The notes under the pieces are model-generated. The model searched no databases and was not told where the DNA came from. It worked only from the letters and a program-made list of their open reading frames with translations. From Candidatus Faecalibacterium intestinavium (lineage in GTDB: Bacteria; Bacillota; Clostridia; Oscillospirales; Ruminococcaceae), in the NCBI GenBank assembly GCA_018883885.1, contig JAHLFH010000012.1, positions 45,064-109,063 of the forward strand: a DNA stretch of 64,000 bases, written 5' to 3'. How positions within the stretch are numbered: the stretch's first letter is position 1; the number at the start of each line of letters is the position of its first letter. Positions 1 to 64,000 of the stretch are shown here, piece by piece. A program made the position numbers and the translations under genes.

Positions 1-90
1 GCTGCCCTGCGGCAGAAGGCCGAGCGGTTCAATACGGTCATTGATCCGGCTGATATCGCCCGGGTGGCGCTGGGAGAACAGATGAAATAA
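1..90 (+). CDS. 3' end of a CDS truncated by the window edge (possibly threonine synthase C-terminus)
   Basis: Frame 1 reads AALRQKAERFNTVIDPADIARVALGEQMK* with TAA at 88-90; only 29 aa visible, product is a guess. Confidence 0.35.
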   Translation, partial: AALRQKAERFNTVIDPADIARVALGEQMK

Positions 91-131
91 ACCCCATCGG
101 GCCAGCTGCCCGGCAGAACAGGAGAAATGAG

Positions 132-815
132 ATGGCTCTTTTTGTGCTTGGAGACCCCCACCTGTCCCTGGGCGCGTCCAAGCCGATGGATATTTTCCCC
201 GGCTGGAACGGCTATTTGGAACGGCTGGAGCAAAACTGGCGGAAGCTGGTTCGCCCGGAGGACACAGTCGTCGTGGCGGGGGATATCAGCTGGGCGATGC
301 GCTTGTCGGACACCAAAAAGGATTTTGCTTTTTTGCAGAGTCTGCCGGGGCAGAAGCTGATCCTGAAGGGGAATCACGATTACTGGTGGACGACCGCCAA
401 CAAGATGAAGGAGTATTTCCGGGCCGAGGGCTTTGACTCGCTTCATCTGTTTCACAACAATTCTTACAGCGTGGACGGATATTCCCTCTGCGGAACCCGG
501 GGGTGGCTGTTCGACGTGGATGAACCCCACGACGAAAAGGTGATGAACCGGGAGATCGGGCGGCTCCGGATGAGCCTGGACGCCGCGGAACCGGGGCAGG
601 AAAAGCTGGTTTTTCTGCATTATCCGCCGGTTTCCACCAACGTCAGCGCCCCGGAAATCGTGGCGACACTGAAGGAATACGGGGTAAAACGCTGCTTTTA
701 TGGGCATCTGCACGGCACAGCCATCCGCTTTGCCGTCCAGGGAGAGGTCGAGGGGATTACCTATAAACTCATCAGCGCGGACGGGCTGCGCTTCTGTCCG
801 TACAAAATCACCTGA
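132..815 (+). CDS. Calcineurin-like metallophosphoesterase
   Basis: Motifs GDPH, GDISW, KGNHD, GHLH; RBS AGGAG upstream. Confidence 0.85.
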   Translation: MALFVLGDPHLSLGASKPMDIFPGWNGYLERLEQNWRKLVRPEDTVVVAGDISWAMRLSDTKKDFAFLQSLPGQKLILKGNHDYWWTTANKMKEYFRAEGFDSLHLFHNNSYSVDGYSLCGTRGWLFDVDEPHDEKVMNREIGRLRMSLDAAEPGQEKLVFLHYPPVSTNVSAPEIVATLKEYGVKRCFYGHLHGTAIRFAVQGEVEGITYKLISADGLRFCPYKIT

Positions 816-854
816 GTTTAACAAAGAAAATTCCCAAAAAGGTTCAAAAATGGC

Positions 855-883
855 TGGCATTTGCGCCTTGAGCGTGATATAAT
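855..883 (+). promoter_or_regulatory. SigA extended -10 promoter of tig
   Basis: TGaTATAAT at 875-883, weak -35. Confidence 0.55.
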
Positions 884-1013
884 AAACGCTGACGCGATTG
901 TTGCACCCCAGGAGCGTGTGCGCTGATAAGCTCATGTGAATGGCGCACAGCGCAGGTGCGGGGCAGGGCGGACCCGGCCCGGCACCAAATACTTTGAGCG
1001 GAGGAAAAACAAA

Positions 1014-2330
1014 ATGAATCTCATCAAGTGCGAAAAGCTCGAAAAGAGCATGGTTGAGCTGCAGTTCTCCATTGACGCCGAGGCGTTCAAGGCGGAGGTT
1101 GCCAAGGTTTTCAAGACCGAGGGCAAGAAGTATACCGTTCAGGGCTTCCGCAAGGGCAAGGCTCCCCGTTCTCTGATTGAAAAAGTCTACGGCGCCGATG
1201 TGTTCACCTACGACGCCATCAATAATCTGTTCCCGGCCGAGTATGAGGCTGCTGTCGCTGCGGCCGGTGTCGAGGCCGTGGGCCGCCCCGAAGTGACCGT
1301 TGATTCTGCCAGCGAGCAGGATGGCGTGACCCTGACCGTCAAGGTCGCAGTCAAGCCCGAGGTCAAGATCGGCGCTTACGCCGGTTTGAATGTGGACAAG
1401 GTCGTCCATACTGTCAAAGAGTCCGAAATTGAGGACGAACTCAAGCGTGTGCAGGAGCGTGCTGCCCGCGAGATGACCCGCGAGGGCGCAGCCCAGAACG
1501 GCGATATCGTGGACATCGACTTTGAGGGCTTCCAGGATGGCGTTGCGTTTGACGGCGGCAAGGCGGAGCACTACAAGCTGACTCTGGGCAGCGGCAGCTT
1601 CATCCCCGGCTTTGAGGATCAGGTCGTCGGTCACTCTGCCGGCGAGGAGTTCGACATCAATGTGACCTTCCCCACCGAGTACTCCGAGCCTCTGGCCGGC
1701 AAGGACGCCACCTTCAAGATCAAGCTGCACGAGGTCAAGTATAAGGAGCTGCCCGCGCTGGACGACGAGCTGGCCAAGGATTGCTCCGAGTACGACACGC
1801 TGGAGGAGTTCAAGGAGTCCATCCGCAAGTCCAAGCAGGAGCAGCTGGACAAGCAGGATGATCTGGCCGTTGAGAACGCTCTGGTGGACCAGGTTGTCGA
1901 GGGCATGGAGGCTGAGATTCCCCAGGCCATGTACGACACCCGGATGGACGAGATGGTCAACGACTTCGCCTATCGTGTGGAGCAGCAGGGCCTGAGCCTG
2001 GACAACTACCTCAAGTATATGGGCCAGACTCTCGAGCAGTTCCGCGCTTCCTTTATGCCTCAGGCTGAGAAGCAGGTCAAGATCCGTCTGGCGCTGGAAG
2101 CAGTTGCCAACGCGGAGAACATCGCCGCTTCCGACGAGGACGTCGACGCCGAAATCAAGCGGATTGCCGACCAGTACAAGATGGAAGAGGACAAGGTCCG
2201 CGGTCTGGTCAACATGGACGAGCTGAAGAAGGACCTGGCCGTCAACAAGGCCATCGACTTCGTCAAGAGCCACGCCAATGTTACCGAGAAGGCCCCCGAG
2301 GCCGACGAGGAGACCCCTGCCGCCGAGTAA
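1014..2330 (+). CDS. tig: Trigger factor
   Basis: GFRKGKAP ribosome-binding signature, FKBP domain (LGSGSFIPGFE); start moved to ATG 1014 after GGAGG. Confidence 0.97.
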   Translation: MNLIKCEKLEKSMVELQFSIDAEAFKAEVAKVFKTEGKKYTVQGFRKGKAPRSLIEKVYGADVFTYDAINNLFPAEYEAAVAAAGVEAVGRPEVTVDSASEQDGVTLTVKVAVKPEVKIGAYAGLNVDKVVHTVKESEIEDELKRVQERAAREMTREGAAQNGDIVDIDFEGFQDGVAFDGGKAEHYKLTLGSGSFIPGFEDQVVGHSAGEEFDINVTFPTEYSEPLAGKDATFKIKLHEVKYKELPALDDELAKDCSEYDTLEEFKESIRKSKQEQLDKQDDLAVENALVDQVVEGMEAEIPQAMYDTRMDEMVNDFAYRVEQQGLSLDNYLKYMGQTLEQFRASFMPQAEKQVKIRLALEAVANAENIAASDEDVDAEIKRIADQYKMEEDKVRGLVNMDELKKDLAVNKAIDFVKSHANVTEKAPEADEETPAAE

Positions 2331-2396
2331 TTCAGGCCAGGCGATTCCCGCATGCCGAGAAGGGAAGAATTCTTTTCCGGCAGGCAAATGTTGTTT

Positions 2397-2443
2397 AAAT
2401 TGACCGATGCGGCGGTTTAACGCAGTCGCATCGGTCAATTTTG
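2397..2443. terminator. Long stem-loop between tig and clpP
   Basis: AAATTGACCGATGCG...CGCATCGGTCAATTT, 15-bp perfect inverted repeat with a short T run. Confidence 0.55.
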
Positions 2444-2483
2444 CAAAAAATACCCCGAACCATTTTTATGGGAGGCGAATAGT

Positions 2484-3083
2484 ATGAGCTTTGTTCCTTA
2501 CGTTGTAGAGCAGTCGGCCCACGGTGAGCGTTCTTACGACATCTTCTCCCGTCTGCTGAACGACCGTATCATCGTGCTGAGCGAGGATGTTAACGATACC
2601 ACAGCCAGTCTGGTAGTAGCGCAGCTGCTCTACCTCGAAGGCCAGGACCCTGACAAGGACATCAGCCTGTATATTAACAGCCCCGGCGGCTCGATCAGTG
2701 CAGGAATGGCCATTCATGACACCATGCAGTATATCAAGTGCGATGTATCCACCATCTGTATGGGGATGGCGGCGTCGATGGGAGCGTTCCTGCTGGCCAG
2801 CGGCGCCAAGGGCAAGCGGTTTGCTCTGCCCAACGCAGAAATCGTGATCCATCAGCCGCTGATCGCAGGCGGCCAGGGCGGCGGCCTGTCCGGCCAGGCA
2901 ACCGACATCAAGATCCACGCAGACCACATTGTGGCCACCCGCGAGAAGATCAACCGGATGCTCAGCGAATACACCGGCCAGCCCCTGGAACAGGTCCGGC
3001 TGGACACCGAGCGCGACAACTTTATGTCTGCCCAGCAGGCAAAGGAATACGGCCTGGTGGATGAAGTCATCATCCGGCGCTGA
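2484..3083 (+). CDS. clpP: ATP-dependent Clp protease proteolytic subunit
   Basis: [22 protein letters not shown] (catalytic Ser), IHQP. Confidence 0.98.
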
Positions 3084-3109
3084 ACCAAAAGATAAAGGAA
3101 AAAACGGCT

Positions 3110-4435
3110 ATGGTGAATAACAATTCCGGCAGAGACAAAAACGAAAAGGATCTGGTTTGCAGCTTTTGCGGCAAGCACCAGGACGAAGTGGAACGGATGA
3201 TCATTGGCCCTGGCGTCAATATCTGCAGCGAGTGCATCGGCCTGTGCCATGATCTGCTCATGGAAAAACCGGACCGGTCCAGCGGCAACCGTCCCAGCCG
3301 GGGCGGGGCAGCCCGGCCCCAGATGCAGGCCGCCAGCAACCTGTCGGTCAACATCATGACCCCGGCTGAAATCAAAGAGGGGCTCGACCAGTACGTCATC
3401 GGGCAGGACGAGGCAAAACGGGTTCTGGCGGTTTCGGTTTACAACCATTATAAACGCATCCTGAGCGGCAAGGAAAACGACGTGGAGCTGCAAAAATCCA
3501 ACGTTCTGCTGCTGGGCCCGTCCGGCGTGGGCAAGACCCTTCTGGCCCAGACGCTGGCCAAAATGCTGGGCGTTCCCTTTGCCATCGCGGACGCCACCAC
3601 CCTGACGGAGGCCGGCTATGTGGGCGAGGACGTGGAAAACATCCTGCTCAAGCTGATTCAGGCGGCTGATTTCGACGTGCAGCGGGCGCAGATCGGTATC
3701 ATCTATATCGACGAGATCGACAAGATCACCCGCAAGAGCGAAAACCCCTCCATCACCCGCGACGTGGGCGGCGAGGGCGTGCAGCAGGCGCTGCTGAAGA
3801 TTCTGGAGGGCACCGTCAGCAACGTCCCTCCCCAGGGCGGACGCAAGCACCCTCAGCAGGAGTTCATCCAGATCGACACGACCAATATCCTGTTCATCTG
3901 CGGCGGCGCGTTCGATGGCCTGGATAAATACATCCAGCGCCGCACCGATCAATCCGCCCTCGGCTTTGGAAGCACCCTCAAGGACAATTCCAGCGACGCC
4001 CAGAAGGCCCTGCTACGGAAGGTGGAGCCCCACGATCTGGTCAAGTTTGGCCTGATTCCCGAGCTGATCGGCCGTCTGCCGGTGATTACCGTTCTGGATG
4101 CGCTGGATGAGGACACCCTGGTCCGGGTGCTCAAGGAGCCGCGCAACAGCCTTGTCAAGCAGTACAAAGCCCTTCTGGGGATGGATAATGTGGAGCTCAG
4201 CTTCACCGACGAGGCGCTGCGGGCCATCGCCCGCAAGACCATCGAGCGGAAGAGCGGCGCCCGCGGCCTGCGCAGCGTGATGGAAAACCTGCTCATGCCC
4301 ATCATGTACGAGGTTCCCACCGACGCGACCATCATCCGGGTGACCATCGACGAAGACACCGTCGAAGGGGGAGAGCCCCATATGGAATACGGCGCAGTGC
4401 GCAAGCGGTACAAAAATCAGGCGTCCCTTACCTAA
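3110..4435 (+). CDS. clpX: Clp protease ATP-binding subunit ClpX
   Basis: CSFCGK...CSEC zinc finger, [26 protein letters not shown] loop. Confidence 0.98.
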
Positions 4436-4448
4436 CCTTTGGGCGACA

Positions 4449-4493
4449 GCCCGGCTGAACCCTTTTTGATTGAGGGAAAAGCCGGGCTTTTTT
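4449..4493 (+). terminator. Intrinsic terminator of clpX
   Basis: GCCCGGCT...AGCCGGGC followed by T6. Confidence 0.8.
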
Positions 4494-4505
4494 GCTGCAA
4501 AATTC

Positions 4506-4534
4506 TTGTATAGAGACCCAAAGTGTACTATAAT
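4506..4534 (+). promoter_or_regulatory. SigA promoter
   Basis: TTGTAT-N17-TATAAT. Confidence 0.7.
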
Positions 4535-4679
4535 ATAAGGAGTCTGGCGCGAATGGAGCGGCCGGGCGCTTGCGGTCAACCGTCGGAGGCGCAGTTTCTC
4601 CTCTGGCAGGGAGCCGGCACGCGCAATCCGCCGGGCGGATAGTATAAGGGAATAGAAAGCAGATAAAGGAGTGTTGGAA

Positions 4680-5957
4680 ATGGCAAATTATCTTGCTATG
4701 AGTCAGGAAGAACTGATGGAAGAACAGCAGAAGCTGCGGGTGGAATATCAGACCTACAAAAACATGGGCCTGAACCTGAATATGGACCGCGGCAAGCCCT
4801 GCACCGAGCAGCTGGACCTGTCCAAGGAAATGCTGAAGATGGACAACTACATCGGGGAGGATGGCTTTGACGCCCGCAACTACGGCGTTCTGGAAGGCAT
4901 GCCCGAGGCACGGCGCTTCTTTGCCGAGCTGCTGGGCGCCGATATGGACGAGGTCATCGTGGGCGGCAACTCCTCCTTGCAGCTGATGTATTATCTCATC
5001 GACCTGGGCTGGCGTCAGGGCTTTGTGGATTCTCCGCGCCCCTGGCGTCACTACAACGCCCTGAAGTTCCTCTGCCCGGTGCCCGGTTATGACCGTCATT
5101 TCCGGATCACCGAGTATTTTGGCTTCCAGATGATTAACATTCCCATGACCGAATCCGGCCCCGATATGGATATGGTCGAGGCTCTGGTCCAGAAGGATGA
5201 GAGCATCAAGGGGATGTGGTGCGTTCCTGTTTACTCCAACCCCGACGGCTACTGCTATTCGGCTGAGACGGTTCGCCGTCTGGCCCGGATGAAGACCGCT
5301 GCCCCGGATTTCAAGATCATCTGGGACAACGCTTACCTGGTCCATCACCTGACCGATGAGCAGATCGAGATCCCCGCGCTGCTCTACGAGTGCCAGAAGG
5401 CGGGCAACCCCGAGCGGCCCCTGACCTTCTGCTCCACCAGCAAGATCACCTATCCCGGCGCCGGCGTGGCCGCTCTGGCTGCCAGCGAGCGGAATATCCG
5501 GTATATCCTCAAGAACATGATGCCCATGATCATCAGCTTTGACAAGATGAATCAGCTGCGCCATGTTCAGTACCTCAAGAACAAAGAGGGCGTCCTGGAG
5601 CACATGAAGAAGCACCGCGCCATCCTGGAGCCCAAGTTCAATCTGGTCAAACAGACCTTTGCTGAGCAGCTGTCCCCCTGCGGCGACATCGCCCGCTGGA
5701 CCGACCCCAAGGGCGGCTACTTCATCAGCCTGTATCTGATGGAGGGCTGCGCCAAGCGGACTGTGCAGCTGTGCAAGGAAGCAGGCGTCACCCTGACCGG
5801 CGCTGGCGCGTCTTACCCCTACGGCCTTGACCCCAAGGACAGCCATCTGCGGATTGCGCCGACCTATCCTACGCTGCCCGAACTGAACACTGCGTCTCAG
5901 CTGCTGACCCTCTGTGCCCGCCTTGCGACCATTGAGGTTCTGCTCCAGAATCGCTGA
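4680..5957 (+). CDS. PLP-dependent class I/II aminotransferase (Corynebacterium-type aspartate aminotransferase-like)
   Basis: LNMDRGKP, PGYDRH, YSNPDG, WDNAY, STSKIT (PLP lysine), LRIAPT; RBS AAGGAG. Confidence 0.85.
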   Translation: MANYLAMSQEELMEEQQKLRVEYQTYKNMGLNLNMDRGKPCTEQLDLSKEMLKMDNYIGEDGFDARNYGVLEGMPEARRFFAELLGADMDEVIVGGNSSLQLMYYLIDLGWRQGFVDSPRPWRHYNALKFLCPVPGYDRHFRITEYFGFQMINIPMTESGPDMDMVEALVQKDESIKGMWCVPVYSNPDGYCYSAETVRRLARMKTAAPDFKIIWDNAYLVHHLTDEQIEIPALLYECQKAGNPERPLTFCSTSKITYPGAGVAALAASERNIRYILKNMMPMIISFDKMNQLRHVQYLKNKEGVLEHMKKHRAILEPKFNLVKQTFAEQLSPCGDIARWTDPKGGYFISLYLMEGCAKRTVQLCKEAGVTLTGAGASYPYGLDPKDSHLRIAPTYPTLPELNTASQLLTLCARLATIEVLLQNR

Positions 5958-5967
5958 CCCGTTGACA

Positions 5968-6012
5968 AAATCTCTCTGTATGCGTTTTAAAACCTGTGCA
6001 GAGAGATTTATT
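5968..6012 (+). terminator. Stem-loop after the aminotransferase gene
   Basis: AAATCTCTCTG...CAGAGAGATTT inverted repeat. Confidence 0.5.
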
Positions 6013-6036
6013 ATATAGGGAGGTTTCCAAAATTTT

Positions 6037-8376
6037 ATGAAAACAAAAGGAAAAGCGTGGCATCTGTTTGTCACGGCAATCCTGATTGTAGCGTTTGCCT
6101 GCACCGCGTTCTTTGGCGTCTCGGTTCGATACGGCGACGTTACAAAAACCTATCTCAAGGGCGCGTCCGATATCCGCTTCGGCGTGGATATTCAGGGCGG
6201 CGTCAACGTGACCTTTGTCCCGTCGGACGGCTTTGACGCCTCGGAGGAACAGCTGGAGGCGGCGCAGCTTGTCATCGAAAACCGCCTGGTTGCGCTCAAT
6301 ATTACGGACTACGAGCTGTATGTGGACGCCCAGGACGATAGCCTGATTCTTGAATTTCCGTGGCAGGCAGGGGAGACTGCGTTCGACCCCGAGGCCGCCA
6401 TTGAGGAAATCGGTACGACGGCCTATCTGACCTTCCGGGAGGACAGCGCCAGCGACGGCAAGCTAATCCTGGACGGCTCCATGGTGGAGACGGCCACGGC
6501 CCAGTACGGAGCTACCGCCAACGGCGGCACGTCGGAGTACTATGTCGCCCTCAAGTTTACCAGCGAGGGCGCGGAGGCCTTCGGCGACGCGACCACCCGG
6601 CTTGCTCCGGAGCAGGGGACCATCAGCATCTGGCTGGACGACGAGAACGTCAGCACTGCGACGGTCAATTCCGCCATCACCGGCGGAGAGGCCATCATCA
6701 CGAGTTCCGCATCCGATCCCTTTACCCGGGACGAGGTAATCCGGATGGCGCGTCAGATCAACTCCGGCGCGCTGCCCTTCGCCCTGACGGTGGACAGCTA
6801 CTCCACCATCAGCCCCTCTCTGGGGGAGAACAGTCTGGAAGCCATGGTGTACGCGGGCGTCATCGCCTTTGCGCTGATCCTGATTATCATGACCCTGTTC
6901 TACCGGCTGCCCGGCTTTCTGGCCTGCATTGCGCTGGCCGGTCAGGTTTCGGCGACCCTCGCCTTCGTATCCGGCTATTTCCCGGTGTTTGAGAGCTTTA
7001 CCCTGACGCTGCCCGGCATCGCGGGCATCATCCTCGCCATCGGCATGGGCGTAGATGCAAACGTCATCACCGCCGAGCGCCTCAAGGAAGAACTGCGCAG
7101 CGGCAAATCGCTGGACGGCGCTCTCAAGAGCGGCTTCGCCCGCGGCCTGACCCCCATCATCGACGGCAATGTCACCATCGTGATTGTGGCGGTGGTCCTG
7201 ATGGGCGCGTTCGGTCCGACCGACGGCTTCTTTGCAAAGCTGCTCCATTTTGTATTCTTTGCCTTCGGCCCCTCGACGGCCGGCACGATTTACGCCTTTG
7301 GCTACACCCTTCTGACCGGCGTTCTGCTCAACTTTGTCTTTGGCGTCTTTGCTACCCGGGTCATGATCCGGGGCGCTGCCGCCATCCCGGCCCTGCGCAG
7401 CCCCTGGCTGTATGGCGCTCCCGCCAAATCGGCGGCAGAGGCGAAGCCCGCCAATCTGATGGGGAAGCGGAAACTCTTTGTTTCGATTTCTGCCGCGCTG
7501 ATGGTTCTGATCCTTGCCTGCACGGCGGTCTTTGGCGTCCGGCTGGACACGGAGTTTACCGGCGGCGCCATGATCACCCTGAGCTATACCGGAGAGCTGG
7601 ATCTCTCCGCAGTGGAGCAGACGGCTGAGCAGGCGCTGGACAGCCAGAACCTGACTTTACAGACCGGCGAAAACGTTGCCACCGGCCAGACCACCCTTAA
7701 AATTTCTCTGCCCGGCAGCCGCACCGTCACCACCGACCAGGTGACCGGGCTTCTGGAAGCGCTGGGCAGCCGGTATCCCTCTCAGGAATTCGAGCAGCTT
7801 TCCCTCAGCAACGTGAGCGCGACCATGGGCGCAAAATTCCTTCAAAAGAGCCTTGTGGCGGTGGCCTTTGCATTGGTGCTGATTCTGGTGTATCTTGCGT
7901 TCCGGTTCCGGAACATCGGCGGCCTGACCGGCGGCGTAATGGCCATTCTGGCCCTTGTGTGTGACCTGATGGTGGTGTTCGGGACCTTTGTTGTCCTGCG
8001 GACCGCTCTGGACGGCAATTTCATCGCCGCCATGCTCACCATTCTGGGCTATTCGGTCAACGACACGGTGGTGGTCTATGACCGTATTCGTGAAAACCGG
8101 AAGCTCTTGGGCAAGAAACCGTCCTTTGAAGAACTGGTCAATCTCTCGGTCAACCAGTCCGCCCGGCGGACCGTCATGACCACGGTGACCACGGTGGTGG
8201 CGCTGGCCGTGATGTGCGTACTGTCCCGGCTGTACGGGCTGGACAGCATCTTTACCTTTGTATTCCCCCTGATGGTGGGTATGCTGAGCGGCGTATATAC
8301 CTCGCTGTGCATCTCCACCTCGGCGTGGGTGCTCTGGAACGGGCGCAGATCCGCTGCCCGCCGGGCCGAAAAATAA
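6037..8376 (+). CDS. secDF: Fused protein translocase subunit SecDF
   Basis: FGVDIQGG, INSGALP, GMGVDANV, ERLKEE (SecD); EFTGG, GYSVNDTVVVYDRIRE (SecF). Confidence 0.95.
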   Translation: MKTKGKAWHLFVTAILIVAFACTAFFGVSVRYGDVTKTYLKGASDIRFGVDIQGGVNVTFVPSDGFDASEEQLEAAQLVIENRLVALNITDYELYVDAQDDSLILEFPWQAGETAFDPEAAIEEIGTTAYLTFREDSASDGKLILDGSMVETATAQYGATANGGTSEYYVALKFTSEGAEAFGDATTRLAPEQGTISIWLDDENVSTATVNSAITGGEAIITSSASDPFTRDEVIRMARQINSGALPFALTVDSYSTISPSLGENSLEAMVYAGVIAFALILIIMTLFYRLPGFLACIALAGQVSATLAFVSGYFPVFESFTLTLPGIAGIILAIGMGVDANVITAERLKEELRSGKSLDGALKSGFARGLTPIIDGNVTIVIVAVVLMGAFGPTDGFFAKLLHFVFFAFGPSTAGTIYAFGYTLLTGVLLNFVFGVFATRVMIRGAAAIPALRSPWLYGAPAKSAAEAKPANLMGKRKLFVSISAALMVLILACTAVFGVRLDTEFTGGAMITLSYTGELDLSAVEQTAEQALDSQNLTLQTGENVATGQTTLKISLPGSRTVTTDQVTGLLEALGSRYPSQEFEQLSLSNVSATMGAKFLQKSLVAVAFALVLILVYLAFRFRNIGGLTGGVMAILALVCDLMVVFGTFVVLRTALDGNFIAAMLTILGYSVNDTVVVYDRIRENRKLLGKKPSFEELVNLSVNQSARRTVMTTVTTVVALAVMCVLSRLYGLDSIFTFVFPLMVGMLSGVYTSLCISTSAWVLWNGRRSAARRAEK

Positions 8377-8430
8377 ATCCGCCCATTGGCCCAAATCCGG
8401 GCTGAAACGGCGGATCATGGAGGAAGAAAC

Positions 8431-8892
8431 ATGAAGTGTCCCTACTGCGGCGACGAAGAATCCAAGGTGATCGACTCCCGCCCAACCGAAGACGGTGAAC
8501 GGATTCGCCGCCGCCGGGAATGCCTGCATTGCCACAAGAGATTTACCACCTATGAGATCGTGGAAACGCTGCCTCTGATGGTCATCAAAAAAGACAATTC
8601 CCGCGAAGCATTTGACCGTCAGAAGCTGCTGAACGGTATGCTCCGCTCCTGCGAGAAGCGTCCGGTCAGCTATCAGACGCTGGAGAAGGCCGTCAACAAC
8701 ATTGAGCAGACCCTGCTCAGCTCCTACGATCGGGAAGTCAGCAGCGTCCGCATCGGGGAACTCACCATGCAGGAGCTGAAAAAGATCGACGAGGTGGCCT
8801 ATGTCCGCTTTGCCTCGGTGTACCGCCAGTTTGCAGACGTGGAGAGTTTCTTTACAGAGCTGAGCAAGCTGATGGACGACCGGAAAAACTGA
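8431..8892 (+). CDS. nrdR: Transcriptional repressor NrdR
   Basis: MKCPYC...VIDSR...RRRRECxxC, ATP cone, AYVRFASVY; GGAGG RBS. Confidence 0.97.
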
Positions 8893-8908
8893 CGATTCAC
8901 AAAGCCGG

Positions 8909-8958
8909 AAGGACCCGGCGGAAGGTACGATTTCTCTGCCTTCCGCCGGGTCCTTTTC
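8909..8958. terminator. Terminator between convergent nrdR and DUF4363 genes
   Basis: 17-bp perfect stem AAGGACCCGGCGGAAGG/CCTTCCGCCGGGTCCTT. Confidence 0.8.
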
Positions 8959-8962
8959 TGCT

Positions 8963-9331
8963 TTAAACCAGCCTGCGGGAGAGACGGTCCAGCCGTTCCA
9001 CTTCCACGGCAGCCCGGCAGAGCTCGCCGATGGTCTCCTCCAGCGCCTGCTGTTCCAGATAGCCGCAGGCCGCCCGCAGATACGCTTCCAGCTCGGTGAA
9101 ATCCTCTGTGCGGAGAATGGTCTCCATGTGGTGCCGGATGTCCCGGCATCGCTCGGCTCCGTGGCGCATGACCCGCAGAGCGGCAGGGTAGTCCTGCTGT
9201 TCAATGGCCTGTTCTGCCTTGTACAGGACGTCTGAAATCTCGTGGACAAAGATATGAATCTGGGAGGTGCTGTACCAGGCCAGAATCACCACAGCGGCGA
9301 CGATTGCAATACAGGCATATATTCGTTTCAT
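8963..9331 (-). CDS. DUF4363-like small membrane-anchored protein
   Basis: N-terminal hydrophobic helix plus helical domain, directly downstream of the DUF421 gene (common pairing in Clostridia). Confidence 0.6.
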   Translation of the reverse strand: MKRIYACIAIVAAVVILAWYSTSQIHIFVHEISDVLYKAEQAIEQQDYPAALRVMRHGAERCRDIRHHMETILRTEDFTELEAYLRAACGYLEQQALEETIGELCRAAVEVERLDRLSRRLV

Positions 9332-9335
9332 CTTG

Positions 9336-10034
9336 TCACCCCGCTTGAGAACCGCTGTGATGGCGGCTTTCCTTTTTCAGCAGGAAATAGTCTTCGGTGT
9401 CGTTGCCGACCAGAAGCAGGATCTCCTCGGGCAGAAGGGTGTTGGCCGCGGCGGTCCGTTCCAGCCAGGCTCTGTCCTTGCCGCACCAGCGCAGGTTTTC
9501 CTCCAGAATCTGCCCGTCCAGAACAAAGGGAACGGTGGCGTTGGCCTGCTTTGCCTCCACCTTCAGATCGGCAAGGGTAGGGGTGTCCTGGTCCGGTTTA
9601 CGCGCAACGGAAAGGCTGCCGTTTGTTTCGATCACCGCGTAGGAAACAAGACGCGGATCAAAGATATCCTTGCCGCGGAGGGCTTCCATCAGGTCGGCAA
9701 CGGTGAGCCGCAGGGTGCGCAGAGCCTCCTGGTCAATGATGCCGTCCTGGATGACCGCCTTGGGCCGGCCCGCCATAAGATTGGAGAATTTCTGGCTGTG
9801 GAAGCTGAGGATCGAGCCGAACAGCTCCATGGCGGCGATCAGAAAAAGGGGAATCAGGCTGGCGGTGATGGGCACATCCTCTGATTCGATGGAGATGGAG
9901 GCGAGGTTGGAAATCAGGATGGTGGAAACCAGTTCTTCGGGCTGGAGTTCCCCCAGCTGGCGCTTGCCCATCAATCGCATGGCAAACAGAACGCACAGAT
10001 AAATCAGAACGGTTCGGACGATCAGCAGCTTCAA
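9336..10034 (-). CDS. DUF421 (YetF/YrbG-like) spore membrane protein
   Basis: MRLMGKRQLGEL, three TM helices, ETNGSLSV, VLDGQI; TTG start after AGGAGG. Confidence 0.88.
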   Translation of the reverse strand: MKLLIVRTVLIYLCVLFAMRLMGKRQLGELQPEELVSTILISNLASISIESEDVPITASLIPLFLIAAMELFGSILSFHSQKFSNLMAGRPKAVIQDGIIDQEALRTLRLTVADLMEALRGKDIFDPRLVSYAVIETNGSLSVARKPDQDTPTLADLKVEAKQANATVPFVLDGQILEENLRWCGKDRAWLERTAAANTLLPEEILLLVGNDTEDYFLLKKESRHHSGSQAG

Positions 10035-10073
10035 GGGTCGATTCCTCCTTGGCATTTTCGGGCGGTGTTCTGG

Positions 10074-10103
10074 GTATGAACCGGAGAGGCGCCGGGCATA
10101 CTG
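10074..10103. promoter_or_regulatory. Palindromic bidirectional SigG-type promoter
   Basis: GTATG-N18-CATAC reads the same on both strands (+ CATACTG, - CATACCC); matches GHATR-N18-CATAHTA consensus. Confidence 0.55.
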
Positions 10104-10129
10104 TAAGGCAAAAGGACGGTGTTGCAAAG

Positions 10130-11587
10130 GTGCAGCTCAAAGCACAGCTGGGGGAAAACCTCTCGGCACTTGACAGGATGTTTGGCAGCTCGGCGGATTA
10201 TTATGCAAAGAAGATTCGGCTCTATGGCTGTCCCGGCGCAATCCTGATTTTTGACGGCATGGCCAGCCTGGAAACCCTCTGGACCCTTCTGCTTGATACG
10301 GTCAGCCGGGAAAGCCCCCCGGCCTTTGGGGCTCCGGTCTGCCATACCGGGGCGGAGGTCTACCAGGCACTGATGGACCGTTCCGATCTTCCCGCCCAAA
10401 ACGCCGTCATCAACGATCTTGACACGGTCGTGATGTTTCTCACAGCGGGAATGGCGGTCCTGCTTTTGGACGGGTGCGAGAAAGCCATCGCATTTTCGGT
10501 CCAGAGCATGAATTTCCGCCCGGTGGGGGAACCCTCCGGGGAAGGAAACCTGCGGGGTTCACGGGAAGGATTTACGGACCTTCTGCGGGTGAATCTGAGC
10601 TTGCTGCGGCGGTTGATCCGAACCGACGTTCTGATTATGGAAGCCGCCCAGGCGGATACCCAGATGCGGACCGAATACGCAATCTGCTATTGCAAGGGCA
10701 GGGCGGACCCAAAGATGGTGGAGAAGATTCGAAAAACCTTGAAGGAGGCCCGGCCCGAGTTTCTGCTGGACTCCAGTTATTTTGTGCCCTGGCTGCTCCC
10801 CAGCAGGACCCGCCTTTTCTCCCCGGTGAGCTATACCGAGCGCCCGGCGGTGGCGGCGGCAAAGCTCTGCGAGGGAAAAATCGTCATTCTGGTCAACGGA
10901 AGCCCGTCGGCGCTGGTGGTCCCGGCCCTCTTTGCCGAAAATTTTGAGTGCCTCGACGATTACGCCACCACAGCCGCTTTCTCTTCCTTTCTGAGAATCC
11001 TGAAATACGTTTCTTTTTTTCTCACCGTCTTTCTCCCGGGGGGCTTCGTCTGCCTGGCGGTGTATCTGCCGGAGCTGATTCCGCCCCAGCTGCTCTATAA
11101 AATCATGGCCGCAGAGCGAGCCACCCCGCTGCCTTTGTTCGCCGAGATGATTATGGTCATTCTGATTCTGGAAATTATCCGGGAGGCCGGGCTGCGGATG
11201 CCCCAGTCTCTGGGCCATTCGGTGAGCCTTGTGGCGGCTTTAATCATTGGGGATGCCGCCATTGCCGCCGGGCTGATGAGTACGCCGGTCATCCTGGTGG
11301 GCAGCATCACCTCCATTGCCGTCTTTATCACCCCCTCCCTCTATGAATCCGCGACCCTGCTCCGGCTGATTGTCGTCGCTGCCGCGGGGTTGGCCGGGCC
11401 GGTGGGGCTGGTTGCGGCGTTCCTGTTTTTCGTGTTCAGCCTCTCCGGCGTGTCGGTGATGGGGGTGCCGTATCTCGCGGACCGGCCGTTCCCGCAGCGC
11501 CCCATTTCAGAGGATGGGATGATCCGGAAAAATTACCGCACCCTCTCCCGGGAACCGTTCAACATCTGGCACAAGCGGAGGGAATGA
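10130..11587 (+). CDS. Spore germination receptor A subunit (GerA family)
   Basis: EPSGEGNLRGSREGF, TERP, EIIREAGLRMP, LIIGDAA; GTG start after AAGGACGGTG (ATG 10076 is an alternative). Confidence 0.9.
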   Translation: MQLKAQLGENLSALDRMFGSSADYYAKKIRLYGCPGAILIFDGMASLETLWTLLLDTVSRESPPAFGAPVCHTGAEVYQALMDRSDLPAQNAVINDLDTVVMFLTAGMAVLLLDGCEKAIAFSVQSMNFRPVGEPSGEGNLRGSREGFTDLLRVNLSLLRRLIRTDVLIMEAAQADTQMRTEYAICYCKGRADPKMVEKIRKTLKEARPEFLLDSSYFVPWLLPSRTRLFSPVSYTERPAVAAAKLCEGKIVILVNGSPSALVVPALFAENFECLDDYATTAAFSSFLRILKYVSFFLTVFLPGGFVCLAVYLPELIPPQLLYKIMAAERATPLPLFAEMIMVILILEIIREAGLRMPQSLGHSVSLVAALIIGDAAIAAGLMSTPVILVGSITSIAVFITPSLYESATLLRLIVVAAAGLAGPVGLVAAFLFFVFSLSGVSVMGVPYLADRPFPQRPISEDGMIRKNYRTLSREPFNIWHKRRE

Positions 11588-11588
11588 G

Positions 11589-12446
11589 ATGATTGAATCC
11601 AAAGGCATTTCCGTCTCTGCGCTGGGGCTGGGGCTGGCCTGCGCAGCGATGGCGCAAAACTTTGCGTCTGTGGGCGACACCCTTTCCGCCAGGGAGCAGA
11701 TTCTTTTTGGGCTGCCGGGCGCGGCGGCCCTTTCGGCAGCTTCGCTTCTGTTCAGTGGGCTTGCGATGCGGTATCGGATTTTTGAATCCGGCACGGCGCT
11801 CAGCCGGTGCGCAAACGCCGCTTTTCTGCTCTGGTTTGGTGCAGAGCTTGCCCGAACGGTGCTGGACGCCCAGTCGGTCTGCCGCCAGCAGTTCGGCAGC
11901 AACGCCCTGATCGGACTTTTGCCCCTTCTGGTCCTGCTGAGCGGGTGGATGGAAAACCACGCCTACAACTACACCGCCCGCATCCTGTGGTGGCTGCTGC
12001 TGGCCGCGGGGGCGGTCTGTGTCATAGGGCTTGCCGGGCAGATGCACTGGCAGAGGCTGTTCGGCCCGGAAACCAGCTCTGTCTGGCAGACGCCGCTGCC
12101 GCAGCTTGCCCTTTATCCGGAGTATTTTTCCCTCGCGTTTCTCTGTATCCGGGGCAGAGAGCGCAGCGGGGCCTTCCTCCCGTTCTGGGCCTTTGGCATT
12201 CAGGCAGGGTATTCTCTGGCGCTGGAGCTGGTGCTGGGGCGGATGCGCAGCCCGGACTATACGGGCCTTGAACTTTTGAGGGCCTGGGGATTCGGCTTCT
12301 TTTCCCGGTTGGATGCAGTGCTGATTCTGATTTGGCTTGCCATCGCGCTGTTCCGAATCTGCTTTCTCTGTTCCTGCATCCAGCTTCTCTGGCGGCGGAG
12401 CGTGGCCCTCGTGCCCGGCAGGGCGGGAAAGGAGGGCCGGGCATGA
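11589..12446 (+). CDS. Divergent GerB-like membrane subunit
   Basis: Polytopic, FFSRLDAVLILIW resembles GerAB F.ER.D motif; position after gerA. Confidence 0.6.
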   Translation: MIESKGISVSALGLGLACAAMAQNFASVGDTLSAREQILFGLPGAAALSAASLLFSGLAMRYRIFESGTALSRCANAAFLLWFGAELARTVLDAQSVCRQQFGSNALIGLLPLLVLLSGWMENHAYNYTARILWWLLLAAGAVCVIGLAGQMHWQRLFGPETSSVWQTPLPQLALYPEYFSLAFLCIRGRERSGAFLPFWAFGIQAGYSLALELVLGRMRSPDYTGLELLRAWGFGFFSRLDAVLILIWLAIALFRICFLCSCIQLLWRRSVALVPGRAGKEGRA

Positions 12447-13435
12447 AGAAACCCTCCTCTCTTTACCGGATCAAGTATCTTGCGGCGGCGCTCCTGGCCG
12501 TCTATTGCTTTGCCTTCTTCCGGACGGACAGCACACAGGAGAGCATCGTCCGGGCCATTCTGCTGGAGCAGGATGCTTCCAGCTGGACAGTGGGCCTGCT
12601 CTATCAGGCGCCCGAGGCCTCCGCCGATTCGTCGGAGGCCAGCGGGGAGATTCGGTTTGTCGCAGCCCGGGAGGCAACGCTCGAAAGGGCGCTTGCCTCC
12701 GCGCAGGAAACGCTGCCTCAGGCGCCCAACTATCGGCTCTGTGATTTTCTGCTCCTGACGCCGGGCAGCTCATGGCAGACTTTGCAGGAATATGAAGCCC
12801 TTGTTCTCAATCAGCAGTGCGGGCGGACGGCCGCTCTGGTCCAATCCTGCGGTTTCTCCTGCGCCGAGCTGTCGGAAGAAAGCGAAGCGTCCGAAAATAT
12901 CCTTTCCAGCTTGCTGGAAACCGTCAAGGCCGCGGAGGAGCTTTCGCCGCGTCTTTATCAGCAGAACCTCACCGCAGGCCTGCTTCTGCCCCGGGTTTCG
13001 ATCCAAGACGGGGAGGCTTCGTTGGCGGAGGAGGGCGCGTTTCTGACCCAAAACGGGGTGGAGAAATGGGACCAGCAGAAAACCGAGCTGTACCGGCTTC
13101 TGACCGGGCAGGGGGGGACAAGGCGGTTCTGGCCGGATGGGCATCCTCTTTCGCTGGGGCGGTGCACCCTTTCGGTGACCTGCCTGCGAGAAGGGGAGTT
13201 CGTTCTCCGGATCGACTGTCACACAGCAGCGGGGCAAACCCCGGACCCAAAATACAGCCGGTGGCTGGCTGAAGCCTGCCAGAGTGCGGTCGCCGCGTTT
13301 TGGGCCGAAGGGCAGGACGTTCTTGGGCTGGGGGCCTGTCAGGCGCTGCGGCAAGGGCCGGAAAGCTGGCTGGACCCTGCAAAAAACGCCTGCCCGCAGG
13401 TGCGGACAGACGTTCGGTTTACAGCCTTTTTGTAA
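12443..13435 (+). CDS. Divergent GerC-like subunit
   Basis: N-terminal hydrophobic segment, third gene of ger operon, ATGA overlap with gerB-like gene, QDVLGLG near C-terminus. Confidence 0.55.
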   Translation: MKKPSSLYRIKYLAAALLAVYCFAFFRTDSTQESIVRAILLEQDASSWTVGLLYQAPEASADSSEASGEIRFVAAREATLERALASAQETLPQAPNYRLCDFLLLTPGSSWQTLQEYEALVLNQQCGRTAALVQSCGFSCAELSEESEASENILSSLLETVKAAEELSPRLYQQNLTAGLLLPRVSIQDGEASLAEEGAFLTQNGVEKWDQQKTELYRLLTGQGGTRRFWPDGHPLSLGRCTLSVTCLREGEFVLRIDCHTAAGQTPDPKYSRWLAEACQSAVAAFWAEGQDVLGLGACQALRQGPESWLDPAKNACPQVRTDVRFTAFL

Positions 13436-13437
13436 TT

Positions 13438-14787
13438 TCAGTGAGCCAGCTCAAAGGTCACTGTGATAGTGGTTCCCACGTTGACCTCGCTCTCAAGCTT
13501 GATCCGCGCGTTATGGATGCGGGCGATATTTTTTACAATGGCCAGGCCCAGGCCGGTGCCTCCGGTGGCTTTGCTGCGGCTTTTGTCTACCCTGTAAAAG
13601 CGCTCAAATACGCTGGACTGCGCTTCCTTCGGAATGCCGATGCCATTGTCGCGGACGGTCAGGTATGCGTGGCCGTCCCGGGTACATCCCGCCATAAGCT
13701 GGACCTTGCCGCCGGGGCGGTTATACCGGATGGCATTGTCGCATAAGTTCTGGCACAGTTCTTCCAGAAGGGTCCGGGACCCAAGAACCGGCGCACTCTC
13801 GCCCAGATAGCTCAGGGCGATATAAGCGTGGCGGGCGTTGACCTTCTGCCGCTCGACGCACTCCTTCGCCAGTTCCAGCAAATCCACCTGCTCCATGGCG
13901 ACCGCTTCTCCTTCGGGGCGGACGCCGTCCAGATGGGAAAGCTCCAGAATGTCGTTCACCAGGCGGATCATCCGGCTGGCCTCGCTGTGGATTTTTGCGC
14001 CGAACTGCGCCATGTCCTCAGGTTTTGCCAGCCCGGTTTCAATCAGTTCTGCGTAGCCGGAGATGCTGGTCAGCGGCGTTTTCAGCTCGTGGCTGACGTT
14101 GGCGGTAAATTCCTGGCGCATCTTCTCGTTGTTTTCCCGGAGGACGCGGTCGGAATGGATGGCCTCTGCAAAGGGGACCAGTTCGCGGTAGGGGACGTTC
14201 TCCTGAATGTGGTCGAGGTCGTCGGTCATCCGCAGCACCGGCTGGATCAGGCTCCGGGTCAAAAACCCGGCGGTGAGGGCCGCAATCCCCATCATCAATA
14301 GACAACTCAGAAGGATGGCAGGCAGCGCTTCGTCATAAATGGCCCAGAGGCTCTGGGCGTCCTGCGCCGCACGCAGAATGTTTCCGTCCTCAAGCTGCAC
14401 GGCGTAGTAGTAGGTCTCGAATCCCATGGTTTGGGAGTCCCGGATATCCTGGCCGATGCCGGTGCGCAGCGCCTGCTGGATTTCCGGGCGGCTGAGATGG
14501 TTTTCCATCGGCTGGCTGGTCGCCGTCTCATAAAGAACCTCGCCATCGGGAGAGATCAGCGTCAGCCGGATTTCGCCGTCCGGAGTAAGGGAAGCGAGCT
14601 CCTGCGGGGCATCCCGGCAGATTGCCGCAATCAAATCGGTCTGATTTTCCAGCGCATGCCAGGCCTGTTTGATGAACGCCTTATGGAATACAAAAACGCA
14701 GAGCACCGCTGTGAACACCAGGCCCAAAAAGCCCATCATGTACAAACGGTATCCGATTCTTTCTTCCATGCTGCGCATCTTTTTCAT
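13438..14787 (-). CDS. PhoR-like sensor histidine kinase
   Basis: MENHLSRPEI sensor motif, ANVSHELKTPLT H-box, DNAIRYN, DNGIGI, FERFYRVDKSRS, GTGLGLAI. Confidence 0.9.
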   Translation of the reverse strand: MKKMRSMEERIGYRLYMMGFLGLVFTAVLCVFVFHKAFIKQAWHALENQTDLIAAICRDAPQELASLTPDGEIRLTLISPDGEVLYETATSQPMENHLSRPEIQQALRTGIGQDIRDSQTMGFETYYYAVQLEDGNILRAAQDAQSLWAIYDEALPAILLSCLLMMGIAALTAGFLTRSLIQPVLRMTDDLDHIQENVPYRELVPFAEAIHSDRVLRENNEKMRQEFTANVSHELKTPLTSISGYAELIETGLAKPEDMAQFGAKIHSEASRMIRLVNDILELSHLDGVRPEGEAVAMEQVDLLELAKECVERQKVNARHAYIALSYLGESAPVLGSRTLLEELCQNLCDNAIRYNRPGGKVQLMAGCTRDGHAYLTVRDNGIGIPKEAQSSVFERFYRVDKSRSKATGGTGLGLAIVKNIARIHNARIKLESEVNVGTTITVTFELAH

Positions 14788-15473
14788 TCCTCGCTGCCTT
14801 CCCTGGCATCTGCCAGCTTATAGCCCACCTTCCGGACGGTCAGGATGTAGCCGCCCGCGCTGCCCAGCTTTTTGCGGAGCGTGCGGATGTGCATATCCAC
14901 GGTGCGGCTCTCCACCGGGATGTCGGTTCCCCACACCACCTGCAAAATGGTTTCCCGGGTGACCACCAGATTGGTGTTTTCCAGCAAAAGCCGCAGCAGG
15001 CTGTATTCCTTGTAGGTAAGTTCCACGTCCTCGCCGTTCACGGTGACGCTGTGGCGGGCGTTGTCCATCATCAGCTCATGGAAGGAATAGACGTTGGGGC
15101 GGGTCTGGGGCGCAGAGCGCCGCAGCGCCGCCCGCACCCGGCTGAGAAATTCCATAATACCGAAGGGCTTTGCAATGTAGTCGTCGGCGCCGCAGTCCAG
15201 GCCGCGGACGGTGTCCAGTTCGCTGGATTTTGCCGTAATCATGATAATCGGCAGCCGCCGCAGGGAGGGGGTGTTGCGCAGTTTTTTCAGGATGGAAAAG
15301 CCATCCTCACCCGGCAGCATGACGTCCAGAATCACAAGCTCCGGTTCGGCAGTCCGCATGGCCTGCCAAAAGGACTCTCCCGATTCAAACGAGGCCGTTT
15401 CATAGCCGCTGGATTGCAGCGCGTACTGCTCCAGCTCCCGAATCGCGGAGTCGTCCTCTACAATATAGATCAT
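14784..15473 (-). CDS. OmpR/PhoB-family response regulator (PhoP-like)
   Basis: VEDD, LDVMLP, KPF, SRTVDMHIRTLRKKL winged helix. Confidence 0.92.
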   Translation of the reverse strand: MIYIVEDDSAIRELEQYALQSSGYETASFESGESFWQAMRTAEPELVILDVMLPGEDGFSILKKLRNTPSLRRLPIIMITAKSSELDTVRGLDCGADDYIAKPFGIMEFLSRVRAALRRSAPQTRPNVYSFHELMMDNARHSVTVNGEDVELTYKEYSLLRLLLENTNLVVTRETILQVVWGTDIPVESRTVDMHIRTLRKKLGSAGGYILTVRKVGYKLADAREGSEE

Positions 15474-15476
15474 GTT

Positions 15477-17264
15477 TTATTTTTCCTCCGTGCGGTTTTC
15501 CGTAGTGGCAGGGAAGGGGTAACGGGCGCGGTAGCGGTCCAGCCGGCGGCGGAACACTTCACTTTCCTCCGCTGCATTGCCGTGGCGCAGGTCCTTCAAA
15601 TAGGCATGGGTATCAAAGCTGTCCTGGGCAACCTCAATCTGTGCCACAGCCACGTTGCTGCAATGGTCGCAGACGCGGGAGTAGCTTGTCAGCAAATCAT
15701 CCAGCACAAAACCATATTCGATGGAACAGCTTCCCGCCTGCAGGCGGGCGATGTGACGGGATTTGATGGCCCGGACCAGTTCGTTGACCACCGTTTCCAT
15801 GGGCTCCACCTTGCCCGCCAGGTGCAGATCGTCCTTCCGGAACGCCTCGGTGGCGCGGTTGAGCAGATCCTGAACCACGTCCTCCAGCACCTGCAATTCC
15901 TCGCGGGCGTCCTGAGAGAAAGCAATCGTTTTTTCGTGGATCTCCCGGGCGCTCTCCAGAACGCTGACGGAATAGTCGCTGATCCGCTCAAAATCGCTGA
16001 TGGTGTGCAGCAGCGTGTTGACCTGCTTGCTGTCCTCGTGGCTCAGCTCGTGGCTGGACAGCTTGACAAGGTAAGTGCCGATGGCGTCCTCGTATTTATC
16101 GACCTTTTTTTCCTCCTCGGCAACCTTCCGGGCCAGTTCTTCATTCCAGCTGTGGGTCAGGCTCATGGCCTGGAGAACGCCCACACGGGCCAGCTCTGCC
16201 ATATCAGAAGTGGCGGAGCGGGCGCGCTCTGCCGCGACGGCCGGAGTGTTCAGAAGACGCTCGTCCAGCAGGACAAATTTCTCTTCCTTGGCGTCGTCAG
16301 GAATGGTGAGGATGGCCAGCTTTTCCAGAACATTGGCGAAGGGGAGAAGGATGATGGTGGTGCAAAGGTTAAAGGTCGAGTGAACCACGGCGATGCCCCA
16401 GGGTTCGATGATGTCGCTGACAAAGCTGAAATGGAGGATGCTGTTCAGAGAATAGAAGCCGATCAGGAAAATGGTCACGCCGATGATGTTGAAATAGAGA
16501 TGGACCATTGCGGCGCGGCGGGCATTTTTGTTGGTGCCCACAGAGGAGATCAGCGCAGTCGCACAGGTGCCGATGTTCTGGCCCATGATGATGGGCAGGG
16601 CGCTGCCGTAGGTGATGACGCCGGTGGAACTAAGCGCCTGCAGGATGCCGACGCTGGCGCTGGAACTCTGGATGACGGCGGTCAGGATGGTGCCCGCCAG
16701 CACGCCGAGAATGGGGTTGGAGAACTGGACAAAAAGATTGGTAAACCATGGCTCATTTTCCAGCGGCTCTACTGCGGCGGACATGGCGCTCATGCCGGTC
16801 ATCAGGATCGCAAAACCAATAAAAATGGTGCCGATGCCCTTTTTGCGCTCGCTGCGGCACATGTACAGCAGGATGCCGAGGAAGGCCAGAAGCGGGCTGA
16901 AGGAACTGGGCTTGAGCATCTGGATCAGCAGGGTATCGCCCTCCAGGCCGGAAAGGCTCAGCAGCCAGCTGGTGACCGTGGTGCCGACGTTGCTGCCCAT
17001 GATGATGCCGATGGCCTGGTGAAGCTGCATGATGCCGCTGTTGACAAAGCCGACCACCATGACGGTGGTGGCGCTGGAGCTCTGGATGATGGCCGTTACG
17101 ATAAGACCCAGGGCAAAGCCTTTGAGGGGGTTATCGGTAAGGCGGCTCAGGATTTTCTGAAGCTGGCCGCCCGCCTGCTTTTCAAGCGCTTTGCCCATGG
17201 TGTCCATACCGAACAAAAACAGGGCCAGGCCGCCAAACAGAGAGAATACATTAAATATGCTCAT
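15477..17264 (-). CDS. Na+/phosphate cotransporter with C-terminal PhoU-like domains
   Basis: Duplicated QSSSA motifs, GSNVGTT/GQNIGT, DFERISD and RVCDHCSN PhoU-like repeats. Confidence 0.92.
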   Translation of the reverse strand: MSIFNVFSLFGGLALFLFGMDTMGKALEKQAGGQLQKILSRLTDNPLKGFALGLIVTAIIQSSSATTVMVVGFVNSGIMQLHQAIGIIMGSNVGTTVTSWLLSLSGLEGDTLLIQMLKPSSFSPLLAFLGILLYMCRSERKKGIGTIFIGFAILMTGMSAMSAAVEPLENEPWFTNLFVQFSNPILGVLAGTILTAVIQSSSASVGILQALSSTGVITYGSALPIIMGQNIGTCATALISSVGTNKNARRAAMVHLYFNIIGVTIFLIGFYSLNSILHFSFVSDIIEPWGIAVVHSTFNLCTTIILLPFANVLEKLAILTIPDDAKEEKFVLLDERLLNTPAVAAERARSATSDMAELARVGVLQAMSLTHSWNEELARKVAEEEKKVDKYEDAIGTYLVKLSSHELSHEDSKQVNTLLHTISDFERISDYSVSVLESAREIHEKTIAFSQDAREELQVLEDVVQDLLNRATEAFRKDDLHLAGKVEPMETVVNELVRAIKSRHIARLQAGSCSIEYGFVLDDLLTSYSRVCDHCSNVAVAQIEVAQDSFDTHAYLKDLRHGNAAEESEVFRRRLDRYRARYPFPATTENRTEEK

Positions 17265-17320
17265 GATTCTTCCTCGTTTCTGTTTTTACAAAAAATTTGC
17301 TTTCCATTCTCCATAGTTTG

Positions 17321-17376
17321 AGTATAGTGGGAGGATGTAAAATCTGAAATCGAAACGATGTAAAATCCATGTAAAA
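17321..17376 (-). promoter_or_regulatory. Pho-box-like repeats and -10 of the Na/Pi-phoPR operon
   Basis: Minus strand TTTTACAT three times (two 11 bp apart, third 23 bp away) upstream of TATACT at 17326-17321. Confidence 0.65.
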
Positions 17377-17502
17377 CAGCTGCGGCGCCGGGGCAGCGCA
17401 TTATTATTATAGGTAAATGGACGGCCCAATACAACCTCCCTGAAAATTTTTGGCGGGCGGGGCGGCGATTCCTGCCGGAAAAGAGAAGATACCGGCAGAG
17501 AA

Positions 17503-17531
17503 TTGTAATCCGGCTGAAATTTTATTATAAT
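17503..17531 (+). promoter_or_regulatory. SigA promoter of hprK operon
   Basis: TTGTAA-N17-TATAAT. Confidence 0.7.
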
Positions 17532-17588
17532 AGAGCCAACCGATCGACACCGGAAATGCTGCCGATCTCATCACGGGAGGAAAAGAAT

Positions 17589-18524
17589 ATGGGAACTTTT
17601 GCTGTTTCACTCAACAAATTGACCGAAAAGGTCAGCCTGGATGTTGTCTATACCCCCTGCGAGCTGGAAAAAATCAGCGTGGAGATTGCAGAGGTCAACC
17701 GCCCGGGCCTGTTTCTGGCCGGGTATTATGAATACTTTGACAAGCTGCGCCTTCAGATTCTGGGCCTGGCCGAGATGAATTTCCTTTCGGAACAGACGCC
17801 GGAGCGCCGGTATGAAGCGCTGGACCACCTGTTTGGCCAAAATCCCCCTGCCGTGATTGTCTGCCGCAGCGAGGAGCTGGAGCCTTTCCCCGAAATGCTG
17901 GAACTCGCCCAGAAATACGGCGTGGCGCTTCTGCGTTCCAACGAGACCACCTGCACCCTGATGGGAAGCCTCATCACGGTGCTGAATATGGAGCTGGCCC
18001 CCCGGGTGACCCGCCACGGCGTTTTGGTGGAAGTGTACGGCGAGGGTATCCTGATTCTGGGGGACAGCGGAATCGGAAAAAGCGAGCTGGCCATCGAACT
18101 GGTCAAACGGGGCCACCGTCTTGTGGCGGATGACGCGGTGGAACTGCGCAAGGTGACCAACCGGCGAATCCGGGGCACCGCGCCGGAGAACATCCGCCAC
18201 TTCATCGAGCTGCGGGGCGTGGGCCTTGTCAACATTGCCCGTCTGTACGGCGTGGGCGCCGTCAAGCTGAGCGAGAGCGTGGACCTTGTGGTCGAACTGG
18301 AAGCCTGGGACCCCCACAAAAACTACCAGCGCACCGGTCTGGAAACAGAATTCTATGATATCTTGGGCGTCAGCATCCCGTATACCGCCATCCCGGTCTC
18401 TCCCGGACGGAACCTCGCTGTGGTTCTGGAAACGGCGGCCATCAACAACCGACAGAAGAAGATGGGCTACAATGCAGCGAGGGAACTGCTGAGCCGTCTG
18501 GGCCTGGAAGACGACCTGAACTGA
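17589..18524 (+). CDS. hprK: HPr kinase/phosphorylase
   Basis: NRPGL, HGVLV, GDSGIGKSE, LVADD, IELRGVG, PGRNLA. Confidence 0.97.
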   Translation: MGTFAVSLNKLTEKVSLDVVYTPCELEKISVEIAEVNRPGLFLAGYYEYFDKLRLQILGLAEMNFLSEQTPERRYEALDHLFGQNPPAVIVCRSEELEPFPEMLELAQKYGVALLRSNETTCTLMGSLITVLNMELAPRVTRHGVLVEVYGEGILILGDSGIGKSELAIELVKRGHRLVADDAVELRKVTNRRIRGTAPENIRHFIELRGVGLVNIARLYGVGAVKLSESVDLVVELEAWDPHKNYQRTGLETEFYDILGVSIPYTAIPVSPGRNLAVVLETAAINNRQKKMGYNAARELLSRLGLEDDLN

Positions 18525-18548
18525 CCGGGCGGAAAGGATGAAACGATT

Positions 18549-19454
18549 TTGAGTTTGGACCGATTGAAAGAACGTCTTGAGGCTGGGACTATCCCGCTGC
18601 GCGAAAACGAGCCGCTGGCAGGGCACTGCACCTTTAAAATCGGCGGCCCCGCGCGGTTGTTTGTGATGCCGCAGGATGAGGCGCAGCTCTGCGGGGCGGT
18701 TTCCCTGTGCCGGGAAGAATCTGTGCCCTATTATCTTTTGGGAAACGGCAGCAACATCCTCTTTGGAGACGGCGGATGGGGCGGGGCGGTCGTTGATATT
18801 TCCGCTCTGCACGGCGCTGTGGAGCAGGAGGGCTGCCTGCTCCGGGCCGGGGCGGGCGTCCTGCTGAGCGTACTGTGCAAGTCGGCCCTGCACGCGGGGC
18901 TGACCGGCCTTGAGTTTGCCTACGGCATTCCGGGCACGGTAGGCGGAGCCGTCTATATGAATGCCGGCGCGTACGGCGGAGAGATGAAAGACGTTCTTGC
19001 CCGGGTGCGGTATCTGACCCGGGAAGGGGAGATCTGCTGCGCGGAGGCGGTCGAGCTGGACCTGAGCTATCGGCACAGCGTTTTTGAAGAAAACGGCGGC
19101 TGCATTTTGTCGGCCGAATTCCGCCTCCAACCGGGAGACCCGAAGGAGATTCAGGCCAGGATGGAGGATCTGATGGGCCGTCGGAGAGACAAGCAGCCTC
19201 TGGACCAGCCCAGCGCAGGCAGCACCTTCAAGCGCCCGGCGGGGGCGTTTGCCGGGGCTTTGATCGAACAATGCGGGCTGAGGGGCTACCGCCGCGGCGG
19301 CGCGGCCATCAGCGAAAAACACTGTGGGTTCGTGGTCAATCTGGGCGGCGCAAGCTGTGAGGACGTGCTGAAGCTCTGCGAGGAAGTTTCTTCCATTGTG
19401 GAAGAAAAAACCGGTTTCAAGCTGGAAAAGGAAATCCGCGTGGTGGAAGGCTGA
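18549..19454 (+). CDS. murB: UDP-N-acetylmuramate dehydrogenase
   Basis: TFKIGG, GNGSN, GIPGTVGGAVYMNAGAYG, PSAGSTFK, KHCGF; TTG start. Confidence 0.96.
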   Translation: MSLDRLKERLEAGTIPLRENEPLAGHCTFKIGGPARLFVMPQDEAQLCGAVSLCREESVPYYLLGNGSNILFGDGGWGGAVVDISALHGAVEQEGCLLRAGAGVLLSVLCKSALHAGLTGLEFAYGIPGTVGGAVYMNAGAYGGEMKDVLARVRYLTREGEICCAEAVELDLSYRHSVFEENGGCILSAEFRLQPGDPKEIQARMEDLMGRRRDKQPLDQPSAGSTFKRPAGAFAGALIEQCGLRGYRRGGAAISEKHCGFVVNLGGASCEDVLKLCEEVSSIVEEKTGFKLEKEIRVVEG

Positions 19455-19480
19455 ACGGAGAGAGCAAGGGGAATTATGGA

Positions 19481-20344
19481 ATGGAACTGTTGATCGTAAG
19501 CGGGCTGTCCGGCGCAGGAAAATCGGTTGCAATGAATGCGCTGGAGGATATCGGATATTTTTGCATGGACAACATCCCGGCGGGGCTTCTGCCCCGGATC
19601 GTGGCTTTTTCCAAGGCGGGCGACAACCAGCTGGCCCGTGTGGCAATTTCGATGGATGTTCGGGGCTGCCGCACCGGCGAGGAGATTCGCAGCGCCCTGG
19701 AACAGCTGGACCTGCACAAAATTCCATATCATATCCTGTTTCTGGACGCATCGGACGATGTGCTTTGCCGCCGCTACAAGGAGACCCGCCGCCGCCATCC
19801 CATCAGCATCGCCGAAGGGGTTCCGACCATGGAGGCTCTCGCGCAGGAGAGAGAAATCCTCAAGCCTCTGTCCCGGCGGGCGGACTATGTGATCGACACA
19901 TCCCTTTTGTCTACGGCCCAGAATCGGGAACGAATTTGCAGCCTGTTTTTGCCCCGCGGGGATGCCCGGGCGGCGATGCTTCTGACCGTGATGTCCTTCG
20001 GCTTTAAATTTGGACTGCCGCAGGAGGCCGACCTTGTGCTGGATGTGCGGTGTCTGCCCAACCCCTATTATGTGCCCGAACTCAAGCACAAGACCGGTCT
20101 GGACCAGGAAGTGGTGGATTATGTGATGCGCTTTGAGGAATCGGGAGAGCTTCTTCGCCGGATTGAGAGTTTTCTGGAATATGCGCTTCCTCTCTATGTA
20201 AAGGAGGGCAAAAGCCAGCTGACCATTGCGGTGGGCTGCACGGGCGGCAAGCACCGCTCCATCACGTTTGCGCGGAAGATCGCCGAGTATTGCGACAAGC
20301 TGGGCTATGCGCCTACCGTACAGCATCGGGACGCCGTCCGGTGA
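19481..20344 (+). CDS. rapZ: RNase adapter RapZ / YvcJ P-loop protein
   Basis: GLSGAGKS, ETRRRHP, SFGFKFG, DVRCLPNP, GCTGGKHRS. Confidence 0.95.
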   Translation: MELLIVSGLSGAGKSVAMNALEDIGYFCMDNIPAGLLPRIVAFSKAGDNQLARVAISMDVRGCRTGEEIRSALEQLDLHKIPYHILFLDASDDVLCRRYKETRRRHPISIAEGVPTMEALAQEREILKPLSRRADYVIDTSLLSTAQNRERICSLFLPRGDARAAMLLTVMSFGFKFGLPQEADLVLDVRCLPNPYYVPELKHKTGLDQEVVDYVMRFEESGELLRRIESFLEYALPLYVKEGKSQLTIAVGCTGGKHRSITFARKIAEYCDKLGYAPTVQHRDAVR

Positions 20345-20375
20345 GTTTATTTTGAGAGAAAAGAGGACCCAAGCC

Positions 20376-21323
20376 ATGAGCTTTGCTTCCGAGGCGCGGG
20401 AGGAAATCGTCGCACGCAGCATCCAAAAGGAGTGCTGCGTCCGCGCGGCCTGCTACGGCGTGGCCTGTTTTGCAAAATATTTCGACGCCCGCGGCCTTGT
20501 TTTTCAGACGGAGCAGCAAAAAACCGCAGAGTATGCAAAGGAAATGTTTGCCCGCTGCGGGGTCAGGGGCAGCGTCACAGAAAAATGCCGCCCCAGCGGA
20601 ACCGTCTATGAATTCGCCATCCGGGAGCCGTCCGAGGTTGCGCAGATGCACGCCCTGTTTGGAACCACCGGGGAGGAGACGAGCATACAGATCGACCCGG
20701 CGCTTCTCCGATGCAGGGGGTGCGTCAGCGCTTACGTCGGCTCGGCGTTTCTTTGCAGCGGCACGGTGACCGACCCGCAGAAGGAATACAATCTGGAGGT
20801 TCTGACGCCGCGCACCAATCTTGCGCGGGATTTCGAGGCCCTGCTGGCGGAACATGAATTTGCGCCCCACCGCACCCGGCGCAAAAGCATCAACCTGATT
20901 TATGTCAAAGCCAGCGCCAATGTGGAAGCGCTGCTGGCTTTTATGGGGGCGGAAGAAGCCGCCCGAAAGATTGGGAGCGAAAAAGCGGTCAAATCCGTCC
21001 GCAATCAGGTCAACCGCTTTACCAACTGCGAGACTGCCAACCTGAGCAAGACCATCCGGGCCAACGCCCAAACCCTGAAGGCAATTCGCTATCTTGAACA
21101 GCAGGGGGCGCTGGACGCTCTGCCCGACTCCCTGCGGGAGGCTGCCGAAAAGCGGCTGGAATTCCCGGAGCTCTCTTTGGGGGCGCTGTGCAGCCGGTTT
21201 GACCCCGCGCTGAGCAAATCCGGGCTTTCACACCGGATGAAAAAACTGGAAGGCCTGGCGCAGCAGCTGCAAGCCCGGGCGGAACAGAAAGAAACGGAGG
21301 AGCTCAATGGACAACCAGTCTGA
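20376..21323 (+). CDS. whiA: DNA-binding protein WhiA
   Basis: MSFASE, GTVTDP, RNQVNRFTNCETANL, SKSGLSHR. Confidence 0.93.
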   Translation: MSFASEAREEIVARSIQKECCVRAACYGVACFAKYFDARGLVFQTEQQKTAEYAKEMFARCGVRGSVTEKCRPSGTVYEFAIREPSEVAQMHALFGTTGEETSIQIDPALLRCRGCVSAYVGSAFLCSGTVTDPQKEYNLEVLTPRTNLARDFEALLAEHEFAPHRTRRKSINLIYVKASANVEALLAFMGAEEAARKIGSEKAVKSVRNQVNRFTNCETANLSKTIRANAQTLKAIRYLEQQGALDALPDSLREAAEKRLEFPELSLGALCSRFDPALSKSGLSHRMKKLEGLAQQLQARAEQKETEELNGQPV

Positions 21324-24300
21324 GCGCAGCTTTGTGCATCTGCATCTGCACACGGAATACAGCCTGCTGGACGGCGCCTGCCGAATCGACCAATTGATGG
21401 ACCGGGTCAAAGAGTGCGGGCAGACGGCTGTGGCCTGCACCGACCATGGGGTAATGTACGGCTGCGTACAATTCTACAAAGCGGCCAAAAAGGCGGGCGT
21501 CAAGCCCATCATCGGCTGCGAAGTCTATGTAGCCACCCGTACCCGGTTCGACAAGGTGAACCGCATCGACGGCAACAACCACCTGATTCTGTTGTGCAAA
21601 AACGAGACAGGGTACAAAAACCTCATCAAAATGGTTTCGGCGGCCTTCATCCAGGGCTTTTATTCCAAACCCCGGGTGGACAAGCAGCTGCTGGAGCAGT
21701 ATCACGAGGGGCTGATCTGCCTTTCCGCCTGCCTGGCGGGGGAAATTCCCCAGGCAATCCTTGCCGGGGATTATGAGAGGGCAAAGGCTTCGGCCCTCTG
21801 GTACAACGACCTGTTCGGGCAGGGCAATTATTATATTGAATTGCAGGACCACGGCCTGGAAGAAGACGAGATCGTTTTGCCCCAGCTGATTCGCCTGGCC
21901 CGCGAAACCGGCATCCCCATGGCGGCCACCAACGACGCCCACTATCTGCGCAGGGAGGACTCGAAGATGCAGAGCATCCTGCTCTGCATCCAGACCGGCA
22001 AAACCATTCAGGATGCCGACAAGATGGAATTCCAGACCGATGAATTCTACGTCAAGACCACCGAGGAAATGTACGAGCTTTTTTCGATGGTCCCGGAGGC
22101 CTGCTCCAACACGGCAAAAATTGCGGAACAGTGCAGCTTTGACTTTGATTTCGGCCACACCAAAATTCCCTATTACAAGGCCCCGGACGGGATGGACAAT
22201 CAGGCCTACTTCGAAATGCTCTGCTGGGAGGGCCTCGAGCGCCGTTACGGCCCCGATGTGCCTCAGGCCAACCGTGACCGGCTGGAATATGAGATCGGCG
22301 TAATCAAGTCGATGGGGTATACCAACTATTACCTGATCGTCTTTGATTACATCAACTATGCAAAGAGCCAGAACATCCCGGTCGGCCCGGGCCGAGGGTC
22401 GGGCGCGGGCAGCATCGCCGCCTACTGCGTCGGAATCACCGACATCGACCCCATCCGCTACCACCTGATCTTCGAGCGATTCCTCAATCCGGAGCGGGTG
22501 AGTATGCCGGATTTCGACGTGGACTTCTGCTATGAGCGCCGTCAGGAGGTCATCGACTATGTAAACCGGAAATACGGCGCGGACCATGTTGCGCAGATCG
22601 TGACCTTTGGGACCATGGCAGCCCGGAACGCCATCCGCGACGTGGGGCGGGTGATGGGGATGTCCTATCAGAGCGTCGACGTGGTGGCAAAGCTGGTGCC
22701 CATGGAACTCAAAATGACCATCAAGAGGGCGCTGGAGGTTTCGTCCGAACTCAAGCGGATGTACGACGGCGACCCCCAGGTCAAAGAGCTGGTGGATACC
22801 GCCCTCAAGGTGGAGGGAATGCCCCGCCATGCCTCGACCCATGCGGCTGGCGTGGTCATCACGCCGGAGGCGACCGATCATTATCTCCCGCTGGCCACCA
22901 ACGACGGCCTGCCGGTCACCCAGTTCAATATGACCGAAATCGAGGAACTGGGCCTTCTCAAAATGGATTTTCTGGGCCTGCGGACGCTGACCGTGATCCG
23001 GGACGCGGAGACGGCCGTCCAGGCCCGGGAACCGGATTTTTCGATGGAACATCTGGACTATGACGATGCGGCGACCTATGCCATGCTGGGGCAGGGCGAA
23101 ACCGAAGGCGTGTTCCAGCTGGAATCTTCGGGCATGAAGCAGGTCCTCGTCGGCCTTCAGCCGCAGAATCTGGAAGATATCATCGCTTTAATCAGCCTTT
23201 ACCGGCCCGGCCCGATGGATTCCATTCCGACGTACCTGCGCAACCGCCACGAGCCGGATAAGATCCGGTACAAAACCCCGCAGCTGGCCCATATTCTGGA
23301 CGTGACCAACGGCTGTATCGTCTACCAGGAACAGGTCATGCAGATTTTCCGGGAGCTGGCGGGTTTTTCCTTTGGGCAGGCAGACAATGTCCGCCGCGCC
23401 ATGAGCAAGAAAAAGCACGCGGTCATGGAAGCCGAACGGGAGCATTTTATCCATGGCTGTACCGAACCCGGCCACGAATGCCCGGGCTGCGTTGCCAACG
23501 GCATTTCCGAGGCGGTGGCCAATGAGATCTACGACGAAATGTCCAGCTTTGCCTCCTATGCCTTCAACAAGAGCCACGCCGCCTGCTATGCCTACGTCGC
23601 TTACCAGACGGCCTATCTGAAGTGCCACTACCCGTCCGAGTTCATGGCGGCGCTGATGACCAGCGTTCTGGACAATACCGACAAGGTCATCGAATATTCC
23701 AGTGAGTGCGCACGGCTGGGGATCAAAGTCCTGCCGCCGGAGATCAACATCTCGGGCGGCGGCTTTACCGTGGATGAAAAAGGCCAGATCCGGTTTGGGC
23801 TGAATGCCGTCAAAAACGTCGGGCGGAACCTGATTGAGAAGGTTGTTTCCGAGCGGCAGAAAAAACCGTTTGCAGGTCTTTATGACTTCTGCAAACGGAT
23901 GCACGGCAACGAGCTGAACCGCCGGGCGGTGGAAAGCCTCATCAAAGCCGGTGCGTTTGACGGCATGGGCGCAAACCGCCGCAGTCTGATGGAGGCGGTG
24001 GAGGGCATCCTGAAAAGCGTGGAGAGTGACGCGCGGTTTAATCTGGAGGGCCAGCTCGATCTCTTTTCGGCTCTGGAAGGGGCAGGGAAGACCGTCCCGG
24101 AGAGCGACGGCTACGAAATCAAGCCTTTTGCGGAGTATACCCACGGGGAACTCCTCCAGATGGAAAAGGAGGTCAGCGGCCTTTATCTGTCCGGCCATCC
24201 GCTGGATGCTTACAAAGAGCAGTCCCGGCAGTTTGCGACTCATTCCATCAAGGAACTCACGGGAGAGGACAGCCACAAACTGGACGAAGCCAGGGTGCGG

Positions 24301-24804
24301 ATCGTCTGCACCATTGTCAAAAACCGGATGATGACCACAAAATCCAACAGCATCATGTGCTTTACCAGCGTGGAGGACCTGACGGGTACGCTGGAAGTGA
24401 TCGTCTTTCCCCGTGTGCTGGAAACTTACCGCGATGTTCTGATTGAAAACGCCGTCGTCGTGATCGAGGGAAGATTGTCGGTCCGTGAGGACGAACCGGC
24501 CAAGCTGATGGCGGATCTGATTGTGCCCATCGAGCGATACCGCGGGCCGGAGCAGGCGCCGGCGCCGCCCGCCCCTCCCCAGGGCGAAAAAATCTATATC
24601 CGTCTGCCGTCCCGTTCCTGCCGGGAATACGACAAGGTCATCAATCTTCTGGAAATTTTTGACGGAAACACTCCTGTGATCCTCTATTTGAGCGATACAA
24701 AACAGAAGCTGGCTGTGCCCCGAAGGCTGTATGCTTCCGGCCATCCGATGCTGTATCAGGAGCTGGAAAACCTCCTGGGAGCAGGCAATGTTGCAACAAA
24801 ATGA
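21307..24804 (+). CDS. dnaE: DNA polymerase III alpha subunit
   Basis: HLHLHTEYSLLDG PHP domain, GPGRGS, FERFLNPER, MPDFDVDF, YAFNKSH. Confidence 0.98.
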   Translation: MDNQSERSFVHLHLHTEYSLLDGACRIDQLMDRVKECGQTAVACTDHGVMYGCVQFYKAAKKAGVKPIIGCEVYVATRTRFDKVNRIDGNNHLILLCKNETGYKNLIKMVSAAFIQGFYSKPRVDKQLLEQYHEGLICLSACLAGEIPQAILAGDYERAKASALWYNDLFGQGNYYIELQDHGLEEDEIVLPQLIRLARETGIPMAATNDAHYLRREDSKMQSILLCIQTGKTIQDADKMEFQTDEFYVKTTEEMYELFSMVPEACSNTAKIAEQCSFDFDFGHTKIPYYKAPDGMDNQAYFEMLCWEGLERRYGPDVPQANRDRLEYEIGVIKSMGYTNYYLIVFDYINYAKSQNIPVGPGRGSGAGSIAAYCVGITDIDPIRYHLIFERFLNPERVSMPDFDVDFCYERRQEVIDYVNRKYGADHVAQIVTFGTMAARNAIRDVGRVMGMSYQSVDVVAKLVPMELKMTIKRALEVSSELKRMYDGDPQVKELVDTALKVEGMPRHASTHAAGVVITPEATDHYLPLATNDGLPVTQFNMTEIEELGLLKMDFLGLRTLTVIRDAETAVQAREPDFSMEHLDYDDAATYAMLGQGETEGVFQLESSGMKQVLVGLQPQNLEDIIALISLYRPGPMDSIPTYLRNRHEPDKIRYKTPQLAHILDVTNGCIVYQEQVMQIFRELAGFSFGQADNVRRAMSKKKHAVMEAEREHFIHGCTEPGHECPGCVANGISEAVANEIYDEMSSFASYAFNKSHAACYAYVAYQTAYLKCHYPSEFMAALMTSVLDNTDKVIEYSSECARLGIKVLPPEINISGGGFTVDEKGQIRFGLNAVKNVGRNLIEKVVSERQKKPFAGLYDFCKRMHGNELNRRAVESLIKAGAFDGMGANRRSLMEAVEGILKSVESDARFNLEGQLDLFSALEGAGKTVPESDGYEIKPFAEYTHGELLQMEKEVSGLYLSGHPLDAYKEQSRQFATHSIKELTGEDSHKLDEARVRIVCTIVKNRMMTTKSNSIMCFTSVEDLTGTLEVIVFPRVLETYRDVLIENAVVVIEGRLSVREDEPAKLMADLIVPIERYRGPEQAPAPPAPPQGEKIYIRLPSRSCREYDKVINLLEIFDGNTPVILYLSDTKQKLAVPRRLYASGHPMLYQELENLLGAGNVATK

Positions 24805-24837
24805 CATTTCTGTGAATGAATCGTGCCGGGTGACCTG

Positions 24838-24866
24838 TTCCCAAATCCAAGGGAATGTGCTATAAT
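24838..24866 (+). promoter_or_regulatory. SigA promoter of pfkA
   Basis: TTCCCA-N17-TATAAT with TG extension. Confidence 0.65.
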
Positions 24867-25032
24867 ATCTGCATAAACAGATTCACAATCATGGTGCGGT
24901 GCGGCAATCCGGCAGGGCAGCCTGCGAAAAGCTTGGCAGGGCTTTGCGCAACAGGCGCTTTGGCGGACGCATCGGGAAGCCAGGGATTGTAAAACAGGGA
25001 AATGACAGAGTTTAATGGAGGGTTCTTCTACT

Positions 25033-26007
25033 ATGGAAAAGCAAATCAAAACCATTGGCGTGCTGACCAGCGGCGGCGATGCCCCTGGTATGAATGCGGC
25101 GGTGCGGGCTGTCGTCCGTACCGGCCTGAACAAGGGCTACCGCATGATCGGCATCCAGCGGGGTTACAACGGCCTGCTGAACGGTGAGTGCTTTGAAATG
25201 AATCTGCGGAGCGTTTCCAATATCATTCAGTCCGGCGGCACGATCCTTTACACAGCCCGCTGCCTTGAGTTCAAGACCAAGGAAGGTCAGGACAAGGGCG
25301 CTGCCAAGTGCCGTGAGCTGGGAATCGACGCGCTGGTGGTCATCGGCGGCGACGGCTCTTACCGCGGCGCACGTCAGCTGGCGCACCGCGGCATCCCCAT
25401 GATCGGCCTGCCCGGCACGATTGACAATGACATCGGCTGCACGGAATATACCATCGGCTATGACACCGCCATGAACACTGCGATTGAGATGATCGACAAG
25501 CTGCGGGATACCACCCAGAGCCACGACCGCTGCAGCGTCGTCGAGGTTATGGGCCGCAACGCCGGGTATATTGCCCTGAACGTCGCCATCGCCTCGGGCG
25601 CTATGGCGGTTCTGCTGCCGGAAAAGCCCTTCGATATGCAGCGGGATATTCTGGACAAGATCGCCAAGACCCAGAAGACGGGCAAGCGTCACTTTATTAT
25701 TATTGTTGCAGAGGGCGTGGGCCATGCACAGGAGATCGCCAACGAGATCCAGGCCCGCACCGGCATTGATTCCCGCGCCACCATTCTGGGTCACGTCCAG
25801 CGCGGTGGTTCTCCCACCCTGCGGGACCGCGTCAATGCGTCGGCCATGGGCTATCGCGCCGTCTGCCTGATTGACGAAGGAAAATACAACCGGATTGTCG
25901 GTATGGAAGGGGAGCGTCTGGTGGATTACCCCGTCGACGAGGCTCTGGAGATGACCAAGTCTCTTGACCCGGTTCTGCTGGATGTCTGCAACACCATTTC
26001 GATCTAA
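25033..26007 (+). CDS. pfkA: ATP-dependent 6-phosphofructokinase
   Basis: TSGGDAPGMN, GGDGS, PGTIDND, EVMGR, LGHVQRGG. Confidence 0.98.
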   Translation: MEKQIKTIGVLTSGGDAPGMNAAVRAVVRTGLNKGYRMIGIQRGYNGLLNGECFEMNLRSVSNIIQSGGTILYTARCLEFKTKEGQDKGAAKCRELGIDALVVIGGDGSYRGARQLAHRGIPMIGLPGTIDNDIGCTEYTIGYDTAMNTAIEMIDKLRDTTQSHDRCSVVEVMGRNAGYIALNVAIASGAMAVLLPEKPFDMQRDILDKIAKTQKTGKRHFIIIVAEGVGHAQEIANEIQARTGIDSRATILGHVQRGGSPTLRDRVNASAMGYRAVCLIDEGKYNRIVGMEGERLVDYPVDEALEMTKSLDPVLLDVCNTISI

Positions 26008-26015
26008 ACGGCTAA

Positions 26016-28157
<2,142 letters not shown>

Positions 28158-28252
28158 GGCGGCGGCTCTGGCGATACAGCGCCTTTTCAAAAACAAACGA
28201 TGATGCAATAGAGTTTCCGACTTTAATTTCCAAAAAATGGCAATTTTTGCTG

Positions 28253-28281
28253 TTGAAGTAATTGGTAAAATATGGTAAAAT
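28253..28281 (+). promoter_or_regulatory. SigA promoter of spo0A
   Basis: TTGAAG-N17-TAAAAT with TG extension. Confidence 0.6.
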
Positions 28282-28322
28282 CCATTGTGTTAAGGGAACC
28301 GCACACATTGGAGGAAAGAACC

Positions 28323-29081
28323 ATGGACAAAATAAGATTTTTGATGTCGGATACCGGAGCTGAAATCACTGCTCTGTGCCGTGAGGCACTGGAGCAGAAG
28401 GGCGTTGAAGTCACTGTCGTGGAAAAAGATGGACTGAAAGTTTTGCAGAAGATGCTCTCGATCCGCCCGCAGGTCGTTCTGCTGGACGCCTTTATGCCGG
28501 GGCTGGACGCGCTCACCGTGAAGCAGCGATACAATGCGGCAGGGGAGCGCCGAACCTCCTTTTTCGTAACGGGTGCGTTCCAGAGCGAGGAAATGGTGCA
28601 GGAGCTGCTGGACGAAGGGTTCTCGTATTATTTTGTGAAGCCCTTCGACGAGAATGTTCTGGTCAGCCGGGTGCTCAAAGCTGCGTCCGGCCATGAGCAC
28701 CGGGTGCTGCACAACAGCGTGGACAGCGACGAACTGACCGTTACGGAGATTCTTCATCAGATCGGCGTTCCCGCCCATATCAAGGGCTATCAATTTCTGC
28801 GGGATGCCATCCTTCTGACCATGGATGAGCCGGATTACATCAATGCGGTCACCAAACGGCTCTACCCGGCCATAGCGAAGCGAAACGGGACGACGGCCAG
28901 CCGGGTAGAGCGTGCAATCCGCCACGCCATCGAAGTGGCCTGGGACCGGGGCGATGTGGACACCCTCAACAGCTATTTCGGCTACACCATCCACAATCTG
29001 CGTGGCAAACCCACCAACAGCGAGTTTATCGCCATGATTGCAGACAAAATGCGGCTGGATAAAAAGCAGCGGGTGGGCTAA
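28323..29081 (+). CDS. spo0A: Sporulation master regulator Spo0A
   Basis: IGVPAHIKGY, TKRLYP, ASRVERAIRHAIEVAW, KPTNSEFIA. Confidence 0.96.
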   Translation: MDKIRFLMSDTGAEITALCREALEQKGVEVTVVEKDGLKVLQKMLSIRPQVVLLDAFMPGLDALTVKQRYNAAGERRTSFFVTGAFQSEEMVQELLDEGFSYYFVKPFDENVLVSRVLKAASGHEHRVLHNSVDSDELTVTEILHQIGVPAHIKGYQFLRDAILLTMDEPDYINAVTKRLYPAIAKRNGTTASRVERAIRHAIEVAWDRGDVDTLNSYFGYTIHNLRGKPTNSEFIAMIADKMRLDKKQRVG

Positions 29082-29121
29082 ACGGCGGGCGCCGCCATGC
29101 TGATATTTTTTCGTTTTCCTC

Positions 29122-29149
29122 TTGCGTTTTTCCAAAATCGTGATATAAT
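29122..29149 (+). promoter_or_regulatory. SigA promoter of rpmE
   Basis: TTGCGT-N16-TATAAT with TG extension. Confidence 0.7.
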
Positions 29150-29155
29150 GTTACA

Positions 29156-29260
29156 GCAATCGTTTCCAAGGCCGCTCGAGGGGGTAGCCGAAATTGAAGG
29201 TTGTGATGGGCACATACATCGAATATGGCCCCAGTACGTCAGAACCAGAAATGAGGTGAA
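29156..29260 (+). promoter_or_regulatory. Structured 5' leader of rpmE (candidate L31 autoregulatory leader)
   Basis: GGTTgTGATG pairs with CGTCAgAACC, enclosing a GGGC..CATA/TATG..GCCC hairpin just before the RBS. Confidence 0.45.
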
Positions 29261-29264
29261 AAGA

Positions 29265-29465
29265 ATGAAACAGGGTATCCATCCGAATTACGTTGACTGC
29301 ACTATCACCTGCGCGTGCGGCAATGTGATCAAGACTCGTTCCACCAAGCCTGAGATCCACGTCGAAGTTTGCTCCAAGTGCCACCCCTTCTATACGGGCA
29401 AGCAGAAGCTGGTCGACACCGGCGGACGTGTTGAGCGCTTCAACAAGCGTTTTGGCCGTAAGTAA
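29265..29465 (+). CDS. rpmE: 50S ribosomal protein L31 (zinc-binding type)
   Basis: [29 protein letters not shown]. Confidence 0.98.
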
Positions 29466-29481
29466 TTTGGCTCAAAGTATC

Positions 29482-29519
29482 GCGCCGTTTCCTGATTTGT
29501 CGGGAAACGGCGCTTTTTT
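29482..29519 (+). terminator. Intrinsic terminator of rpmE
   Basis: GCGCCGTTTCCTGA/TCGGGAAACGGCGC plus T6. Confidence 0.85.
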
Positions 29520-29667
29520 AATGCTCCTGCAAAGGGGCGTCCAAATTTAACACCCCTTTGCCTTATTTTGAACACAATTTCGGTCTAAAATAGCAGGGCC
29601 AAATGTATTTTTATGCGCAGAATGCAGCCGGAGCTGCGTTTGATTTTTTTGGAAAGGAGAAGTTTGC

Positions 29668-30666
29668 ATGATCGAAGTTTCGCATCTCACAAAAGAGTAT
29701 CATGGACGCCCGGTCATTCGGGACCTGTCCTTTACAGTGGAGGACGGCCAGATCTGCGGTCTGCTGGGCCCAAATGGCGCAGGAAAATCCACGATAATGA
29801 ATATTCTTTCCGGATATCTCTCGCCCGGGGAAGGAAGCGTAACCATAAGCGGCCATTCTTTGCCTCAGGAAGCCCGGGAGGCCCGGCGCTGCATTGGTTA
29901 TCTGCCGGAGATCCCGCCCCTGTATCCGGATATGACGGTGCAGGAATATCTTCTCTTTGCCGCCGAGCTGAAAAAAATCAAGGCCTCTGAGAGAAGGGAG
30001 CAGGTGCTCCGTGCCGCCCGGCGGACGGGGCTGGAAGACGTGATGCCCCGGCTGATTCGCAGCCTTTCAAAGGGGTACTGCCAGCGGGTTGGGATTGCGC
30101 AGGCTCTGCTGGGCAGCCCGCCCATCATCATTCTGGACGAACCCACCGTTGGGCTGGACCCGGCCCAGGTGATCGAGATCCGAACGCTGATCCGGGAACT
30201 GGCAAGACGGCATACGGTGATTCTCTCGAGCCATATTTTAAGCGAAGTGCAGGCTGTCTGCGACAAGATTCTGGTCCTTTCAAAAGGGGAGCTGGCGGCA
30301 GAAGGAACGCCGGAACAGCTGAGCCAAAAACTGGGCGCGCAGGAAATTCTGCATGTGACGGCGCTGGGCAGCCGGGACACCGTTCTGTCCGCCGTGCAGG
30401 CTATACCCGGGCTGGAAGAAGTTCAGCTGGAGCCTTCCGGCGGGGAGGGAGAAGTCAGCCTCACCGCCCGGTGTGCCGCCGGGGGAGACCAGCGGGCCGC
30501 CGTTTCCAGAGCGCTGGCAGAGGCCGGGTGTACAGTCATCGCGTTGACTTCCGAGGCCAGAAGTCTGGAAGAAATTTTCCTGGCGCTGACGGCCAGGGCT
30601 CCCGGCTCCGGCGGGGAGGCTCCGGCGGCAGACGAAAGCGACGCCTCGGGCGAAAAGGAGGAATAA
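29668..30666 (+). CDS. ABC-2 exporter ATP-binding protein (GldA-like)
   Basis: GPNGAGKST, LSKGYCQR, ILDEPTVGLDP, SSHILSE. Confidence 0.9.
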   Translation: MIEVSHLTKEYHGRPVIRDLSFTVEDGQICGLLGPNGAGKSTIMNILSGYLSPGEGSVTISGHSLPQEAREARRCIGYLPEIPPLYPDMTVQEYLLFAAELKKIKASERREQVLRAARRTGLEDVMPRLIRSLSKGYCQRVGIAQALLGSPPIIILDEPTVGLDPAQVIEIRTLIRELARRHTVILSSHILSEVQAVCDKILVLSKGELAAEGTPEQLSQKLGAQEILHVTALGSRDTVLSAVQAIPGLEEVQLEPSGGEGEVSLTARCAAGGDQRAAVSRALAEAGCTVIALTSEARSLEEIFLALTARAPGSGGEAPAADESDASGEKEE

Positions 30667-30670
30667 CAGG

Positions 30671-31543
30671 ATGCTGGCCATCTTTAAAAGAGAATTTCAT
30701 GGATTTTTTCATGGCATGATGGGCTATTTTCTGACGGCCTTTCTTGCGGCGGCATCCGGGCTGTATTTTCTGGCGCTCAACCTCGCCTACGGATTGACGG
30801 ATTTCAGCTATTATACCCTTTACCGGACCCTTTTCATGCTTTTGCTTTATATTCCGGTTCTGACGATGCGCAGCCTGGCGGAAGAACGGCGAAGCCGTAC
30901 CGATCAGCTGCTCTTGACCAGTCCGGTTTCGGTGTGGGAAATTGTGCTCGGAAAATTCTTTTCGATGTGCGCGGTTTTTGGGCTGGTCTGCCTGGTGGAT
31001 GTCATTATGATTCTGACGCTGTGGGGCCTGGGCGCGACAACTTCCTCCCTTATCGCAAATCTGGCCGGGCTGCTGTGTTACTTCCTTCTGGGATGTTCGG
31101 CCATCGCACTGGGAGAGTTTGTTTCCGGCCTGACCGAAAGTCAGATCATTGCAGCGGTGTCCAGCTTCTCGCTTTTGCTGCTTGCCTATCTGATGCCCAG
31201 TCTGCGCAGCATGTTTTACGCCGGAAGCGCGGCCTCCCTACTGGTCTTTGCCGGTCTTTCTGCCGCTGCCGCCCTGGCGGCCGGGCTGCGCAGCCGAAGC
31301 CTTGTGCTTGGCTGCGGTATCTTTACCCTGCTGTGCATGGGCCTGGCTGCATTGTTTCTGTTCCGCAGCGCCTGGCTGATCGAGGCGTGCAGCGCCGTTC
31401 TGGAGGCGCTGTGCCTGTTTATTCCCTTTGAGGACTTCGTCAACGGCAGCTTTTCGATTCCGGCGCTCCTGTATTATCTCAGCGCAATCGGCCTCTTCCT
31501 CTTTTTCTGCGGCATGAACCTTGAAAAACGCCGCTGGAACTGA
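30671..31543 (+). CDS. ABC-2 permease (GldF-like)
   Basis: MLAIFKRE, TMRSLAEERRSRTDQLLLTSP, multiple TM helices. Confidence 0.85.
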   Translation: MLAIFKREFHGFFHGMMGYFLTAFLAAASGLYFLALNLAYGLTDFSYYTLYRTLFMLLLYIPVLTMRSLAEERRSRTDQLLLTSPVSVWEIVLGKFFSMCAVFGLVCLVDVIMILTLWGLGATTSSLIANLAGLLCYFLLGCSAIALGEFVSGLTESQIIAAVSSFSLLLLAYLMPSLRSMFYAGSAASLLVFAGLSAAAALAAGLRSRSLVLGCGIFTLLCMGLAALFLFRSAWLIEACSAVLEALCLFIPFEDFVNGSFSIPALLYYLSAIGLFLFFCGMNLEKRRWN

Positions 31544-31560
31544 CCGGAAAGGAGAACCCC

Positions 31561-33003
31561 ATGAAAAAAGCTGCAAAATTTTCTGTATTGAAAACCAATC
31601 GAATCTTCCGGAGCGGCCTGATCTCAAGCGCACTCCTGGCCGCTGCCGTAGGGCTGGCCGTTCTGGTCAACCTGGGAATTCGTCTTCTGCCCGCCAGCTA
31701 TACGGAATTCGACCTTTCAGAGGACGGGCTCTACACGCTGAGCGATTCATCCATCCAATTGGCCCGGGAGCTTCCGGATGACGTGACCCTTTACTATCTG
31801 TGCGAAACCGGAAACGAAGACGCCATCATCACCCGGCTTCTGGATCAATATGCTGCCGCCGGCAGCCGCTTCTCCTGGCAGCTCAAAGACCCGGCAGTAT
31901 ATCCCACCTTTGCCGCCCAATACGGCGCTCAGGAGTCTTCCTCCGGCAGCCTCATTCTGGTAAGCGGGGAGAGCAGCATCGTTCTGGATGCGGCGGACCT
32001 ATACGAATACGATTACACAGATTACTACTATACCGGCACATACAGCGTCGACTTTGCAGGGGAAAGCCGGATCAGCTCCGCGCTCTACCGGCTGACCAGC
32101 GGTGAGGCCAGCGCCGTTTACTATACGACCAACCATGGAGAACTGACGCTGACCGAAAGCCTTGCGGATGCGCTGGAAGCGCAGAACATCTCAGCGCAGG
32201 GGCTGAACCTTTTGAGCAGCGGAATTCCGGAGGACTGTGAGCTGCTCATCATAAACTGTCCGTCGGTTGATTTCGCAGGCGAAGAAGGGCTTGTGAACGA
32301 GATTGCTGTTTTGAACGAATATCTTGAAGCAGGGGGCCGGCTTATGGTGGTGACCGACGCCTATTACAGCACCCCCCGTCTGGACGAGATTCTGGCTCAG
32401 TTTGGAATGACCCGAATAGAAGGACTGGTTGTGGAAGGAAATGACAATTACAGCCTGTTCGGCTATCCCTACTATCTGCTGCCGGACTACTCCTATCCGG
32501 TCGAGAGCACGGCGCTGTCCGGCCTGGATACCAGCAAGCCGGTCCTGCTTCAGATGGCACAGGGCATTCAGCTGACCGAGACGGACGGCATCGTCTCTGA
32601 ATCTCTGCTCACCACCTCTGATTCTGCATACAGCAAGGCGGCCGGATATGAGATGACCACTGTGGAAAAAGAGGAGGGAGACCTGGACGGGCCGTTCACC
32701 CTGGCCGCCTACGCGCGGAACGAGGATACCGGTGCAGAGGTAATTTGGATCGGAAGCTCCAACATGGACAACGAAACCGTCTACCTGAGCGTTCCCGGCA
32801 ACTGTGATTTTCTTCTGGGCTGCGCAGCATCCCTGACCGGACAATCCAGCTCGCTCCTGATTGAGTCCAAGGCGCTGGAAGCGGATCAGCTTACCCTCTC
32901 CGGGTCGACCGTTTCCGCACTGGGGGCGGTATTTGTGCTCCTTATCCCGGCGGGCGTGCTCGCTGCGGGAGCTGTGGTCACCATCCGGCGGCGCAGAAGA
33001 TAA
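31561..33003 (+). CDS. GldG-family ABC transporter auxiliary component
   Basis: N-terminal TM, DLSEDGLYTLS, YTTNHGE, C-terminal TM plus RRRRR. Confidence 0.8.
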   Translation: MKKAAKFSVLKTNRIFRSGLISSALLAAAVGLAVLVNLGIRLLPASYTEFDLSEDGLYTLSDSSIQLARELPDDVTLYYLCETGNEDAIITRLLDQYAAAGSRFSWQLKDPAVYPTFAAQYGAQESSSGSLILVSGESSIVLDAADLYEYDYTDYYYTGTYSVDFAGESRISSALYRLTSGEASAVYYTTNHGELTLTESLADALEAQNISAQGLNLLSSGIPEDCELLIINCPSVDFAGEEGLVNEIAVLNEYLEAGGRLMVVTDAYYSTPRLDEILAQFGMTRIEGLVVEGNDNYSLFGYPYYLLPDYSYPVESTALSGLDTSKPVLLQMAQGIQLTETDGIVSESLLTTSDSAYSKAAGYEMTTVEKEEGDLDGPFTLAAYARNEDTGAEVIWIGSSNMDNETVYLSVPGNCDFLLGCAASLTGQSSSLLIESKALEADQLTLSGSTVSALGAVFVLLIPAGVLAAGAVVTIRRRRR

Positions 33004-33014
33004 AGAACAGCAAG

Positions 33015-33054
33015 GTCCCGGCGCAGTCCAAGGCTGCCCGGGATTTTTTTGTTT
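33015..33054 (+). terminator. Terminator of the gld-like operon
   Basis: TCCCGG..GCAG/CTGC..CCGGGA plus T run. Confidence 0.7.
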
Positions 33055-33139
33055 CCCGGCGGGAGAATATAAAGAAAAAGCCATCTGCGGAACGGTTGTT
33101 TTTTCCAGGCCTGCAAGGGGAGAGACGCCGCGCTTGCAA

Positions 33140-33193
33140 TTGACATTTGCGCAAGGATTGTTTAAGATAAACATTATGGGGTATTTTGTCGAA
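33140..33193 (+). promoter_or_regulatory. SigA promoter of potABCD with downstream 0A box
   Basis: TTGACA-N17-TAAGAT; TGTCGAA at 33187-33193. Confidence 0.65.
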
Positions 33194-33274
33194 CCGCAGA
33201 ACGGATCTTGGCAGAGCCCAGGGCACAGCGGGTACCCTCTGCGCCAGCTGAACTTAGGGAGGTAAAAAACAACA

Positions 33275-34321
33275 ATGGATAATTCGGTGATCGTTTCCCT
33301 GCGGGATATCGTGGTGGAGTTTGACGGCCAGCGGATCCTTGACGGGCTGAATCTGGATATCCACGACAAAGAATTTGTCACGCTGCTGGGGTCCTCCGGC
33401 TGCGGCAAGACCACCACACTGCGCCTGATCGCAGGCTTTCTGGAACCCAACGCGGGCACGGTCAGCCTGCACGGAAAGGATATCACCGGGCTGCCGCCGT
33501 ACCGTCGGCCGGTGAATACGGTTTTCCAAAAATATGCGCTTTTTCCGCACCTGAATGTGTTTGAAAATGTCGCGTTTGGACTGCGGCTGAAAAAGATGGA
33601 TGAAAGCGCGATCCGCGCCAAGGTCCGGAATATGCTGGAGGTCGTCGGCCTGAAGGGATTTGAACGCCGCAGCATCGGTCAGATGTCCGGCGGCCAGCAG
33701 CAGCGCGTCGCCATCGCCAGAAGTCTGGTCAACGAGCCGGAGATCCTTCTCCTGGACGAGCCTCTGGGTGCGCTGGACCTGAAGCTCCGCAAGGAAATGC
33801 AGCTTGAGCTGAAGCGGCTGCAGCGGGAGATGAACATCACCTTTATTTATGTCACCCACGACCAGGAAGAAGCTCTGACCATGTCGGACACGGTGGTGGT
33901 CATGAACGGCGGCCGGATCCAGCAGGTGGGCACCCCCCAGGAAATCTACAACGAGCCCAAAAACGCCTTTGTTGCGGATTTCATCGGCGATTCCAATATC
34001 ATTGACGGCGTCATGCACCGTGATTTCCTTGTTTCCTTTGCGGGCACCGAGTTTCCCTGCGTGGACAGAGGCTTCAAGCCGGAGCAGAGCGTCCAGGTGG
34101 TCGTTCGCCCCGAGGATATTGAGGTTGTCACCCCGCTGGAAGGCCAGCTGACCGGTGTGGTCAATGAAGTGATTTTCAAGGGCGTCCATTTTGAGATGCA
34201 CGTTGACTGTGACGGGCGGGAATGGCTTATTCATTCCACCCGGGCCTGTTCTCCCGGAGAGACGATCGGAATGCGGATCGGCCCCAATGAAATTCACATC
34301 ATGGCGCGTTCAGAGGGGTGA
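33275..34321 (+). CDS. potA: Spermidine/putrescine ABC transporter ATPase
   Basis: GSSGCGKTT, RPVNTVFQKYALFPH, MSGGQQQR, TOBE-like C-terminus. Confidence 0.95.
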   Translation: MDNSVIVSLRDIVVEFDGQRILDGLNLDIHDKEFVTLLGSSGCGKTTTLRLIAGFLEPNAGTVSLHGKDITGLPPYRRPVNTVFQKYALFPHLNVFENVAFGLRLKKMDESAIRAKVRNMLEVVGLKGFERRSIGQMSGGQQQRVAIARSLVNEPEILLLDEPLGALDLKLRKEMQLELKRLQREMNITFIYVTHDQEEALTMSDTVVVMNGGRIQQVGTPQEIYNEPKNAFVADFIGDSNIIDGVMHRDFLVSFAGTEFPCVDRGFKPEQSVQVVVRPEDIEVVTPLEGQLTGVVNEVIFKGVHFEMHVDCDGREWLIHSTRACSPGETIGMRIGPNEIHIMARSEG

Positions 34322-34327
34322 CACAGG

Positions 34328-35143
34328 ATGAAAATTTACGATAAAAAGCTGGCTTATCCGTACTTTGTCTGGATGATCCTCTTTACTGTCATCCCTTTGC
34401 TGATCGTCATTTATTATGCATTGACCGATGGGGACGGAAACTTCACTTTGCAAAATCTGCTGTCCATCAGCGGATATGGCTCGGTTTTTGCCCGCAGCCT
34501 GCTGCTTGCCCTGATCGCTACGGTCATCTGCCTTGTTCTGGCTTTCCCGGTGGGATATTTTTTGTCCCGTCTGCGGGTCAACAAGCAGCATATCATGCTG
34601 ATGCTTGTCATGCTGCCCATGTGGATGAACTTCCTGCTGCGCACCTACGCCTGGATGGGGATGCTCAGCGTCAACGGCCCCATCAACGCGATTCTCGGCT
34701 TTTTTGGCCTTGGCCCCTATACCATGCTGAACACCTCGGGCGCGGTGGTTCTCGGCATGGTGTATAACTATGTGCCCTATATGATCCTGCCCCTCTATAC
34801 CAGCATGACCAAAATTGACCAGAGCATCGTCGAGGCTGCGCAGGATCTGGGCGCCAACACAACCAAAACGGTTCTGCGGGTCCTCATCCCGATGAGCGTG
34901 CCCGGCATCTGCACCGGTATCACCATGGTGTTTGTCCCGGCGGTCTCCACCTTTGTCATCAGCCGGATGCTGGGCGGCGGATCGAACCTTCTGATCGGCG
35001 ATCTGATCGAGATGCAGTTCCTGGGCAACAGCTATAACCTCAACACCGGCTCTGCCATGAGTCTGGTTCTGATGATTATTGTTCTGCTCTGCATGAGCTT
35101 TACTTCCAGCTTTGACGAGGATGAAATGGAGGGTGTGTCCTGA
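34328..35143 (+). CDS. potB: Spermidine/putrescine ABC permease
   Basis: LPMWMNFLLRTYAW, EAAQDLGA. Confidence 0.92.
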   Translation: MKIYDKKLAYPYFVWMILFTVIPLLIVIYYALTDGDGNFTLQNLLSISGYGSVFARSLLLALIATVICLVLAFPVGYFLSRLRVNKQHIMLMLVMLPMWMNFLLRTYAWMGMLSVNGPINAILGFFGLGPYTMLNTSGAVVLGMVYNYVPYMILPLYTSMTKIDQSIVEAAQDLGANTTKTVLRVLIPMSVPGICTGITMVFVPAVSTFVISRMLGGGSNLLIGDLIEMQFLGNSYNLNTGSAMSLVLMIIVLLCMSFTSSFDEDEMEGVS

Positions 35144-35976
35144 TGAAAACGAAGCATCTCCGCCTGCTGCGCAGGGCCTATATCATCCTTTTCTTTGCGT
35201 TCATGTATCTGCCCATTGCCTATATGATCGTGTTCAGCTTCAACCAGAGCAAGGGCTATTCGCTTTTCACCGGCTTTACCCTCAAGTGGTACGCAAGCCT
35301 TTTTTCCAATGCGTCGATTCTCCGGGCCCTCTGGGTCTCCCTTGAGGTGGCGCTTATTTCGGCTGTCATCGCAACGGTCCTCGGCACAGCCGCCGCCCTC
35401 GGCATCGCGTCCATGGGGCGCAAATCGCAGCTGCTCATCACCAATATCACCTATATTCCGGTGGTCAACCCCGAGATCATCACCGGCATTTCCCTGATGC
35501 TGCTGTTTGTGGCTTATCAGAAATTTGCGGTGGGCGCCTCCTGGCTGCCCGATACCATCATGGGCCTGCCCACCCTGCTGATCGCCCATATCGCGTTCAA
35601 TGTTCCGTATGTGATTTTCAACGTCAGCCCCAAGCTCCGGCAGATGGACATCCATCTCTATGAGGCTGCGCTGGACCTGGGCTGCGACCCGAAGCAGGCG
35701 TTCTTCAAGGTGATTCTGCCTGAGATCAGCCCGGCGATCCTCTCCGCTTTCCTGATCTGCCTGACCTATTCCATCGACGATTTCATGATCTCGTATTTTA
35801 ACTGCGGCACAGTGGAAACGCTGCCCATCGCCATCTACTCGATGACCCGCAAAAAGGTCAGCCCGGAAATCTATGCGCTGTCCACCATCATGTTCATTGT
35901 GATTCTGAGTATCATTCTGATTTCCAACACCGCAGAGAGCCGCCGCTATCACAGGAACCAGCATGTGAAGGATTGA
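35143..35976 (+). CDS. potC: Spermidine/putrescine ABC permease
   Basis: YLPI..FSFN, PEIITG, EAALDLG, SIDDF. Confidence 0.92.
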   Translation: MKTKHLRLLRRAYIILFFAFMYLPIAYMIVFSFNQSKGYSLFTGFTLKWYASLFSNASILRALWVSLEVALISAVIATVLGTAAALGIASMGRKSQLLITNITYIPVVNPEIITGISLMLLFVAYQKFAVGASWLPDTIMGLPTLLIAHIAFNVPYVIFNVSPKLRQMDIHLYEAALDLGCDPKQAFFKVILPEISPAILSAFLICLTYSIDDFMISYFNCGTVETLPIAIYSMTRKKVSPEIYALSTIMFIVILSIILISNTAESRRYHRNQHVKD

Positions 35977-35993
35977 GAGGAGAGAGACAAAGG

Positions 35994-37226
35994 ATGAAAC
36001 GCTTTTACGCTTTCCTGCTTGCGCTGGTCATCACGCTGGCATTCCCCCTCGGCGCAGCGGCGCAGGAAACCATCGAGGTCACCGAAGACATCCAGGTTTC
36101 AGCCGATTATGACTGGACCCGTTTTTCCGGAAAAGGAATCACCCTGAACGTTTATAACTGGGGAGAATACATCTCCAACGGTTCCGATGACAGTGTGGAC
36201 ATTGTGGCCGCATTTGAACGCCTGACCGGCATCCAGGTCAACTACACCACATTTGATTCCAACGAGTCGATGTACGCCAAGCTGAAATCCGGCGCGGCCA
36301 GCTACGACGTTATCATTCCGTCGGATTATATGGTGGCAAAAATGATCGACGAGGAAATGCTGCTGCCCCTGGATTACAGCAACATTCCGAACTTTGAACG
36401 GATCAGCGAAGAATACCGTAACCCGGACTATGACCCGGAAAACGCCTACTCGGTGCCCTATATGCTCTGCACCACTGGAATCATCTACAATACCACCATG
36501 GTCGACCAGGCTCCCACCTGCTGGGCGGACCTTTGGGACGAGCAGTATAAGGGAAATATCCTGATGTTCAACAACAGCCGCGACGCCTACGCGATCGCCG
36601 CGTTCAAGCTGAACCGGAGCATCAACCCCGCCTCCACCCAGGAAGTGGACGAAGGCGTGGAAGAACTCAAGCTCCAGAAGCCGCTGGTGCAGGCCTACGT
36701 CATGGATGAGATCTTTGACAAAATGATTGGCGGGGAGGCCGCAATCGGCGTGTATTACTCAGGCGACGCCATCACCATGATTGATGACAACCCCGATCTC
36801 GCATGGGTGTCCCCCGAAGAAGGCAGCGTCCTCTCGGTGGACTGTATGTGCATTCCGGCCACCAGCCAGCAGCAGGAAGCCGCGGAAATGTTCATCAATT
36901 TTATGTGCGAAGTGGATGTCGGCATCGCAAATGCAGAGTACATCGGATATACCACGCCGATGAACGACGTATGGGAGCTGTTGGATGAGGAACTCAAATA
37001 CAGCGAGATTGCCTACCCGTCGGAAGAAATCGCTGCCAAAGAGCAGGTCTTTACCGCTCTGAGCGAGGAAGTCAACAACGAACTGGACCTGAAATGGAGC
37101 GAGATGAAAAGCTACAATGAAGGCGGCAGCGGGTATCTGTTCCTGCTTCTCCTTCTGGCCATGCTGGCCCTGGCCTGTTTCAATATCTGGCGAAAGATCC
37201 GCCGCCGCACCCGGAACAAATACTGA
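35994..37226 (+). CDS. potD: Spermidine/putrescine substrate-binding protein with C-terminal TM anchor
   Basis: VYNWGEYI, FDSNESMYAK, PSDY, YSGDA, PEEGS. Confidence 0.92.
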   Translation: MKRFYAFLLALVITLAFPLGAAAQETIEVTEDIQVSADYDWTRFSGKGITLNVYNWGEYISNGSDDSVDIVAAFERLTGIQVNYTTFDSNESMYAKLKSGAASYDVIIPSDYMVAKMIDEEMLLPLDYSNIPNFERISEEYRNPDYDPENAYSVPYMLCTTGIIYNTTMVDQAPTCWADLWDEQYKGNILMFNNSRDAYAIAAFKLNRSINPASTQEVDEGVEELKLQKPLVQAYVMDEIFDKMIGGEAAIGVYYSGDAITMIDDNPDLAWVSPEEGSVLSVDCMCIPATSQQQEAAEMFINFMCEVDVGIANAEYIGYTTPMNDVWELLDEELKYSEIAYPSEEIAAKEQVFTALSEEVNNELDLKWSEMKSYNEGGSGYLFLLLLLAMLALACFNIWRKIRRRTRNKY

Positions 37227-37294
37227 ATATCTTGAGCAGGCAGGCTGCACGGCATCGGTGCGGTCTGCCTGTTTCGACAGGGAGGTTACGCATT

Positions 37295-38017
37295 ATGGAA
37301 AACTGGATTAAATGGACCGAGGAAATCACCGTCCGGGAGGCCGACGTGGACTTCCGCGGACGGATGAAGCCTTCCGCCCTTCTGCGCTATGCAGAATATA
37401 TGGCCACAGAACATTCCCGCCGGGAGGGGATGCCCGATGAATTCTTCCGCACACACCATCTGGCCTACCTTCTGGGCAAACAGGCGCTCTCCTTTGAGCA
37501 GGTGCCCCAAAAAGGAGACAGGCTGCTGCTGACGACCCTGCCGGAGCAGAGCAGCCGCGGTACAAACAAACGAATTCTTCTTGTACAGGATGCGTCCGGC
37601 AAAACGGTCGCACAGGTGGATGCGCGCTGGATCATGGTGGACACCACCACGGCCCGTATTTTACGCCGTCCGCCGGAGGAAATCGACCGGCACTGGAACG
37701 CGCAGGTACCCTTCGAGCTGCCCCAAACAGTAGAAAAGCCGCCTTTTTTGAACAGCGCCGGGGTCTGGCGTGCCAGTTATTCCCTGTGCGACATCAACGG
37801 CCACATCAACAACGCATGCTATCTCGACATTGCCTGCGACGCGCTTCCGCTGGAGGTCATGCAGCAGGGGCCTGTCCGCTCCGCCGCCGTAAAATACCAC
37901 CGGGAGGTCAAGCTGGGGGAGGAGATGGAGGTCTCCGTCGGACAAACAGAAGATGGCTGGGCTGTAACAGGGCGCAGGGAAGGGTCGGCCGCCTTTGAAC
38001 TGGCCTTCCGATGGTAA
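37295..38017 (+). CDS. Acyl-ACP thioesterase (double hot-dog fold)
   Basis: DVDFRGRMK, DINGHINNACY; GGAGG RBS. Confidence 0.88.
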   Translation: MENWIKWTEEITVREADVDFRGRMKPSALLRYAEYMATEHSRREGMPDEFFRTHHLAYLLGKQALSFEQVPQKGDRLLLTTLPEQSSRGTNKRILLVQDASGKTVAQVDARWIMVDTTTARILRRPPEEIDRHWNAQVPFELPQTVEKPPFLNSAGVWRASYSLCDINGHINNACYLDIACDALPLEVMQQGPVRSAAVKYHREVKLGEEMEVSVGQTEDGWAVTGRREGSAAFELAFRW

Positions 38018-38029
38018 AGGCAGGCAGGG

Positions 38030-38104
38030 TTACAAAAGAATTTCGAATCGATTACAAAATAATTACAAAAACCCCTTGCAAAATTGTATCAAAAGAGTTA
38101 CAAT
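38030..38104 (+). promoter_or_regulatory. SigA promoter with 11-bp-phased TTACAAAA boxes
   Basis: TTACAAAA at 38030, 38052, 38063; TTGCAA (38076)-N17-TACAAT (38099). Confidence 0.75.
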
Positions 38105-38110
38105 ATAGTT

Positions 38111-38286
38111 ACAGCAAGGGAACAGGTTCCCTTGAAACTGTGAAATCTTTTTCTTCTTGTTCAGAGATATTGAGCCCCGGCCGCTCCTCCTCCGGCTGCT
38201 CTCCTTCTCAGCTGAAGGCCGGTGCTACACAGGCAATATCTCGATGTGTGTGCAAAAAAACCCGTCGGTTCCCGGCGGGTTTTTTT
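38111..38286 (+). ncRNA. Candidate trans-acting small RNA with anti-SD loops
   Basis: Own promoter and terminator, no RBS-led ORF, nested stems with unpaired CTCCTCCTC and CTCTCCTTCT. Confidence 0.65.
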
Positions 38287-38287
38287 G
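38253..38287. terminator. Bidirectional intrinsic terminator
   Basis: A7-CCCGTCGG-TTC-CCGGCGGG-T7. Confidence 0.85.
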
Positions 38288-38302
38288 CATGATGCAGATC
38301 GC

Positions 38303-38332
38303 TTGACTTTTGCACTTTCCTATGCTAAAGTG
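38303..38332 (+). promoter_or_regulatory. Promoter of yerC with overlapping palindromic operator
   Basis: TTGACT-N17-TAAAGT; CACTTT-N8-AAAGTG at 38313-38332. Confidence 0.7.
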
Positions 38333-38368
38333 AAAGGGTGAATTTCATCAGCGCCGAGGAGGGTTCAT

Positions 38369-38674
38369 ATGGCAGAAAAAAGGTCCATCAAAAACGAAAT
38401 GACGGACGCATTGTTCGATGCGATCCTGAGCCTGGAAACAAGGGAAGAATGCTACAACTTTTTTGAAGATCTCTGTACGGTGAAGGAGCTTTCCGACATG
38501 GCTCAGCGTCTGGCCGCCGCCAAAATGCTGCTGGACGGATGTACCTACGAACAGATCGTGAAGTCAGCTGAGATCAGCACGGCGACCATCAGCCGGATCA
38601 ACCGCTGCATTCAATATGGGCCGGGCGGATATCGCCAAACCATTGAAAAAAGCCGGAAACAGAGCAAAAAATAA
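38369..38674 (+). CDS. yerC: YerC/YecD (TrpR-family, HisR-like) regulator
   Basis: ECYNFFEDLCTVKE, AQRL, STATISRINRC..YG. Confidence 0.92.
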   Translation: MAEKRSIKNEMTDALFDAILSLETREECYNFFEDLCTVKELSDMAQRLAAAKMLLDGCTYEQIVKSAEISTATISRINRCIQYGPGGYRQTIEKSRKQSKK

Positions 38675-38687
38675 CCCTTTGGGCTGC

Positions 38688-38714
38688 ACATCTTGATTCC
38701 AAGGCGCATACATT
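38688..38714 (+). promoter_or_regulatory. SigK-type promoter
   Basis: ACA-N16-CATACATT. Confidence 0.6.
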
Positions 38715-38750
38715 GGCGTAAACCCACATCCAGAAAGGAAGGTCTACGCT

Positions 38751-39092
38751 ATGACAGTCTCGAATACAAACGGCATGAATCATTCCTGTGTGCCCTGTCC
38801 GGGCTTTGCCTCCAAGTCGATGGACGAGGTGGTCCTCAATCTGCTGGAGAGCATCGCCATGCAGGAAAACGCCTTAAGCCACATTCTCTGCGCGGAAGGC
38901 CAGAAGATGAAAACCGCCATGGAGATGGATGGGCTGGATCTGTGCAAGCTGCTGGAGATCAACGATTCCGCCACCAACATGGTCCACGCTGTGGCAAACC
39001 TGGAGCTGGCGCTCAAGGATAAGCTGGAATTCGTGACCAACAATTTCTGCTATTGCACGCCCTCTGAGGATGAAACCGGAAGCAGCTGCTGA
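38751..39092 (+). CDS. Small Cys-containing hypothetical protein, probably spore-associated
   Basis: LLESIAMQENALSHILCAEGQK motif recalled from spore-former hypotheticals; SigK-like promoter and RBS AAGGAAGG. Confidence 0.6.
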   Translation: MTVSNTNGMNHSCVPCPGFASKSMDEVVLNLLESIAMQENALSHILCAEGQKMKTAMEMDGLDLCKLLEINDSATNMVHAVANLELALKDKLEFVTNNFCYCTPSEDETGSSC

Positions 39093-39110
39093 AAATCTGC
39101 CCGGTGCTGT

Positions 39111-39143
39111 AAAAAACCCGCCCCGCAAGGAGCGGGCTTTTTT
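39111..39143. terminator. Intrinsic terminator
   Basis: A6-CCCGC..GCGGG-C-T6. Confidence 0.75.
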
Positions 39144-39219
39144 GCGTCAACCACTGGGAAAGGGAAGCGGATTGTGGTATACTGTAACCTGATTTACAAA
39201 AAGGGATGGGAAGACTTGA

Positions 39220-41781
39220 ATGGCAACTGATCTGAAAACAGAATTCTGTGCTCTGCGGGATGCATACATTGAGCAGCAGTTTGGGCGGCTCAACGAAATG
39301 CAGCGCCGGGCTGTTTTTACCACCGACGGCCCTCTGCTGATCCTTGCCGGGGCCGGCAGCGGAAAAACCACGGTACTGGTCAACCGGATTGCAAACCTGA
39401 TCCGGTTCGGCAGCGCACACGGCAGCAAGGCGCTGCCCCGCGAGGTGACGGCGGACGATCTGGCCGCCCTCCGCGCGGCTGTAGAGCAGCGCCAACCGGC
39501 CCCGTACTGGCTGGGGGATATGCTGCGCTGCAACCCCGTCCGAAGCTGGAATATCATGGCCATCACATTTACCAATAAGGCCGCCGGCGAACTCCGGGCC
39601 CGCCTTTGCAGCATGCTGGGCGGGGAAGAAGGGGAGGAAGTGTTCGCTTCCACCTTCCATTCCGCCTGCGTCCGGTTTCTGCGCCGGTACGCCGAGGAGA
39701 TCGGCTGGCCCAGAAGCTTCACGATCTACGACACCGACGACTCCCAGCGGGTGATGAAGGCTGTTTACAAAGAACTGAGCGTGGACGATAAATTCTTCCC
39801 GGTCAAGTCTGCGCTGAATCAGCTGAGTCGCTGGAAGGATCAGCTTGTCAGCCCGGCAGAAGCGCTGCGGGAAAATACCGGCAGCATCAAGGGGGCGCTG
39901 GCGGCCCGCATCTATGCGCAGTATGAGAAAAAGCTGAAGGAAGCGGGCGCCTTCGACTTTGACGATCTGATCTTCCAAACTGTCGTATTGCTTCAGGAAC
40001 ATCCGGAGGTGCGGCAGTATTATCAGGACAAATACCGGTATCTGCTGGTGGACGAGTATCAGGACACCAGCGTTGCGCAGTTCAGGCTGGTCAGCCTGCT
40101 GACCGGGCCTGCGCAGAACATCTGCGTCGTCGGCGACGACGACCAGAGCATCTACCGCTTCCGGGGGGCAACCATTGAGAACATCCTGAACTTTGAAAAA
40201 TACTACCCGGCTGCAAAAACCATTCGTCTGGAACAGAATTATCGTTCCACATCCAACATTCTCAACGCGGCCAACTGCGTCATCTGCCATAATACCGAGC
40301 GCAAGGGCAAGGAGCTCTGGACAAAGAACGGAGACGGAGAAAAGGTCCAGGTTTATCGGGCGGAAAACGAATCGGATGAAGCCATGCATATTGCCGATGT
40401 CATCGGCCAGCACCTGAAAGCCGGAGGGCATCTGTCCGACCACGCCATCCTGTACCGGATGAACGCCCAGTCGGCCCCCATCGAGAACTATTTCACCCGG
40501 GCGGGTATCCCGCACAAAATTGTGGGCGGGCAGCGCTTCAACGACCGCAAAGAGGTCAAGGACATCCATTCCTATATGTCCATCGTTGCAAACCCGCAGG
40601 ACGATGTGCGGCTGCGCCGGATCATCAATGAACCGGCCCGGAAGATCGGCGCCACAACCATCGAAACCATCGCGGAGCTGGCGGCTCAGGAAGGGGTGAG
40701 CATGCTGTACATCATCAGCCGGGCGGATCAATATGCGCGGTTGTCGAGGTCGGTGATGCCTTTGCTGAGCTTCTATCAGATGTACCAGAAACTCTGTGAC
40801 ACCCTGGAGACAAGCCCGCTGGATCTGTTTGCCAGCCAGCTGATCGAGCTGACGGGATATAAGCGGATGCTGGAACAGCAGGCGGCTCAGGGCCATGAAG
40901 ACGCTGAAGACCGGCTGCAGAACCTGGGGCAACTGGTCAACAACGTGAAAAACTACTGCGACCAGCGCGGAGCAGACGCCACCCTGGAGGGGTATCTGGA
41001 AGAAATCGCACTGATCAGCGACATCGACAGCTATAATGAGGACAGCGATCAGGTTGTCCTGATGACCATCCACTCGGCAAAAGGGCTGGAATTCCCTTAT
41101 GTGTTCCTTGTAGGGATGGAGGAAGGGGTTTTTCCCAGTGAAATGAGCCGCTATTCAGACGCGGATCTTGAAGAAGAACGCCGTCTGGCCTACGTCGGCA
41201 TTACCCGGGCCAAAAAAGAACTCTATCTTTCCAACAGCGTCAGCCGAATGCTCTATGGACAGACCCGACGCAACGAACCAAGCCGGTTTCTGCGTGAAAT
41301 CGACCCGGAATATCTTGAGGAAAGCGCCAGCCCGGCTCTTGCCCGGGCAGCCCGGATGGGCGGATGGCGGCAGGATTCCCCCGATACGGTCCCCGGGGGC
41401 GCTTCCGGTTATTCCGGGCCCTCCGGCTGGGGAAGGGCTGCGTCTTCCGGCTCCGGCTATGGACGCGCCGCGTATCTGAATCGGGAGTATAACGCGTCCC
41501 AGCCGCAGGCCCCGTCTTCGGGGCGCAGCCGCTCCTTCGGCGCAAATTACAGCCGCAGCAGCGCTCAAACTCCTGCCGCACCGCAGCCTCGTGCAGCCGC
41601 AGGAAGCAAGCGTTACGCGCCGGGCGATATTGTCATGCACAAAGTGTTCGGGCAGGGAAAGGTCCTGCGGGTCACGCCCGCTGCCGGAGACTTTATTGTG
41701 GAGATTAACTTTGAAAAGGTCGGCATCAAAAAAACGATGGCGAATTTTGCGCCGCTGACCAAACTATCTTCGGAGGAATAA
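39220..41781 (+). CDS. pcrA: UvrD/PcrA DNA helicase
   Basis: AGAGSGKT, TFTNKAA, VDEYQD, GDDDQSIY, EQNYRS, TIHSAKGLEF, YVGITRA. Confidence 0.96.
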   Translation: MATDLKTEFCALRDAYIEQQFGRLNEMQRRAVFTTDGPLLILAGAGSGKTTVLVNRIANLIRFGSAHGSKALPREVTADDLAALRAAVEQRQPAPYWLGDMLRCNPVRSWNIMAITFTNKAAGELRARLCSMLGGEEGEEVFASTFHSACVRFLRRYAEEIGWPRSFTIYDTDDSQRVMKAVYKELSVDDKFFPVKSALNQLSRWKDQLVSPAEALRENTGSIKGALAARIYAQYEKKLKEAGAFDFDDLIFQTVVLLQEHPEVRQYYQDKYRYLLVDEYQDTSVAQFRLVSLLTGPAQNICVVGDDDQSIYRFRGATIENILNFEKYYPAAKTIRLEQNYRSTSNILNAANCVICHNTERKGKELWTKNGDGEKVQVYRAENESDEAMHIADVIGQHLKAGGHLSDHAILYRMNAQSAPIENYFTRAGIPHKIVGGQRFNDRKEVKDIHSYMSIVANPQDDVRLRRIINEPARKIGATTIETIAELAAQEGVSMLYIISRADQYARLSRSVMPLLSFYQMYQKLCDTLETSPLDLFASQLIELTGYKRMLEQQAAQGHEDAEDRLQNLGQLVNNVKNYCDQRGADATLEGYLEEIALISDIDSYNEDSDQVVLMTIHSAKGLEFPYVFLVGMEEGVFPSEMSRYSDADLEEERRLAYVGITRAKKELYLSNSVSRMLYGQTRRNEPSRFLREIDPEYLEESASPALARAARMGGWRQDSPDTVPGGASGYSGPSGWGRAASSGSGYGRAAYLNREYNASQPQAPSSGRSRSFGANYSRSSAQTPAAPQPRAAAGSKRYAPGDIVMHKVFGQGKVLRVTPAAGDFIVEINFEKVGIKKTMANFAPLTKLSSEE

Positions 41782-41788
41782 AGGGGAA

Positions 41789-42568
41789 ATGATGACAGTT
41801 CGATTGATTGCACATACGCCCGAGCCGGAAAAGGTGGTGGCCGCGGCTGCCAAACTCTGCTATTCGGACGCGCATATTGCAGACCTTCTGGATGGCCTTA
41901 ATGAAGAAAAGACCGCCCGCTTTCTGGAGATGCTCAGCGACCTCGGCCATGCCAGCCCCATCGAACACGCCAGTTTTACCTTTGGCATCGAGGGGGTGAG
42001 CCGGACCCTGCTTGCGCAGATTACCCGGCACCGGATCGCCTCGTTCAGCGTCCAGAGCCAGCGGTATGTCCGACTGGACGATTTTCGGTATGTGATCCCG
42101 CCTGAGATCGAGGCAATCCCCGAGGCAAAGGCGGCCTTCATCGACAGCATGAACGAAGACGCCGCCCGTTATCTTGACCTTGTGAAAAAGCTGGAAGAAG
42201 CCCACACCGCCCGTCTTGTGGCCGAGGGGCTGCCCGAGAAACAGGCCCGGGCCAAGGCGTCCAAACAGGCCAACGAGGACGCCCGCTTTGTACTGCCCAA
42301 CGCCTGCGAAACAAAAATGGTGGTCACCATGAACGCCCGCAGCCTTTTAAACTTCTTCCGGCTGCGCTGCTGCGAACGGGCCCAATGGGAGATTCGGCTT
42401 CTGGCCGACGAGATGCTCCGGCTGGTCTATCCGATCGCGCCGCATCTGTTCCGGACAGCCGGTCCTGCCTGTCTGGAAGGCCCCTGCCCGGAAGGGAAGA
42501 TGTGCTGCGGCCGCGCTGCCCAGGTTCGGCAAAAATACGCCCGGCAGAAAGAACAGGCGAACGCATGA
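41789..42568 (+). CDS. thyX: FAD-dependent thymidylate synthase
   Basis: GHASPIEH, RHRIASFSVQSQRY, EDAR, AQWEIR. Confidence 0.96.
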   Translation: MMTVRLIAHTPEPEKVVAAAAKLCYSDAHIADLLDGLNEEKTARFLEMLSDLGHASPIEHASFTFGIEGVSRTLLAQITRHRIASFSVQSQRYVRLDDFRYVIPPEIEAIPEAKAAFIDSMNEDAARYLDLVKKLEEAHTARLVAEGLPEKQARAKASKQANEDARFVLPNACETKMVVTMNARSLLNFFRLRCCERAQWEIRLLADEMLRLVYPIAPHLFRTAGPACLEGPCPEGKMCCGRAAQVRQKYARQKEQANA

Positions 42569-43230
42569 GCAAAGGAACGCTGATTGCAATCGAGGGCCTG
42601 GACGGCAGCGGAAAGGCCACGCAGGCCGGGCTTCTGGCCAGGGCGCTGAAAGACGCCGGGCGAGATGTGATGGAAATCTCTTTTCCGGATTATGCCAGCG
42701 ATTCCTCCGCGCTGGTGCGGATGTATCTTGCGGGGCAATTCGGGCAGAAGGCGGACGACGTAAACGCCTATGCGGCGTCCAGCTTTTTTGCGGTGGACCG
42801 CTTCGCCAGCTATAAAATGCGCTGGGGTTCTTTTTACCAGAATGGCGGCATCGTGATTGCCGACCGCTATACGACGTCCAACGCGGTACATCAGTGCTCG
42901 AAGCTTCCTCCCGAGGAATGGAACGCGTTTCTGGACTGGCTGTTTGAATACGAATTCCATCTTCTGGGGCTGCCTGCGCCGGATAAAGTGATTTATCTGC
43001 GGGTCGACCCCGCCGTCAGCCAGCAGCTGATGACCGGCCGCTACCACGGGGATGAGGGCAAAAAGGACGTCCACGAAAAAGACCTTGAATATCTGGGCCG
43101 CAGCCGCCGCGCAGCAGAATTTTGCGCCAGCAAGCTTGGCTGGGAAATTGTTGACTGTGCACACAGCGGGCAGATGCGTTCCGTCGAGGACATCCACAGA
43201 GAATTGATCTGTCGGCTGGGCCTCGAATAA
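42565..43230 (+). CDS. tmk: Thymidylate kinase
   Basis: IEGLDGSGKATQ, FPDY, ADRY; ATGA overlap with thyX. Confidence 0.9.
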   Translation: MSKGTLIAIEGLDGSGKATQAGLLARALKDAGRDVMEISFPDYASDSSALVRMYLAGQFGQKADDVNAYAASSFFAVDRFASYKMRWGSFYQNGGIVIADRYTTSNAVHQCSKLPPEEWNAFLDWLFEYEFHLLGLPAPDKVIYLRVDPAVSQQLMTGRYHGDEGKKDVHEKDLEYLGRSRRAAEFCASKLGWEIVDCAHSGQMRSVEDIHRELICRLGLE

Positions 43231-43278
43231 AACGCGGAACGCTGAATCTTTCAAAACGGAAGAAAGGGGAATTCTGAA

Positions 43279-44097
43279 TTGATGTTTCGTTTGATGCAAT
43301 CGTTCGATCTGGCTGCCATGAAAGAACTCTGGGAGAAGCTCTGCGGAGACGGCGCAGACCTGATCGAAAAAGCAATCCAACGGTTTGCCATGCCGGAAAA
43401 CGTCTATATTGCAGAGGAGAACGGCCTTTTGCAGGCCTTCGTCCTGGCTGTGCCGGTCTCTGTTCGGAATCATGCGGGAAGCTATCTTTACGGCCTTTGC
43501 AGCTCAGAAACTGCGGCAGCCGCCGGGCTTTTGGATTATGCCTGTGCAGAGCAGCGCAAAAAGGGCGCAGAATTCTCGGTGGCCATTCCGTCCGGGGAAG
43601 CGCAGACGGAGTTTTTGAAAAACCGCGGGTTTGCCCCCGCATTTGCCCTGCGCTGCCTTCATCGTCCGGTGGAGCGCAACCTCTGGAGCCAGGCGGAATT
43701 TGACACTGTAACAGCCAAAACGCTCTGCGAACTGCGGCAGAAATATTGTCCCGACAGCGTCATGCTGACCCCGGAGCGGATGATGGTAGTCCTGAGCGAT
43801 TTATACTCCCGGGGCGCAACCATCGTTTCCAACCGGCACGGATACGGCGTGTACTTCCGTCAGGGGGAAACTCTGTATTTTGCGGAGCTTTTTGCCGAGG
43901 ATGACCGCGCCGCCGAAGTTTTGCTGGAAGCGGCCCGGGAAAAAGAAATCGTCGCAGAGAAGGCAGTGATTACCATTGGGGCGGATCAGCCTCTTTTCTG
44001 GGGCGAAGGAACGCGGATGGAATATGGGATGGTCCGCTTTGAAGCTGCTCCGTTTGACGTGAGCGGAACTTATATGCGGCTGATGCTGGAGAATTAA
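43279..44097 (+). CDS. Putative GNAT-fold acetyltransferase
   Basis: YLYGLC...GLLDYA, FLKNRGF resemble GNAT motifs A/B; acetyl-CoA motif degenerate. Confidence 0.55.
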   Translation: MMFRLMQSFDLAAMKELWEKLCGDGADLIEKAIQRFAMPENVYIAEENGLLQAFVLAVPVSVRNHAGSYLYGLCSSETAAAAGLLDYACAEQRKKGAEFSVAIPSGEAQTEFLKNRGFAPAFALRCLHRPVERNLWSQAEFDTVTAKTLCELRQKYCPDSVMLTPERMMVVLSDLYSRGATIVSNRHGYGVYFRQGETLYFAELFAEDDRAAEVLLEAAREKEIVAEKAVITIGADQPLFWGEGTRMEYGMVRFEAAPFDVSGTYMRLMLEN

Positions 44098-44385
44098 ATC
44101 CAAAAAGAGGATACCGCTTATATCTGCACCGTATACGGGGGATTCTAAAGCAACCCCACAAAATAGCGCAACATCTGCCATTCGCCCAGAATGGGATCTA
44201 AGGCAAAGCCCCAGCTTCCGATAAAGGGCGGGTGTGCGGGTTTGAAATGAAACAAGACGGACTGTGCGGAAGCACAATCTGCCGGAATTGAAGCCACGGC
44301 ACTGTAAATCGTCGATTTTTTTACGGGGCTGCTCTAATCTGAAAAGCAGAAAGAATCCATACAAATCAAAGGAATCGAAAAACGT

Positions 44386-45525
44386 ATGAACAAACGAAAT
44401 CGGGAAGCGGCACATGCTGCCAGGAAAAAGAAAAAAATCTGGCCCAAACTCCTGCTGGCAGGGGTTCTGGCTGTGGGTTTGGCTGCTGCGGCGGCTGCTT
44501 TTGCGGTCAAGCAGGAAATCGGGGGCAGACCGGAGGGCGCCGCCGTTACGGTAACCATCGAACCGGGCAGCAGCGTTTCCTCCATTGCTGAGGCCCTGAA
44601 GCAGGCCGGAGTCATCCGCTTTCCGCTGGTGTTCCGCTGGTATGTCCGGGAGCAAAATGCCGCCGGGAAGCTCCAGTATGGCACGTTTGCGCTTCAGCAG
44701 GGGCAGGGGTACGCCGACCTGATCGACGCTTTGTCGGTGTATGCCGCCGCGGAAACGACCCGGGTGACCTTCCCTGAGGGCAGCACGGCCATTGCCATTG
44801 CCCAGAAAATGGAGCAGGTCGGCCTTTGCAGCGCAGAGGAGTTTCTGGAGGAAGCCAACTTTGGCGATTTCTCCGAATTTGCCTTCTGGGATCAGGTGCC
44901 GCAAGACGATGAGACCCCGGGACGTTTCATGAAATGCGAGGGGTATCTCTTCCCGGACACCTATGAATTTTTAAACGACGGAACGGTCCATGAATACGTC
45001 GCCACGTTTTATGCCCGCTTTGACCAGATGATAACAGAAGAAATCTACGCTTCTCTGGAAGAACAGGGAATGACGCTGCACGAACTGATTACCCTGGCAT
45101 CCTTTGTTCAGGAAGAAGCGGGAAACGATCAGGACAGCAATGTGGCCCAGGTGTTCCGCAACCGTCTGGCAGAAGGGTCTCCCTATCCGATGCTGCAAAG
45201 CAATGCGTCCAGCTATATCCAGAACGATGCGGACAACAATTACCTCTGGAACTGGGTTGCTCCTTACTTTGGCGGCTGGGATGAGATCCCGCAGGAGATT
45301 CTTTCGGCGTATGACACCTATTCCCGCGCCGGACTGCCTGCCGGGCCGATTTCCAACCCGGGTCTTGCAGCCATCCAGGCAGCGCTGCACCCCAATCCCA
45401 GCGCCGAAGCGGAGGATGCTTATTTCTTTGTGACGGATTTGACGGGACACTATTACTACGCAAAGACTCTGACAGAGCACAATGCAAACTGCCAAACCGC
45501 ATGGGCAGTGAATCAGGCCCTGTGA
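44386..45525 (+). CDS. mltG: Endolytic transglycosylase MltG
   Basis: N-terminal TM, VTFPEG, EGYLFPDTY, LASFVQEEA, VFRNRL, GLPAGPISNPG. Confidence 0.92.
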   Translation: MNKRNREAAHAARKKKKIWPKLLLAGVLAVGLAAAAAAFAVKQEIGGRPEGAAVTVTIEPGSSVSSIAEALKQAGVIRFPLVFRWYVREQNAAGKLQYGTFALQQGQGYADLIDALSVYAAAETTRVTFPEGSTAIAIAQKMEQVGLCSAEEFLEEANFGDFSEFAFWDQVPQDDETPGRFMKCEGYLFPDTYEFLNDGTVHEYVATFYARFDQMITEEIYASLEEQGMTLHELITLASFVQEEAGNDQDSNVAQVFRNRLAEGSPYPMLQSNASSYIQNDADNNYLWNWVAPYFGGWDEIPQEILSAYDTYSRAGLPAGPISNPGLAAIQAALHPNPSAEAEDAYFFVTDLTGHYYYAKTLTEHNANCQTAWAVNQAL

Positions 45526-45552
45526 CCGGGCCCGGAAAGAGAGGATTTTTAT

Positions 45553-47974
<2,422 letters not shown>

Positions 47975-47984
47975 CAATTTGGCC

Positions 47985-48013
47985 TTGAATCCGGCAGGGC
48001 AAGCTATTATAAT
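47985..48013 (+). promoter_or_regulatory. SigA promoter of yajC
   Basis: TTGAAT-N17-TATAAT. Confidence 0.7.
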
Positions 48014-48050
48014 AGGTTAAAGCAATTTGATTTGAGAGGAGATTTTCCCC

Positions 48051-48365
48051 ATGCAGTTTCTTACCACTACCACTACCCAGAGCTACCTGAGTCTGTTCTT
48101 TACCCTTGGCCTGATGATCGTTCTTCTCTACTTCATGATTTACCGTCCTCAGAAGAAGCAGGAGAAGAAGGACGCCGAGATGCGCAAGAGCCTCGAGATC
48201 GGCGATCAGGTCACCACCATCGGCGGCGTCATCGGCCGTGTGGTTGCCATCAAGGATGACAGCTTTGTGCTGGAAACCGGCAGCGACCGCGTGAAGATCC
48301 GCTTTACCAAGACTGCCATTGGCGCCGTGGAAAAGCTGAACATGGATGACGCTTCCAAGAAATAA
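48051..48365 (+). CDS. yajC: Preprotein translocase subunit YajC
   Basis: YFMIYRPQKK, GDQVTTIGG. Confidence 0.95.
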   Translation: MQFLTTTTTQSYLSLFFTLGLMIVLLYFMIYRPQKKQEKKDAEMRKSLEIGDQVTTIGGVIGRVVAIKDDSFVLETGSDRVKIRFTKTAIGAVEKLNMDDASKK

Positions 48366-48393
48366 TCTTTTTTTGAAACAATCCGAATACCAT

Positions 48394-48437
48394 ATGCGCC
48401 TCCCTGCATAGAGATAGAGCAGGGAGGCGCGTTTTTT
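48394..48437 (+). terminator. Terminator of yajC overlapping a SigE-like promoter and the next RBS
   Basis: GCGCCTCCCTGC/GCAGGGAGGCGC stem plus T6. Confidence 0.75.
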
Positions 48438-48836
48438 ATGAGTGCAAAAAAAGTGGGTTCTTCCGCATTGATTCACTTTCTGGTTTCTCTCGGAGCAGGT
48501 CTGACTGCTGCCGGGGGATGCACTGCGGCGCTGGCCGGGCTGATGGCGTCGCAGGGGCTGGGCCATGGAGCCATCTGGCCCTTCGCAACGGCTGCTGTCA
48601 GCGTCGGGAGCTTTCTCAGCGGGTGGCTGATGGCGTTCCTGCAAAAAGCCCGCGGTCTGTTTTGGGGCGCAGTGCATGGGGCGCTTTATTCCGGACTGAT
48701 TGCGGCGCAGACTGCCCTGAGCGGCAGCATTCCGGATTCCGCACAGCTTTTGCGGTTGGGTCTTGTGATCCTCTTTGGGGCAATTGGAGGCTATCTCGGC
48801 CTGCTCAACGCCGGAAAAAGGCGGCGCGGTTTTTAA
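48438..48836 (+). CDS. TIGR04086-like four-TM membrane protein
   Basis: Four TM helices, ARGLFWGA motif, position after yajC. Confidence 0.7.
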   Translation: MSAKKVGSSALIHFLVSLGAGLTAAGGCTAALAGLMASQGLGHGAIWPFATAAVSVGSFLSGWLMAFLQKARGLFWGAVHGALYSGLIAAQTALSGSIPDSAQLLRLGLVILFGAIGGYLGLLNAGKRRRGF

Positions 48837-48866
48837 ATTCTGGCTCGTGAATGGAGGAAAAAGAAA

Positions 48867-49646
48867 ATGTGGGTCTATCAGAATCCCCAAACAGAGAAAC
48901 CTTCCGATGCCCGGGATGCATCAACGCTGCCGCAGGTTTCACCTGCGAATCGCGACACGGCGGAACACACGGCAGCAGCGCCGGCGCCTTTGACCCCGGA
49001 GCGTCCCGTGCCGGTACAGGCCGAAAAAGAACCGGCGCAGCCGCGCTCCCGCAGGGGAGGACGGGCAACGCGGGACTGCGCCGCTCTGGCCTGCGCCTAT
49101 CTTTTCGGGACGGCGTTGGCCGGGGTGGCCTATGCGCTCTGCGAAGCAAACGAAAAAAATCTCCTGGCTTTTTATCTCAGCCAGTGGGTGCAGCTTTTTA
49201 CGGTGGACAAGCCGGAACAGATTCTTGGGGTGTTTGCCGCCCAGTATGGAACCGTGGCCGCCGCTGTCACGGCCATCTTCCTGCTGGGGCTTTGCGCCTT
49301 TGGGCCGATCCTGATTTATCTGTTTGCCATGCTGTATGGGCTGGGGGTCGGGCTGATCGGCGTACAGCTGTTTTTGGATTCATCCTGGGGGGCAATTCCG
49401 CTGTATCCGATGATTTCCGGATTGTCTGCCGCCTGTGTTGCGGCCTGCCTGTGTTTTTTCGGGGCTTCTGCGCTCCAGGTCAGCAGCCGACTGCAAAAAA
49501 CAGCCTTCAGCCGTGGGGAATCCGTCGCCGCCTCGTGCGACGCAAGGGCGCTTCTGGGACAGTATCTGATGTTTGACGTGATCCTTCTGCCTCTCTGCGG
49601 GCTTTCCACGGGGGTTGTCTGTCTGGTTCACAGGCTGAGTATTTGA
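48867..49646 (+). CDS. SpoIIM-like membrane protein
   Basis: About five TM helices, LLGLCAFG..LYGLGVG pattern; low-complexity N-terminus. Confidence 0.45.
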   Translation: MWVYQNPQTEKPSDARDASTLPQVSPANRDTAEHTAAAPAPLTPERPVPVQAEKEPAQPRSRRGGRATRDCAALACAYLFGTALAGVAYALCEANEKNLLAFYLSQWVQLFTVDKPEQILGVFAAQYGTVAAAVTAIFLLGLCAFGPILIYLFAMLYGLGVGLIGVQLFLDSSWGAIPLYPMISGLSAACVAACLCFFGASALQVSSRLQKTAFSRGESVAASCDARALLGQYLMFDVILLPLCGLSTGVVCLVHRLSI

Positions 49647-49656
49647 GAAAGATTTC

Positions 49657-49685
49657 TTGCGGGTTTTATCCGGGCGTGGTATCAT
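49657..49685 (+). promoter_or_regulatory. SigA promoter of radA-xer
   Basis: TTGCGG-N17-TATCAT with TG extension. Confidence 0.6.
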
Positions 49686-49726
49686 ACTAGTATTGTCAGA
49701 ATCCATTTTCGGAGGAACCCAGACCC

Positions 49727-51115
49727 ATGAAAGATGCAAAGCTCAAGACGGTTTATGTTTGCTCCAACTGCGGCGAAACCAGCCCGCGGTGGATGGGGCG
49801 CTGCCCCAGCTGCGGCAGCTGGAATACAATGAACGAGGATGTGGTTGCCGAACCGGCCAGGTCTTCCTCTGCCCGGGCGGTTCCCCGACAGGAGGGAAGC
49901 ACCCGTCTGACGGCGCACCGGCTGGCGGAGATTCGCAGCACAGAAGAAAAAAGCCGGATCGTGACCGGCATCTCAGAATTGGACCGCGTGCTGGGCGGAG
50001 GGATCGTCCTGGGCGGCGTTGTGCTGCTGAGCGGCGAACCGGGCGTCGGCAAATCCACTATGCTGTTACAGCTGTGCGGGGCTATCTCCGATCAGCACAC
50101 CGTCCTTTATATCACTGGCGAGGAATCGGAACGGCAGGTCAAGCTCCGGGCCAACCGGCTGAATCTGTCCCAACAGAATATCTATCTCGCCGCAGAAAAT
50201 GATGTGGACGAAATCTGCGGCCTGATTGAAAAGGAAAAGCCGGAGCTTGTGGTCATCGACTCCATTCAGACCATGCGCTGCGCGGATATTTCTTCCTCAT
50301 CCGGCACCGTCAGCCAGGTCAAGGAGAGCACCGCCCGTCTGTTGGCTGTCGCCAAAAAACAGGAAGTCCCCATGTTTATTGTGGGCCACGTCAACAAAGA
50401 CGGCGCCATTGCAGGCCCCAAGGTGATGGAGCATCTGGTCGATACCGTGTTGTATTTTGAGGGCGACCGCATGCTGCCTTACCGCATTTTGCGGGCGGCA
50501 AAAAACCGCTATGGCTCAACGAACGAGCTGGGGATGTTTGATATGACCGGCCGTGGTCTGACGGAAATTGCCAATCCTTCTCAGATGCTGCTGGAAGGCC
50601 GTCCGCTGGGGGTTTCCGGCAACTGCGTTGCCTGCACGATGGAGGGTACGCGGCCTATCCTGAGCGAGATTCAGGCGCTGGCTGCCAAAACCAATTTTCC
50701 GTCTCCCCGTCGCACTTGCAGCGGGTACGACTACAACCGCATGAATCTTTTGATTGCCGTGCTGGAAAAGCGGGCAGGCTTTGCTTTCGGCAGTCTGGAC
50801 GTTTACCTGAACGTCATCGGGGGAATCACCCTTCGGGACACGTCCTGTGACCTTGCGGTTTGTCTGAGCATGGTTTCTTCTCTTTTGGACCGTCCGGTGC
50901 ATGATAAGCTTCTTGCGGTCGGCGAGGTCGGTCTTGGAGGAGAAATTCGCAGTGTCCCCAGCCTGGAGCAGCGGCTGCGGGAGGCAGAGCGGATCGGCTT
51001 TGAGCAGGCCGTCATCCCAAAGCACAGTCTGGCCCGGCTGAACCCGGCCGATTATCCCGGGCTCAGACTAATCGGAGCCGCTTATATTTCCGACGCTATT
51101 TCGGTTTTAAAGTGA
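49727..51115 (+). CDS. radA: DNA repair protein RadA/Sms
   Basis: CSNCG..CPSCG zinc finger, GEPGVGKST, IDSIQ, KNRYG, Lon-like C-terminus. Confidence 0.97.
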   Translation: MKDAKLKTVYVCSNCGETSPRWMGRCPSCGSWNTMNEDVVAEPARSSSARAVPRQEGSTRLTAHRLAEIRSTEEKSRIVTGISELDRVLGGGIVLGGVVLLSGEPGVGKSTMLLQLCGAISDQHTVLYITGEESERQVKLRANRLNLSQQNIYLAAENDVDEICGLIEKEKPELVVIDSIQTMRCADISSSSGTVSQVKESTARLLAVAKKQEVPMFIVGHVNKDGAIAGPKVMEHLVDTVLYFEGDRMLPYRILRAAKNRYGSTNELGMFDMTGRGLTEIANPSQMLLEGRPLGVSGNCVACTMEGTRPILSEIQALAAKTNFPSPRRTCSGYDYNRMNLLIAVLEKRAGFAFGSLDVYLNVIGGITLRDTSCDLAVCLSMVSSLLDRPVHDKLLAVGEVGLGGEIRSVPSLEQRLREAERIGFEQAVIPKHSLARLNPADYPGLRLIGAAYISDAISVLK

Positions 51116-51134
51116 AAAGCCACAGAGGAACAAT

Positions 51135-52406
51135 ATGTCCATTTATCTGAACGAAAAGAACCCCTCCCAGCACAAGCCTTTTCGGGATGCTTCGCCCGAT
51201 ATCGTGGAGTATGTGCGGTATCTGGAAGTCATTGCGGGCAAAAGCGCCAACACAGCGTTTAATTATTATTGCGACCTGCGCAGCTTCAGCCGGTTTATGA
51301 AACAGCGCCGCGGCCTTGTGCCGGAGGACGAGCCCTTTCAGCAGATCGACCCCAAAGGTCTGGATACCGCCTTTTGGGGCAGCATCACGCGGGAGGATAT
51401 CTATGAATATCTCTATTTTTTAAACCAGACCTGCGGCAACAAAAAATCCTCCATGGCGCGGCGTCTGGCCAGCCTGCACGGATTTTATGATTATATGGTC
51501 AACCAGGTCAGCCGCCTGGAACAGGACCCAACTTCGGCGGTGCGCCCGCCCAAGCTGGACAAAGTTCTGCCAAAATATCTGACCGAGGATCAATCCATGG
51601 ATCTGCTGGAGAGTACGCGTTTTCACAGCGATTTTCCGGAGCGGGATTACTGCATGGTCGTTCTGTTTCTGAACTGCGGGATGCGTCTGGCGGAATTGGT
51701 GGGAATGAATCTGGAGGATATTGATCTCGCCCAAAGGCAGGTCCGTCTCTTTGGCAAGGGCCACAAGGAGCGGATGATTTATCTCAACGACGCCTGTGTA
51801 GAAGCGCTCCAGCGCTATCTGGAGAAGCGGGGAAGTCTGGAAGGGCTTTCCCCGAAAGAACGGGCGGTGTTTGTGACACGGCGGCGAAAAGAACGGATTT
51901 CTCACCGTCGGGTGGAGCAGCTGGTCACCGGCGCAATGAAAGCCGCCGGATTGAAAGGCTTTTCCACCCATAAGCTGCGCCATACTGCGGCCACGCTGAT
52001 GTACCAGACCGGCAATGTGGACATCCTGACCCTGAAACAGCTTCTGGGACACAGCAACGTTTCCACCACCCAAATTTACACCCACTTGCAGGAATTTCAG
52101 GTGCGTTCGGCCATTGAGGCAAATCCGCTGGGCGGGGTCAGCGCCAGGCGTACAGCCCTAAAAAAAGAGGACACGGAACAGGACAACTTGTATACAACGA
52201 TGCAGGAGGATTCGGAGCTGCATTTTGCTGCGGACCGTTCTACATCCGATCCTGTCAAGACAGCGTCGCTTGCCGAGGAGAACCTGACCGGAGATCAAAC
52301 CGACGGCCAGCCGATGGCCGCCCTGAACGGTGCTGCCAAAGAGGGATTCGGATTGGATTCTGAAACGCTGGACTCGAAAGCAGACAAAGAACTCCAAGGC
52401 AGCTGA
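51135..52406 (+). CDS. Xer-type tyrosine recombinase with acidic C-terminal extension
   Basis: RRLASL, LPKYL, GMRLAE (R), GKGHKER (K), HKLRH, LLGH, TTQIYTH (Y). Confidence 0.92.
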   Translation: MSIYLNEKNPSQHKPFRDASPDIVEYVRYLEVIAGKSANTAFNYYCDLRSFSRFMKQRRGLVPEDEPFQQIDPKGLDTAFWGSITREDIYEYLYFLNQTCGNKKSSMARRLASLHGFYDYMVNQVSRLEQDPTSAVRPPKLDKVLPKYLTEDQSMDLLESTRFHSDFPERDYCMVVLFLNCGMRLAELVGMNLEDIDLAQRQVRLFGKGHKERMIYLNDACVEALQRYLEKRGSLEGLSPKERAVFVTRRRKERISHRRVEQLVTGAMKAAGLKGFSTHKLRHTAATLMYQTGNVDILTLKQLLGHSNVSTTQIYTHLQEFQVRSAIEANPLGGVSARRTALKKEDTEQDNLYTTMQEDSELHFAADRSTSDPVKTASLAEENLTGDQTDGQPMAALNGAAKEGFGLDSETLDSKADKELQGS

Positions 52407-52439
52407 ACCAGACTGCATAAATCATACATGATGCAAAGC

Positions 52440-52469
52440 AACAGCCGGACAAACCATCCGGCTGTTTTT
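52440..52469 (+). terminator. Terminator of the xer gene
   Basis: AACAGCCGGA/TCCGGCTGTT plus T run. Confidence 0.8.
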
Positions 52470-52542
52470 GGCGTCTGGAACGCAGCAGACTTCAAAAAGC
52501 AAAGCTCCACCACAGAAACAATCTGCCGCAAAAAGCTTCGGC

Positions 52543-52594
52543 GGCAAAGAAACGGTTCAGGCAAAGAAACGGTTCAGGCAAAGAAACGATTCAG
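52543..52594. repeat. 17-bp tandem repeat, three copies
   Basis: GGCAAAGAAACGGTTCA twice, then GGCAAAGAAACGATTCA. Confidence 0.95.
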
Positions 52595-52769
52595 ATATTT
52601 GCAAGAAAGACATTCCGGTTAACGGAAATTGTCACCAAACTCATTGCAAATTGAATGAAAATAACCCAAGGCAGGATCTACGGAAAATCAGCTGGTCGAA
52701 GCAGCCAAAAGGCCGCTGAAAGCCAAAAGGTGCCAAAATTTGAAAAAAGGGCCATTTTCTCTCCCCTCT

Positions 52770-52797
52770 ATTTCGCATAACGTACATTATACGAAAT
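52770..52797. other. dif: dif-like site-specific recombination site
   Basis: ATTTCGCATAA-CGTACA-TTATACGAAAT; 11-6-11 architecture; at the gene-strand switch; next to the xer gene. Confidence 0.8.
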
Positions 52798-52807
52798 ATA
52801 CCACTTG

Positions 52808-52841
52808 AAAAACAGAGGCCCCTCCTCCGGTTTGGCCTCTG
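52808..52841 (-). terminator. Terminator of the amidase gene
   Basis: CAGAGGCC/GGCCTCTG stem with A5 on the left (T5 on the minus strand). Confidence 0.7.
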
Positions 52842-52907
52842 AAATTTTCTGCTTCATGTCTATGTATGGGACTTGATTTTTGAAAGCCTCCATCCATCTG
52901 TATTCCC

Positions 52908-53762
52908 TCATCCTTCCAGAGGCGCAACGCCAAAATAGTTGCAGATGGCACGATAGTATGCCTGCGCTGCGCGTTCCACACCATCGGCATCGCCAAAGCG
53001 ATCCACATCGTCCGCATTCGTTACAAAACATTGCTCCACCAGGACAGCCGGGCACTCGGCTTCTTCCAGAATCGTAAATGTGCCTTCCTCCCGAATCTGA
53101 GTGTTATTGGCTTCTGCAAGGATTTTCTCGTTTTCTTCATTATAATAAAGATACCGGATGCCTCCCTGGCCGCGCAGGCTGTTCCCGGCCGCTTCCATCT
53201 CCGACGCCAGTTTTTGTGCAAACGTCAGGCTTTCCGTATGCCAGGTCCTTCCCGGAGTCACCGGATAGCATTCAAAGCCGGATGCCTCTGTGGAATTGGG
53301 GCTGGAGTTCCCGTGAATGGACAACAAAAGATCCGGATTCTGCCGGTTAGCATACTCTGCCCGTTCGATGGGCGCTGCGGTGCTGTCGTAGGATTCTCTT
53401 GTTTCCACGGGAATAAAGTTTTCATCATTTTCCAGCAGCCGAATCAGCGCCTGCGCTGTGGCTGCCGTCATATCCCGCTCCAGGATCACACCAACCGCCC
53501 CCGGGTCTGCCCCGCCGTGTCCTGCGTCTACTGCGATGGTATAAGGCGGTTCCGGTCTGGCCGCTTCGGCGGATTCTCCAGATGCTTTTATCGGCCATTC
53601 AAACGGCAGCCATACGGGCTTGAAAGCGAGAGTATACCCCGCCGCCGCAATAAGAATCAGCACTGCTGCCGCCGCAAGCGCCCGTCGAAGATAATGTACC
53701 TGCTTTTTCCGAGAGGAATGTTTATGTTGGGAGTGTCTTTTATGTCTGGATCTCGTGCTCAT
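52908..53762 (-). CDS. N-acetylmuramoyl-L-alanine amidase (Amidase_3), membrane-anchored
   Basis: VDAGHGGADPGA, E, LLSIHGN, PAVLVEQCF; basic N-terminus plus TM. Confidence 0.9.
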   Translation of the reverse strand: MSTRSRHKRHSQHKHSSRKKQVHYLRRALAAAAVLILIAAAGYTLAFKPVWLPFEWPIKASGESAEAARPEPPYTIAVDAGHGGADPGAVGVILERDMTAATAQALIRLLENDENFIPVETRESYDSTAAPIERAEYANRQNPDLLLSIHGNSSPNSTEASGFECYPVTPGRTWHTESLTFAQKLASEMEAAGNSLRGQGGIRYLYYNEENEKILAEANNTQIREEGTFTILEEAECPAVLVEQCFVTNADDVDRFGDADGVERAAQAYYRAICNYFGVAPLEG

Positions 53763-53872
53763 TTTAACAACCTTTTGTTTTATGCTCAGGTGAGTGGTTC
53801 GCCGTTTTATACTATATTATAATTATACTACGAGTTCGGGCGCCCGTACCCTGCGAGCCAGAACTTCCCTGC

Positions 53873-53914
53873 AAAAAACGCCCGCCAGCCATTCAGGCCG
53901 ACAGGGCGTTTTTT
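53873..53914. terminator. Terminator of mutS2
   Basis: AAAAAACGCCC...GGGCGTTTTTT. Confidence 0.8.
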
Positions 53915-53919
53915 ACGGA

Positions 53920-56334
53920 TCATTTCAGCTCAACCACAGTCACGCCGCTTTCTCCCTCACCGTAACGGCCAAGACGGAAGCTCTTGACCATCCGATGTCC
54001 GCGCAAATGCTTCTGGATGGCGTTGCGCAGGGCGCCGGTTCCATTTCCGTGAATCAGATAGACCGTGCTCTGCCCGTTCAGGATGGCACGGTCAATGAAA
54101 GCGTCTGCCTCATAAATGGCCTCGTCTACCGTCAGCCCAAGCAGATTGCACTCCATTTTTGCGGTGCGCTGCACCCGTTCCACCCGACCCTCTGTTGGGC
54201 CGCCCTTGCCTGTCTGGCGGGAGTACCGCTGCTGCGCTTTGGTGATGGGCTTGGTCTCGTTTTTGACCATCTTGTCCGGCTGCTTGAGACCACTCAGGGG
54301 AACTTTGGTCTTGATGATGCCGGCCCGAACCAGAACATCCCCGTTTTTGTCCGGCAGGGCCAGGACTGTGGCAATCTGGTTGAGTTCTGCAATGCAGACT
54401 TCCTGCCCGACCTGCACAGACTTGAGCGGAACGAATTCCTTCACCGGATTGTGTACGACGTCGGTGTTGGCAAAAAGCCGCTCGGTTTCCTTTTTGGCAA
54501 TCTCTCTGGCCCGCAGAGCACGCTGCTGGGCGGACATCTTTTCTTCCTTCTGGAGTCGCCGCAGCTCATCGGTCAGGGCAAACGCCTGGCTTTCCACCTG
54601 CTGAGCCAGCTGACGCGCTTTGGCGCGGGCGGCTTCCAGCTCGTTTTCGCCCTGCTGGATGAGTTCGTCCCGCTTTTTCTGCGCTGCCGCAAGCTGGCTG
54701 GCCGCCTCGCTGCGCATCCCTTCCAGCTCGTCCTGGCTGGCCTTGAGCTGCAATTTCAAATCGTCCAGCTGACCCAGAACTGCGTCCAGCCGTTTGTCGT
54801 CGGCGGACAGATGCTGCCGTGCCGCATCGATGATTTCAGACGGGATGCCAAGCTTTTCGCTGATGAGGAAGGCGTTGGATTTTCCCGGCACGCCGACGCT
54901 CAGTTTATAGGTAGGCCGGAGTGTTTCCAGATCAAACTCACAGCTGGCGTTGACAACGCCCGGCGTTTCCAGCGCGAAAACCTTCAGCTCTGCGTAATGG
55001 GTCGTCGCCATCAGCAATACACCCCGGCGGCGCAGCGCCTCAATGATCGAAACCGCCAGGGCAGCGCCTTCTGCGGGGTCGGTTCCCGCCCCCAGCTCGT
55101 CCAGCAGGACCAACGTGTCGGGCCGGGCCAGTTCCAGGATGCCGGTGATTTTTTTGATATGGCCTGAGAAGGTGGAAAGACTCTGCTCGATGCTCTGCTC
55201 GTCGCCGATGTCCACCAGGAATTCCTGAAAGACGCAGATCTCGCTTCTCTCGTCCGCCGGAATCAGAAAGCCGCATTGGGCCATGGCACAGAGAAGACCG
55301 GCGGTTTTCAGGGTGACGGTTTTGCCGCCGGTGTTGGGGCCGGTAATCATCAGAGAATCGTAGGTTTCGCCCAGCGCGATATCCACCGGAACGCATTTGG
55401 CAGGGTCGATCAGCGGGTGCCGCGCCCGAATCAGAGAAAAGGACGTCTCGTACCGGACGGCCGGTTTGAATGCCTTCATTTCCAGCGCCATCCGCGCTTT
55501 GGCAAGGAGAATGTCGATTTCCAGCATGGCCTGATAGCTGAACTGGAATTGCGGCTCGATGGCCGCCACCTGCGCGGTAAGCGCCGTCAGAATCCGTTCA
55601 ATCTCCTGCGCTTCCTGTGCGCGGTATTGAAGGATCTTGGCGTTGGCTTCCACGACGGCCTGCGGCTCAACAAACACCGTCGCGCCGGTGGAAGACACAT
55701 CGTGGATGATGCCGCTGAACTCGCCCCGGTACTCGCTTTTTACCGGGACAACATACCGCCCGTTTCGGATGGAAACGACGCTCTCCTGCAAATATTTTGA
55801 AGTGTCCAGGTTGTGAATCAGGCTCTCGAGCCGATCCCGGATGCTGTTTTCTGTGGCGCGGATCTTCCGGCGCAGATCGTTCAGGGTATGAGACGCCGTG
55901 TCGGCCATGGTGTCCGGGGCAAGAATGCAGGAAGAAATCTCTTTTTCAAGCCCAGGCTGAGGCGCAAGCGCATAGAACAAATCGTCTGTCGGCAGGGCTT
56001 CGTGGTCGGTGGAACCATACCAGGCCGTCAGATTCTGAAAGTTGCGCAGCGCGCCCGCAACCAAAAGCAGCTCCCCCATCGAGAGAACGCCGCCTTTGAC
56101 CGCCCGGGTGGCCAGCTGGCTGACCCCTTCCACGCCGCCGAAGCGGGGCGAACCATTTTTGATCAGCAGTGTGTTGATCGCGTCGGTCTGCTCGAGGGCA
56201 TATCGAACTTCGTCGGTGTCGCACTGCGGTTCGATCTCCAGAAGCTTGGCTTTCGCCTCCTTGCAGACGCAGCCCTCCGCCGCGCGGTGAATGATTTTAT
56301 CCAGTTCAAGAGTGTGTAAATAGCTGATTTCCAT
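53920..56334 (-). CDS. mutS2: MutS2 (Smr-domain ATPase)
   Basis: ITGPNTGGKT, IGDEQSIEQSLSTFS, LDELGAGTDP, C-terminal Smr IHGNGTG. Confidence 0.96.
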   Translation of the reverse strand: MEISYLHTLELDKIIHRAAEGCVCKEAKAKLLEIEPQCDTDEVRYALEQTDAINTLLIKNGSPRFGGVEGVSQLATRAVKGGVLSMGELLLVAGALRNFQNLTAWYGSTDHEALPTDDLFYALAPQPGLEKEISSCILAPDTMADTASHTLNDLRRKIRATENSIRDRLESLIHNLDTSKYLQESVVSIRNGRYVVPVKSEYRGEFSGIIHDVSSTGATVFVEPQAVVEANAKILQYRAQEAQEIERILTALTAQVAAIEPQFQFSYQAMLEIDILLAKARMALEMKAFKPAVRYETSFSLIRARHPLIDPAKCVPVDIALGETYDSLMITGPNTGGKTVTLKTAGLLCAMAQCGFLIPADERSEICVFQEFLVDIGDEQSIEQSLSTFSGHIKKITGILELARPDTLVLLDELGAGTDPAEGAALAVSIIEALRRRGVLLMATTHYAELKVFALETPGVVNASCEFDLETLRPTYKLSVGVPGKSNAFLISEKLGIPSEIIDAARQHLSADDKRLDAVLGQLDDLKLQLKASQDELEGMRSEAASQLAAAQKKRDELIQQGENELEAARAKARQLAQQVESQAFALTDELRRLQKEEKMSAQQRALRAREIAKKETERLFANTDVVHNPVKEFVPLKSVQVGQEVCIAELNQIATVLALPDKNGDVLVRAGIIKTKVPLSGLKQPDKMVKNETKPITKAQQRYSRQTGKGGPTEGRVERVQRTAKMECNLLGLTVDEAIYEADAFIDRAILNGQSTVYLIHGNGTGALRNAIQKHLRGHRMVKSFRLGRYGEGESGVTVVELK

Positions 56335-56379
56335 ACAACATTCCTTATGTGTAATTTGTGTGCCCGCTGACAAAGGCCG

Positions 56380-57126
56380 TCAGGGCAGAACAGACTTCAA
56401 AAAATCGTATGATTTGAGCGGTTTGTCCAGATGGGTCAAGGCATATCGCTCTGCCAAAGCAGCGAGTGTTTCCTGGCTTTCCGCCGAAATACGAAATCCG
56501 AAAATTCGCTTGTCGTCAACCAGGCAGACATGCCGCAGCGCAAACAGCGCCCCGGGGTCCAGATTGGGGCGTTTGCCTTCTGCCGCTCCACAGTTCCGGC
56601 ACAGAAGATATCCCTCCTGAATGTCCAGAAAAAAATCCGGACCATCGTAGGCGCCGCAGCGTGTACAGCAGAGCAGCTGCGGCATATATCCGCATTCGCT
56701 CATGGTGCGCAGCTCAAAAACGGCTTTGATGAGTTTCAGCTGGGCTTTTCCTTCGCTGATCATGTAAAGGCAGTTGAGCAAAAGCCGCAGTTCCTTTTCC
56801 GCCTCCTGACTGGTTGGAGACAGAGCCGCCGTCATCTCGGCCAAATACATGGCCAGACTCATTCCCTCAATGCTGGATGAAATTCCATGAAACATGTGAT
56901 GGTTTTCCGCATCCAGCACGGTGTACATGTTTTTCCCCGGCGCCAGGGTGAACTCGGAGTAGCAAAACAGCCCGCAGGCGCTGAAAAGTTTGCTTTTCAG
57001 CCGCAGGCTGCTCTTGGCTGAGGCAGAAATCACCCCCTGGCCGGGAGTCAAAATCGTAAGGATGCGGTCTGATTCTTTATAGCGGGTTTCCTTCAGAACC
57101 AGCCCCATGGTGACAAAGCTCTCCAT
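56380..57126 (-). CDS. recO: DNA repair protein RecO
   Basis: GLVLKE..YKESDRILTILT, CTRCG...CRNC zinc finger. Confidence 0.92.
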   Translation of the reverse strand: MESFVTMGLVLKETRYKESDRILTILTPGQGVISASAKSSLRLKSKLFSACGLFCYSEFTLAPGKNMYTVLDAENHHMFHGISSSIEGMSLAMYLAEMTAALSPTSQEAEKELRLLLNCLYMISEGKAQLKLIKAVFELRTMSECGYMPQLLCCTRCGAYDGPDFFLDIQEGYLLCRNCGAAEGKRPNLDPGALFALRHVCLVDDKRIFGFRISAESQETLAALAERYALTHLDKPLKSYDFLKSVLP

Positions 57127-57247
57127 TGTTTCTTTCCTCAACCGGGCCGGGCGGCAACGGCTCCGCCGCCTGTTTGTAGTCAAGATATCGGTCGATGCTG
57201 CCGGTAGCGGCAAACTGCTGCCACAAGGTTTCTGCGGTTGGACCCAT
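57077..57247 (-). CDS. yqzL: YqzL-family small protein (56 aa, absent from ORF track)
   Basis: MGPTAETLWQQFAATGSIDRYLDYKQ...; GAGG RBS; era-yqzL-recO order. Confidence 0.8.
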   Translation of the reverse strand: MGPTAETLWQQFAATGSIDRYLDYKQAAEPLPPGPVEERNNGELCHHGAGSEGNPL

Positions 57248-57341
57248 TGTTTCAGGACCTCGCTTCCATCAGATTCTTCCCAGGGATAGGGTTTCCTTTA
57301 TCCTACCGCATCATCCAAGGGAAATCTGTCCGGTTCTGCCG

Positions 57342-58277
57342 TCAGCGGCTGGAACGATCCTGCCGGAATCCGAAACTGTTCAGCAGATATTCATTGTCAC
57401 GCCAGTCGGCCTTCACCTTGACCCAGCACTGAAGGTTTACACGGCAGCCCAGAAATTCCTCGCAGTCCACCCGGGCCGCGCTGGCAATCTTTTTGAGCAT
57501 CGCGCCCCTTTTGCCGATGACCATGCCTTTGTGGCTTTCCCTCTCGCAGTAGATGTTGGCGTCAATGTCCACAAGGTCAGAGCCCGGGCGCTCTTTGAAG
57601 TGCTCGACCACCACGGCGATGCCGTGAGGAATTTCATCCCGCATAAAGAGCAGCGCTTTTTCCCGGATCAGCTCTGCCACCAGCTCCTTTTCGGGCATAT
57701 CGGTGTAGGCGTCGTCCTCAAAATAGTGAGGCCCTTCGACCGCGTATCGGCTCAGCACGTCAAACAGTTCGTCACAGTGCTTCTTGTCCTTTACGCTGAC
57801 CGTATAGACATCGTCGAACACCCCCAGCGTCTTGAGTTCCGCTTTGCGGGCCTCCAGGTCCTCCGACTCTTTGACGAGGTCTGTTTTGTTGATGACGGCA
57901 ATGGCCGGCCCGCTCCGTCGAAGCATTTCCACCAGCGCCAGCTCGGACTCGTTCAGCGCCCCATAGGGTTCGAACAGCATCATGGAGACGTCCACATCCC
58001 CCATGGAATCGCTGGCGGTTTTGTCCATCCGTTTGCCCAGCTTGTTCCGCGCCTTGTGAACGCCCGGAGTATCCAGCAGCACATACTGAACCGGCCCCCG
58101 GGTGACAACGCCGGTAATCCGGGTCCGGGTCGTCTGGGGCTTGGAGGTTACAATCGCGACCTTTTCTCCCACAAGCAGGTTGGTCAGGCTGGATTTTCCC
58201 ACATTGGGGCGGCCGATTACGGCCACAAAAACGGATGAGGTGCCCTCAGGCGACGGGCGTGTCACTGTATTGTTCAA
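57342..58277 (-). CDS. era: GTPase Era
   Basis: GRPNVGKS, KPQTTR, DTPG, NKTD, EIPH, KH domain. Confidence 0.97.
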   Translation of the reverse strand: MNNTVTRPSPEGTSSVFVAVIGRPNVGKSSLTNLLVGEKVAIVTSKPQTTRTRITGVVTRGPVQYVLLDTPGVHKARNKLGKRMDKTASDSMGDVDVSMMLFEPYGALNESELALVEMLRRSGPAIAVINKTDLVKESEDLEARKAELKTLGVFDDVYTVSVKDKKHCDELFDVLSRYAVEGPHYFEDDAYTDMPEKELVAELIREKALLFMRDEIPHGIAVVVEHFKERPGSDLVDIDANIYCERESHKGMVIGKRGAMLKKIASAARVDCEEFLGCRVNLQCWVKVKADWRDNEYLLNSFGFRQDRSSR

Positions 58278-58335
58278 AATCTGTTTCTCCTGTTTGATTT
58301 TCCGCGGGTCCGGCCCGCCGGGAGTAGATGTAACC

Positions 58336-58827
58336 TTATTCGGTATAGCTTACCGTGCGGGGCAGGCCCAGCTGGATCAGGACGGCCTCCTCTTTTTCCC
58401 GCATCCGAACAGCCTCCAAACCGCCGTTTTCGTGGTCGTAGCCCAGCAGATGGAGCATGGAATGCACCGTCAGAAAAGCCACTTCCCGCTGGAGAGGATG
58501 GCCATACAGCGTCGCCTGCTCCATGGCCCGTTCCATGCTGATGACAATATCTCCCAGCATCTTGCAGCCGTTGTTCGCGTCAATGTCATAATTTCCATTT
58601 TCCCCAAGAGGAAAACTGAGCACATCGGTTGGCATGGGTTTGTTGCGGTACTGGTTATTCAGCTCCGCAATCGCGGCATTGTCCACAAAGGTCACGCTGA
58701 TTTCCGCGGGGCCCTCGAAGTGCTCATACTCCAGCACAGCGTTGCAGGCCCGGCGGATAAGAATTCGGAGCCCGGACGGAATTTTAACCGCCTTTTGAGA
58801 ATCGGTGATTAAAACCTTGTTCGACAT
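58336..58827 (-). CDS. ybeY: rRNA maturation endoribonuclease YbeY
   Basis: PTDVLSFP, LGDIVIS, HSMLHLLGYDH. Confidence 0.97.
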   Translation of the reverse strand: MSNKVLITDSQKAVKIPSGLRILIRRACNAVLEYEHFEGPAEISVTFVDNAAIAELNNQYRNKPMPTDVLSFPLGENGNYDIDANNGCKMLGDIVISMERAMEQATLYGHPLQREVAFLTVHSMLHLLGYDHENGGLEAVRMREKEEAVLIQLGLPRTVSYTE

Positions 58828-58863
58828 CGTATGTCGCTCCTTTCTGATCGGCTTGTTTCAAAT

Positions 58864-59826
58864 TTATCGTTTGGCCGGATGCGCTGCGGTCTCATATGCC
58901 TTGATGATCTCCTGGACCAACCGGTGGCGCACCACATCTTTTTCCGTAAAGTAACACTGAGCGATTCCATTGATGCCCTTGAGCACCTGCAGCGCGTCCA
59001 CAAGGCCGCTGCGGGTACGATCAGGCAGATCGATCTGGGTAACGTCTCCCGTCACCACCACCCTGGAACCGACGCCCATCCGCGTCAAAAACATCTTCAT
59101 CTGTTCGGGAGTGGTATTCTGGGCCTCGTCCAGAATAATAAAGGAATCATCCAGCGTCCGCCCTCGCATATAAGCCAGCGGCGCAACCTCAATGATCTGC
59201 TTTTCCACCAGGCGCTCATACGCCTCCGCCCCCAGCATATCAAACAGACCGTCGTAGAGAGGGCGGAGATAGGGGTCCACCTTCTGCTGAAGATCGCCCG
59301 GCAGGAAGCCGAGCTTTTCCCCTGCCTCAACGGCGGGACGGGTCAGGACAATGCGGGAAACGTCCTTTGCCTTGAAAGCTTTGACCGCCATGGCGACAGC
59401 CAGATAGGTTTTGCCTGTGCCGGCCGGCCCCACGCCAAAGGTGATGGCGTGGCTCCGGATCTTTTGCAGGTATTCCTTCTGACCCAGCGTTTTGGGCCGG
59501 ACAGGACGGCCCTTGGCCGTCACGATCACAAAATCTTCTGTCAGCTCCCGAACCCGTTTTTCCTCGCCGTCGTGCGCAAGGCTCATGCAGTAACGGACCG
59601 TCTGGTCTTCCAGCGGGGTGCGGTTTTCCATCAGCAGAAGCATCCCATCCACCGCACGGGCTGCTGCCGCAACCGCCGCAGCCTCCCCCGAGAGACGCAG
59701 GGTCGTGCCCCGGCAGACTGCCGTAACTGCAAATTCCTTTTCCAGCAGGCGAATGTTGCAATCACAGTTCCCAAATACCGCAGCGGCAGCCTCCACGCTG
59801 TCCAGCTCTATGCATTTTTCGGCCAT
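58864..59826 (-). CDS. phoH: PhoH-family ATPase
   Basis: GPAGTGKT, RPAVEAGEKLGFLPG, YMRGRT, DEAQN, VVRH. Confidence 0.96.
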   Translation of the reverse strand: MAEKCIELDSVEAAAAVFGNCDCNIRLLEKEFAVTAVCRGTTLRLSGEAAAVAAAARAVDGMLLLMENRTPLEDQTVRYCMSLAHDGEEKRVRELTEDFVIVTAKGRPVRPKTLGQKEYLQKIRSHAITFGVGPAGTGKTYLAVAMAVKAFKAKDVSRIVLTRPAVEAGEKLGFLPGDLQQKVDPYLRPLYDGLFDMLGAEAYERLVEKQIIEVAPLAYMRGRTLDDSFIILDEAQNTTPEQMKMFLTRMGVGSRVVVTGDVTQIDLPDRTRSGLVDALQVLKGINGIAQCYFTEKDVVRHRLVQEIIKAYETAAHPAKR

Positions 59827-59859
59827 GCAGTTCCTCCGTACTGATTAAATTTCATCTTC

Positions 59860-59889
59860 ATTATACCCCATACTGCCATAAAGGGGCAA
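59860..59889 (-). promoter_or_regulatory. SigA promoter of the phoH-ybeY-era operon
   Basis: TTGCCC-N18-TATAAT on the minus strand. Confidence 0.6.
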
Positions 59890-60068
59890 GACTAAATTTC
59901 GGGAAGCGGACTTTTCTTTGCCAAAGCCCAGACCCATTTATACTGCTATTATATCACCAAAACTTTCTCGAGGAAACTATAAGATTTACACAAAATCCGT
60001 CAGATATTCCGGGCGCTTTTCCACGAAAGCCCGTTCCGCCGGGCGGAAACCGTCCGTCTCCCCGCCCC

Positions 60069-60097
60069 TTGACATTCCCTAAAATCTATGATAAAAT
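60069..60097 (+). promoter_or_regulatory. SigA promoter of tRNA-Thr
   Basis: TTGACA-N17-TAAAAT with TG extension. Confidence 0.85.
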
Positions 60098-60118
60098 ATT
60101 CCACGTTGCAAATCAAAT

Positions 60119-60194
60119 GCTGGAATAGCTCAGTTGGTAGAGCAGCTGATTCGTAATCAGCAGGTCGCGTGTTCAAGTCACGTTTCCAGCTCCA
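60119..60194 (+). tRNA. tRNA-Thr (anticodon CGT)
   Basis: Acceptor GCTGGAA/TTCCAGC, D arm GCTC/GAGC, anticodon stem CTGAT-TCGTA-ATCAG, GTTCAAG T loop, encoded CCA. Confidence 0.97.
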
Positions 60195-60197
60195 TCC

Positions 60198-60237
60198 AAA
60201 CGGCTGAACTCTTTAGGGGGTTCAGCCGTTTTTCTTT
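60198..60237 (+). terminator. Terminator of tRNA-Thr
   Basis: AAACGGCTGAAC/GTTCAGCCGTTT plus T run. Confidence 0.85.
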
Positions 60238-60313
60238 ATGCCGCCGGGCTGTATTTAAAAACCCCCGGCTTTTTTGAACCGGGGGCAATCCGCTTTCCTG
60301 CTCGGGTTTTATC

Positions 60314-62209
60314 TCATTTGGAGTCGGGGGAATTGATCCGCTCCCGATGGTATTGCAGAGTATAGAGCTGATAGTACCGTCCATGGGCAGCCAGAAGCTG
60401 CTGATGGGTCCCCTGTTCCACGATGACGCCGTGGGACAGAACGATGATGTTGTCAGCATGCTGGATGGTGGAGAGCCGATGGGCCACGATCAGCATGGTA
60501 CCGATGTTCTTCATCTTTTCAAGGGAATCCTGAATCAGAAGCTCGGTCTCGGTATCAATGTTGGCGGTGGCTTCATCCAGAATCATGACCGAGGGCCGAT
60601 GGAGAATGGTCCGGGCAAAGGAGAGCAGCTGCCGCTGCCCCGCCGAGAAGTTGTTTCCGCGTTCCCGCACGGGTTCATCCAGGCCCTGTTCCAGTTTGCT
60701 GATGAAGCGGTCGGCGTTCACATAGCGGCAGACCTCCATGATTTTCTCATCTGGAATTCCTTCTTCCCGCAGAAGAATGTTGCTTCGGATGGTTCCGGAA
60801 AAGAGAAACACATCCTGAAGCATCTGGCCGAAATGACGGCGCAGACAGGAAATTTTGATTTTTCGGATGTCCACGCCGTCAATCCGAATCTCCCCTTTCT
60901 GAAACTCATAGTTGCGGCAGATCAGGGAGAGGATCGTTGATTTTCCGGAGCCGGTGGACCCCACAAAGGCCACTGTATCCCGGGGGCTGACGTGGAAGGA
61001 AACGCCTTTCAGCACCCACTCACCGGGGATATAGCTGAACCAGACGTCTTTGAATTCGATCTCCCCCCGAATCTCCTCCAGGTCCATTGCATCGGGAGCT
61101 TCCAGGAGTTTCGGTTCGATGTCCATGACCGAAAATACCTTTTCCGAAGATGCCAGCGCCGACTGAAGCCAGTTAAACTGCTCCGCCAGGTTCTGGATGG
61201 GATTGAAAAACTTGGAGATATACATATAAAAGGTAACAATGGTGCTGCCTGTCAGGGTCTGGCCCAGAAAAACCCGGTTTTCCAGTGCGCCCATGCCGCC
61301 CAGATAGAACAGGCACAGGATGCAGCCGATGTAGAGCATATACACCAGCGGGCGGAAAACGCCAAAGACAAAGATTTCTTCCTGTTTGGCGCGTCCAAGG
61401 GCATTGCTCCTGCGGCGGAAATCCTCCATCTTGGCCTGTTCCCTGTCGAACACCTGGGTAATTTTAATGCCCGAAAGGTTTTCGGACAGATAGGTGTTGA
61501 TGTCCGTGGTTCGATCCTTGACCCGACGGTAGGCCCGCCGGGAGAATTTGCGGAAAATGACCGTGAAGACCACAATAAAGGGCACAAAGCACAAAACCAT
61601 CAGCGTCAGCTGAACGTTCACCAGCAGCATGGCGGCGAGAATCCCCAGGATTACAAAGCAATTCTTGACGAGGTTCACCAGAAGGTTCGTGAACATCAGG
61701 GAGATGGCATTGGTATCGTTGGTCACACGGGTGACCAGCTTGCCCACGGGTATCTCGTTGAGCTGTTCATGCGAAAGAGACTCGATGTGTACAAAGAGAT
61801 CCTTGCGGAGGTCTGAGACGATCTTCTGCCCAACCTTTTGCAGAATGATGGCCTGAAAGTAGGAGCTGACCATGGAAAAGACAAGAACGGCCGCGTAAAC
61901 GCCTACTGTAATAAAAAGCGTTTTCAGCGCAAACTCCCCGACGACAATCTCCTCGATATACCCCACCAGAAGAGGCGAAAGGATATCGTAGGCAATCGAG
62001 AAAATGACCAGCACACCCACCAGGATAAAGTGTCTGGCGTAGGGTTTTGCATATTTAGCCAGCCTCCGGAGAATTTCCCCGTCCTTCATGGTTCGATCAA
62101 AGCCCATGGCGGCCTTTTTGTCCTTGACGGAGGCATAGGCAAACACCAGCAGTGCCGTAATGACGCCAATCAGCGCACCCAGCAGCAAAATCGGATTGAT
62201 ATCACCCAT
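60314..62209 (-). CDS. Heterodimeric ABC exporter subunit (TMD+NBD, consensus site)
   Basis: GSTGSGKST, FSAGQRQ, ILDEAT, AHRLST; start at ATG 62209 after GGAAGG. Confidence 0.92.
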   Translation of the reverse strand: MGDINPILLLGALIGVITALLVFAYASVKDKKAAMGFDRTMKDGEILRRLAKYAKPYARHFILVGVLVIFSIAYDILSPLLVGYIEEIVVGEFALKTLFITVGVYAAVLVFSMVSSYFQAIILQKVGQKIVSDLRKDLFVHIESLSHEQLNEIPVGKLVTRVTNDTNAISLMFTNLLVNLVKNCFVILGILAAMLLVNVQLTLMVLCFVPFIVVFTVIFRKFSRRAYRRVKDRTTDINTYLSENLSGIKITQVFDREQAKMEDFRRRSNALGRAKQEEIFVFGVFRPLVYMLYIGCILCLFYLGGMGALENRVFLGQTLTGSTIVTFYMYISKFFNPIQNLAEQFNWLQSALASSEKVFSVMDIEPKLLEAPDAMDLEEIRGEIEFKDVWFSYIPGEWVLKGVSFHVSPRDTVAFVGSTGSGKSTILSLICRNYEFQKGEIRIDGVDIRKIKISCLRRHFGQMLQDVFLFSGTIRSNILLREEGIPDEKIMEVCRYVNADRFISKLEQGLDEPVRERGNNFSAGQRQLLSFARTILHRPSVMILDEATANIDTETELLIQDSLEKMKNIGTMLIVAHRLSTIQHADNIIVLSHGVIVEQGTHQQLLAAHGRYYQLYTLQYHRERINSPDSK

Positions 62210-63986
62210 TGCCTTCCCCTCCCATCTCGTCTTCCAGCCGCTGCAAATCCACCATACGGCGGTAATCCTCACAAGCGGCGTACAGTTCATCATGCGGCCC
62301 CACCGCCAAAACCTCGCCATCTTCCATAAAGACGATCTTATCCATCCGCTCCACTGTGGAAATGCGGTGAGCAATCAGCAGGGTCGTCCTGCCTGCGCGG
62401 CTCCTGTGCAGATTGTCCAGAATAACCTTTTCGGTTCTGGTATCCACCGCAGAGACGGAGTCATCCAGAATCAGGATCGGCGCGTCCTTCAAAAGCGCCC
62501 GGGCAATGGAGATCCGCTGCTTCTGACCGCCCGAAACCGTCACCCCGCGCTCTCCCAGCACCGTCCGGTATCCCTCTTTGAAGCCTGCAATATTGTCGTC
62601 CACGTCCGCAAGGCCTGCCGCCCGGACAATCTCATCCTGCTCCGCATCGTCAAGGCCGAAGGCGATGTTGTTGGAGATGGTGTCGGAGAAAAGGAAATTG
62701 TCCTGCGGAACATAGGCGCAGGCCGCGCGCACCGAATGAATGCTCAGGCGGTTGACGTCCTTTCCGTCGATGAAAAGGGTTCCGTCCGGCACGTTATAGG
62801 TCCGAAGAATCAGATCCACCAGCGTGGTTTTGCCTACGCCGGTCTTTCCTACGATGCCCACACTTTCGCCCGGCTGCACGGTGAAAGACACATTTTTGAG
62901 CACGTCGTACTCTCCATCCGGATAGCGGAAGGTCAGGCCCCGGAATTCAATGCCGCCCCGGGCATCCTTCAGCTCCTCGACGCCGGGCTGATCCGCCACG
63001 TCAATTTTGGCGTCCAACAGTTCGCTGATACGGTTGAGCGAAGCTTTTCCGCGGGATGTTTTTTCAATCAGCATCGAGATGGCCATAATGGGCCAGACGA
63101 TGGCCGAAAAATAACCGATGTACTCCACCAGCTGGCCCGCATTGAACCGGCCCCTGTAAACCAGAAATCCGCCATAGCCCAGAATGATGCAGATGACCGA
63201 TTCCACCAGAAAGGTAACCAGCATATTCAGCAGGGTCGAATATCGGGTGTAGACAACATTGGCTTCCTCGTTCTGCTCGTTCAGCTTCCGGAACGCCATC
63301 AGCTCCCGGGCCTCTTTGACAAACGCCTTGATAACCGCAATGCCCGAGAAATTTTCCTGGGCAAAGTCCGACAGGTCGGAAAACGCCTGCTGACGTTCTT
63401 CCCACTTTCGGGTCAGCACCTTGCCCATCACATTGCCGATGCCAAGCATCAGGGCGGCGGGGATCATGGCCAGAATCGTCAGGCCGCGATCCATCTGCCA
63501 CATCTTTAAGAAAGCCAGCGCACCAAGAAAGAGGGCGTCGCAGAACATCAGAATGCCCTCTCCGAAGCATTCCTGAATGGTTTCGAGATCGTTTGTATAA
63601 AGACTCATCAGGTTGCCCACCTTGTTCACCTGGTAGTACGCCTGGGAAAGGTCCTTGCTGTGGTCGAACATCCGGTTCCGGAGATCGGTTTCCACCCGAA
63701 TGGCCGCGCCGAAAAAGCAGATGCGCCACAAAAAGCGTCCGACCACCATTGCAAACACAATGCCGATCATGGGCAGACAGATCTGCTCCATCAGGACATT
63801 TCGGGTAAACGAAACGGTCTGCCCGCCCGCAAGCACGCTGCCGCGGTTGATTCCGTTGATGAGCATCCGGTAAAGCTCCGGAATCAGAAGCTGAAAGTAG
63901 TCTACCGCAATCAGCGCCGCCAGCCCCAGCAGAAGGATCGGCGCGTTTTTCCAATAATAGCGGTTTATATGTCTGCCAAAGATCAA
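62202..63986 (-). CDS. Heterodimeric ABC exporter subunit (TMD+NBD, degenerate Walker B)
   Basis: GKTGVGKT, VSGGQKQR, ILDDS; TTG start after GGAGG. Confidence 0.92.
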   Translation of the reverse strand: MIFGRHINRYYWKNAPILLLGLAALIAVDYFQLLIPELYRMLINGINRGSVLAGGQTVSFTRNVLMEQICLPMIGIVFAMVVGRFLWRICFFGAAIRVETDLRNRMFDHSKDLSQAYYQVNKVGNLMSLYTNDLETIQECFGEGILMFCDALFLGALAFLKMWQMDRGLTILAMIPAALMLGIGNVMGKVLTRKWEERQQAFSDLSDFAQENFSGIAVIKAFVKEARELMAFRKLNEQNEEANVVYTRYSTLLNMLVTFLVESVICIILGYGGFLVYRGRFNAGQLVEYIGYFSAIVWPIMAISMLIEKTSRGKASLNRISELLDAKIDVADQPGVEELKDARGGIEFRGLTFRYPDGEYDVLKNVSFTVQPGESVGIVGKTGVGKTTLVDLILRTYNVPDGTLFIDGKDVNRLSIHSVRAACAYVPQDNFLFSDTISNNIAFGLDDAEQDEIVRAAGLADVDDNIAGFKEGYRTVLGERGVTVSGGQKQRISIARALLKDAPILILDDSVSAVDTRTEKVILDNLHRSRAGRTTLLIAHRISTVERMDKIVFMEDGEVLAVGPHDELYAACEDYRRMVDLQRLEDEMGGEGNG

Positions 63987-64000
63987 AAGACGATTCCTCC

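Follow-up and report, generated by a model that had tools for sequence, protein, structure and literature searches.

The window analysed here, a 64,000-nucleotide stretch of the genome of Candidatus Faecalibacterium intestinavium, contains a gene for a member of a clostridial clade of Xer tyrosine recombinases and, downstream of it, a near-symmetric site of 28 bp. There is a high probability, judged from the sequence and its comparison with related genomes, that this is the dif site of a Faecalibacterium single-recombinase system, in which the neighbouring enzyme is predicted to bind and recombine both arms, likely under the control of FtsK. A role in recombination fits because the site is present in a single copy, is located at the terminus, and has a strictly 6-bp spacer that is conserved and oriented. 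It also coincides with a switch in gene direction, in GC skew and in the polarity of a strand-biased motif, one copy of which abuts the site.

The recombinase, the predicted dif site and their neighbours

The recombinase gene (51135–52406, plus strand) encodes a protein of 423 amino acids and starts 19 bp past the stop codon of radA. Its core (residues 1–332) is conserved, whereas the last 90 or so amino acids form an acidic tail of variable sequence. The protein contains the core-binding and catalytic domains of a tyrosine recombinase (Pfam PF02899 and PF00589) and its R-K-H-x-x-R-H-Y set; all six catalytic residues (R184, K208, H279, R282, H306 and Y315) are kept and are invariant in an alignment of 35 orthologues. 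The acidic carboxy-terminal tail (window positions 52131–52406) is specific to the recombinases of core Faecalibacterium, its length varying between 36 and 94 codons in relatives. Scores against the family models are all under the cut-off: 213 bits against a cut-off of 335 for XerC, 201 against 330 for XerD, 187 against 220 for XerA and 136 against 267 for XerS. The comparison with XerH gives only 46 bits by sequence, which leaves the protein outside that family. The predicted fold (pLDDT 83.6) resembles XerA, XerD and XerH, with XerA as the best structural match, while structural alignments with Cre show 16–19% identity.

Two quick tree searches, performed without bootstrap and with XerH, XerL and the named streptococcal XerS left out, place the recombinase inside a clostridial clade (SH-aLRT 96–97) separate from XerC and XerD, the kind of phylogenetic comparison that the first-pass annotation had called for. 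XerS-family proteins, represented by three genomes of one non-clostridial family, are located on the recombinase's side of the XerC/XerD split (SH-aLRT 98 in one tree, 86–88 in the other) on a very long branch, and their kinship with the recombinase is unsure. The recombinase tree is nested by genus, family and order, with a long branch leading to core Faecalibacterium. Homologues of 36–42% identity, annotated as XerC, are present on large Oscillospiraceae replicons and on clostridial plasmids. The assembly contains two further PF00589 genes, neither with a site nearby, which from their translations we take to be transposon- and phage-type integrases.

The predicted dif site (52770–52797), recognised by its uniqueness, its conservation and its arm-matrix score, has the sequence ATTTCGCATAA-CGTACA-TTATACGAAAT. 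It begins 364 bp 3' of the recombinase stop codon, in non-coding DNA, and has an 11-6-11 layout with arms that are inverted-identical at 10 of 11 positions and an asymmetric spacer. Both this layout and the distance of about 360 bp to a complete Xer-like recombinase agree with the first-pass annotation. No second copy was found at up to seven mismatches in the 1.76-Mb assembly, which is 80.6% complete. Among the 136 palindromes of 11-6-11 layout in the assembly with at least 10 of 11 arm positions matched, this is the sole one with a TAA..TTA core. With a matrix built from the orthologous Faecalibacterium sites the arms score 41.9, the runner-up place in the assembly scoring 6.6. In either orientation, 20 of the 28 bases are identical to E. 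coli dif. The likeness to loxP that had been remarked on is real at the sequence level: positions 52784–52795 are the same as the first 12 bases of the right half of P1 lox. Only core Faecalibacterium shows this likeness, which is probably convergent, and the site there may be a cryptic target of Cre.

Upstream, the radA/sms gene (49727–51115, plus strand; TIGR00416, 566 bits) is present in 66 of the 73 genus-level loci searched, and is likely co-transcribed with the recombinase gene. Beyond the site, a convergent N-acetylmuramoyl-L-alanine amidase gene is located (52908–53762, minus strand; PF01520), present in 55 of the 73 genus-level loci; mutS2 is also among the neighbours. A 10-bp hairpin with a T run (52440–52469, plus strand), read from the sequence and absent from the consensus scan, is likely the terminator of the recombinase gene. 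On the other side of the site, the terminator scan identified a terminator-like hairpin of the amidase gene (52813–52829, minus strand) with a G-rich stretch directed at the site, which in relatives is often exactly GAGAAGGG. Rfam gave no match between positions 50000 and 54000. Between the recombinase terminator and the site, a short unit of about 17 bp can be seen by eye to occur three times in tandem (52548–52597). No phage or transposon genes had been reported near the site, and none was seen among the open reading frames between 40 and 64 kb, six of which were scanned against Pfam.

In some Faecalibacterium, genes for a YhfC-type protease, an SRPBCC-type protein and other small proteins lie between the recombinase gene and the site (L268:4100–6500, L308:5300–7300). 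A dif-cassette array was considered for these loci and rejected, because no secondary or degenerate sites are present around the inserted genes.

Conservation and chromosomal position

The predicted conservation of the site beside orthologues of the recombinase is borne out in 64 of 69 Faecalibacterium loci, where it is always located downstream, between 110 and 2,834 bp past the stop codon, and where one of its arms is more variable than the other. Of the five misses, four are at loci where the available sequence extends only 0.3–1.4 kb downstream, and at the fifth the site is present about 4 kb off. The recombinase is matched in 290 of 300 family genomes, mostly at 40–50% identity. Of 201 Clostridia genomes, 146 have a match at E ≤ 1e-45, and almost all of these have a single one. 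In loci drawn non-randomly from the top of these match lists, an 11-6-11 palindrome is present near the orthologue in 67 of 76 for the family and 43 of 69 for the class, compared with 1.8% and 1.2% of resampled sequences; in the two sets together its position is almost always upstream. When the pattern of the window's site was searched for throughout the family with three mismatches allowed, the outcome was no better than the control, since the inner arm bases differ in relatives, and these locus-by-locus scans took the place of that search.

Outside core Faecalibacterium, the palindrome is upstream of the gene in all 67 site-bearing family loci. The statement that the site lies beside the gene thus stands, while its downstream placement belongs to core Faecalibacterium. 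In four basal members of the genus the site is of intermediate type and is located upstream of the gene, and the branch leading to the core members is long. It is therefore likely that core Faecalibacterium acquired secondarily both the placement downstream and those inner-arm bases that resemble canonical dif and loxP.

The arms vary by lineage yet stay symmetric, with 19 different perfectly symmetric arm sequences. In 110 sites, 165 matched double changes were counted versus 43 asymmetric positions; arm palindromy of at least 9 of 11 was the detection rule, which partly builds symmetric changes in, and related sites are not independent, so these counts are supportive and not a statistical test.

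In the 109.5-kb contig from which the window was taken, the cumulative GC skew peaks 813 bp from the site; genes to its left are on the plus strand and genes to its right on the minus strand. The contig extends just 11.6 kb to the right of the site, in an assembly that is 80.6% complete. The expectation of a single copy at the skew extremum is matched, with one copy in the assembly. Each of five closed Faecalibacterium genomes contains exactly one exact match to the site pattern. When these five are taken together with four closed or two-contig genomes of the family, the site is located at 0.475–0.545 of the chromosome from dnaA in all nine. Among 30 genomes hand-picked for long contigs, skew is positive to the left and negative to the right of the recombinase gene in 23 regions and fails to do so in seven. 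In one of the failures (G454), gene and site are 14.7 kb apart, and it is at the site that the skew peaks. Another failure is the closed genome G127, whose gene is located at 0.695 from dnaA (G127:C1:2089497–2090423), with no skew switch, and where the site was not found; with the pattern used, neither was it found in G064 (0.7 Mb) or G188. The closed genome G539 has a second near-match palindrome with two mismatches (G539:C1:2244890–2244915), 28 kb from the main site.

A reversed polar motif next to the site

Two base pairs off the left arm, a polar motif points outward from the site, AGGGGAGAGA (52758–52767, minus strand), with AGGGGAG at its core (52767–52761). This motif, a non-permissive KOPS-type candidate from its conservation and polarity counts, is absent from the first-pass annotation. 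The Faecalibacterium flank reads TCNCTYCCCT, with the CCC invariant in 63 of 63 sites, and the family consensus is AGGGGAG at positions +3 to +9, reading outward. In the family, with the side chosen by G count, GGGR is present within 9 bp of the site on one side in 53 of 67 loci and on the other side in one. Several other clostridial families have a weak flank or none. A role as ribosome-binding site was rejected: the ATG found after the window's flank lacks conservation, and 15 of 67 family loci have the flank directed away from the gene.

AGGGGAG is also the most strand-biased heptamer of the genome, at 90:13. When contigs are oriented by their own GC skew, an orientation that favours G-rich words, the count is 90:12. 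Compared with the words of the same composition (n = 21), it is first in the set oriented by GC skew and second in the set oriented by the site. Its bias persists whichever way the genes run (45:4 in leading and 22:4 in lagging genes, and 23:4 in intergenic DNA); the bias of AGGAGG, by contrast, flips with gene direction. The gene-strand control recovered 16 of 16 known genes. In 40-kb site-oriented regions of 11 other family genomes, AGGGGAG ranks first of 12,386 heptamers, at 64:1, and in six closed relatives it is found at 24:2. The contig of the window has 25 copies, of which 23 point toward the site from the left and one from the right; the flank copy alone points away, and without it the count is 24:0.

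The available text of PMC3384302 gives a leading-strand skew of at least 90% and at least one copy per 40 kb as the criteria for KOPS in the dif region, and AGGGGAG has both properties, making it a candidate KOPS-type motif by sequence. Like KOPS and the streptococcal SRS, as described in the accessible sections of PMC3384302 and PMC2965235, it is G-rich and biased to the leading strand, with a skew of at least 90% and more than one copy per 40 kb near the site. It differs from them as a word, and in that one copy naturally points away from dif at a distance of 2 bp, while the non-permissive motifs placed beside dif in the available parts of these two papers are engineered. Of 63 Faecalibacterium loci, 25 have on the far side of the site, at a distance of 23–60 bp from the arm, a G-rich word that is exactly GAGAAGGG and points toward the site; it was found in none of the windows further out at these 63 loci. 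Some family genomes (G187, G124 and L008) have G-rich outward motifs on both sides of the site.

A single non-permissive KOPS next to dif had no significant effect in the E. coli assays, three being needed, according to the available text of PMC3384302, and an engineered triple non-permissive KOPS lowered recombination at difSL in that of PMC2965235. The single KOPS being ineffective, a gating or docking role of the flank is put forward here as a hypothesis. It is conceivable, if somewhat doubtful, that the reversed motif supplies the sidedness given by XerD in E. coli, through gating of FtsK or docking of FtsK-gamma.

Alternative readings, related systems and proposed mechanism

The site might be a dif used by two recombinases, the present protein being a diverged XerC counterpart and an XerD-like or other protein its partner. 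XerD is retained in 116 of 201 Clostridia, where it scores 257–376 bits with TIGR02225, and XerC is above cut-off in none, so that this protein may fill the place of XerC. In the family, XerD was found in 6 of 150 genomes, and in several members it lies within about 1–17 kb of the orthologue. In four family genomes the site is near xerD. Where the family keeps xerD (L127, L128, L129 and L132), this gene is often no more than about 1–2 kb from the site and the clostridial recombinase, and at the one locus inspected (L129) it comes after spoIIM. Two enzymes may therefore act in those organisms, and the likeness to E. coli dif and the more variable arm are in keeping with such a pair. Yet an XerD-type protein was found in none of 57 genomes of the genus, closed ones included, the top TIGR02225 score of 207 bits being that of the orthologue itself, and no XerC was found in the genus either. 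No second Xer paralogue was found in the genus searches, as the first-pass annotation supposed. Other Xer-like genes of the genus are sporadic, and the inspected one sits between hsdS genes (L262:332–3749), an arrangement that by similarity is present in four closed Faecalibacterium genomes and is likely a specificity shufflon. Furthermore, the sites are symmetric even where XerD is present, and neither tree groups the protein with XerC or XerD. A pair of recombinases is thus very improbable for the Faecalibacterium site.

The case for a single enzyme is strong, from sequence comparison, in this genus and family. Four of five family genomes picked for a single hit (0.7–1.3 Mb, 97–100% complete) have just one PF00589 gene. 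For the class, where XerD often persists, one enzyme may or may not be enough. Of the self-contained one-enzyme cassette originally proposed, the part concerning the genus and family is supported, but the module itself spans the Clostridia, where XerD is often present.

Recombination at the terminus might also proceed independently of FtsK, as with XerA or Cre, the flank being a relic or serving another protein. The near-perfect symmetry of the site, its likeness to lox and the position of XerA as top structural match would suit this explanation, as would the copies of the site in phages. The family-type pattern is present in viral contigs with a 6-bp spacer in 50 cases (23 clusters), with a 5-bp spacer in one and with a 7-bp spacer in four. 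The carriers of the family-type 28-mer (L146–L195) are tailed phages; their sites have mostly other spacers, and the flank is present in one of 50 by a strict rule. Most of the viral sites have no close recombinase homologue within 3 kb, and four of the eight inspected adjoin terminase genes. The Faecalibacterium-type pattern was matched in nine viral contigs. Three GenBank records labelled as bacteriophage that contain the site (L520, L521 and L522) were set aside as fragments of Faecalibacterium chromosomes that span the locus at 97–99% identity. Phages without the flank also fit a chromosome-only role of FtsK, however. FtsK-gamma was found in all 61 genomes of the family sample, and the flank consensus is the same word as the KOPS-like motif that converges on the site. 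FtsK-independent recombination is therefore very unlikely.

A different function would be that of an operator, for autoregulation of the recombinase gene or for another dimeric regulator, with the palindrome not being mainly a crossover site. Of the 67 family loci, 22 have a sigma-70-like promoter directed at the gene within 70 bp upstream of the site, compared with two on the other strand, and a similar role was speculated for difSL in the available text of PMC1914069. In these relatives, where it lies between promoter-like sequence and gene, the site may also act as an operator. Core Faecalibacterium, however, keeps the site 110–2,834 bp past the stop codon, removed from any promoter role. 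The single copy at the terminus, the oriented, conserved spacer and its strict 6-bp length, which most of the viral sites share, also speak against it, and a function that is mainly that of an operator is highly unlikely.

That the locus is the remnant of a mobile element, with an integrase and its att site, is scarcely credible: gene-plus-site modules do look like integration modules and the homologues of 36–42% identity occur on plasmids, but the recombinase is nearly always single in the 146 Clostridia genomes that have it and not patchily distributed, its tree follows genus, family and order, its neighbours are housekeeping genes, and neither mobility genes nor a second att copy that would make an attL/attR pair was found.

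The single-recombinase dif reading can be compared with the known systems. XerCD/dif of E. coli, which has CodV/RipX as its counterpart in Bacillus subtilis, has in common with the Faecalibacterium module the 11-6-11 layout, the 20 identical bases, a single copy at the terminus, FtsK-gamma and converging polar motifs. It is characterised by two paralogues, different arms and an unlinked site, and none of the three is found in Faecalibacterium. In XerS/difSL of streptococci and lactococci, as described in the accessible parts of PMC1914069, PMC2965235 and PMC5357621, a single recombinase gene and its site are likewise linked where the skew switches, and the Faecalibacterium gene and site similarly form one terminus module. 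In those parts difSL is 31 bp long, imperfect and immediately upstream of its gene, whereas the Faecalibacterium site is 28 bp long, near-symmetric, of 11-6-11 layout and downstream, and is abutted by a natural reversed guide motif. XerH/difH, XerL of the Legionellales and archaeal XerA/dif also resolve dimers with a single recombinase, according to the available sections of PMC5357621, PMC9765430 and PMC2958812; XerA/dif has the same 11-6-11 layout, and XerA is described there as acting without FtsK. Cre/loxP of phage P1 similarly combines a single enzyme with symmetric arms, the Faecalibacterium arms being shorter. From its sequence and arrangement, the module is predicted to act like XerS/difSL, while the membership tests leave it outside XerS, XerCD, XerH and XerA.

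By analogy with XerCD and XerS, an odd number of crossovers between sister chromosomes would lead septal FtsK to track along AGGGGAG-type motifs to the terminus. Four identical recombinase subunits would then bring two sites together in a tetrameric synapse. Strands would be exchanged in two rounds, at the 6-bp spacer's edges, freeing the monomers, with the direction set by the asymmetric spacer. The reversed motif would gate FtsK such that it arrives from the far side or, alternatively, FtsK-gamma would be docked beside one of the subunits. A wider proposal is advanced only tentatively: that the Clostridia possess an undescribed third branch of Xer systems, with one enzyme and a symmetric dif, that in the Ruminococcaceae the reversed motif 2 bp off the arm replaces the XerD subunit for control by FtsK, and that unrelated tailed phages borrow the site without the motif.

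No description of this clostridial system was found in the open-access full-text literature, subscription papers falling largely outside the scope of the search, and the available parts of PMC8138268, PMC7062461 and bioRxiv 10.64898/2026.07.08.737213 contain nothing on a clostridial site. In the genome-wide dif survey of PMC3025954, as far as its available text goes, two Clostridium genomes are without prediction and four predictions are 137–175 degrees off the skew switch. The resolution of chromosome dimers in Clostridia thus looks unresolved in the literature searched, and a concrete site, an enzyme and a candidate guide motif can now be named for Faecalibacterium and many of its relatives. 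Asymmetry is held to be necessary for controlled synapsis in the available text of PMC2965235. The combination of a symmetric site with one enzyme is a known problem, and the reversed motif makes one solution to it testable. In draft genomes the site would mark the terminus, and it could be used as a neutral integration locus for engineering a genus in which this is difficult.
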